A stretch of 64,000 nt of DNA from Bugula neritina (lineage: Eukaryota > Animalia > Bryozoa): NCBI GenBank assembly GCA_964035545.1, contig OZ037767.1, positions 32,256,628 through 32,320,627 of the forward strand. The letters run 5' to 3'. The notes under the pieces are model-generated. The model worked only from the letters and a program-made list of their open reading frames with translations. It was not told where the DNA came from and did not search any database. Made by a program: the position numbers and the translations under genes. This document shows positions 1 to 64,000 of this stretch, piece after piece. Positions within the stretch are counted from its first letter, which is position 1, and every line of letters begins with the position of its first letter.

Positions 1-858
1 ATGGGAGGGAACTACGCCTGCTCTGCCCACCCAGATGAATTCTACACCATACACTGGATAGACCCAGGTAAGATTGTCTGTCATTTTCTCTCTTAATTGT
101 AAGGTATTTGGGTGTACAGGTTATGCTGGTTAAAAGTTTACATGGACACAATATAGATGAAATATGTTCTTCATTGAGTACTCGATAAGTAGATCACTCA
201 AACTGTGTCACTCAAACTGTGTCACGCAGAGAGTGTCACTCAAAGGGTGTCACTCAAAGGGTGTCACTCAAAGGGTGTCACTCAAAGGGTGTCACTCAAA
301 GGGTGTCACTCAAAGGGTGTCACTCTGTAACCTTCTCTGAGTTTCCTGTCAACTCTTTGCTCATGTCATGTGATTTACAGTTGCCTTAGTTCCACAAAGT
401 ACAGACTTTAGCCGAGACGTTTATGGAAGCAACCTTAGATTCTACTGTTCAGTGGATATGACTCCAACTGACATCAGCTACTCTAAGATTATGAGTGTCG
501 TCTGGTAATGTCATGCTTACCTGTATAGTACAGTGTGTATGTATGTGACAGTGTGTGTGTGTGACAGTGTATGTGACAGTGTGTATGTTACAGTGTATGT
601 ATGTGACAGTGTGTGTGTGTGTGTGACAGTGTGTATGTGACAGTGTGTGTGACAGTGTGTATGTGACAGTGTGTGTGACTGTGTGTGTATGTGACAGTGT
701 ATATGTGTGACAGTGTGTATGTTACAATATATATGTGTGACAGTGTGTATGTGACAGTGTGTGTGTGTGTGTGTGCGTGACAGCGACTGTGTGCGTGACA
801 GCGATTGTGTGCGTGACAGCGACTGTGTGCGTGACAGCGACTGTGTGCGTGACAGCGG

Positions 859-942
<84 letters not shown>

Positions 943-3656
943 GCGTGCGCGTGCGCGTGCGCGTGCGCGTGCGCGTGCGCGTGCGCGTGCGCGTGCGCGT
1001 GCGCGTGCGCGTGCGCGTGCGCGTGCGCGTGTGTGTGTGACAATATATATACATGTGACAATATATATATGTGTGACAGTATATGTGACAGGCATTGGAA
1101 TAGTGCCAAGACTCAAGGAAACTGGGCAATTCTACAGAATAATATCAACGGAGTAAAATATCAGACTGACTCTTTTGGTGCCAACTCAACTCTGGTCATA
1201 TCTAACTACAACCCAATACAACACGGTGGTGAATACAGATGTACTGTTAATATACTCAGATATGCTGATCCACTCGAAAGTACATCTTTCAGCATTCAAA
1301 GTTAGTAACAGTACTCACTATTTATTATATATTACTACTATATGCAATATATTACTACTATATGCTATATATTACTACTATATGCTATATATTACTACTA
1401 TATACTATATATTACTACTATATACTATATATTACTACTATACGCTATATATTACTACTATGCGCTATATATTACTACTATATGCTATATATTACTACTA
1501 TATGCTATATATTACTACTATATACTATATATTACTACTATATACTATATATTACTACTATACGCTATATATTACTACTATGTGCTATATATTACTACTA
1601 TGTGCTATATATTACTACTATATGCTATATATTACTACTATACACTTTATATTACTACTATACGCTATATATTACTACTATGTGCTATATATTACTATTA
1701 TACACTATATATTACTACTATATACTATATACTACTACTATGTGCTATATATTACTACTATACGCTATATATTACTACTATACACTATATATTACTACTA
1801 TACACTATATATTACTACTATATGCAATATATTACTACTATATGCTATATATTACTACTATATGCTATATGTTGCTACTATACACTATATATTACTACTA
1901 TACATTATATGTTACTACTATGTGCTGTATATTACTACTATATACTACTACTATATGCTATATGTTACTACTATATGCTATATATTACTACTTTATACTA
2001 TATATTACTACTATATGCTATATATTACTACTATATATTATGTATGTCTTGCAGGCCAGCCAAAGGCACAGCTAACTAACGACAAAAGGGATTCCTTTGA
2101 TTTTGGTGTCACTGAAGAGTTTAAAATTACTTGTTACGCCGAATCTTACCCATTTCCTAGTGACATCGAGTTTAGAATTTATACCGAGTCAATAACTCGT
2201 GACCATCCCGGGATAAAGGACTTCAGCGTAGACACTTTGTCTCTAAATGTGAAGAGACATTACGCTACCTTCACTGTGACTAATGCAACTAGTAAGTGTT
2301 GAATACAACCGTTGACATGTTGAGTACATCTGTTGATATGTTGAGTACATCTGTTACTATGTTGAGTACATCTGTTGACATGTAGATATGTTGAATACAA
2401 CTGTTGATATGCAGGTGTGTTTCCTGTCAACAACTCAATGATAGAATGTATAGTTACCAGACCTGATGGAGAGGAGAACCTGGCACAAACCAATGTCTCT
2501 CTGTTTGAAGTTACTCCTCCTGTGACAGCCACGGATAGCCCTGTGAACCCAAATGTTCGGCCCAGACAGGGTAGGCTATGTTACCACCCCTAAACTATAC
2601 TAGTCTGTACTATCACACTGCTATACTATATACTGTACTGTTATACTCACGTACTCAGACGAATGGGACAACGGATCTTCTTGTTTATCACAGAAACGTA
2701 CAATATATCTCTATAAATCTGTTCCCTAACTTTGTATGTTAGAGTCAGAAATATAATTCATAACTTTATAGTCTTTAGTTAAGCTGACTATTTTTCAATC
2801 ATAAGGAATACTTGTCAGAAAGATATCAAATGACACAAGAGTAACTTTTTATCTTTACTTTATATCCATATTGCAAAGGCAGGTCTCCAGTGACTAGCTA
2901 GCTGATAGTATAGTTGAATAAATCAGTTATATTGTAACTATTACATCTATCTGTCTATAGAGATAGTCTGCTATATCTATAGATACTCTGCTATATCTAT
3001 AGATACTCTGCTATATCTATAGATACTCTGCTATATCTATAGATACTCTGCTATATCTATAGATACTCTGCTATATCTATAGATACTCTGCTATATCTAT
3101 AGATACTCTGCTATATCTATAGATACTCTGCTATATCTATAGATACTCTGCTATATCTATAGATACTCTGCTATATCTATAGATACTCTGCTATATCTAG
3201 AGATACTCTGCTATATCTAGAGATACTCTGCTATATCTAGAGATACTCTGCTATATCTAGAGATATTCTATTGATAGTTATACTATGACACAGTATCTAT
3301 TATACTATGGCATAGTATCTAATATATTATGACACAGTATCTATTATATTATGACACAGTATCTATATTATTGTTACTGTATGACAGGAGTTGTCCAGCC
3401 TTGGGTAATTGTCCTTTCTATCCTCATCCCGGTGGTAGTCATAGCAGTGCTAGTTGGCGTTCTCGTGTGGAAGTTCAGAAGTGACGGTGGCCATAACAAG
3501 GGGGGTGAGTAACAGTAACTGTATCTGTAGCTAACACTGGTCACTGAATCCATTTACAGCATATTCCACAGCCTGTTTCTCCAATGTTACACAAGAATCT
3601 CTCCTCGTTTGTTTACAGCGTACACATTAGGGGACACAGATGACCCCGATGCTTAA
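1..3656 (+). CDS. Ig-domain type I transmembrane receptor, paralog A (short tail; 5' end outside window). Exons <1-68, 381-504, 1092-1300, 2055-2291, 2415-2570, 3388-3504, probably 3619-3656
   Basis: GT-AG introns with matching phases. Ig motifs LRFYC...VVWHW...STLVISNY...HGGEYRCTV and [11 protein letters not shown]...IECIV. TM segment WVIVLSILIPVVVIAVLVGVLVW, tail KFRSDGGHNKG-AYTLGDTDDPDA*. Last exon is less certain (alternative acceptor at 3560). Confidence 0.85.
530..1090. repeat. Compound (GT)n / GTGACA / (GCGCGT)n microsatellite in an intron of receptor A
   Basis: Directly visible; source of spurious ORFs at 517-1305. Confidence 0.95.
1320..2040. repeat. 20-bp minisatellite (TATGCTATATATTACTACTA); mirror copy at ~6795-7465
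   Basis: Tandem units visible. Confidence 0.95.
2960..3265. repeat. 20-bp minisatellite AGATACTCTGCTATATCTAT
   Basis: Near-perfect tandem units. Confidence 0.95.
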
Positions 3657-5365
3657 GAGCAAGTCTCTCAGCTGGTATGCAGCACATTTCTCTCATGATT
3701 GAGCTTGTGCTGTGAAATGCTTTCTGCTCGGAGCTCTCCTGCGTATATATAGTTTCTAAATCCATGAAATTATTAAAAATAAGTATATTTTCTGTTACAT
3801 TTTGTGAAATTTCTTGCTATTTCCAAGCTTTATGCGTTCTATGTCTCTACTACATGCCATCTCAGTAAAATCTCATGCCTGGGGAGATTACTCCGATATA
3901 TTTTATATTGTATTCTCTACTCTGTATCTTGCCATTCCGATTACATATATTTTATTAGTCTTATTTTATATATTCATTTTATAGTAGTCTTACTTGTGTC
4001 TGCCAATTCTTATTTTCAAACAAAATAACAATATTTTCATATAACACCAGGTTCTTTCTATGAAATTGCATCGATTTGTTCTACTGTATATACCCTACTG
4101 TGTACATCCTACTGTATACATGCTACTATGTACACCTACTGCATACACCCCACTGTATATACACTACTGTATACATCCTACTGTATATATACATTACTGT
4201 TAATACTAAAATAACATAGCATAGATACTACATGTTTTGTGAGATAAGATTTATTGATGAGAAAAATAATAATGATGATGATATATACAGGATTAAAAAT
4301 ATAAATGTGAAGAAAATATATTTAAAGCTACTAATTGCAGTGCTCTTTTTGAGATTACCATAAACATTACACAAATACATTAGTTATGATCATGTACAGA
4401 GCCATGTTTCTCTGTACATTATTAAATTGTCATGGGAAAAAAGCTATAAGTATATTACAACCGAAATATCTATAAGTAAAAGATTATGAAACATGTAAAT
4501 ATTAGATTTGTTGGCAAAGATTACTGATAGAAGAAGTAAAAGAATAACATCTAGTGTACAAGAAAAGCAACCCTAGTCAGCAAGGAGGAGGTAGTAAGCT
4601 GAGAGCAGGTAGTAAGCTGAGAGCAATGCAAAGATATTAGCAGACAGCATGCTATCCCTGCCTACATTGTAGGTACATGACATATACGTGCAAAAATAAT
4701 AGTGTTGTACAAAAAGCTCCTGCAGTAGCAAATGAAAATGGGATGTAAATGCAGTCACATGTCTGTGTTACAACACAACGGGAGGATACCAGTGAATATC
4801 CCGGTCTCAACAGTGCCAGTGTTGGTGGGGGAGGATTTAATCTGGGTCATCAGTGTTGCCTACAGAGTACTTGCCTGTAACAGAGAGAGCAGAAGGGTGG
4901 GTGTGTGCATGCCCCAACATCTACTTGCTCTAGCCTGCAGCTATCCTAAGCACGTAGAAGCTTTCCCAATGCTGCTATGTTAACATGTAAAGAGGTGGAA
5001 TATATATGCAGATGTTACTTATAATTCAGAGAACAGATAACTCTAAATATACAATAAATAGTTGACATGTAACAACCAATAATATTATTTTCTCTAACTT
5101 GCAGCTAACAAATAGTGGGGATGCCTTCACCACACCTCCTACCGCAGGGAGGTTAGTAGATTATAGGGCTATTTTTGACATGCAGTAGCTGTGAAAGTTA
5201 GAATAGGAAAAGTAGTAGTAGAGAAGAAACAGAAACACTTCACCAACATACAGTATCACCAACATTATCCCAGTAGTCTATGCTATATAGTATATACATA
5301 TACAATACATATACAATACACATAAAACTGTCCAACTGCTAGGTTAGCTCAAGTTCTGAAATGTA

Positions 5366-8300
5366 TCAGTATCTGTTGAGGGAGGGTGGGGATGCGTACC
5401 CGGTGTGAGCACGGTTAGACCGAGGTGTGCTATATTGAACACTGGGTGGGCGGTAGGGGGTCTCCCCTTCATCAGCAATAGAGAAGTGGTCCTTGCTGGG
5501 GTGCTCAGTCAGTGGCTGACTATGGGAAGGGGGCTCAGCCCTACGCCCCTTACTATACTGACTGCCACCGTAGATAGGATTGTGGTCTACCCTGCCCGGA
5601 GTAGCGTAGGGGCTGGAGTTGTAGGACTTATTGTGCTGCCCCCGGATATACTGGCCAGGGGCGTAAACCCCCTGACTAGCCATAGACTGGCTGTCGGAGT
5701 AGCGGGAACTGCGCATGCTCCGCACAGAGCGATGGTCAGCGTACTGGCCATCAGTTATGTTGTCGTCTGAGGGGGCGTGGTAGAAGTTACCTCCATCGTC
5801 TTCTCCTCCAAACTTCTTGCACTTCCAGACGAGGATCACAGCTATGACTAGCAAGATGATGATGGGTATGATGACAGCAATGGCTATGACCCACGGCCTA
5901 GTTGGTTCTACAACATACATAATAGTAGTATTATAGACTATAGACTAGTGTGTAGTATAACAGTACAGTATCATAACATAGCAGTGTAATAGTACAGACT
6001 AGTATAGTTTAGGGGTGGTAACATAACCTACCCTGTCTGGGCCGAACATTTGGGTTCACAGGGCTATCCGTGGCTGTCACAGGGGGAGTAACTTCAAACA
6101 GAGAGACTTTGGTTTGTGCCAGGTTCTCCTCTCCATCAGGTCTGGTAACTATACATTCTATCACTGAGTTGTTGACAGGAAACACACCTGCATATCAACA
6201 GTTGTATTCAACATATCTACATGTCAACAGATGTACTCAACATAGCAACAGTTGTATTCAACATATCTACATGTCAACAGATGTACTCAACATAGCAACA
6301 GTTGTACTCAACATATCTACATGTCAACAGATGTACTCAACATATCAACAGTTGTATTCAACATATCTACATGTCAACAGTTGTATTCAACACATCAACA
6401 GTTGTATTCAACATATCTACATGTCAACAGATGTACTCAACATAGCAACAGATGTACTCAACACATCTACATATCAACAGTTTTACTCAACACACATGTA
6501 TATCTACAGTTGTATTCAACACATCAACAGTTGTATTCAACACTTACTAGTTGCGTTAGTCACAGTGAAGGTAGCGTAGTGTCTCTTCACATTTAGAGAC
6601 AAAGTGTCTACGTAGAAGTCCTTTATCCCGGGATGGTCACGAGTTAGAGTCTCGGTATAAATTCTAAACTCGATGTCACTAGGAAATGGGTAAGATTCGG
6701 CGTAACAAGTTATTTTAAACTCTTCAGTGATACCAAAGTCAAAGGAATCCCTTTTGTCGTTAGTTAGCTGTGCCTTTGGCTGGCCTGCAAGACATACATA
6801 ATATATAGTAGTAATATATAGCATATAGTAGTAATATATAGCATATAGTAGTAATATATAGCATATAGTAGTAACATATAGCGTATAGTAGTAATATATA
6901 GCATATAGTAGTAATATATAGCATATAGTAGTAATATATAGCATATAGTAGTAATATATTGCATATGGTAGTAATATATAGCATACAGTAGTAATATATA
7001 GCATATAGTAGTAACATATAGCGTATAGTAGTAATATATAGCGTATAGTAGTAATATATAGCATATAGTAGTAATATATAGCATATAGTAGTAATATATA
7101 GCGTATAGTAGTAATATATAGCATAATTATAGTAGTAATATATAGTGTGTAGTAGTAATATATAGTATATAGTAGTAATATATAGTGTAGAGTAGTAACA
7201 TATAGCGTATAGTAGTAATATATAGTGTGTAGTAGCAATATATAGCATATAGTAGTAATATATAGCATATAGTAGTAATATATAGCATATAGTAGTAATA
7301 TATAGTGTATAGTAGTAATATATAGCATATAGTAGTAATATATAGTATATAGTAGTAATATATAGTATATAGTAGTAATATATAGTATATAGTAGTAATA
7401 TATAGCATATAGTAGTAATATATAGCATATAGTAGTAATATATTGCATATAGTAGTAATATATAATAAATAGTGAGTACTGTTACTAACTTTGAATGCTG
7501 AAAGATGTACTTTCGAGTGGATCAGCATATCTGAGTATATTAACAGTACATCTGTATTCACCACCGTGTTGTATTGAGTTGTAGTTAGATATGACCAGAG
7601 TTGAGTTGGCACCAAAGGAGTCAGTCTGATATTTTATTCCGTTGATATTATTCTGTAGAATTGCCCAGTTTCCTTGAGTCTTGGCACTATTCCAATGCCT
7701 GTCGCATATACTGTCACACATATATATACTGTCACACCTATATACTGTCACACATATATATATATACTGTCACATATATACTGTCACATATATATATATA
7801 TATATATATACTGTAACATACACTCTGTCACACACACACACACTGTCACATACACACTGTCACACACACACACACTGTCACATACATACACTGTAACATA
7901 CACACTGTCACATACACTGTCACACACACACTGTCACATACATACACACTGTACTATACAGGTAAACATGACATTACCAGACGACACTCATAATCTTAGA
8001 GTAGCTGATGTCAGTTGGAGTCATATCCACTGAACAGTAGAATCTAAGGTTGCTTCCATAAACGTCTCGGCTAAAGTCTGTACTTTGTGGAACTAAGGCA
8101 ACTGTAAATCACATGACATGAGCAAAGAGTTGACAGGAAACTCAGAGAAGGTTACAGAGTGACACCCTTTGAGTGACACCCTTTGAGTGACACCCTTTGA
8201 GTGACACCCTTTGAGTGACACTCTCTGCGTGACAGAGTATATTATACACTAGTATAGACGTATATTATACACTAGTATAGACGTATATTACACACTAGTA

Positions 8301-10549
8301 TAGACGTATATTATACACTAGTATAGACGTATATTATACACTAGTATAGACGTATATTATACACTAGTATAGACGTATATTATACACTAGTATAGACGTA
8401 TATTATACACTAGTATAGACGTATATTATACACTAGTATAGACGTATATTATACACTAGTATAGACGTATATTATACACTAGTATAGACGTATATTATAC
8501 ACTAGTATAGACGTATATTATACACTAGTATAGACGTATATTATACACTAGTATAGACGTATATTATACACTAGTATAGACGTATATTATACACTAGTAT
8601 AGACGTATATTATACACTAGTATAGACGTATATTATACACTAGTATAGACGTATATTATACACTAGTATAGACGTATATTATACACCAGTATAGACGTAT
8701 ATTATACACCAGTATAGACGTATATTATACACCAGTATAGACGTATATTATACACCAGTATAGACGTATATTATACACCAGTATAGACGTATATTATACA
8801 CTAGTATAGGCGTATATTATACACTAGTATAGGCGTATATTATACACTAGTATAGGCGTATATTATACACTAGTATAGACGTATATTATACACTAGTATA
8901 GACGTATATTATACACTAGTATAGACGTATATTATACACTAGTATAGATGTATATTATACACTAGTATAGATGTATATTATACACTAGTATAGATGTATA
9001 TTATACACTAGTATAGATGTATATTATACACTAGTATAGACGTATATTATACACTAGTATAGACGTATATTATACACTAGTATAGACGTATATTACACAC
9101 TAGTATAGATGTATATTATATTATACGTATCGTATCTCACCAGGGTCTATCCAGTGTATTAGGTAGGACTCCTCCGGATACGCTGAACAAGCATATCTCC
9201 CGCCAAGTGACTTCTTCCAAGTGATATCTCCAGTGTTGACTGTACACCAGAAGTCTGTGTCTACTGCGTAGTTACATACCTGGCCCTGTATGTTACCTGC
9301 AACAATACTTACTCTCTCTACATACTGTACATATCTTACACTTACTCTCTCTCTCTACATACTGTACATATCTTACACTCTCTCTCTCTCTCTACATACT
9401 GTACATATCTTACACTTACTCTCTCTACATACTGTACATATCTTACACTTACTCTCTCTACATACTGTACGTATCTTACACTTACTCTCTCTCTACATAC
9501 TGTACATATCTTACACTTACTCTCTCTACATACTGTACGTATCTTACACTTACTCTCTCTCTCTACATACTGTACATATCTTACACTTACTCTCTCTACA
9601 TACTGTACATATCTTACACTTACTCTCTCTCTACACACTGTACATATCTTACCCTCTCTCTACATACTGTACATATCTTACACTTACTCTCTCTACATAC
9701 TGTACATATCTTACACTTACTCTCTCTACATACTGTACGTATCTTACACTTACTCTCTCTCTACATACTGTACATATCTTACACTTACTCTCTCTACATA
9801 CTGTACATATCTTACACTTACTCTCTCTCTACACACTGTACATATCTTACCCTCTCTCTAAATACTGTACATATCTTACACTTACTCTCTCTACATATTA
9901 TATACGTACTCACTGTACAATGTATATGCACACTATAATGAAATTACTCGGAGTTGCTCTACCAAAAAGAGAGAGTACAAGACAGGGAATGACTAAGACT
10001 AATGTTGGAAAGTAACACAATGTGGTACCAGACTAGGAGTTACTTTCCCTTTTAACTCTCTCACAGCAGGCAACAAATCATCGTACATTGCTTTGCTTAG
10101 TTTAGAACTTACTCTCACCCAGTGTGGTATATTTAAGAGTGTTGACTTTAAACCATGAAAAATCATTATGTCGCTAATGGTACCGCAAGTTTATATAAGT
10201 TATAAAGGAAAAATTTTGCCACTTTTGTGATTTTATTTTTTTTTTATATTATGTGTCCATTTTTTTTAGTTTTGTTTATTGGTAAAGTTTTTAAACATAT
10301 TTTCAATACATATAAAATTTTAAAAAAAATTAAAACTTAATCATGCACGTAAATACAAAGCTATAAAGTTTAAGCTTCGCTGTGATTACAATGTGAATAT
10401 GAATTGAATAATGCTTGCAATAACCATTTGACACAAAATACGTTACAGTTGCTATAAATGTAAGACTAGTAAATTGGATGCAAATAGGCACGGTAATACA
10501 ATTTAATTTATGCTATTTTTAAAATTTGTAGTAAATATTCGGCATGTAT

Positions 10550-10586
<37 letters not shown>

Positions 10587-12226
10587 TATAATAATATATT
10601 ATATATTTTTATATTATATATTGTTATATTATATATATATTATATAAGTATAATAATATTATATATAATATATATATATTATAATAATATATTATATAAT
10701 ATAATAATATAATATATTATTATATTATATATTATATTATATATATATTATATATATATAATATCATATAAAATATATTATTATATTATATTATTTACAA
10801 AATATATATATATTATAATAATATATTATATATTATTATATATTATATTATTATATATGTATTATACAAGTATAATAATATTATATATAATATATATATA
10901 TATTATAATAATATATTATATATTATTATATTATATATTATACATATATAATATCATATAAAATATATTATTATATTATATTATTTATAATATATATATA
11001 TATTATAATAATATATTATATATTATATTATATATATATATTATACAAGTATAATAATATTATATATAATATATATATTATAATAATATATATATATTTT
11101 AATAATATATTATTATATTATATATATATTATATATATATAATATCATATAAAATATATTATTATATTATATTATTTATAATATATATATATATATATAT
11201 TATAATATATATATATATATATATATATTATAATAATATATATATATTTTAATAATATATTATATACTATTTTATTATATATTATATTATATATATATTA
11301 TATATATAATATCATATATAATATAATATTATATTATATTATATATGATATATATATATATATTATAATAATATATTATACATTAATATATTATATATAT
11401 ATAATATCATATAAAATATATTATTATATTATATTATTTACAAAATATATATATATATTATAATAATATATTATATATTATTATATATTATATTATTATA
11501 TATATATTATACAAGTATAATAATATTATATATAATATATATATATATATATTAGAATAATATATTATATATTATTATATTATATATTATATTATATATA
11601 TAATATCATATAAAATATATTATTATATTATATTATTTATAATATATATATATATATTATAATAATATATATTATATATTATATTATATATATATTATAC
11701 AAGTATAATATTATATATAATATAATATATAATATTATTTATAATATATATATATATATTATAATATATATATATATATATATATTATAATAATATATAT
11801 ATATATTTTAATAATATATTATATACTATTATATTATATATTATATTATATATATATTATATATATAATATCATATATAATATATTATTATATTATATAT
11901 TATATTATATATGATATATATATATATTATAATAATATATTATACATTAATATATTATATATTATATATATAATAATATCATATATATATATATTATAAT
12001 ATTATATTATATATTATATTATATATATATTATATATATAATAATATCATATATAATATATATAATATATTATTATATTATATATTATATTATATATATA
12101 ATAATATCATATATAATATATTATTATATTATATATTAAATTATATACATTATATATATATAATGATATTATATATAATATATATATATACATATAATAA
12201 TATTATATATTATATATATATAATAG

Positions 12227-12307
<81 letters not shown>

Positions 12308-12325
12308 ATATATATTATATATATA

Positions 12326-12396
<71 letters not shown>

Positions 12397-15300
12397 GCCA
12401 AATATTTACTACAAAATTCAAAAATAGCATAAATTAAGTAGTATTACCGTGCCTATTTGCATCCAATTAACTAGTCTTACATTTATAGCCACTGTAACGT
12501 ATTTTGTGTATAATGGTTATTGCAAGCATTATTCAATTCATATTCACATTAAAATCACAGCGAAGCTTTAACTTTATAGCTTTGTATTTATTTGCATGAT
12601 TGAGTTTTAATTTTTTTTTAAATTTTATGTGCATTAAAAATGTGTTTAAAAACTTTACCAATAAAAAAAATTAAAAAAAATGTACACATAAAATAGAAAA
12701 AAAATAAAATAAAAAAGTGGCAAAATTTTTCCTTTATAACTTATATAAACTCGCGGTACCAATCTCGGCATAATGGCGCCCATATGATTCCGTAAGATTT
12801 GCTAATGGCAACACTCTTAAATATACCACACTGCTCTCACCTGCATAGTAAGTCAACAGCAACCACCCTTTAAACTACTAAAACCACTGGTTAAACTTCC
12901 ACAAACACCCTTTTAACTACCATATTCACTCTTTAAACTAGCACAACCACTCTTTAAACTGCACAACCACCCTTTAAACTACCACAACCACCCTTCAAAC
13001 TACTACAACCACTCTTTAAACTAGCACAATCATTGCAATAAAATACAGTCACAGTATTAGCCTGTACCAAGATGAGCTCAGAAGAAAAGTGGTTAGAATG
13101 TTGGAATAGCAGAGCCTGTGTTTCATGACAAATTTAGGGGTGGTGGGTTATGTCCACCCCTCAGTGAGTAGTTTAACTTGAAAGCCTGAGGCCAAAAAGC
13201 TGTTAGGAGCTGACAGTGACAGAATCTGCTCTAATATCAACAGTAGTCTGGAGTGAAGTTATCCCGTTTATTCCAAAACCCCGTGGAACTAATGCTACAG
13301 ACATACAAGAACAGAGGCTATCCCTGTCAGCTTGAGACAAGTATTTGTTGAGTGCTCATAACATTACAGCAGTGTGCATATAGTAGTAGTACACAGTACA
13401 CTAGAGTAATACACAGTACACTAGAGTAGTACACAGTACACTAGAGTAATACACAGTACACTAGAGTAGTACACAGTACACTAGAGTAGTACACAGTACA
13501 CTAGAGTAGTACACAGTACACTAGAGTAGTACACAGTACACTAGAGTAGTACACAGTACACTAGAGTAGTACACAGTACACTAGAGTAGTACACAGTACA
13601 CTAGAGTAGTACACAGTACACTAGAGTAGTACACAGTACACTAGAGTAGTACACAGTACACTAGAGTAGTACACAGTACACTAGAGTAGTACACAGTACA
13701 CTAGAGTAGTACACAGTACACTAGAGTAGTACACAGTACACTAGAGTAGTACACAGTACACTAGAGTAGTACACAGTACACTAGAGTAGTACACAGTACA
13801 CTAGAGTAGTACACAGTACACTAGAGTAGTACACAGTACACTAGAGTAGTACACAGTACACTAGAGTAGTACACAGTACACTAGAGTAGTACACAGTACA
13901 CTAGAGTAGTACACAGTACACTAGAGTAGTACACAGTACACTAGAGTAGTACACAGTACACTAGAGTAGTACACAGTACACTAGAGTAGTACACAGTACA
14001 CTAGAGTAGTACACAGTACACTAGAGTAGTACACAGTACACTAGAGTAGTACACAGTACACTAGAGTAGTACACAGTACACTAGAGTAGTACACAGTACA
14101 CTAGAGTAATACACAGTACACTAGAGTAGTACACAGTACACTAGAGTAATACACAGTACACTAGAGTAGTACACAGTACACTAGAGTAGTACACAGTACA
14201 CTAGGGAGTTAGCCCCAGAACAAATACTGCACACAGAAGATTTGTAGAGCCACCTTTAACCCACCCTAACTAGAAGTAAGTAGTGCCTCTGCACAATGCT
14301 TGTCTCATGATCAAACCACGCCCCCTTCCTGACAAAACTGAGATACGGTGGACTGTGTTACGCACTCGTTACGTAGATCTCCTAACCCCTCATTCACACT
14401 TACCGTATCTTACGCCGTAACAGCAAAAATAAAATGGCGACGCTGTTGCATTTTGTCAACGGGTGTTCACACATTGCCGTAAAAGTACAATGCATGACGT
14501 TGAGCTGTGACCAATCATAATAAAGCCAACTCTTGTCTGCGGTGATTTGAGCGCCTTTGAATATTATTTACAAATTATTCGCAACATTCTTATCAAAAGA
14601 TGTTATATAAATGCTATTTACTAAATAAAAGCAATTACATGAAAAGAATCTTTTTTTAAATATATTCGTTTTTAAAATAATTGTGCAAACTAATTTAAAT
14701 AATGAATATTTAAGCCGTCCAAATCATTTTTAAGTTTTTGGTTTGCTTGATTTTGTGATTAAGGAAAGCTAAATTTTTAAGCTGAGTTTAATTCAAACAA
14801 GCCAGATAAAGATATTTTAATTTTTTAAAACTTTTAAATTGGTTAAATTAAATCAAAAATAAGCAATTAAAATAAACTAGCGAAAATGTTCTTTAAATTT
14901 TAGTACCAGATCAACTCTACCCAATAGGAGCCCGCCGTGATTTTTTGAATCAAGCACTGCTTGATCAACGCCGCAACGTATACCGGAGTACGATTTAGCC
15001 CGGATGTTAACAAAAATGGCTGAAATTTGCTGTTACCGGTAAGTGTGAATAGGGGGGTTACCGTTACATTGACTAGCACAGAACAAACCATCCAATCAGC
15101 ATGCATGTTTATAACTGGAAGCAGAGATATATGTAATAGCCACCAACTGACCAATTAGAAGCATACATCACAGAGTTATTCCCCCAATAAACACCTAAGT
15201 CACTGCAGAGAGCAGAGTAGTCATTGCAGAGAGCAGAGTAGTCACTGCAGAGAGTAGAGTAGTCACTGCAGAGAGTAGTCACTGCAGAGAGTAGTCACTG

Positions 15301-18300
15301 CAGAGAGTAGTTACTGCTGAGAGTAGTCACTGCAGAGAGCAGAGTAGTCACTGCAGAGAGTAGAGTAGTCACTGCAGAGAGTAGAGTAGTAACTGCAGAG
15401 AGTAGTAACTGCAGAGAGTAGTAACTGCAGAGAGTAGTCACTGCAGAGAGCAGTCACTGCAGAGAGTAGTTACTGCTGAGAGTAGTCACTGCAGAGAGCA
15501 GAGTAGTCACTGCAGAGAGTAGAGTAGTCACTGCAGAGAGTAGAGTAGTAACTGCAGAGAGTAGTAACTGCAGAGAGTAGTAACTGCAGAGAGTAGTCAC
15601 TGCAGAGAGCAGAGTAGTCACTGCAGAGAGTAGAGTAGTAACTGCAGAGAGTAGAGTAGTCACTGCAGAGAGTAGTCACTGCAGAGAGTAGAGTAGTAAC
15701 TGCAGAGAGTAGTTACTGCAGAGAGTAGTTACTGCAGAGAGTAGTCACTGCAGAGAGTAGTTACTGCAGAGAGTAGTCATTGCAGAGAGTAGTAACTGCA
15801 GAGAGCAGACTAGTCACTGCTGAGAGTAGTCACTGCAGAGAGCAGAGTAGTCACTGCAGAGAGTAGTAACTGCAGAGAGTAGTCACTGCAGAGAGTAGTC
15901 ACTGCAGAGAGTAGAATAACTGGTAACTCATCTAGTTATTATATACTCAAAGTTAGAACACGGCAGCTAGTAAACTCCACCCACACACAAACATGTTAGT
16001 CTTATTATGTAACAGAGACAAACACTGAGCAGCGGACACTAGGGTTATCTTCCCTTACATCACACACACATCTCTACTGTTATATCAATAGAGCAATGTA
16101 GCATTAGAGAGTAGAGATAGTGTGATGTGAAAGTAGACAAATCACACAGTAACATTGCAAGGTAAGAAGGTTCACCCAATTCTCGTCACCACTATACTTA
16201 CTCTGCTCATTTCGATCTAAAAATTTACTTTAAAATATTAGCTGTAGAAATGGCCACAAACAACGTGTCACCATTTGCTGATATAAAGTCACTCTTATAC
16301 CTGATATATCAGACACCTCTTATACCTGATATATCAGACACCTCTTATACCTGATATATCAGACACATGTTATACCTGATATATCAGACACATCTAATAG
16401 CTGATATATCAGACACATCTTATACCTGATATATTAGACACATCTTATACCTGATATATCAGACACATCTTATACCTGATATATCAGACACATGTTATAC
16501 CTGATATATCAGACACACCTTATACCTGATATATCAGACACATCTTATAGCTGATATATCAGACACTTCTTATACCTGATATATCAGACACATCTTATAG
16601 CTGATATATCAGACACATCTTATACCTGATATATCAGACACATCTTATACCTGATATATCAGACACATCTTATAGCTGATATATCAGACACATGTTATAC
16701 CTGATATATCAGACACATCTTATACCTGATATATTAGACACATCTTATAGCTGATATATCAGACACATGTTATACCTGATATATCAGACACATCTAATAG
16801 CTGATATATCAGACACATCTTATAGCTGATACATCAGACACATGTTATACCTGATACATCAGACACATCTTATACCTGATATATCAGACACATCTTATAC
16901 CTGATATATCCGACACATCTTATACCTGATATATCAGACACATCTTATACCTGATATATCAGACACATCTTATACCTGATATATCAGACACATCTTATAC
17001 CTGATATATCCGACACTTCTTATACCTGATGGAACAGATACTTGTTAGAATGTAGAGCTGAATGAAGAGCATTTACCAGGCTGTAAGACTAACATCTACC
17101 AAACTAATGAGCGTAGTGAGAGATGATGCCTTCCCTAGGAGTGTAGGTAGTGAAAGTGTACAGGGGTGTAGGTAGTGAAAGTGTACAGGGGTGTAGGTAG
17201 TGAAAGTGTACATGGGTGTAGGTAGTGAAAGTGTACAGGGGTGTAGGTAGTGAGAGTGTACAGGGGTGTAGGTAGTGAAAGTGTACAGGGGTGTAGGTAG
17301 AGAGTGTACAGGAGTGTAGGTAGTGAAAGTGTACATGGGTGTAGGTAGTGAAAGTGTACATGGGTGTAGGTAGTGAGAGTGTACAGGGGTGTAGGTAGTG
17401 AAAGTGTACAGGGGTGTAGGCAGCGCCATGCTAATTGAGTTGAAGTGAATGTGATAACTGCCAAGGCAGCAGAAAATGCAAAAGGAAAAATAACTAAATA
17501 TTTTTGGTTTGTTACATACACTTAGTTCATTTTCATTTTCTCAAATAATATAGAACTATGTGTGAACAGTGTGTATACAATGCGTAGATAGTGTGTAGAC
17601 AGTGTGAAGACAGTGTGTATACAATGTGTAGATAGTGTGTAGATAGTGTGTAGATAGTGTGTAGACAGTGTGTAGACAGTGTGTAGACAGTGTGTAGATA
17701 GTGTGTATACAGTGTGTAGACAGTGTGTAGATAGTGTGTAGACAGTGTGTAGATAGTCTGTAGACAGTGTGTGTAGACAGTGTGTAGACGGGCTAACTTG
17801 TAGTAACTAAATCAATATCTGCACCAAACAGGGTGATGTCAAGTTATGTCAGCTATCAAAATGTCAAGCAGCATTAGCTTCAGTCACAGTGCTGCCTCTG
17901 TGATACAGTTAGCTGCCAGCATTGCAGCACATCTATGACTCAATCAGAGTGAATGCATTAAACCAAGTCATGTTAACATAGCACAGTGCAGTGTATAGTA
18001 TAGTATAGTATAGTGCATAGCACAGTATAGCACAGTATAACAGAGTATAGTGTTTAGCACATTATAACCGAGTATAGTGTATAGCACAGCATAGTGTATA
18101 GTATAGCATAGCATAGTGTATAGCACAGTATAGTGTATAGCACAGTATAGTGTATAGTACTGCATAGTGTATAGTGTATAGTACAGCATAGTGTATAGTA
18201 CAGCATAGTGTATAGTACAGCATAGTGTATAGTACAGCATAGTGTATAGCACAGTATAATGTATAGCACAGCATAGTGTATAGTATAGCACAGCATAGTG

Positions 18301-21300
18301 TATAGCACATATAGTAGTGCAGTGAGTATTATTAGATGATGTCAAGAGTGACTATATGCTGACATATCTAGGTCAGCATATAGAGGCTGCCGTACTCTGA
18401 TATTCTACCAACGCTGCACTTACTAACTAACCACCACGGAGGAATCATACAGTTATGTGGTTGTCATGACAACCACATAACTTCCTGTGAAATGTTGAGC
18501 TGCAAGCTCATCAGTGAAAAGTCAAGCCAACATTTCTACAGCAAATATTTCAAGGAGTTTACTTTGTTTAAACTTTTTATTAAAACTGGGGTATTTGAAT
18601 TTAATTTGCATATTTAATGTATTCCATCCAACACCAAGTAGGTACTCGTTCCCAGTTTAATTTCTTTTTCTAGAAAACAGAAGCATGAGAACGGCAAGAG
18701 GTGGAGCCATCTTAAACAGCCATGTTTGTTTTGCCTGCTTGTTTTAGCTTCATCATTCATCAACTTGCTTAGACAAAAAATATTTGCACAAACCTTGAAT
18801 TATTTATAAGCAGTACCAGCTATTGACTGTAAGTGGAAATGTTAGTGTGGGCCAACAACAACTAAAACACACAGCATGCTGGTAGTATGAAAGGTTGTAA
18901 TGTTATCATCATAATACTTCTGAAGGAAGCATAATGCTTCATAAGGAAAGGTATTTAAAAGTCAGCATCAATTAAACATCAATTAGCTGGGTCTGTTAAT
19001 AGAAAACACTGCTAATTACTGCAGTTAGACTTCTATTGAAAAGTTGAGTTGGAAATTTGTTTAGAATAAACCAGAAATATTTCTCCTTACAATAGACTCA
19101 CTTTATACCTTACAGTGTGCTGCCTGTATAGTACCTTACAGTGTGCTGCCTGTATAATACCTTACAGTGTGCTGCCTGTATAGTACCTTACAGTATGCTG
19201 CCTGTATAGTACCTTACAGTATGCTGCCTGTATAATACCTTACAGTGTGCTGCCTGTATAATACTCTATACCTTACAGTGTGCTGCCTGTATAATACCTT
19301 ACAGTGTGCTGCTTGTATAATACCTTACAGTGTGCTGCCTGTATAATACCTTACAGTATGCTGCCTGTATAATACCTTACAGTATGCTGCCTGTATAATA
19401 CCTTACAGTGTGCTGCCTGTATAATACCTTACAGTATGCTGCCTGTATAATACCTTACAGTATGCTGCCTGTATAATACCTTACAGTATGCTGCCTGTAT
19501 AATACTCTATACCTTACAGTGTGCTGCCTGTATAATACCTTACAGTGTGCTGCCTGTATAATACCTTACAGTATGCTGCCTGTATAATACTCTATACCTT
19601 ACAGTGTGCTGCCTGTATAATACCTTACAGTGTGCTGCCTGTATAATACCTTACAGTGTGCTGCCTGTATAATACCTTACAGTGTGCTGCCTGTATAATA
19701 CCTTACAGTGTGCTGCCTGTAATTAGTTATAAAAGCTGATATGAAGAAGTCATGTGCAGAACAGATGCTAAGAGCTGCTATATCTGTACTTTACACAACA
19801 TTGATTATTAAGCCCACAGAAATTGTATAAATGTGTAGCTGTAGTTATTATGTTATATACTGTAGTTATCATGTTATATACTGTAGTTATCATGTTATAC
19901 ACTGTAGTTATCATGTTATACACTGTAGTTATCATGTTATATAGCTGTAGTTATCATGTTATACACTGTAGTTATCATGTTATATAGCTGTAGTTATCAT
20001 GTTATATACTCTAGTTATCATGCTATATACTGTAGTTATCATGTTATACACTGTAGTTATCATGCTATATACTGTAGTTATCATGTTATTTGGCTGAAAT
20101 TTTTAAAGCTGTGTTCAATAAAATGATGCAACATATTGAATGTCTTTTTGTTTACAGAAAATTGAAATGTTTGACAAACACCATTCACTGGTGACTGGCA
20201 ATAAGGAAGTACAAATGCCAGAGTGCAGTGGATGTGAATTCTAAGGAACGGAAACATCAGTTGGATTTTCAGGAACTACTAGTAGATAAGGGGTGGTAGT
20301 GTGCACTGACAATAGATTAGAGTGTAGTGGGGAGATCAGGGTAGGATGGAAGTGTGTAGGGTAAGCTGGAGTATATAGCAGATGACGCAATAGGTTACAG
20401 CTATATGACTGAGTGAACAAGTATGTTAGTAACCCACAGCTGCATAGTTAGAGTGTAAACAACTAGTGATAACACCAGGAAATTTCTTGTTGAGTCAGTG
20501 TGGAGATGAATTTATAAGTTAATACGGCTATACGTGAACAGCTAGCTGCAGCAGAAAGTTGATTGCGTGATGTGACCTGTGTAACATAGCGTGTGACATG
20601 ACGTGACACAGGCTGCGACTAAAGAAGTGAAACACTTACCAACTGGTGTGAGACTACCCCCAGTGACTTTACTTATTGTGTTGCGTTCTGCAGACGTTCC
20701 TTCTCGGCAAATATACTTCAATACTTGGTTGGTTTTTAGTACAGTTTGGGACAACTCTATCCGTGGGCCTACGTCATTACCAGCTACAATACCATGTACT
20801 AGTAACTAGTACTAGTAACTACAGCGTGGTATAATACTAGTACTAGTAACTACATGTGATATACTACTAGTACTAGTAACTACATATGATATACTACTAG
20901 TACTAGTAACTACATGTGATATACTACTAGTACTAGTAACTACATGTGATATACTACTAGTACTAGTTACTACATGTGATATACTACTAGTACTAGTAAC
21001 TACATGTGATATACTACTAGTACTAGTTACTACATGTGATATACTACTAGTACTAGTTACTACAGTGTGATATACTACTAGTACTAGTAACTACATGTGA
21101 TATACTACTAGTACTAGTAACTAAATGTGATATACTACTAGTACTAGTAACTAAATGTGATATACTACTAGTACTAGTTACTAGTACTAGTAACTAGTAC
21201 TAGTAACTAAATGTGATATACTACTAGTACTAGTAACTACAGTGTGATATACTCACCAGGGTCCTTCACAATGAATGCAGATTTGATAACATAATTTGCT

Positions 21301-21383
21301 ATAGCAATATTCCTGTGTTCCCATGTGATGGTGGAGAGTAGTTGAATAAGGAGGATCACATGACCTCGTGTGTTTCTAAACAT
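5366..21383 (-). CDS. Ig-domain type I transmembrane receptor, paralog B (~564 aa; leader, three Ig-like domains, stalk, TM, ~150-aa Tyr-rich tail). Exons 21383-21257, 20783-20640, 9296-9141, 8101-7978, 7698-7490, 6784-6548, 6187-6032, 5907-5366
   Basis: All introns GT-AG with consistent phases; 1695 nt total. Leader [21 protein letters not shown]; domain 1 LKYIC...GGRYACSAY; central exons nearly identical to paralog A; [25 protein letters not shown]. Joining the two 5' exons across the 11.3-kb intron rests on phase and on completing domain 1. Confidence 0.82.
8238..9120. repeat. 23-bp minisatellite TATATTATACACTAGTATAGACG
   Basis: Tandem units filling a receptor B intron. Confidence 0.95.
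9308..9900. repeat. 33-37-bp minisatellite CTTACTCTCTCTACATACTGTACATATCTTACA
   Basis: Tandem units. Confidence 0.93.
10120..12833. mobile_element. Non-autonomous hAT-type fold-back element with ~430-bp imperfect inverted arms around a ~1.85-kb almost pure A/T core
   Basis: Perfect 25-bp TIR CAGTGTGGTATATTTAAGAGTGTTG / CAACACTCTTAAATATACCACACTG; 8-bp TSD CTCTCACC at 10112-10119 and 12834-12841; arms ~10120-10550 and ~12391-12833. Confidence 0.9.
13391..14205. repeat. 20-bp near-perfect minisatellite ACACAGTACACTAGAGTAGT (~40 copies)
   Basis: Directly visible. Confidence 0.97.
14386..15057. mobile_element. Probable MITE, ~670 bp (PIF/Harbinger-like ends)
   Basis: Imperfect TIR CCCCTCATTCACACTTACCG / CGGTAAGTGTGAATAGGGGGG, flanked by TAA and TTA; subterminal GTAACAGCAAA also mirrored. 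Confidence 0.6.
15195..15920. repeat. Minisatellite with short and long variants GTCACTGCAGAGAGTA(GAGTA)
   Basis: Tandem units. Confidence 0.93.
16295..17030. repeat. 25-bp minisatellite TATACCTGATATATCAGACACATCT (internal palindrome CTGATATATCAG)
   Basis: Tandem units. Confidence 0.95.
17140..18310. repeat. Three adjacent arrays: GTGTAGGTAGTGAAAGTGTACAGGG-type (17140-17420), AGTGTGTAGAC/T-type (17560-17790), TAGTACAGCATAGTGTA-type (17980-18310)
   Basis: Tandem units. Confidence 0.9.
19105..20090. repeat. 26-bp array ATACCTTACAGTGTGCTGCCTGTATA (19105-19720) and 21-bp array CTGTAGTTATCATGTTATATA (19840-20090)
   Basis: Tandem units. Confidence 0.92.
20800..21250. repeat. 30-bp minisatellite TACATGTGATATACTACTAGTACTAGTAAC filling an intron of receptor B
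   Basis: Tandem units between splice sites 20784 and 21256. Confidence 0.93.
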
Positions 21384-24300
21384 TTCCAGTTTTAGCTTTT
21401 ATCGGCAGCACAAAATCTTTGAGTCACCACCTGGGAGATAAAGTTACATAGTTACAAAGTTACACAGTTACAGAGTTACACAGTTACAGAGTTACACAGT
21501 TACAGAGTTACACAGTTACACAGTTACAGAGTTACACAGTTACAGAGTTACGCAGTTACACAGTTACATGTTAGAGCTACACAGTTACATAGTCAGGTTG
21601 TTAATCTTGATCTCAGACTTCAGTAAATGTAAAGATTAGGTGTTTCAAGTCCGCAAGTCACACTCACTCTCCCCAGCTGGGAACAACTACGAAGTCTAAT
21701 ACTTAATAGCATATAGATCGAGACTTTAATACTTATAATTATAGAGTTATACTTATACTAAAACTAATAGTAATACTTATACTAACAGCAACTGCAAATA
21801 ACTGTAGCTGTACGGTAAAACTCTCTAAGCTATCAGTATCAACTATGAGTAGGAGTAACTGAAATTGTATATTGACTAAGAATAAGCAATTAATATTATT
21901 TTGCCATCACTATGAGTACAACTATAAATATCACCATCAGATTCTGTTCAGTGTCACTGTGACTCTGAGTGCTTAATCTATAACTGTAACTGTAAGTGCA
22001 TAATTAAGCATCTGACTCTGCTTACAATCAGTACGAGTATCACTATCAGTATCAGTATGACTATCACTATGACTATGAGTATGAGTATGAGCATCACACT
22101 GAAAGCAACACTGTTACTGTCAGTATCAGTATCAATATGACTATGAGTATGACACTATCACTATAAGCGTTACTATTAGTAAATGTTTCTACTTTCTAGC
22201 CATTCACTTTCAGTCATTGAAAACATGAAGAATTACTGATTTTGAATAGTTTAACGTTAAGTTTAAGTTAAACTTTAGGTTGATATCAAATTTAATAGGA
22301 ATATGAATATAAATTATCATGATTATCTTCATATTGATATAGTCTTTATCGTATCATAATGATAATCATTATGATTGTGATTATATTTATTGCATTTGCT
22401 GCTACAGCAATGACTATCCGCATCACTATGAGTATGACGATGAGCATGGGATTGAGTCTACCTACTTGAACTACAACTACAAGATCAAGATGAAGTACAA
22501 CTTGAACACAGACTCAGTCTCATGATATCAGTATCAGTATGAGTATCACTATCGATATCAGTATCAGTCATACTAGTACAAATACTAATAGTAATACTAT
22601 TACTATTAGTATTAGTAAATCTATTACTAATAGATTTACTAATACTAATAGTAATAGTAATACTTTTATTGATTTAATAATAATATACAAAACGAAACTA
22701 ATTAAAGGAAGTGCAGTAGATAGTAAACGTAGTAGTTATATGAGTCACTGTCACTGTCAATCTAATAATTATTGTGAGTGATTCGATCTTTTCAACAAGG
22801 ACAATGAATATACTTATAGTATAATCATAATGCAATCGTATTGCTATTGGTAATCCCATATGAATATATGGGGAACAGACACTGAGCTGGTTAATAATTA
22901 TTATTGAGTTCATTGGGAATAGACGTCTTCAAGCCTGTGTTAAACCTTTTCTAGGACATCGGAATGGTGCTGACGACCATAGTAACAGCCTAACGGATTT
23001 TATAAACGATCATCAAATTAGCAGCTTTACACAAGAGAGGGGATATAACTTTGAATTATTGTCCTGCGTGTACAAAACTGACAGTAATAAAAATAGTTGA
23101 AACGTGAAAGCCCTATGTTTGATCCTTTGCTCAAAGTAATCTAGGCCGATCCTTAGATATGCATGCATGAAATATAAATATTACAATTATCCTGAAGCAT
23201 ATAATATAATATTATTATACTGCATGTGATCACAATGTGCTATTTAGAAGTTGTCCACTTATGTAGCAAATGCATAGTACGATTGTGTTGGTTTCATTGA
23301 ACTGTACATATTTAATAAATTTAGACATCATACTAAGTGCTACTATGCTAATAAATATATTACAATGCTTGATATTAAACCTGCATAGGCTATTATTGCT
23401 GAAAGAGTTTAGCAACTATGAACATCATAGAGGACCAGGCTGTTGTTTAACTAGTGATTATTATTATCCATGCATGTCACATCCGTTCAAACTTCAACGG
23501 TTTCAGATGTTCACATCTATAGATATACTGTATCTATTCTTGTAATTTAAATTATGCATAATAAAAAGCTGTTCAAAGTGTTACAATATAAAAAGATATA
23601 ATGAAATTGAATTTAGTTTACAGCGTTGAATATAGCAGCATATGAACCAACATATTCATGTATTTTACCTCCCTGCAGTATAATAACTAAGTTTGGCTAC
23701 TCGATCTCTCCAATAGTTTGAACTCCTTACAGTTTAAGATCATATTAAGTGCTGTTATTCCTATGCTTAGCAAAGGAGAAACACATGTTGGGACTGGAAG
23801 AATTAGTCTAATGGGGCAAGATGACCTCTAGGACCAGATGACCATAAATACTGGATACTTCAACACACTGGGTATATACATCATTGAGTTATATATTTAC
23901 GTTGCACATCGCACAGAGCAGGGTGCAAGACTATGTGTTGCTACCAGCCAACTGTACGCTCAGTGCATGTTGTTAATAATTAGAGAACATCTCTACCCCT
24001 TGCTGTCGTTTGTATTCCTGTATTACATGTTGATAGAATACTTTCATGTAGAAGCACTGGAGGTACAACTCCCAACTAGAGTACACAGCATCAAGATCTA
24101 GTATTATTCCTACACGACTACTTCCTTTACAGCTCAACAAGTATTGCATAATGTAGCCCAACCACAGTATATATTCTAAAAGTTTTAGCATTTCAAAACA
24201 TTGAAGCCCAAACTAACTTATAATTTTATGTTTGCAAAGCTTCATGCAGAATAACTCTGAACTTACTTCTTTCCAAATATCAACATGTATTATTCAATCT

Positions 24301-24619
24301 GTTGAGAAATGAGAGAAAACTTGCAAGCCCCTACGGAATGTAATCACTATATTGAAATATAATCGATATATTGAAATATAATCGCTATATTGAAATATAA
24401 TCACTATATTGAAATATAATCACTATATTGAAATATAATTGCTATATTGAAATATAATTGCTATATTGAAATATAATCGCTATCTTGAAATACTGTGAAG
24501 TGCCAAGTAAATATAAATAGAGATAAAACTGTTTACAGTTACACTTGTTATCACTTTGATGAGTGGAACTGCTACTAACTAATACCTATAGCAGCTTCCT
24601 CCTATTCCTATATAGAAGG

Positions 24620-24937
24620 GTGAGCTAAGAAAGGGAAGGTAGACTAAGGAAGGGTAGAGAAAACTTGGATACTAATATAAGGAAGGGAGGATAGGCTAAG
24701 GAAGGGTAGAGAAAACTTGGATACTAATATAAGGGAAGGGAGGATAGGCTAGGGAAGGGTAGAGAAAACTTGGATACTAATATAAGGAAGGGAGGATAGG
24801 CTAAGGAAGGGTAGAGAGAACTTGGATACTAATATAAGGAAGGGAGGATAGGCTAAGGAAGGGTAGAGAGAACTTGGATACTAATATAAGGAAGCGAGGT
24901 AGGCTAAGGAAGGGTAAAAAAACACGTAGATACTAAT
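24620..24937. repeat. ~58-bp purine-rich tandem repeat ending immediately before the TRIM-SH2 start codon
   Basis: Units GGCTAAGGAAGGGTAGAGAAAACTTGGATACTAATATAAGG...; the last degenerate copy reads GATACTAAT-ATG. Confidence 0.9.
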
Positions 24938-27900
24938 ATGGCGGACTGCCGATCACCAAAACTGTCTCTTAGTCAGCTGGCTGACTCATTCCTGTTGAAT
25001 ATTGAATGCTTCATATGCACAGAAGTGAAGGAATTGCGGCAGCTGCCATGTCAACACATGATGTGCTATGACTGTTTAGGTGGGTATGCAACACTAGACT
25101 ATAATATATCATAATAATTATACTAAGGATACCATTTCTAATTATATAAAAGTAGATCTCCCTGATTGTAATGCCTAATTAATATTGTACAATACGCCTT
25201 TGGATCTATTGCTGAACACAGTTCATTGGGCACACAATGCGAGTCAATCTGATTACCCATAATCCTTTTGTATTTCTTCTTCTAAGAAATGCGTTAACTC
25301 CACCTTCAGCTTTCATAACCTGGTGAGCACTGGAGACTGCAGCTACTAAGGGTGGTGCTCACTAAGTCCCATGCCAGTTTATACGTAGTACCAGTTCCAA
25401 GACATAAGTTGCTATATTCATTTTGTAATAAACAGTAACTGAAAAGTTAAATTGACTCTGATTCTTTAGTTGAGTTAATTTGTAGACATTAGAAGAATCA
25501 GCCATGTTTAGATGTTGATACACTGGTCTGGTGTGGTGTGGTCTGGTCTGGTCTGGTGTGCTGCATGCTCTGTCAAATTGATATCCCTAATAACCTAGCT
25601 TACCATAACAATTATTACCACCTTTGTGAGAATAAGCTGCTATAGGCGCATGTGGGCTAAAATATCCTAGGGCTAAAAGTGACTGGAATTACAAATCTTT
25701 CCAGTATTTTATGTACGTGAGGAGCTGTATTGTTGATTTACTAAAGCATTGGCATTTTTCACAGAAAAAGCCTTCAATTGAACACAAGCTATTCTACTGA
25801 TATATACTCCTGTTTCTAAGCAATAACTTGCCAAATTATTAGGTCAATCATATTTCAAACAAAAAAGTTAAAGACAGAACGTTTTCTGTTGTTTTACTTT
25901 TCACAGCTGGTAGTTAAAAGCTTTAACTCGAAGTAGTATAGTTTTATCTCGGCCACTCTACAACTTCATGGTCTCTACTTGCTGATAAGGAGCGTTGTAT
26001 GATACAGAAAACCTAATCCAGACCAGCCTGAGCAAAGGTAAACCTCCGTGCTGCTGCTATTGTAAGGAAAACATCACAGAGGAAGCTGCAGGTTACCCCA
26101 TCTGTAGACTAGCTGCCAATCTGCAAGAGGATGTTAAACAATTTCGGCAGGCTTTAGCCAATCACGATTCAGCAACAGGTGCAAAACTTTACCTATATAT
26201 TGACTCATGTCTGTTGAAGTTATGTAATCATCCACTGCAATAAATACTTTAACTATATGGACATGTCTGTTGAAGTTATGTAATCATCCACTGCAATAAA
26301 TACTTTAACTATATATGGACATGTCTGTTGAAGTTATGTATATCATCTACTGATGTATACTCCTGTTTCTAGCAGATGGAGAAGCGCCATGTCAAGGGTT
26401 CGACTGCAAAAGACTCATTGACTTTTACTGCCACAACTGCCACCTATGTCTATGCTACAAGTATGTTTGGTTATCCACACAAAACTTCTAAGTGCACATA
26501 ACTCCTAGGTGTACAAAATCTCTCTCTACACTTGGGCTTAAAATTTTCAAGACTTTAAAATTAATATCTGAAATAATAATAAGTGTCTCCTGAGATGAAA
26601 CACCTGTCGAGTCTATCAAAGAAATTACTTCTCAGTATTTTTAAAATAAATATATACGCATTGACTGAATAATATCTATAGAAGTGTAAATGTAAGTATA
26701 GGCGTAAGTGTAGGTGTAAGTGTAGACCTGTGTAAGTGTAGGTGTAAGTGTAGACCTGTGTAAGTGTAGGTGTAAGTGTAAACGAGTTAGTGAAAGTGCA
26801 AGTGTAAATAAACTTCATGTTTTCAATTGAAATACTGGTGTGAGGAGATGTGTATGATTATATGCTGTGTGCTAGAGTAAGAGATGTATAGTTATATGCT
26901 GTGTGCTAGAGTAGGAGATGTGTATGATTATATGCTGTGTGCTAGAGTAGGAGATGTGTATGGTTATATGCTGTGTGCTAGAGTAGGAGATGTGTATAGT
27001 TATATGCTGTGTGCTAGAGTAGGAGATGTGTATGGTTATATGCTGTGTGCTAGAGTAGATGTGTATGGTTATATGCTGTGTGCTAGAGTAGGAGATGTGT
27101 ATGGTTATATGCTGTGTGCTAGAGTAGGAGATGTGTATGGTTATATGCTGTGTGCTAGAGTAGGAGATGTGTATGGTTATATGCTGTGTGCTAGAGGAGA
27201 TGTGTATGGTTATATGCTGTGTGCTAGAGTAGGAGATGTGTATAGTTATATGCTGTGTGCTAGAGTAGGAGATGTGTATGGTTATATGCTGTGTGCTAGA
27301 GTAGATGTGTATGGTTATATGCTGTGTGCTAGAGGAGATGTGTATGGTTATATGCTGTGTGCTAGAGTAGGAGATGTGTATAGTTATATGCTGTGTGCTA
27401 GAGTAGGAGATGTGTATGGTTATATGCTGTGTGCTAGAGTAGATGTGTATGGTTATATGCTGTGTGCTAGAGGAGATGTGTATGATTATATGCTGTGTGC
27501 TAGAGCAGGAGATGTATAGTTATATGCTGTGTGCTAGAGTAGGAGATGTATAGTTATATGCTGTGTGCTAGAGGAGATGTGTATGGTTATATGCTGTGTG
27601 CTAGAGTAGATGTGTTGCACCTATATAATATTATACAAAAAATATTTATAGCTCCTCATTATAACCTCTATGTAATATGTCACGTTGTGTCATGTGACAT
27701 CATGTCATGTTATGTCACATAACGCCACGCCATATCCCAAGATGTCACATCTTGTTGCATGCAATGGTATATATAAAGAGTGTTTTTACCATGACAGCTT
27801 TTTGTACCTAAAATAACTATTATACTTGAACACTTCAACATCTGCTTTGATATGACATGCAGCTTTACTAACAGGTGCACCAAGACTTCCTGTGAAGTCA

Positions 27901-29899
27901 GTGAAACTAACAAACACGACGTTGTTGAGTTCGATGAAAAAATACAAGACTGCAAATCCAGATTTGTAGGGTGGATGACTGAAAAGGAGAAAGAAAAAGA
28001 GGAGCTGATTGAGAAGGTGAGCCATTTAATTAATTTGACTATCAACTGTTGAATACATGAGACTTAGTAACTATCAACTGTTGAATACATGAGACTTAGT
28101 AACTATCAGCTGTTGAATACATGACACTTGGTAACTATCAACTGTTGAAATACATGACACTTAGTAACTATCAACTGTTGAAATCATGAGACTTAGTAAC
28201 TATCAACTGTTGAATACATGAGACTTAGTAACTATCAACTGTTGAATACATGACACTTAGTAACTATCAACTGTTGAAATACATGAGACTTAGTAACTAT
28301 CAACTGTTGAATACATGACACTTAGTAACTATCAACTGTTGAAATACATGAGACTTAGTAACTATCAACTGTTGAAACATTTTCTGTCACAGCAATCCCG
28401 GCTAAAGCTCCATCTTCACACTCAAACTTCAGACATTTCCATGGACAAGCTTTCTGAGGTGATAGACTCTCTAAACTCAATAAAGACAGAGTACCAGAAC
28501 AACAACAGACTCCTAGCCGAAGTTGACTCCGTCATCCGTCAGTTTCATGTTGACATCAACTTAATTCCTGGTCCAGAATTCATTAAAATAGTGGAACAGC
28601 TACACATGAAGCGGGAGCATCTCCCAGCGCCCCTGGCTGACTCAGAAAGATTTGACAACTATCCAGGTTAGTCATTTCTTGTCATTATGAACTCTCACAC
28701 GCCAGTCTCAATGATTGCCAATTGATTGAAATAAAAATTGAAAGCAAAAAAGTGGACTCACTAAATAGCACTCCCCCCAACTGCATCAGAGTGAAGCCTG
28801 CACACAACAGCTCTATATTTTGATGTCTGTGCAAAGTTTCCGTTAATAGTACAAACATTTATTCCATGTAGCTGAACCTTAATTGCTTCTTTACTCTTTT
28901 ACATGACATAGTTGTAAGACTCCCAAACCAATTGAATGAGACTCCCAGACCTCCAGTTCCAAGTGCTAGACTAACCGCAGCACGTACTGAAGGGAGACAG
29001 ACAGAGCATTCTCCTGGTAACAAACAAGCTATATTTATAACATATATAATTTAAATGTTCCATAATTCTGCAATTATATAACTACTTTATTTATAGCAGC
29101 TGTGAAAGAAGCTAGCCCTGTTTCTTCTCCATCTTTTGAGGTCAATACAGACTTACCTTTGGAGGAACAAAAGTAAGTAGATATTTAGACTTATACCTCT
29201 AGAAAAGAAAAGTAAGTAAATATACAGACTTATCCCTAAAAGGAAAAGTCAAGTAGATGAACATAGCTGCTCTCAAATAGTTTACACAAATATTTGCAGC
29301 TGGTATCACGGAGCTATTGGGATGCAGCGCTGTGAAGATATTTTGAGTTCTGAAGGAGAAGGAGCGTTTCTGGTGAGAAGCAGCACGACCTCTAGAGATC
29401 AAAAGACTCTTGTTGTCAAGTTAGTTCATACTTTTTAGTTTCACAACACCAGGGCTTGAAAGAGCAAATATTTGGAAGTGAGGCTGTTATTTCTTGCTTT
29501 GGTATAAACTGAGATCTCCTCCTATATAATTCTATGCTATGTTAGTGCATGAAGTAATTCTAGCAATTTGCTGCAGGTGGTTGCTGTTTTCATGCAGTGG
29601 AAACTACATGTAGACTTTTTCTCCAAGATTTGACAGTCATCTGGCTCTCCTTTATTATAAGTATTTATTTCAGGGTAGAAAATGAAACTATAAACCTAAA
29701 GATAGTGCCCCACCCTAAAGGAGGCTGCACTATAGGACACGATTCACAGAAGACATTCTCTTCGGTGTCGGAGCTGGTCAAGTATTGCCGTGACAACATA
29801 ATGCAGACTAAGGGAAGACGAGTCCTAACTCTGCGCTACCCGATTCCACGGCATGACGATGACACTTATGTCACCTTCTTACCGTGCCTGAAGAAATGA
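24938..29899 (+). CDS. TRIM-like E3 ligase with C-terminal SH2 domain (RING-HC, B-box, coiled coil, Pro-rich linker, SH2; ~447 aa). Exons 24938-25079, 26008-26178, 26373-26460, 27875-28016, 28393-28666, 28912-29016, 29097-29172, 29300-29419, 29674-29899
   Basis: GT-AG, phases consistent, 1344 nt. RING CFIC...RQLPCQHMMCYDCL...CCYC; B-box-like CQGFDC...FYCHNCHLCLCYKC...H; helical KEKEKEELIEK; RPPVPSAR; SH2 WYHGAI...GAFLVRSS...FSSVSELVKYC...LTLRYPI. Confidence 0.88.
26845..27615. repeat. 33/36-bp minisatellite GAGTAGGAGATGTGTATGGTTATATGCTGTGTGCTA
   Basis: Tandem units inside a TRIM-SH2 intron; explains ORF 26884-27519. Confidence 0.95.
28040..28378. repeat. ~32-bp minisatellite AACTATCAACTGTTGAATACATGAGACTTAGT
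   Basis: Fills intron 28017-28392. Confidence 0.93.
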
Positions 29900-30533
29900 G
29901 TTCTTAACTCCGTCAGCAAAGTTTAATATATAGTAATATTTATACAATTCTTATTATATACTGTTTTATATTATTCAAAAGCACTATTATATATATTCAA
30001 AAGCACTATTATATATATTCAAAAGTACTATTATATATATTGAAAAGATTGAAAGTTAATAATCAGCCAAGTATTAACTGTTTTTAACATAAAATAATTT
30101 TTAAAAAACAACCAAAATACTCTAAAAACACAAAACTCCAGAACAAATTATCCTACAGCTTAACTCATTTATAAATCTTTTAAATTTTTAAGAATTGGTA
30201 ATAATTTATGCCAACTAACTTGTTGAATTGAAATTGATAAAATTGCTAATTTGTAAAAACTAAGACAAAAGATGTGTGTGAATAACTCATTAGGTTCTGG
30301 GAGAATGTGAAATCAAAAACTGTAGCAGGTGATGGGTGCTTCCATAGTATATAATAATTCTATAGTATGTAGTATCACAGCATTAGGTAGCTTATTGTAA
30401 CTACAGTATTGTAAATACTGTAAGTGAAGGCAGTCATTGTATACTCTTGGAATTTCAGTTGTTCTTTCTCCATCAGAGTTATATACTCTTTGATTGTATA
30501 TTAGATGGTTACTCAGTATAGCCTATTAGATAG

Positions 30534-33500
30534 TTACTGAGATTCACACCTACAAACAGTCCAAAGTAAACATTTGACAACACAACAGAAGAATTTATTA
30601 TTTTACCTGCTGAATACTATTAAGTGATTAATGAGAAGCTGTGATGTCAAAATATTTTTAATTTAGTTCAATCATAGCCTCAATCCCTGTGAGAGATGAG
30701 GGTGGGTAGACACCCCGCCCTTTGATATCAATGACATCACTCGACACTTACTGTTGACTTCCGAGTTCGTTCATCATCCTTTGATGCCGTCGCATAGCCT
30801 GCCTCAGATCTCCCTCGTCCACTTCTCTCCTGGATCCACCACTGGCGTGTCGGTCAACTAACTCCAACTCACTGAGTAGACAACTCCACAATCCAACTCT
30901 ATTCGGGAAATCAATCCTAGCTACTTTACCTACAAAACAATCCTAGCTATTTTACCTACAAAACAATTTTAGCTTCTTTACCCACCAATCAATCCTAGCT
31001 ACTTTACCTACAAAACAATCCTAGCTATTTTACCTACAAAACAATTTTAGCTTCTTTACCCACCAATCAATCCTAGCTACTTTACCTACAAGTTATTGTA
31101 CCCATTCAGCTTATACAACTCTATCTCTGCCTCTATCCTTATTAAGTTTTTGTAACAAAATTTGGTGAGTTTTTCAAAAATAAAACTGGTGAAGTTTTTG
31201 ATAACACATGACCTTGACCTACACAAACACATGACCTTGGCCTACACCAACACATGACCTTGACCTACATCAACACGTAACCTTTACCTACACCAACACA
31301 TGACCTTGACCTACATCTTTCATCTCACCGTATTCAGGGTGGGAGTTGATCACTTTGACAATGCCTTCATCCTGGTGTGTGATTCCAGCCCAGCCAGATT
31401 GTGGCTCAGAGACCGACTTGAGAACCTGCAACAGTTTCACTCAGCTTTGAGTTGCCATAAAATACTTTCTGTATATAACCTATGAATTGACTCTGATACA
31501 CCAAACACAGTGTGTGATCGCTTGTTATAGTCCGTGGTCTAATAAAATACAACGGGTGCTTTCTCTACTCACCCTCACTTTGTCTCCAACCATTATAGAT
31601 CTCACTCTCTCAATCTCCGAGAGAAGCCCTCGCCACTCCGCACACTCGGGGAACCGGACTACTACATCCTCACCGCACACAGAGATTAGAGTTCCAATAC
31701 TATTGGACGTCACGCCAGCCCAGCCTCTTTCTGGCTCATGCACAGCCTTGTGGATCCACACTTCCTCCCCTACCTTATGACGTCAACTTTATATGACATT
31801 CACCAGTATGACAGACTACACACTATAAGCAGTTGCAGTACAAACTGTTGAGATATAAACACAGATATGTACATACTATATACACAGGTACATACAGACT
31901 ATAAACACACCTTCAGAGGTTCTGGAGCTACTGTTTCCAGCTCATCAAATATTCCCTTCCAGTTGCTGGAGTCAGGGAAGTCAACGATTACTTCACGAGT
32001 CGAATTTGGACCTCGGTTTCTGATCTCCCTGAGAGTTCCAATGCTACAGACAAACACCTTAGTATAATGTACTAGTGAGTAGTGTATAGTATAGCACACT
32101 AGCGAGTAGTGACTAGGGTATAGTATAGCATACTAGTGACTAGTGTATAGTATAGCACACTAGTGAGTAGTGACTAGGGTATAGTATAGCATACTAGTGA
32201 CTAGGGTATAGTATAGCATACTAGTGACTAGTGTATAGTATAGCACACTAGTGAGTAGTGACTAGGGTATAGTATAGCATACTAGTGACTAGGGTATAGT
32301 ATAGCATACTAGTGACTAGTGTATAGTATAGCATACACTAGTGACTAGGGTATAGTATAGCATACACTAGTGACTAGGGTATAGTATGGCATACTAGTGA
32401 CTAGGGTATAGTATAGCATACTAGTGACTAGTGTATAGTATAGCACACTAGTGAGTAGTGACTAGGGTATAGTATAGCATACTAGTGACTAGGGTATAGT
32501 ATAGCATACTAGTGACTAGTGTATAGTATAGCACACTAGTGAGTAGTGACTAGGGTATAGTATAGCATACTAGTGACTAGGGTATAGTATAGCATACTAG
32601 TGACTAGTGTATAGTATAGCATACACTAGTGACTAGGGTATAGTATAGCATACACTAGTGACTAGGGTATAGTATGGCATACTAGTGACTAGGGTATAGT
32701 ATAGCATACTAGTGACTAGTGTATAGTATAGCACACTAGTGAGTAGTGACTAGGGTATAGTATAGCATACTAGTGACTAGGGTATAGTATAGCATACTAG
32801 TGAGTAGTGTATAGTATAGCACACTAGTGAGTAGTGACTAGGGTATAGTATAGCACACACTAGTGACTAGGGTATAGTATAGCATACACTAGTGACTAGG
32901 GTATAGTATAGCATACACTAGTGACTAGGGTATAGTATAGCACACACTAGTGACTAGGGTATAGTATAGCACACACTAGTGACTAGTGTATAGTATAGCA
33001 CACACTAGTGACTAGGGTATAGTATAGCATACACTAGTGACTAGGGTATAGTACAATGTTTCACTTACTCGCCACGTTTAGTACCCCCCCACTTGAAGAA
33101 TGGCTCTTCAACTGAGTCCTTCACCTTCACAAGGTCACCCAAAACAGGAAGTCCATGAGCTACATTTGACTTGTCTAGTTTCGAGGTGTTGCCAACCCAA
33201 CCAGAGAAACCAGGAAACAGTACAGCACACTGGAATAAGCCAATCATAATATGAGACAGTCTACTAGCCACTACACAGTCTACTAGTCACTGCACAGTCT
33301 ACTAATCACTACACAGTCTACTAGTCACAACACTACACAGTATACTGATCACTACACAGTCTACTAGTCACTACACTACACAGTATATCTACAGTATATC
33401 TACACTACACTACACAGTATACTAGTCACATGTATATCTACACTACACAGTATACTAGTCACATGTATATCTACACTACACTACACAGTATACTAGTCAC

Positions 33501-36500
33501 GTGTATATCTACACTACACAACACAGTATACTAGTCACGTGTATATCTACACTACACAGTATACTAGTCACATGTATATCTACACTACACAACACAGTAT
33601 ACTAGTCACATGTATATCTACACTACACAGTATACAAGTCACATGTATATCTACACAACACAGTATACTAGTCACATGTATATCTACACTACACAACACA
33701 GTATACTAGTCACGTGTATATCTACACTACACTACACAGTATACTAGTCACGTGTATATCTACACTACACTACACAGTATACTAGTCACGTGTATATCTA
33801 CACTACACTACACAGTATACTAGTCACGTGTATATCTACACTACACTACACAGTATACTAGTCACGTGTATATCTACACTACACAACACAGTATACTAGT
33901 CACGTGTATATCTACACTACACAGTATACTAGTCACGTGTATATCTACACTACACAACACAGTATACTAGTCACGTGTATATCTACACTACACAGTATAC
34001 TAGTCACGTGTATATCTACACTACACAACACAGTATACTAGTCACGTGTATATCTACACTACACAGTATACTAGTCACGTGTATATCTACACTATACACA
34101 GTATACTAGTCACGTGTATATCTACACTACACAGTATACTAGTCACGTGTATATCTACACTACACAGTATACTAGTCACGTGTATATCTACACTACACAA
34201 CACAGTATACTAGTCACGTGTATATCTACACTACACAACACAGTATACTAGTCACGTGTATATCTACACTACACAGTATACTAGTCACGTGTATATCTAC
34301 ACTACACAACACACAACACAACTCATTCCATCTCTTACATCTCCTTTTGAGTTTATCTCATGGATGTATCCCACACTCAGGTGATCTAGCTTCTTTTCTA
34401 AGAAACTGGGTTTGAGAAGCTCAACATCCACCCGCAACCTCACACTGTCCCCGGCTTTAAACTTCCCGCTATTCTCTGCAAAAGATGAGTTAGTGTCAAG
34501 CCCTTCCTTTTATACGACTGCTGCTTGTTCTTTAATTTACTGTGGAACTACAAACCTACCGGAAGTGCTAGAAAGAACGTCTCGCAAACTCTGCAATACT
34601 TCGCTCGCTTCTTTCAACTCGCTATCTTGGTCATGTGACACAGAGGTAGAGGACTTTAGTCTCTCTACCATCTCTTTGGTGTTGGAGGAAGCAGAGCGCA
34701 GTTTTTCTAACTTCTCTTTTAAAGTAACTCTTTTTGATTGGATAATTTCTTTGATAGCTGCTATCTATAATTGAAGGTACAAGACCTACTGTACTAATAC
34801 ATATACTGTACTTACACATATACTGTACTTACACATATACTATACCTACACATATACTATACTTACACATATACTATACCTACACATATACTATACTTAC
34901 ACATATACTGTACTTACACATATACTATACTTACACATATACTGTACTTACACATATACTATACTTACACATATACTATACTTACACATATACTATACTT
35001 ACACATATACTATACCTACACATATACTGTACTTACACATATACTATACTTACACATATACTATACTTACACATATACTATACTTACACATATACTGTAC
35101 TTACACATATACTATACCTACACATATACTGTACTTACACATATACTATACTTACACATATACTATACTTACACATATACTATACTTACACATATACTAT
35201 ACCTACACATATACTGTACTTACACATATACTGTACTTACACATAATACACATAATACACATAATACATAATACATAATACACATTATACTATACCTACA
35301 CATATACTATACTTACACATATACTGTACTTACACATATACTGTACTTACACATATACTATACTTACACATATACTATACTTACACATATACTATACTTA
35401 CACATATACTATACTTACACATATACTATACTTACACATATACTATACTTACACATATACTGTAAGTTGTGATGAGTGTTCAGAGAAGTGCAACAGAGTT
35501 TACCTTAACTTCTGACTTCTCCTTCAAAGAGTTCACTTTCTCTTCTAACAAGCTGTGTATTTTATCTTCCATTTTCTGCTCTGTGCTCTCCCAGTCACTT
35601 ACCAGCTCTTCATACACTTTCCTCTGCATTCAACAAACATGATTATCTGCAGTGTATATTTTAGTTATATGATCATCTGCAGTGTATATTTTAGTAACAT
35701 GATCATCTGCAGTGTATATTTTAGTAACATGATTATCTGCAGTGTATAGTTTAGTAATATGATTATCTGCAGTGTATAGTTTAGTAACATGATCATCTGC
35801 AGTGTATATTTTAGTAACATGATTATCTGCAGTGTATATTTTAGTAATATGATTATCTGCAGTGTATATTTTAGTAACATGATTATCTGCAGTGTATAGT
35901 TTAGTAATATGATTATCTGCAGTGTATATTTTAGTAACATGATTATCTGCAGTGTATATTTTAGTAACATGATTATCTGCAGACTGCAGGGTATATTTTA
36001 GTAATATGATTATCTGCAGTGTATATTTTAGTAATAACATTATCTGCAGTGTATAGTTTAGTAATATGATTATCTGCAGTGTTGAATAAAGAAGTTGTCT
36101 TTACCTTCTCTTCTGCAGTTCCAAGTAACTCCTCACTTTTATCAAAGACTGGCTGAAATTTTAGCTTTGGTTTATAAGATTCGTCATCTAAGAAAAATAA
36201 TATAATATGAACACATCTGTAGAGCTAAATAATATAACATGAACACATCTGTAGAACTAAATAATATAATATGAACACATCTGTAGAATTAAATAATATA
36301 ATATGAACAACTCTGTAGAACTAACAATAATATAATATGAACACATCTGTAGAACTAAATAATATAATATGAACAAATCTGTAGAACTAAATAATATAAT
36401 ATGAACACATCTGTAGAACTAAATAATATAATATGAACACATCTGTAGAACTAAATAATATAATATGAACACATCTGTAGAACTAAATAATATAATATGA

Positions 36501-39500
36501 ACACATCTGTAGAACTAAATAATATAATATGAACACATCTGTAGAACTAAATAATATAATATGAACACATCTGTAGAACTAAATAATATAATATGAACAC
36601 ATCTGTAGAACTAAATAATATAATATGAACACATCTGTAGAACTAAATAATATAATATGAACAACTCTGTAGAACTAAATAATATAATATGAACACATCT
36701 GTAGAACTAAATAATATAATATGAACACATCTGTAGAACTAAATAATATAATATGAACACATCTGTAGAACTAAATAATATAATATGAACAACTCTGTAG
36801 AACTAAATAATATAATATGAACACATCTGTAGAACTAAATAATATAATATGAACACATCTGTAGAACTAAATAATATAACATGAACACATCTGTAGAACT
36901 AAATAATATAATATGAACACATCTGTAGAATTAAATAATATAATATGAACACATCTGTAGAACTAAATAATATAATATGAACACATCTGTAGAACTAAAT
37001 AATATAATATGAACAACTCTGTAGAACTAAATAATATAATATGAACACATCTGTAGAACTAAATAATATAATATGAACACATCTGTAGAACTAAATAGTA
37101 TAATATGAACACATCTGTAGAACTAAATAATATAATATGAACACATCTGTAGAACTAAATAATATAATATGAACACATCTGTAGAACTAAATAATATAAT
37201 ATGAACAACTCTGTAGAACTAAATAATATAATATGAACACATCTGTAGAACTAAATAATATAATATGAACACATCTGTAGAACTAAATAATATAATATGA
37301 ACACATCTGTAGAACTAAATAATATAATATGAACACATCTGTAGAACTAAATAATATAATATGAACACATCTGTAGAACTAAATAATATAATATGAACAC
37401 ATCTGTAGAACTAAATAATATAATATGAACACATCTGTAGAACTAAATAATATAATATGAACACATCTGTAGAACTAAATAATATAATATGAACAACTCT
37501 GTAGAACTAAATAATATAATATGAACACATCTGTAGAGCTAAATAATATAATATGAACACATCTGTAGAACTAAATAATATAATATGAACACATCTGTAG
37601 AACTAAATAATATAATATGAACACATCTGTAGAACTAAATAATATAATATGAACACATCTGTAGAACTAAATAATATAATATGAACACATCTGTAGAACT
37701 AAATAATATAATATGAACAACTCTGTAGAACTAAATAATATAATATGAACAACTCTGTAGAACTAAATAATATAATATGAACACATCTGTAGAACTAAAT
37801 AATATAATATGAACACATCTGTAGAACTAAATAATATAATATGAACACATCTGTAGAACTAAATAATATAATATGAACACATCTGTAGAACTAAATAATA
37901 TAATATGAACACATCTGTAGAACTAAATAATATAATATGAACACATCTGTAGAACTAAATAGTATAATATGAACACATCTGTAGAACTAAATAGTATAAT
38001 ATGAACACATCTGTAGAACTAAATAATATAATATGAACACATCTGTAGAACTAAATAATATAATATGAACACATCTGTAGAACTAAATAATATAATATGA
38101 ACACATCTGTAGAACTAAATAATATAATATGAACACATCTGTAGAACTAAATAATATAATATGAACACATCTGTAGAACTAAATAATATAATATGAACAC
38201 ATCTGTAGAACTAAATAATATAATATGAACACATCTGTAGAACTAAATAATATAATATGAACACATCTGTAGAACTAAATAATATAATATGAACACATCT
38301 GTAGAACTAAATAATATAATATGAACACATCTGTAGAACTAAATAATATAATATGAACACATCTGTAGAACTAAATAATATAATATGAACACATCTGTAG
38401 AACTAAATAATATAACATGAACAACTCTGTAGAATTAACAACAATTAGTACATTTTTAACCAAATTATTTTTTAAACGACTGAATTAATTGTGATGAACT
38501 AACTATTTTATAATTTCTTGACTATAATGGTAATTCTATTATAAGTAGAAATAATTATATGCCCTATAATACCTTGCCAATATAATGGCTCATCGCAGGA
38601 CACAGTTGTAAAGCTGACATATCATCTAACTATTGTGTACAAGCTACAAGCACTATGACTAAACCCTAAGACCTGCCTTCTGGCTTTCCTTGGGTGGAGC
38701 TCTCTGCAGAAGTGATGGTTTCTGCAGCCTCTGAGGCTTTCCTAGCCAACTCTGTCTGCTGCACAATGCTGGCCAGTTGTTTGGTAAATAGACTGTCTGG
38801 TAGACTCTCAAAGCCTCCATTAGGAACAAACAACTCCTGTATTCAAAATAAGAAGCTCTTCTAAGGGACTTGAAACAGGCTATAATAATTGCCAGTGTAG
38901 AGAAAGTTGATAATAAAAGTATTTTATATGTTCCTACACATAATTGCATTTATTTAACTACCTTTTTTATTACTTGAATATGACATCATCACATTCCATG
39001 ATGCAATATATTGGGAATTCCACCAGTAACAGTGGTGTATAGGTATATTATATAATCAGTTTTGAAATGTGAATAGATCAAACAGACGCAGACTTTCACT
39101 CATATGTATGTCTTATGTCGTATGCCGTTGCATATTTTTCATCCACTACTCATGGGTAAAAGGCTGAGTTTCAGGAATATAAAACTTAGTCAATGTAGAG
39201 ATAACTTCATATTTTTACCAATTAAACTTTGAAATATCGATTGATTTCACATTGTGTACTTTGAATCTTTATATTTTCAGTTAGTAGGTGTGCTCGATTC
39301 TGTTATTTCCCAATGAGGTATAGTCAGCATAGGTACAGTGGTTTCACGCATGTGCAGGTAATGTGTATTTGTCTTACCCTTAGACACAGAGGGCACTTGT
39401 ATTTGCTCTCAACTACTTTGAGGCTATTTAGACACTCTAAGCAAAGTGTGTGCTGGCATGGTAGTTGTTTCTGTGTGTCCTTATCATCTAAGCAAATCTT

Positions 39501-39548
39501 GCATTGCATCATCTCTCTTATTTGCTCTTCTAATGCTTGCAGTGCCAT
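30534..39548 (-). CDS. RING-HC, coiled coil, four HERC2/KEG-type SH3-like repeats, CaaX; E3 ligase paralog D (~553 aa). Exons 39548-39378, 38836-38677, 36187-36105, 35623-35504, 34764-34560, 34475-34339, 33229-33069, 32043-31911, 31773-31573, 31425-31329, 30929-30752, 30549-30534
   Basis: RING CKIC...KQLPCQHTLCLECL...KCPLC; repeats such as VGEEVWIHKAVHEPERGWAGVTSNSIGTL...VVRFPECAEWRGLLSEIERV and VGDKVRVLKSVSEPQSGWAGITHQDEG...IDFP...WSCLLSELELV; 1662 nt in frame; one GC-AG intron; last exon gives CESQ* (unspliced alternative stops at 30748). Confidence 0.85.
32065..34320. repeat. Two intronic minisatellites: ACTAGTGACTAGGGTATAGTATAGCAT-type (32065-33055) and CAGTATACTAGTCACGTGTATATCTACACTACA-type (33255-34320)
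   Basis: Tandem units either side of exon 33069-33229. Confidence 0.93.
34800..36080. repeat. 19-bp array TACTTACACATATACTA/G-type (34800-35460) and 30-bp array GATTATCTGCAGTGTATATTTTAGTAACAT (35637-36080)
   Basis: Tandem units filling two introns of paralog D. Confidence 0.93.
36195..38435. repeat. 32-bp minisatellite CTGTAGAACTAAATAATATAATATGAACACAT (~70 copies)
   Basis: Highly homogeneous tandem array in intron 2 of paralog D. Confidence 0.97.
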
Positions 39549-40789
39549 CTATAATGACCAAAATCATTTGTGTTATTCTTACAGTGGGTTTGGAAAGAGT
39601 GCGAGTAGCAGTACGTACTGTCAGTACTTATTTTATTTTAATGTCATTGCATCATCGCTCTAGACTGATGAGAACATTAAGTGGTTTGCTATAAATATGT
39701 ATAAAAATAACAGCCACACAGTTATTTTCACACCCAGGATGATCATGTTCTATCTTTCATGGCTTTTCAAAATTGATTTAACCAAACTAGCAAGTTTTTA
39801 TATTAAACATTGCTCGTAGCTAAGTAAGCATACCTTGCTGTGGGAGTAACTTGCACTCTTTTAGATTCTATTCACGTATTCAAACTGACAGTCGCTCACT
39901 GAAGCTCTTCTGCTTTACAAAGTTATACCTTCTACTAGCAGCACCGCTAAGCCTATGCCCCTCACTAACAATACTTGAACAAACAATACTTTTGGAAATT
40001 CCAACATATTATGCGTATTGTAATTTCGTGCATATATATGTATATATACGTATTATTATCCATCACGCGTGCTACCTAGTTTGTTCAATTTCAGTTTCGA
40101 TTTGGTACAATACAGCTATTCATCCATACACAGATATCCATCTAGCAACAGCTAGCCTAACTTACTGTATTCACTAAATGTAGACATGCATCACACCTGT
40201 ACTGAAGACTTCACGTTGGTGTTCTAGTAGCATAATGCTGGGTGTGAACAATGAGAACTGTCTATTACAAAATTAGTAGCCTGCCGCTGCACAATGTCTT
40301 TATATTTAGAGTAAAGACTCTTAGATGACTAGCTTAGACTCAATCTTTAGCAAATAACAGTGAAAGTAACTCTACCCTTTGCATGGTTGTTGCATTGGAG
40401 CAGAAACTGTTTTACTGTTGTGTCAAGAAAGTTTGAGGCTCACCAAGAGCCTAGTTTTTATTATAAATGACTGCAGCATTTCCTATCATCTATTAGCTCT
40501 GTATAATCACATGTAGGTAACCACTAACTCTGCTCTTACACTCTTTACTCTGATTTTACATGCCAACTCTATATCAAGGAGTTATCAGTCCAGTTCAGTT
40601 ACGCTTTCTATAGTATAATTTAGCCAATGCTGACACTGCACCTGGGTATGCACATACTTTGCTAATATTATTGATTTATTTATTCACTTTTCTGCTACAG
40701 CAAGCAGCTATTGATTGTGGAATATTCCAGTATGTATTCTGCACCTACTGGAATAAATTGGAATATTCCAGGAAGTAAAATGTGTGTCT

Positions 40790-41654
40790 AATTCTATTAG
40801 TAAACTGTGTATGCTATTCTATTAGTAAACTATGTATGCTATTCTATTAGTAAACTGTGTATATGCTATTCTATTAGTAAACTGTGTATATGCTATTCTA
40901 TTAGTAAACTGTGTATGTTATTCTATTAGTAAACTGTGTATGCTATTCTACTAGTAAACTGTGTATGCTATTCTATTAGTAAACTGTGTATGCTATTCTA
41001 TTAGTAAACTGTATATGCTATTCTATTAGTAAACTATGTATGCTATTCTATTAGTAAACTGTGTATGCTATTCTACTAGTAAACTGTGTATGCTATTCTA
41101 TTAATAAACTGTGTATGCTATTCTATTAGTAAACTGTGTATGCTATTCTATTAGTAAACTGTATATGCTATTCTATTAGTAAACTGTGTATGCTATTCTA
41201 TTAGTAAACTGTGTATGCTATTCTATTAGTCGGTAGACAAGGCTGAGTAATTAGAATATGAAACTGAATTTTATTTGTTCCAAACGAAAAGTATTGTGCA
41301 TTGTAAAAGAAATAACTGCATAATTTAAGCTTAAGGCATTAGCAACATGAAGAACATAACACTATGACACTGCAAAATGTAATATAGTGGAACAGTGAGT
41401 TTTGTAACCCTAAAACACACCCTTTACGTATAGTTGTGTTGTATATCTATTGTGTTGTATATCTACTGTGTTGTATATCTAGTGTGTTGTATATCTAGTG
41501 TGTTGTATATCTACTGTGTTGTATATCTACTGTGTTGTATATCTACTGTGTTGGATATCTATTGTGTTGTATATCTACTGTGTTGGATATCTATTGTGTT
41601 GTATATCTACTGTGTTGGATATCTATTGTGTTGTATATCTAGTGTGTTGTATAT

Positions 41655-41660
<6 letters not shown>
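40790..41660. repeat. Array TGCTATTCTATTAGTAAACTGTGTA-type (40790-41230) and 16-bp array GTGTTGTATATCTACT (41435-41660)
   Basis: Tandem units; the second begins at the stop codon of paralog E. Confidence 0.9.
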
Positions 41661-50922
<9,262 letters not shown>

Positions 50923-51265
50923 CTCTTCTAAAATTATTATTATTAATAATTATTATTTTATATATATATATAATAATAACAATAATAATAATAAAAGTAT
51001 AATGCTCTCACTTGTTTGTCACCAGCTCCGTGCTAGCTCGTCTATGTATACCCTGTAGGCTTGTGTGTATACTCTAGCACCAGCTCCCTCCTTACTTATA
51101 GGCTTTCAAATAATTGATCCATTGACACAATGCTTGGAAATTTTATATTCCATTCAGTTGCTTTGGATTATGCAATTGGAAACCAATACGGGTTATTGTA
51201 ACTTTCAAAGTTTTAATGGAGCATTCAACAGTAACAATATAGAGTACTTCATTGTCAATATAAAG

Positions 51266-51607
51266 CAGTGGTTCCCGCCTGGGGGATTTCCTCCTTGGGG
51301 GGTTTTGGGCTTTTAAGGGGGATTTTATTTTACCTGTACTTAGTGGATCATTAAAAATGAAAAGAGAAACTGCCTTACCTGAAAAGTGACCTGGGACGTA
51401 CCCTGTCAAAAGCAGAGTCAGACTTAAGAGGCCGACACAAAAGCATCAGCTGAAGCTATCGCATATTTAATTGAACTTCTCCATGTTTTATACATTCACA
51501 ATATATAATTATTACTTACAATCTGATATTATAATCATTGTATATTATAATATTATATCAGTCATATAAATTGCACTGGACTGGTGTAGAGAAGTTGAGA
51601 ACCACTG
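51266..51607. mobile_element. hAT (Charlie-like) MITE, 342 bp, upstream of the first coding exon of paralog E
   Basis: Termini CAGTGGTTC / GAACCACTG; 8-bp TSD ATATAAAG at 51258-51265 and 51608-51615. Confidence 0.85.
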
Positions 51608-52079
51608 ATATAAAGAGTTCCAGACCAACCAAAAAACTTCCTATTTCCCATTTCATCAATCAATATTTAACTAGCATATTTTTCTGTTAGAATTTTACCA
51701 AGAATGATATAATAACTTTTTAGAGAGCAAAGTATACTTAGTTATACAATAGATTACAGCCTAATGCATATGGCCATATAGCATGCTATATCACAATGCA
51801 TATGGCTATATACATCATATTCTAATGCATGATACTATAATATATTTTAACTGATATGGCTATATAATATAATATAACATCATATAGGTTAATGTGAATA
51901 ACACTACAGATATATGTTCAGATGGTGTAAACTAAAAATAAACAAACTAAACCTTTGCATGCTCACAAGCCTGGCTGTCATATTCAAAAGAGAAGACAAC
52001 TTTCTATTTCATATTCTCTTTCATATTAAAATAATATGTTGTTAATAAGAAAGTAGTAACCTTATTACTGTTGTGCTTG

Positions 52080-52720
52080 TGTGATAGCATGTGTATAATA
52101 CTATAGTGATAGCATATGTATAATACTATAGTAATAGCATATGTATAATACTATAGTGATAGCATATGTATAATACTATAGTAATAGCATGTGTATAATA
52201 TTATAGTGATAGCATGTGTATAATACTATAGTGATAGCATGTGTATAATACTATAGTGATATCATGTGTATAATACTATAGTGATAGCATGTGTATAATA
52301 CTATAGTAATAGCATGTGTATAATACTATATAGTGATAGCATGTGTATAATACTATAGTGATAGCATGTGTATAATACTATAGTGATAGCATATGTATAA
52401 TACTATAGTAATAGCATATGTATAATACTATAGTGATAGCATATGTATAATACTATAGTGATAGCATGTGTATAATACTATAGTGATAGCATATGTATAA
52501 TACTATAGTGATAGCATATGTATAATACTATAGTAATAGCATGTGTATAATACTATAGTGATAGCATATGTATAATACTATAGTAATAGCATATGTATAA
52601 TACTATAGTGATAGCATGTGTATAATACTATAGTGATAGCATGTGTATAATACTATAGTAATAGCATGTGTATAATACTATAGTAATAGCATATGTATAA
52701 TACTATAGTAATAGCATATG
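52080..52720. repeat. 25-bp minisatellite TAGTGATAGCATGTGTATAATACTA
   Basis: Tandem units. Confidence 0.94.
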
Positions 52721-53376
52721 CTGAAGTAACAGTTTAAAACAACACATTTATTGCATCTCAAAACGCTGCAACTAAAACAAGATCAAAAACTACAAAATTA
52801 CCAAAACATATTGAGTTGAAAGGCATACAAATCTTATAATAAGCTGAAGTTATATTGTATATTAAATTATTAATAAATCATCAACAGAATAAAGAGCTAC
52901 CAATTATACACAAGGCAATAAATATAATCACATTTTGGTTTAATAATCTTAAAAATATTACAGCATAACATAATTAAACAGGGACTGCACATTGCAAGTT
53001 ATATGCAACATACTTATAATATTATTTTACTACATCAGTCAAGAAAATAATGATACTACTTGAATCAAAATGAAAATTATATTATTGTTGGAATAATTAT
53101 ACTATTTCACTATTTTACAAACATTGAAAGTAGCCATTTCACTTTTATCCAAGCCGCATAAAATATAGATTAATTTCCCTATTAATTAAATTAAAGCTGT
53201 TTTACATTTCTACCATTCCTACTGAGACAGTAAGATTTGAGAGACCTGATAACTATATGTTAATCCAAAATTTCAATGCAAACTCTATTAACTGTAGCAA
53301 AACTTGTACTAATCTTGAAATATTTTTATTTAGTGCCATTCTATGGTGTTTGTGTTTGTCAGCTGGGAAATATTTG

Positions 53377-55697
53377 TTATTCTAAATCAGCATCAAGTTG
53401 ACAGAATTTCCTGTAGCAGAGAGTATTATGTTCCTTTAACCTAACATAATTATCTATATAGAATACTTCACTTTCAACTTGAGGGAGGTTAGTGCAAGCA
53501 TTTGTATGTAACTCACAGTATCTTAGACTGTTACTGTAGCACATCACCTCACACAGATGGTTAACTGAACAATCGAATGCACATTCATGTAAGTCTGTGT
53601 GAAGTCGACCAACTAACATACTGGTAGCTTTGGAGTTGCACTGATCTATACTTTCTATAACTAGAATGAACTTGAGGTGCAGAGGCTTTGTACCTTTGAG
53701 TGCTTCAAGTGGAAAGGTGTTGGTATTGGGACATTGTGTCGTCTGATCTGATTGGACTGTGTTTTCATAGGGACACTCTGATTGGTCAGATGGGGTAGTA
53801 GCCACAGCATTGAGGGTCATGTCCTCTAAGACTACAACATGAGGCATACAGATGTATGGAGCAGAGAGATTATAGATTATGAAAGTTAGTCTAGAAAACT
53901 CCATATACATTATGATAGTACTTTGGATAATAATATGAATACAAACATGATATAAAGAGAAAAGTTGAAGTGCCTAGTGAAAACTACACCCTTCTGTGAC
54001 GCACCTTTCTGGTTGTCTGCTTCTGGAATAGAATAGTATTGAATATGACTTTGCATACGAATAGAGGTGAGAGCTGCAAACCCTTCAGAGGTTTGTACTA
54101 GTTGCTTTAGTTGACCCGGTGTTACAGGGACTGTGTAAACTAAGTGGAGGTTGCAGACTAGCTGAACTTGACAGAAGTACAGACTGGAGGAGAATCTCAG
54201 GGTCAGCATCAGAGCAAGTGGAGACACTGGAAGGAAATCTCTTACGTCATACAAACTTGTTGTAAAACTTATTCTCACTGGCTTCAGTATGAGGCCACAG
54301 GAAGCCAAACCTCTGCACTGAGAGTTGGCGTCTACCAGCTGGTAATACCACTCACCATTAGTCTGGTAAACAATGTGGAGCACACTGGATACTCTTAAAT
54401 AAACTTTCTCAAACTCAGACATAAAAGAGCACCGCCAGTTTTCACCTCTTAATAATGAAACAACCATTTTACAGATTAGGGCACTCTGTTGGTCCTTAAC
54501 AATTGCCACAACAGTGTTTATGTTTGCTCTATCTAACACAGCCATAGCATGCAGTTGCTTGTGTCGGAGATTGTCTAGAGGAAAGCTAGTTTTAGTGGTG
54601 GCTGTCACGGCGTGAGTAATGCTGAGGAGAGACAAGTCAGCGGCTGTCTTGGAGTAAAATACATTAAAACCTGCTCCTGGCAGCCCAGACACACAGGAAA
54701 GATGGGAAATTCTGAACTCTGGATTAATTTGTTCTATTTCTACAAGAACATAAAGAGAAGTTACTATTTCTACAAGAACACAAGGAGAAGTTACTATTTC
54801 TACAAGAACACAAGGAGAAGTTACTATTTCTACAAGAACATAAGGAGAGGTTACTATTTCTACAAGAACACAAGGAGAGGTACTATTTCTACAAGAACAT
54901 AAGGAGAAGTTATTATTTCTACAAGAACATAAGGAGAGGATACTATTTCTACAAGAACATAAAGAGAAGTTACTATTTCTACAAGAACACAAGGAGAAGT
55001 TACTATTTCTACAAGAACATAAGGAGAAGTTACTATTTCTACAAGAACATAAGGAGAAGTTACTATTTCTACAAGAACATAAAGAGAAGTTACTATTTAT
55101 CAGATGTAGTATTTTAATACAAGTCATTAAATGCACATCCTGTATTTGCTTCTCACCAATTGAGTCTTCTGCTGAGATGTTCCTAGCTTGTAATGATGTG
55201 TTGGTGACGTAAAAGATTAGCTCAGAATCCGAAGAAGAGAAACACATCTCCTGTACAAGGACCCCATCCAGCAGCACGCTGTCCCCAGACTCAATGTCAA
55301 AATAACTATCTTCTGCAATGCTTACTAAAATTATAAGTAAACTAGATGTGCAATATTCTCTCAAACAACAAACAGCAGATTTTATATTCATTTAGTATTC
55401 CTAATCTAGAACAAATGTTAACAATACTCTGCAACTAATGCTATGGCCTGTGGTACACAACAACCTCAGACCATGCTCTATCAACCAAGGTTTACTTCTG
55501 TTACTTCATGTAACACAATGTAATTAGACAAGTAATGCAGTAAGTTTATGCAGTTAAGAGCTAACTATAAACAACCATAAAAAATGATGAAAACAAAAAT
55601 TTTACTTGAGAGTTGTATTTGCTTACTTACCAGATAATAGGGTGGCAGTAAATGTTATGATCAAGAACCAGTGTGTAAAGACTATTATGTTATACAT
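53377..55697 (-). CDS. Secreted protein (~468 aa): signal peptide, unrecognised beta-rich region, Thr-rich linker, C-terminal PAN/apple-like domain. Exons 55697-55631, 55312-55157, 54733-54005, 53831-53377
   Basis: Leader MYNIIVFTHWFLIITFTATLLS; three phase-1 GT-AG introns, 1407 nt in frame; ECAFDCSVNHLCEVMCYSNSLRYCELH fits the PAN Cys spacing. Confidence 0.72.
54734..55100. repeat. 30-bp minisatellite TACTATTTCTACAAGAACATAAGGAGAAGT (intronic)
   Basis: Tandem units; last copy provides the acceptor. Confidence 0.92.
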
Positions 55698-57444
55698 AGC
55701 TAAACTCTTGTTTTAACTTGTAACTTTTTATTTTACTATAATTTCACTGTGCGGTGATAATTAAAATCCAGCTGTGCACAAGAAACAGTACTATCAGGAA
55801 TAAATCAGGTTGTACCAGAATAGATGAGAATCCTTCAAAGCAATCATATTAATGATGTAATTTACAAAAACCACTCAAGAAGATTAATAATTTTGTATTT
55901 CTCAACCAAACTTTGTGGTTCATTAACCTCCGACATATACTTATCCAAGATTAAATTGCATTCTTAAAAGATCGCTTGACTTGGATTAGAATTTCATAAA
56001 CAAATCCATCTGCTTGCCAATATTCTTTCTGATAATGGAATGGTATAAAATATTACTAGCAATTGGCAGATAACGATAATAACATATTAGCAATGGTAAT
56101 GTAATAACAGCAAGGGTAACGATTATGGAATTATATAGTAATAGAATACTAGTGGCGGCTACGGTAATAAAACGATAGCAATAAATAAGACTAAAACAGA
56201 AAGCAATATCAAATAAAATTCTTCAAATTTACTCACAAATTTTATAAAAAACACTCTAATCAATTAGTAAATAATTTCATTTGATACAAAAGTGATATGC
56301 ATTTTCTAAAATTAAGACTAGTTGTTTTATAAAACTATTGATAACAAAGAAAAATAATAGTGGCTAAAGAAATTACTAGTAAATTTTGAATATAGTATAA
56401 TAATCATAGTAAATGTTGAGTGTAGTATAACTATGTATGCAATAGAATATAACTATTATAGTTATACTCATTGTGTTTTGTGTAAGCTATAGAATTTAGG
56501 TATATAGTATTATATGCAGTTGAATGCTAGTGACTATGGGCTAGGCATAGAATATAAAATATACCTAAAATTAAAATTATTAGTATTACCATTATCATTA
56601 GTATAAGCATTACTATTTAACATAAATATTGTTATTAATATTAGCATTATTTTGTTATATGTATAGTGCATGTTATCGAATATAAGCATAGTAGGTATTA
56701 TATTTATAAAATGGTAATAGCTAATGCTTACAGCCGCAACACTATAATCAGAACTTGAATGGCTAATACTAATACTAATACTAATACTAATACTAATAGT
56801 AATAACTAATAAGGCTGCTAAAATTTAAAAAAATAAAACATAGGTATAACTATAGAATCTTAAAGATTCAAAGAGCAGTAACACTATAAGTAACAGTAAC
56901 AGTTACATAACATTTTCATTTTAATTTACATTGCAATTGTCATTGACTATCATTATTGATTGTGATTATCAAATTCAATATGTTTATCATCATCAAATTC
57001 AATATGATTATGATTATACTTATAGTGAAAGCTTGTTAAAAAAAGTAATTATGGCTTTACAATGCAAGTAAAATAAGTTATTTACCAGGATAATGATGAT
57101 AAAATCAATACTTACAAATTGGTAATTTTTAAACCTCTTTTACTGTTTTTGGTAACTCAAGCTTTGAACAAAGTCAGCCCATGTGTAATTATGCAAGTTC
57201 GTGAGCACATAGGTTGTCTGCTGAAACTTTCTTTGGTGATTTCCGGTTAGCTGGTTTATTTTAGTGTTGTAACAGCGGTACGAGACACCATGTTAGCTCT
57301 CTTAATACAGAGATGACGGAGTAGTTGGTCATGTAGATGACTGTAGCTTGCGTTTTATGTTTGATGTTTGGAGGGTAATGTAAACTCCTCGAAACAGGAT
57401 GTAATTCTTCGCCAGGTTTCCGAAAGCCGTTTTCTATAAATAGT

Positions 57445-57596
57445 TCTATAAGCAGCTCCAAGTTGGTGGTGAAGGACGATTTTAGTTCGGGAGGTGGGGG
57501 GGTGAGGGCGGGGTTTAGGGTTATGTCCCCAACTCTTAACTCGAGACCCCCTAACTACTGCACTCGTTCACCACCAACTCGGAGCTGTTTATAAAA
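57445..57596. mobile_element. ~150-bp inverted-repeat element with GC-rich interior
   Basis: ~30-bp imperfect IR TATAAGCAGCTCCAAGTTGGTGGTGAA / TTCACCACCAACTCGGAGCTGTTTATA. Confidence 0.5.
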
Positions 57597-59724
57597 CCAT
57601 TCGTTTCTCATTCCTATCAAACACATTGACATTCTCAATTAAAAATCATAAAACTAACTTGAAAATAAATATAATGATGATATTATCAATAAGTTATATA
57701 TAATTACTAATATTTTATAGTTTACTACAAGTATAGTTATTGTTTAAAGTTTAATTTGTATATATCATAAGACTAGGTTTAGCTATTGTGAATTTGAATA
57801 TATTTTATTTGTTTTCAATCATTATGATTATCATTATCATTATGATTATCATGATCATGATGATGATATTGATTATGATAATCATAATGATTATCATTAT
57901 CACATATCACTTAATTTCATCAGTGTATCACATATCATATGCCATATGATTGTGACATGTGATAATGATATCCATATCATCATCATATCATTTATCAATT
58001 ACCATATGATTATCATTATGATATGATAATTAATATTAATTCACTATTACTAATAGTGAATTAATATTAATTATTGATAGATATGACATATGACTATCAT
58101 TATGTTTATGATAAATTGAAGTGATATATCATTATGTCATATAATATTAATATAATTATATGGTTATATTCATAGTTATACCCTTACACTGTTACAGACT
58201 ACGTCTATAGAACTTGTTTTGTTTTTTTAAAAATCAATCACAATGTTAGGCATTTTAATAGTTTTTATTTTGAAACTGATTTTGTTTTGATTCTTGTGTT
58301 TGACTTTGTTTGACTTTTGCTTTCAGTTCATGTTTTTTAATAAATTAATTGAAAATTTAGTGATACTGACATTGACTCATTATTTTTAAATTCTAGTCAT
58401 TATAATTACTAAGAATAAAATGATAATATATATAATTATATTGCGATTGTCTGTATAATCAATTGTCGTTTTTATTTTGATTGTATGCCTATACTCATAT
58501 CCATATGCCCTATCAATCATACGCACTATCACTATGGCATGTTTATGTCATTGTTGTGGTTATCACAATCAGTAGTTAAAATGAATCACGACAATCAGAT
58601 TTGATATTAACTTCAAAACCACTATATTTGTATTACTATTAGTATGATAATAATTATCAAACTTTTTTTATCAACTCATCTTACGTTGATGGTGTACTTG
58701 TTAACTCATGCAATTGTTAATGTTGCTGAAATTATCACTGAGCATAATGCCCCATTTAGACTACAGTTGAAACTCAACTGTTTTCGAGACTGAGTGTTGA
58801 ACTCTCTAATGTCACAACTGTCAGATTTCTGAACGCAGCGGTTTATTTTTCGCTCAAATTTTGCATTCAGCAATCATCCCAATCACTGACTGGCAGGTAA
58901 TTCCTGATTAGTTGAATGCTTCTACTTATTCCACGTGCTACTAGAGAGCATTATTATTTGATTTAGTTCTTCAAAAACTATATTATTTTACTAAATAATA
59001 TGATGAAATCATGTATGGAAATCTTGAAAATAAATTTTTAGTAGATAAATTTGGCTGAATTCTATTTGCATATATGGTTCACTATGCTAGTGAAGCCGAT
59101 TGAATAAAGCTAGTAAATCTCATTAAATGACACTAATAATTTGGAATAATTGAAGCTAGTAAATTAGAATAAAAAAACCAGTAAATCTTATTGAATTATA
59201 CAAGTAAATCTCATTAAGTTGGGCTAAATTTGATTATTGGTTGCTGTGGGTACAGCAGAAACTGAGTTACGGCATTCCTATTGGTTAAAAGTTTGCTGAG
59301 ATAGTACGCATTCAAAGTTCGTAGTGAGAGCAGCAAAAATAAGGACGTGACATTGGAGCTATGCTCGAGCAGCTCGAAAAACCCTTTCACAGTTCAGGTT
59401 CGACTGCCCCATTAGACTGGGTATCATAACCAGTATGAATATGAGTTGAATATCCCATTCTGTTGTTTACTGCCAGTACAAGTTTAGTAATAACTGGTTT
59501 ACATCATTGTTATAGTCGTAGTGTGATGATATAAATATAACTCATATGCTTACTATCAGCATCAGTATAGGCCACTTTAGTAGTAACAATACAGCTATCA
59601 TTACACCTTTGCCTATAGCGGTATGCATCTATGAAATCACCAACTGGCAACATTCAATAAAACTCACTGTCAGCATCATCATTTTAATTTCTGTTCAATA
59701 GAAATCAGTCTCACACTTGGTACT

Positions 59725-60030
59725 ACTCTCAGTCTATGCTCTCAGTATCACTCTCAGTCTATACTCTCACTCTCAGCCTATGCTCTCAGTCTATACTCTC
59801 AGTCTCACTCTCAGTCTATACTCTCAGTCTCTCTCTCAGCCTATGCTCTCAGTATCACTCACTCTCAGTCTATGCTCTCAGTATCACTTTCAGTCTACAC
59901 TCTCAGTATCACTCTCAGTTTATACTCTCAGTCTCACTCTCAGTCTATGCTCTCAGTATCACTCTCAGTCTATACCCTCAGTATCACTCACTCTCAGTCT
60001 TATGTACTCTCAGCCTATGCTCTCAGTCTC
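59725..60030. repeat. Degenerate CTCTCAGTCTATA / CTCAGTATCA minisatellite
   Basis: Tandem units. Confidence 0.88.
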
Positions 60031-61429
60031 ACTCCCAGTCTTACATTCAGTAAATTGATTTTCCTAGTAATTTGTATGTGATCCAAATTATGTCATCAGT
60101 CTTTCAAAATACAGGTGACTAAAGTTGCCTATTTTATGCTATTTCAAAAATTGTATCAATTATTAATAACTTAAAGAGTTGATTCTAATTTGGTTTTAAT
60201 AAATGAACACGGTGATCAGAGATCTTATAGAAGACACTGTACCCAGAAATCTTAAGACAGATAACAGATGTATGTTTTATTATAGCTTTGATATTTCTCT
60301 CCTGACTGACAGTTTGATGCATCAAGCTCACCGCTCAGACACGCTGTCATAAGAGGCAGTGAACAGAACTTGGTGGAGTCAGGCAGAGGTCAGGAGTAAA
60401 GAATTCTGGGAAGGTATCATAATATTAACATCGTTGTGTCCTGCTACATTTAATTATAGTAAATACGTTTGATCATATATTTAGAACATAGTTTCTCTCC
60501 ACAACACAGTGGATATACTGCAAACCCATAAAATACTTTAGCCTAATAATCTAAATTCTAATAGAATATTATGATAGAAACTGAAAGATTACAACTCCAT
60601 ATCACCATATTGCTTAGCAGGGAGAGATACAATATACTCAAACATTAGTGGCCTCACTTTTGGTATGTTATAAAATCAGGGATATTATGTAACATGCTAT
60701 GGCACTATCTAAAAGACAACTGTTTGCTGTTTCCAGGTGACAGCACTGCAACCAATTTGGAAGGATTTTGTTATTGATAACATTTCATTTTCACAAACCT
60801 TACAGGGTGTGTTACACATTTTATAGCACTTGGTGTGAACACATGTAATTCTTGGCAACTTGATTGCTGTCAATATCATTTTACCATGTTTGACGTATGA
60901 ATAGCTAGATACTGTTCTAAGTTGTCTGGTACAGTCCCTTCAACAGTTTAGAAAATATTGTCACATAGTGAAATGACTGGTTAAATCCAGCTGTTCTAGC
61001 TTACAATAGATAGACCAAGACTATATAATCTATAGCAGTTGTTTTTCTGTATACTAAGCTCAGTTTAAAAATAGCTAAAATAGTTGAGCTTTTGCCAAAA
61101 GCTTTATTTTTTGGAAAGCTAAGAAATAGCTAATAGCTTGGCTATTTCTTTGATATATGACTAATCATTACAGCTACACCAGCTTTACTTGACAGCATTT
61201 GAGTTGCGTGTCGTGTAGTAGGTTAACATCGCATGTACAAGTGAGATAGATATATGCTTTAACAATCTGTCAGAAAATGCTTTCAAACAATCTTTTTAAT
61301 GTATCTAAAAACAATGTAAGTTGTCTTCTTTTATTTTGATGTTGATTGTTTCTTAGCTCATTACTACAGCAACATAGGCACTTGTACACACAATATACTA
61401 TATTATAATTGTGCGTTTGTATGCTAAAG

Positions 61430-64000
61430 GGGGAAAGTTATGAGAAACTATTATCAACTTTTGGAACCCTCTGCGGTGACATCGAAGTGTGTGAAGTCAG
61501 TGGAAGTGCCAAGTCCCTGGTCAATCAAGGGTAAGGATCTTCAAAATAGTTTTTTGTCTTTGCTTTGATTGTTCTGCAGCTGGTTAATAGAAATAGCTTA
61601 AGATAATTTGGTATTGATTTATATTTGTAGAGGTCATTGTATTGGTGGTGATGTTTCCACAAGGCTACTTTCGTTTACTGATTATTTATCTGAGAGAAAG
61701 GATTATGGAGTCATAGGTATGCAGTGTATTATTTGACAGCATAGTGAGAATATATAATATATAATATAGTAATATCTACTCAGTATGAATATGCATTACT
61801 ATATCATATTGAGCTGTTTTGTAGGCGAAAGACGGCTGCAACCTTTACAGTCAAACCAACCGAAGGTGGATAAATTTCCAGAATCACCTACTGAATATGG
61901 GAAAGGGGAGAAACAAAGGATTCTGGATGAGATGGCGCAGGCGCATATGACTGCGGCCAGTGAGTATAATATACATGTTCACTACAGCAACTTTCTAGCA
62001 GCAGCATCTGTCTAGCGGCAGCATCTGTCTAGCGGCAGCAACTGTGTAGCGGCAGCAACTGTGTAGTGGCAGCCTCTGTTTAGCGGCAGCCTCTGTCTAG
62101 CGGCAGCATCTGTCTAGCGGCAGCATCTGTCTAGCAATAAGTTGCACTGAATGCTGACTGACCTGTTGCAGCGGCAGCGAATCCGAGGAGATATAAACTG
62201 GTGAACTGGAGCTCCGGCAAGTCGGCAGCGACTGAACCCTCCTGGGCGACTGACCTTTGGATGACAGCTGCTTTGTCACTGAAAGTGTTTCTGGGTGGCG
62301 TACCCAAGTACTTGAGTGAAGGTACCGTCCGTCTGTCTGTCTGAGTGTCTGTCTGTCTGTCCTCACCAGCCTTTCTCAGCCAGTTCCTTGTTTGTGTTAC
62401 AAAAGTGTCATGTTTTACAGTTGCTATGAGGAGCTACTTGGAGGCCTTCGGTGAAGTGGAAGTGAAGTTGGTAGCTGCAGGGACACCTCGAGGTACAAAT
62501 AACTCTCCAACATGTCTCCTTTTCTTCATATCTGTTTCTCTTTATATCTGTTTCTCTTCATATCTGTTTCTCCTCATATCTGTTTCTCTTCATATCTGTT
62601 TCTCTTCATATCTGTTTCTCTTCATATCTGTTTCTCTTCATATCTGTTTCTCCTCATATCTGTTTCTCCTCATATCTGTTTCTCTGTTAAGTTGTGTGTC
62701 TCATAACTCATGAATAGCTCCACGTGTTTCAGGCTACGGTTACGCTACATTCAGGAAAGAATCCTCTCTTAGAGCTTTCTTGTCATCCTGCCAGTGCACT
62801 GAACGGCGACTCACCTACACACTTCCCAGCGCTGTAGACACTCGACTGGAGACAAGGGTGAATAAGCAGGTGGGGAGAGGAGTAGATAGGCAGGTGGGGA
62901 GAGGAGTAGATAGGCAGGTGGAGAGAGGGGTGGATAGGCAGGTGGAGAAGGGGGTAGAGAGAGGGGTGAGTGTTTTATTGCGTCTGTTAGGAGTTAGTGT
63001 GTCTGCACTGATGTGTGTATATCTGAGGATTCTTGTGTAGCTTGCCAGAGATCTCTGTTGAGGAGTCGTGTTCTTATTGTGAAAGGCCTTTTAAAATAGA
63101 ATGTGCTCTTAAAATTCTACCAACTAGTTTAAGGCCAAAAGCTATTGTAACCTTTCAATAATTAAATTATAACTAATGCCAAAAGTTGCCAGCAAATTCA
63201 AAACTCAAACGAGCTGTAATATTACGTAACTTTAAAGATGGTCGCTTAAAGGTTAAGGAGTCGTGCTACCCTGCAGTACTGTTAAGGAGTCGTGTTACCT
63301 TACAGTACTGTTAAGGAGTTGTGCTACCCTCAGTACTGTTAAGGAGTTGTGCTACCCTCAGTACTGTTAAGGAGTTGTGTTACCCTGCAGTACTGTTAAG
63401 GAGTTGTGCTACCCTCAGTACTGTTAAGGAGTTGTGTTACCCTGCAGTACTGTTAAGGAGTTGTGCTACCCTCAGTACTGTTAAGGAGTTGTGTTACCTT
63501 ACAGTACTGTTAAGGAGTTGTGTTACCCTGCAGTACTGTTGAGGAGTTGAGTTACCCTGCAGTACTGTTGAGGAGTTGAGTTACCTTACAGTACTGTTAA
63601 GGAGTTGTGTTACCCTGCAGTACTGTTAAGGAGTTGTGTTACCCTGCAGTACTGTTAAGGAGTTGTGTTACCCTGCAGTACTGTTGAGGAGTTGAGTTAC
63701 CCTGCAGTACTGTTAAGGAGTTGTGCTACCCTGCAGTACTGTTAAGGAGTTGTGTTACCCTGCAGTACTGTTGAGAAGTTAAGTTACCCTGCAGTACTGT
63801 TGAGGAGTTGTGTTACCCTGCAGTACTGTTAAGGGGTCGTGCTACCCTGCAGTACTGTTACGGAGTTGTGTTACCCTGCAGTACTGTTAAGGAGTTGTGT
63901 TACCCTGCAGGTGTGGATTCAAGTCATACCCTGGATGATTGCCAACCAGCAGTACTTGACTTGTGAGAAGATGTTGAGAGAAACAGAACTGAAGTACACG
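61430..64000 (+). CDS. CPEB1: Divergent CPEB1/Orb-like RRM protein, partial. Exons 61430-61530, 61631-61716, 61825-61959, 62172-62321, 62421-62492, 62733-62857, 63911->64000; further 5' exons likely at 60.2-60.8 kb
   Basis: Spliced frame SLKVFLGGVPKYLSEVAMRSYLEAFGEVEV...PRGYGYATFRKESSLRAFLSSC...VWIQVIPWMIANQQY...KYT matches the CPEB1-class RRM1 signatures KVFLGGVP and QVIPW. Orthology not established. Confidence 0.78.
63250..63910. repeat. 29-bp minisatellite GTACTGTTAAGGAGTTGTGTTACCCTGCA ending in the 3' splice site
   Basis: Last unit reads TACCCTGCAG|GTGTGG. Smaller arrays at 62000-62135, 62520-62685 and 62865-62965. Confidence 0.95.

Follow-up and report, generated by a model that had tools for sequence, protein, structure and literature searches.

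A predicted TRIM-like ligase gene of Bugula neritina with an SH2 domain at its C-terminus

A predicted gene on chromosome 3 of the bryozoan Bugula neritina (about 32.2816-32.2865 Mb) would encode a TRIM-like protein whose RING, B-box-like zinc module and coiled coil are followed by an SH2 domain. It lies on the + strand at positions 24938-29899 of the window, by which is meant the whole stretch of 64,000 nucleotides that was analysed, and it has nine exons. The explanation that fits best, and that we consider modestly probable, is a lineage-specific chimera: a member of a TRIM-like family that lacks its propeller exon and has in place of it four exons, encoding a Pro/Ser-rich disordered linker and the SH2 domain. 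In such a protein the coiled coil would bring about dimerisation in the fashion of TRIM ligases, the RING would recruit a ubiquitin-loaded E2, and the SH2 domain, through its betaB5 Arg and betaD6 Lys, would dock the ligase onto tyrosine-phosphorylated proteins. Ubiquitination of a target would thereby depend on its phosphorylation. That all nine exons reside on one mRNA is a prediction from the sequence, as are E3 activity, phosphotyrosine (pTyr) binding and any role of a tyrosine in the tail.

The gene model was checked by script. It comprises 1362 nt, that is 453 codons plus TGA; its internal borders are all AG...GT, and the phases agree from exon to exon, which bears out a first-pass annotation that had joined nine phase-consistent exons from RING to SH2 in one model. 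Three motifs named in that annotation, RPPVPSAR, FLVR and DDDTYVTF, were located at 28947-28970, 29367-29378 and 29855-29878, respectively. The locus is single copy. In genomic DNA run X1 the region 24900-29950 is covered at about 98x, exons and introns alike, with no letter differences and no joints; at that depth the exons are free of error and so are not assembly errors. Minisatellites fill the introns of the gene and adjoin the start codon. Profile scans and homology searches were run on single exons of the model, and it is to these that the scores given for it below refer.

The TRIM-like half and its paralogs

At least 12 paralogs, found on chromosomes 5, 9 and 2 of this genome, are colinear with exons 1 through 5; they have identical exon borders and the full set of zinc ligands, at 27-66% identity. 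Exon 1 (24938-25079, ending in phase 1) carries the start codon and RING ligands 1-6, spaced C-x2-C-x10-C-x-H-x2-C-x2-C. Exon 2 (25990-26178) supplies the final C-x2-C, with a Lys after it, as well as a conserved linker, YP[IV]CR...NLQ. All eight ligands of a C3HC4 RING are thus present with standard spacing, six in the first exon and two in the second. The hydrophobic E2-contact residues are kept, and the residue after the final Cys is basic. Pfam RING models match exon 1 at 15-20 bits (zf-RING_2 at 20.5 bits), below the cut-off, because an intron splits the domain and leaves only half of it in this exon. When a RING profile of the family was compared with PDB, the best matches were the RINGs of TRIM28, TRIM2 and TRIM56, at E about 1e-4, with Cbl RINGs among the weaker ones. 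At least 12 paralogs in the genome match exon 1, the matches ending at residue 47, and several likewise start with Met-Ala; exon 2 has ten paralogous exons of 27-45% identity, in which the Cys pair is conserved.

A Cys/His module of the form C-x4-C-x7-C-x2-C-x4-C-x2-C-x4-C-x7-H extends across the next two exons. Its N-terminal part (C-x4-C-x7-C-x2-C-x4-C) is in exon 3 (26373-26460), which begins at a tag/cag tandem acceptor, and the remainder (C-x4-C-x7-H) is in exon 4 (27875-28016), where a Lys/Glu-rich helical region also begins. The spacing is that of a B-box1 except for the first pair, with x4, and for the Cys at the seventh position. Across eight family members the five Cys of exon 3 are invariant; matches of exon 4 to paralogs are weak, with C...C...H kept. 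Pfam zf-B_box matched neither exon 3 nor exon 4, each scanned singly, and the family profile of exon 3 found no match in PDB. Alignment of exon 3 by hhalign with exons of this genome in which Pfam does detect a B-box joined 10 columns at a probability of 8%. In those exons the B-box is interrupted by its intron about four residues further on than in this gene, so intron position lends B-box identity no support. By its Cys spacing alone, the zinc module of exons 3 and 4 is a putative B-box.

Exon 5 (28393-28666), whose donor is the first GT past the conserved part, encodes a coiled-coil or helical segment to which paralogs align across residues 1-70. An AlphaFold2 model of the exon, built with the paralogs, places helices at residues 2-13, 17-57 and 60-75 ahead of a disordered end, with pLDDT up to 95. 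The main helix is 41 residues long, and two shorter helices flank it. Helical in this model, the segment fits a TRIM coiled coil, and dimerisation is predicted.

The paralogs resemble a TRIM-NHL expansion (class VII, or subfamily C-like). They are homologous to this gene exon by exon through exon 5 and have the same helical segment, but they run on into a propeller, whereas here the propeller is absent and a linker and an SH2 domain make up the C-terminal end. In seven of the nine paralog loci examined the propeller occupies a single exon of about 250 residues, followed by a short last exon. Its NHL match, 18.8 bits, is sub-threshold; its structural model (pLDDT 76.7) finds solved propellers as matches, with E 4e-10. 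One paralog has an in-frame stop inside the propeller exon, and the family therefore includes damaged copies. A tblastn search with three paralog propellers against the whole 64,000-nt window returned no match, and the gene that follows downstream lies on the opposite strand, which leaves the SH2 exons as the sole candidate for a C-terminal module. Since examined paralogs carry a propeller, the SH2 domain occupies the usual place of the substrate-binding module. Shared borders, ligands and residues mark the N-terminal half as a genuine member of this locally expanded TRIM-like family.

The SH2 domain and its predicted pocket

Exon 8 (29300-29419) encodes the N-terminal half of the SH2 domain, betaA to betaC. 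Its score with Pfam SH2 (PF00017) over model positions 1-39 is 31.9 bits, where the cut-off is 21, and a scan of the genome gave 30.9 bits. It matches the SH2 domains of ABL, SHP2 and GRB2 among PDB sequences, and in language-model features it scores 0.92 to clusters of SH2 domains. The C-terminal half, betaD to betaG, is encoded by exon 9 (29674-29899), in which a 15-residue tail containing DDDTYVTF follows the domain and the stop codon is at 29897-29899. This half falls below Pfam detection and has a weak match to the N-terminal SH2 domain of p85; in language-model features it scores 0.93 to clusters of SH2 domains. It also aligns with the second of the SH2 exons in a gene at C4:12.146-12.147 Mb (30% identity over 54 residues, pairwise E 7e-07). 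At the level of sequence, then, exons 8 and 9 are both SH2, each half being recognised independently.

That adaptor-type gene on C4 has the nearest SH2 domain, 41% identical in the N-terminal exon and 30% in the C-terminal exon, and its SH2 intron is at the same place as here, after betaC. Its N-terminus, unlike that of the gene described here, is disordered, rich in Tyr motifs and without a RING, and its SH2 domain keeps both alphaA2 Arg and betaD4 His. At this level of similarity the C4 gene cannot be named as the donor. A phmmer search with exon 9 against 1.84 billion representatives found no true relative, at a query length (74 residues) that leaves room for distant relatives or for RBCC-SH2 proteins. 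Two matches from this search proved to be repeat proteins, for which the score sums weak repeated matches. A library derived from 15 billion predicted proteins contains no protein with the exon 9 sequence, and no record of this gene as annotation or as assembled transcript. A C-terminal SH2 half with no detectable relative fits a lineage-specific gene.

The betaB5 Arg lies in FLVR, which is followed by SS (29367-29384) and aligns to FLVRES of ABL. The first-pass annotation had described an SH2 domain that retains this arginine and lacks the alphaA2 Arg and the betaD His, and the alignments agree: alphaA2 is Met where ABL has Arg, and betaD4 is Asn where the C4 paralog has His. The Lys at betaD6 is kept, aligned to the Lys of IHIKIV in the paralog. 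The betaB5 Arg is the key pTyr ligand, absent from only three of more than 120 human SH2 domains, and SH2 domains are classed by their second basic pTyr ligand, which is at alphaA2 in the Src-like class and at betaD6 in the SAP-like class (PMC7530234). Retention of betaB5 Arg together with betaD6 Lys places this domain in the SAP-like class of that scheme (PMC7530234). The missing alphaA2 Arg and betaD4 His would accordingly be no sign of a crippled pocket, and pTyr is predicted to be held in the SAP-like manner.

The same two absences can be read otherwise, namely that the fused gene is real and its SH2 domain does something other than read pTyr: phospho-independent binding or self-association, as for the JAK SH2 domains, or recognition of pSer/pThr, as for SPT6. 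Atypical binding modes of SH2 domains are documented (PMC7530234), and the half of the domain that determines specificity, the C-terminal one, is unlike any known SH2. We consider this unlikely, given the FLVR arginine at betaB5, the Ser-Ser after it and the Lys kept at betaD6.

Linker exons and the joining of the two halves

Between the two halves are a Pro-rich linker in exon 6 (28912-29016, of symmetric phase 1-1), which contains RPPVPSAR, and a Ser/Glu-rich linker in exon 7 (29097-29172), which also has a tag/cag tandem acceptor and shifts the phase from 1 to 2, as entry into the SH2 exon requires. Coding potential was scored with a codon-usage model trained only on the paralogs. All nine exons are positive in frame (exon 4, for example, at +12.4). 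Exon 6 scores +8.9 bits in frame against -9.4 and -9.1 out of frame, and exon 7 scores +10.2 bits against -6.8 and -7.4. The GC fraction is 0.41-0.50 in exons versus 0.19-0.37 in introns; it is 0.50 in exon 6, whose flanking introns are at 0.37 and 0.19, and 0.42 in exon 7. The existence of paralogs with identical borders excludes chance for exons 1-5, and SH2 identity does so for exons 8 and 9. For exons 6 and 7, which are without homologs, it is codon usage and GC contrast that make them predicted coding exons.

If the donor of exon 5 is read through, a stop comes one codon later and an AATAAA 63 nt beyond, at 28730, so that an RBCC-only product is possible. The same signals would suit an arrangement in two transcription units, an RBCC-only family member polyadenylated just past exon 5 and a small SH2 adaptor gene made of exons 6 or 7 to 9, the first exon of which escaped recognition. 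Small adaptors consisting only of SH2 are known in SAP/EAT-2 (PMC7530234), and the one run found to cover the locus, X1, is genomic DNA. Several features of the sequence nonetheless make separate units distinctly unlikely in our estimation. A search in and just upstream of exons 6, 7 and 8 found no in-frame ATG ahead of the SH2 domain; the first is inside it, after betaA, so a separate complete SH2 protein would have no start codon. Exons 6 and 7 look like coding sequence in precisely the frames that continue exon 5, the gap from exon 5 to exon 6 is only 245 nt, and a C-terminal recognition module is present in seven of the nine paralog loci examined.

A single open gene could still be a young, unexpressed or decaying chimera, in which a duplicate without propeller sits beside relic SH2 exons and the frame is open merely for lack of time. 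No transcript or protein is on record, damaged copies such as the paralog with a stop in its propeller occur in the family, minisatellites are found in the introns and against the start codon, and the SH2 domain is highly divergent, its C-terminal half being without a relative. Relic exons of this kind would not readily account for 453 codons open over nine exons with every splice site canonical, for codon usage that is in frame in all exons, or for the retention of all zinc ligands and the core SH2 motifs. A divergent SH2 domain in an intact frame points to age with constraint rather than to recent decay, and we regard decay as improbable.

Comparison with known ligases and significance

The SH2 domain is outside the recognised C-terminal classes of TRIM proteins, namely PRY-SPRY, NHL, filamin, FN3/COS, PHD-bromo, MATH, ARF and TM. 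The first-pass annotation had taken SH2 not to be a standard class, and the published survey of TRIM classes, in which the word SH2 nowhere appears, concurs (PMC3503706). Searches of full-text literature found no description of an architecture that combines RING, B-box or TRIM with SH2, and a survey of sea-star SH2 transcripts mentions neither RING nor B-box. In the B. neritina genome, 51 SH2 exon matches were compared with the matches to the family RING exon; nowhere else do the two occur close together.

Convergence with Cbl had also been proposed. It stands as a functional analogy only, for domain order and scaffold differ. In c-Cbl and Cbl-b an SH2-type pTyr reader and a RING are parts of one polypeptide that couples phosphorylation to ubiquitination (PMC3507883), a coupling that is predicted here. 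Cbl proteins are ordered as four-helix bundle, EF hand, variant SH2, linker helix and RING, whereas in the present gene the order is RING, zinc module, coiled coil and, last, SH2. The Pfam scan found none of the Cbl N-terminal domains in any exon. The relation to Cbl is one of analogy, not homology. SOCS/CIS proteins, which combine SH2 with a SOCS box, are substrate receptors of cullin-5 RING ligases. In them too, as is proposed here, it is through an SH2 domain that the ubiquitin ligase recognises its substrate. SOCS proteins themselves lack a RING and recruit one by way of the SOCS box, whereas this gene would have its RING in cis and only 15 residues after the SH2 domain, and Pfam found no SOCS box in the exons. 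Hakai (CBLL1), a RING E3 as well, recognises pTyr targets in dimeric form (PMC3507883). It differs in reading pTyr by a zinc-coordinated HYB domain, formed on dimerisation, in place of an SH2 domain, and in having no coiled coil.

A more elaborate proposal, which we put forward as highly speculative and quite improbable, is that a dimeric pTyr-directed ligase was built independently in bryozoans by swapping SH2 for the hypervariable propeller of an immune-type TRIM, and that it might serve as a Cbl-like off-switch for colonial recognition receptors. An antiparallel coiled coil would then offer a pair of SH2 domains to receptor tails that are doubly phosphorylated, and the acidic tail Tyr, once phosphorylated, might close or polymerise the ligase. 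About 19 kb upstream is an Ig-type receptor gene, with a transmembrane exon and, after it, a cytoplasmic tail containing many Tyr motifs, which would be a candidate target for such an off-switch.

To our knowledge, coupling of phosphotyrosine to ubiquitination has arisen only a few times, in Cbl, SOCS-box proteins and Hakai. Were the halves described here separate genes, the locus would hold an ordinary truncated family member beside an orphan SH2. If the chimera is real, a TRIM scaffold with an SH2 domain would be a further independent solution, and a compact natural template for pTyr-dependent degraders. It would also add SH2 to the C-terminal modules listed for TRIM proteins. For the family itself, the gene would show clearly, in a natural example, how exon shuffling can retarget an expanded set of ligases, with the enzyme half kept and the recognition module exchanged for a reader of a post-translational mark.

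Gene model and surroundings

The first-pass annotation had described a gene at 24938-29899 (chromosome 3, 32,281,565-32,286,526) that the ORF track shows only in pieces, and the ORF list does give fragments only on the plus strand there. The nine phase-consistent exons it had joined from RING to SH2 (24938-25079, 25990-26178, 26373-26460, 27875-28016, 28393-28666, 28912-29016, 29097-29172, 29300-29419 and 29674-29899) held up on sequence reading and a script check: all internal borders are canonical AG/GT, phases agree throughout, and the model totals 1362 nt, or 453 open codons, with TGA at 29897-29899. GC content is 0.41-0.50 in exons vs. 0.19-0.37 in introns, within a window of about 0.36 that is AT-rich animal DNA. 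Genomic DNA reads from run X1 cover the gene at about 98x with zero differing letters and zero joints, so the exons are not assembly artefacts; this coverage bears on assembly, not on splicing. Exons 5 and 9 are single copy in the genome, for which assembly tzBugNeri2.1 comprises 216.00 Mb in 320 scaffolds plus the mitochondrion, with 9 chromosomes, the longest scaffold being 35.64 Mb (PMC11480708). That assembly has an Ensembl annotation, based for the most part on transcripts.

Minisatellites crowd the introns and the sequence right up to the start codon. Six copies of a 52-bp unit (24626-24939) reach as far as the second base of that codon. Intron 2 carries 2.6 copies of a 56-bp unit (26206-26352) and intron 3 carries 22 copies of a 36-bp unit (26843-27609), while 10.7 copies of a 32-bp unit (28038-28380) fill intron 4 almost all the way from donor to acceptor. 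Read contigs are broken inside the two large arrays. Tandem tag|cag acceptors three bases apart precede exon 3 (26370-26375) and exon 7 (29094-29099); either choice preserves the frame, so isoforms one residue apart are possible.

The RING-bearing half and its family

Exon 1 supplies the ligands C-x2-C-x10-C-x-H-x2-C-x2-C, and exon 2 supplies the last C-x2-C followed by Lys. The spliced model was searched exon by exon, so that SH2 and B-box scores are per exon; Pfam RING models reach at most 20.5 bits on exon 1, under cut-off, because the exon holds only half a domain. Genome searches that used exons 1 and 2 as queries gave at least 12 paralogous loci, spread over chromosomes 5, 9 and 2. Exons 1-5 recur with order and borders unchanged in the nine loci fetched, with all zinc ligands conserved; matches to exon 1 stop at residue 47, and those to exon 3 run its full length. 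A family profile of exon 1 finds the RINGs of TRIM28, TRIM2 and TRIM56 as its nearest solved structures. Exon 5, modelled with its paralogs, forms helices at residues 2-13, 17-57 and 60-75 ahead of a disordered end, a prediction that fits a TRIM coiled coil. The N-terminal half is a true member of a TRIM-like family. The RING and coiled coil of the first-pass reading are retained, and its B-box only in part: exons 3 and 4 have the spacing C-x4-C-x7-C-x2-C-x4-C-x2-C-x4-C-x7-H, near the B-box1 pattern, and no profile method (Pfam per exon, PDB profile search, hhalign) confirmed a B-box, so that the module is best called B-box-like.

Pfam B-box models have at least 149 matches (312 candidates) elsewhere in the genome, on chromosomes 6, 7 and 8, for example at 6.6-7.3, 9.3-9.4 and 10.1-10.4 Mb of chromosome 8. 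In most cases the match is an exon of 27-30 residues that spans positions 2-31 of the model. Densely clustered, these exons mark TRIM-type gene arrays of very large size, a separate group from the subfamily of the window gene.

In seven of the nine fetched paralog loci, exon 5 is followed by one exon that encodes about 250 residues. Its NHL matches are sub-threshold (18.8 bits, cut-off 20); its structural model has about 20 beta strands at pLDDT 76.7 and matches solved beta-propellers with E-values down to 4e-10. The family layout is therefore RING, B-box-like module, coiled coil and propeller, as in TRIM-NHL proteins. Searches with the paralog propellers found no trace of one anywhere in the window. 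The next gene downstream, a RING ligase of different design on the opposite strand (31288-39548, minus), means that anything following exon 5 must lie before about 31.2 kb. Its RING is complete in a single exon (39324-39548, Pfam up to 32 bits), with an LPCQH..C..CL motif common to both genes, and its exons around 31288-33271 are similar to the SH3 repeats of Mind-bomb (SH3_15, 22 bits, slightly under cut-off).

The family includes damaged copies. At least one chromosome 5 paralog has an in-frame stop within its propeller exon (L017:3785-4504, minus), and another (L015:1397-2123, minus) aligned only as three separate pieces, which suggests frameshifts. At a third locus (L014:1240-2775, minus; chromosome 5, 559239-560774), the interval from the propeller exon to the last exon holds two long open frames, of 283 and 228 residues. 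They have the appearance of a mobile element insertion, with parts that resemble reverse transcriptase and parts rich in Cys.

The SH2 half and its probable connection to the RING exons

Exon 8 matches positions 1-39 of the Pfam SH2 model at 31.9 bits (cut-off 21), and in the PDB it matches the SH2 domains of ABL, SHP2 and GRB2. Exon 9 has diverged too far for Pfam; its alignment to the p85 N-SH2, over the alphaB-betaG portion, is weak. Of the other SH2 genes in the genome, the nearest to that of the window lies on chromosome 4 (L041:2750-7700 and L040:8969-9644, minus; 12.146-12.155 Mb). It is of the adaptor type, with long Ser/Pro/Thr-rich exons that carry YE.PWD-like Tyr motifs and with a C-terminal split SH2. 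Exon 8 has its best match in the genome in the first SH2 exon of this gene (41%), exon 9 is 30% identical to the second over 54 residues (pairwise E 7e-07), and the intron position, after betaC, is common to both genes. Language-model features place exons 8 and 9 among SH2 fragment clusters (0.92 and 0.93).

The FLVR motif is intact; alphaA2 is Met, betaD4 Asn and betaD6 Lys, in agreement with the first-pass remark that the usual alphaA2 Arg and betaD His are missing. SH2 domains hold phosphotyrosine through betaB5 together with one further basic residue, which sits at alphaA2 or at betaD6 (PMC7530234). By its residues the window SH2 is of the second, SAP-like kind, with Lys at betaD6, and the missing alphaA2 and betaD4 residues are then no argument against phosphotyrosine binding.

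At least 51 SH2 exon matches occur in the genome, and outside the window locus none adjoins an RBCC (RING, B-box, coiled coil) family member. Several features speak for the two halves being one gene. Exon 5 leaves off in phase 1 and exon 8 must be entered in phase 2, so the phases connect only via exon 7, which shifts phase 1 to 2; the symmetric exon 6 leaves the phase as it is. Trained on paralogs only, a codon model gives each of the nine exons a positive score in its predicted frame. Linker exons 6 and 7 earn +8.9 and +10.2 bits vs. -7 to -9 in other frames, exceeding 99.7% of equal-length intronic windows, windows that also trained the background of the model. No in-frame ATG precedes the SH2 start in or upstream of exons 6, 7 and 8, and no C-terminal module other than the SH2 is on hand for the RBCC exons. 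Two observations weigh against one gene. Reading on past the exon-5 donor (28667-28735) meets a stop one codon later, and an AATAAA follows at 28730; a short RBCC-only isoform or gene is possible. Exon 9 appears in no protein of a library built on 15 billion predicted ones. Past the main stop codon, the next 700 nt contain neither a canonical AATAAA nor an ATTAAA. The case for one gene, drawn from sequence, is indirect but coherent.

Proposed function and relation to known ligases

By analogy with TRIM ligases, the protein would dimerise through its coiled coil and recruit an E2 through its RING. In that RING the first Cys is still followed by Ile, the third preceded by Pro and the last followed by Lys. 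The SH2, acting as such domains do elsewhere, would recruit tyrosine-phosphorylated substrates. The acidic Tyr motif noted on first pass, DDDTYVTF, is present in the exon 9 tail. Its acidic run ahead of the Tyr and its Phe at +3 give it the look of a kinase substrate as well as of an SH2 ligand. A stretch of just six residues links the domain end to the Tyr, so we speculate that binding of the tail to an SH2 would be more feasible in trans, between dimers, than in cis. About 19 kb upstream, inside a 'paired Ig receptor' region, an open frame (5366-5920, minus) encodes a transmembrane helix and then a cytoplasmic tail, about 150 residues long, in which Tyr motifs are numerous and one is NPxY-like. 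That this tail is a client of the SH2 is conceivable.

The structure is that of a TRIM-like protein, with a C-terminal module outside the recognised TRIM classes: as first proposed, SH2 is not a standard one, and a survey of TRIM classes I-XI never mentions it (PMC3503706). We found no description of a RING, B-box or TRIM architecture with SH2 in the literature searched, and an earlier occurrence elsewhere is possible. Nearest by function are Cbl, Hakai (PMC3507883) and the SOCS-box proteins, and the gene belongs to none of the three. The first-pass interpretation, a phosphotyrosine-directed E3 convergent with Cbl, is upheld in part: the parallel with Cbl would be one of function, without membership in that family. 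On the sequence features assembled here, the gene is probably a lineage-specific RBCC-SH2 chimera.
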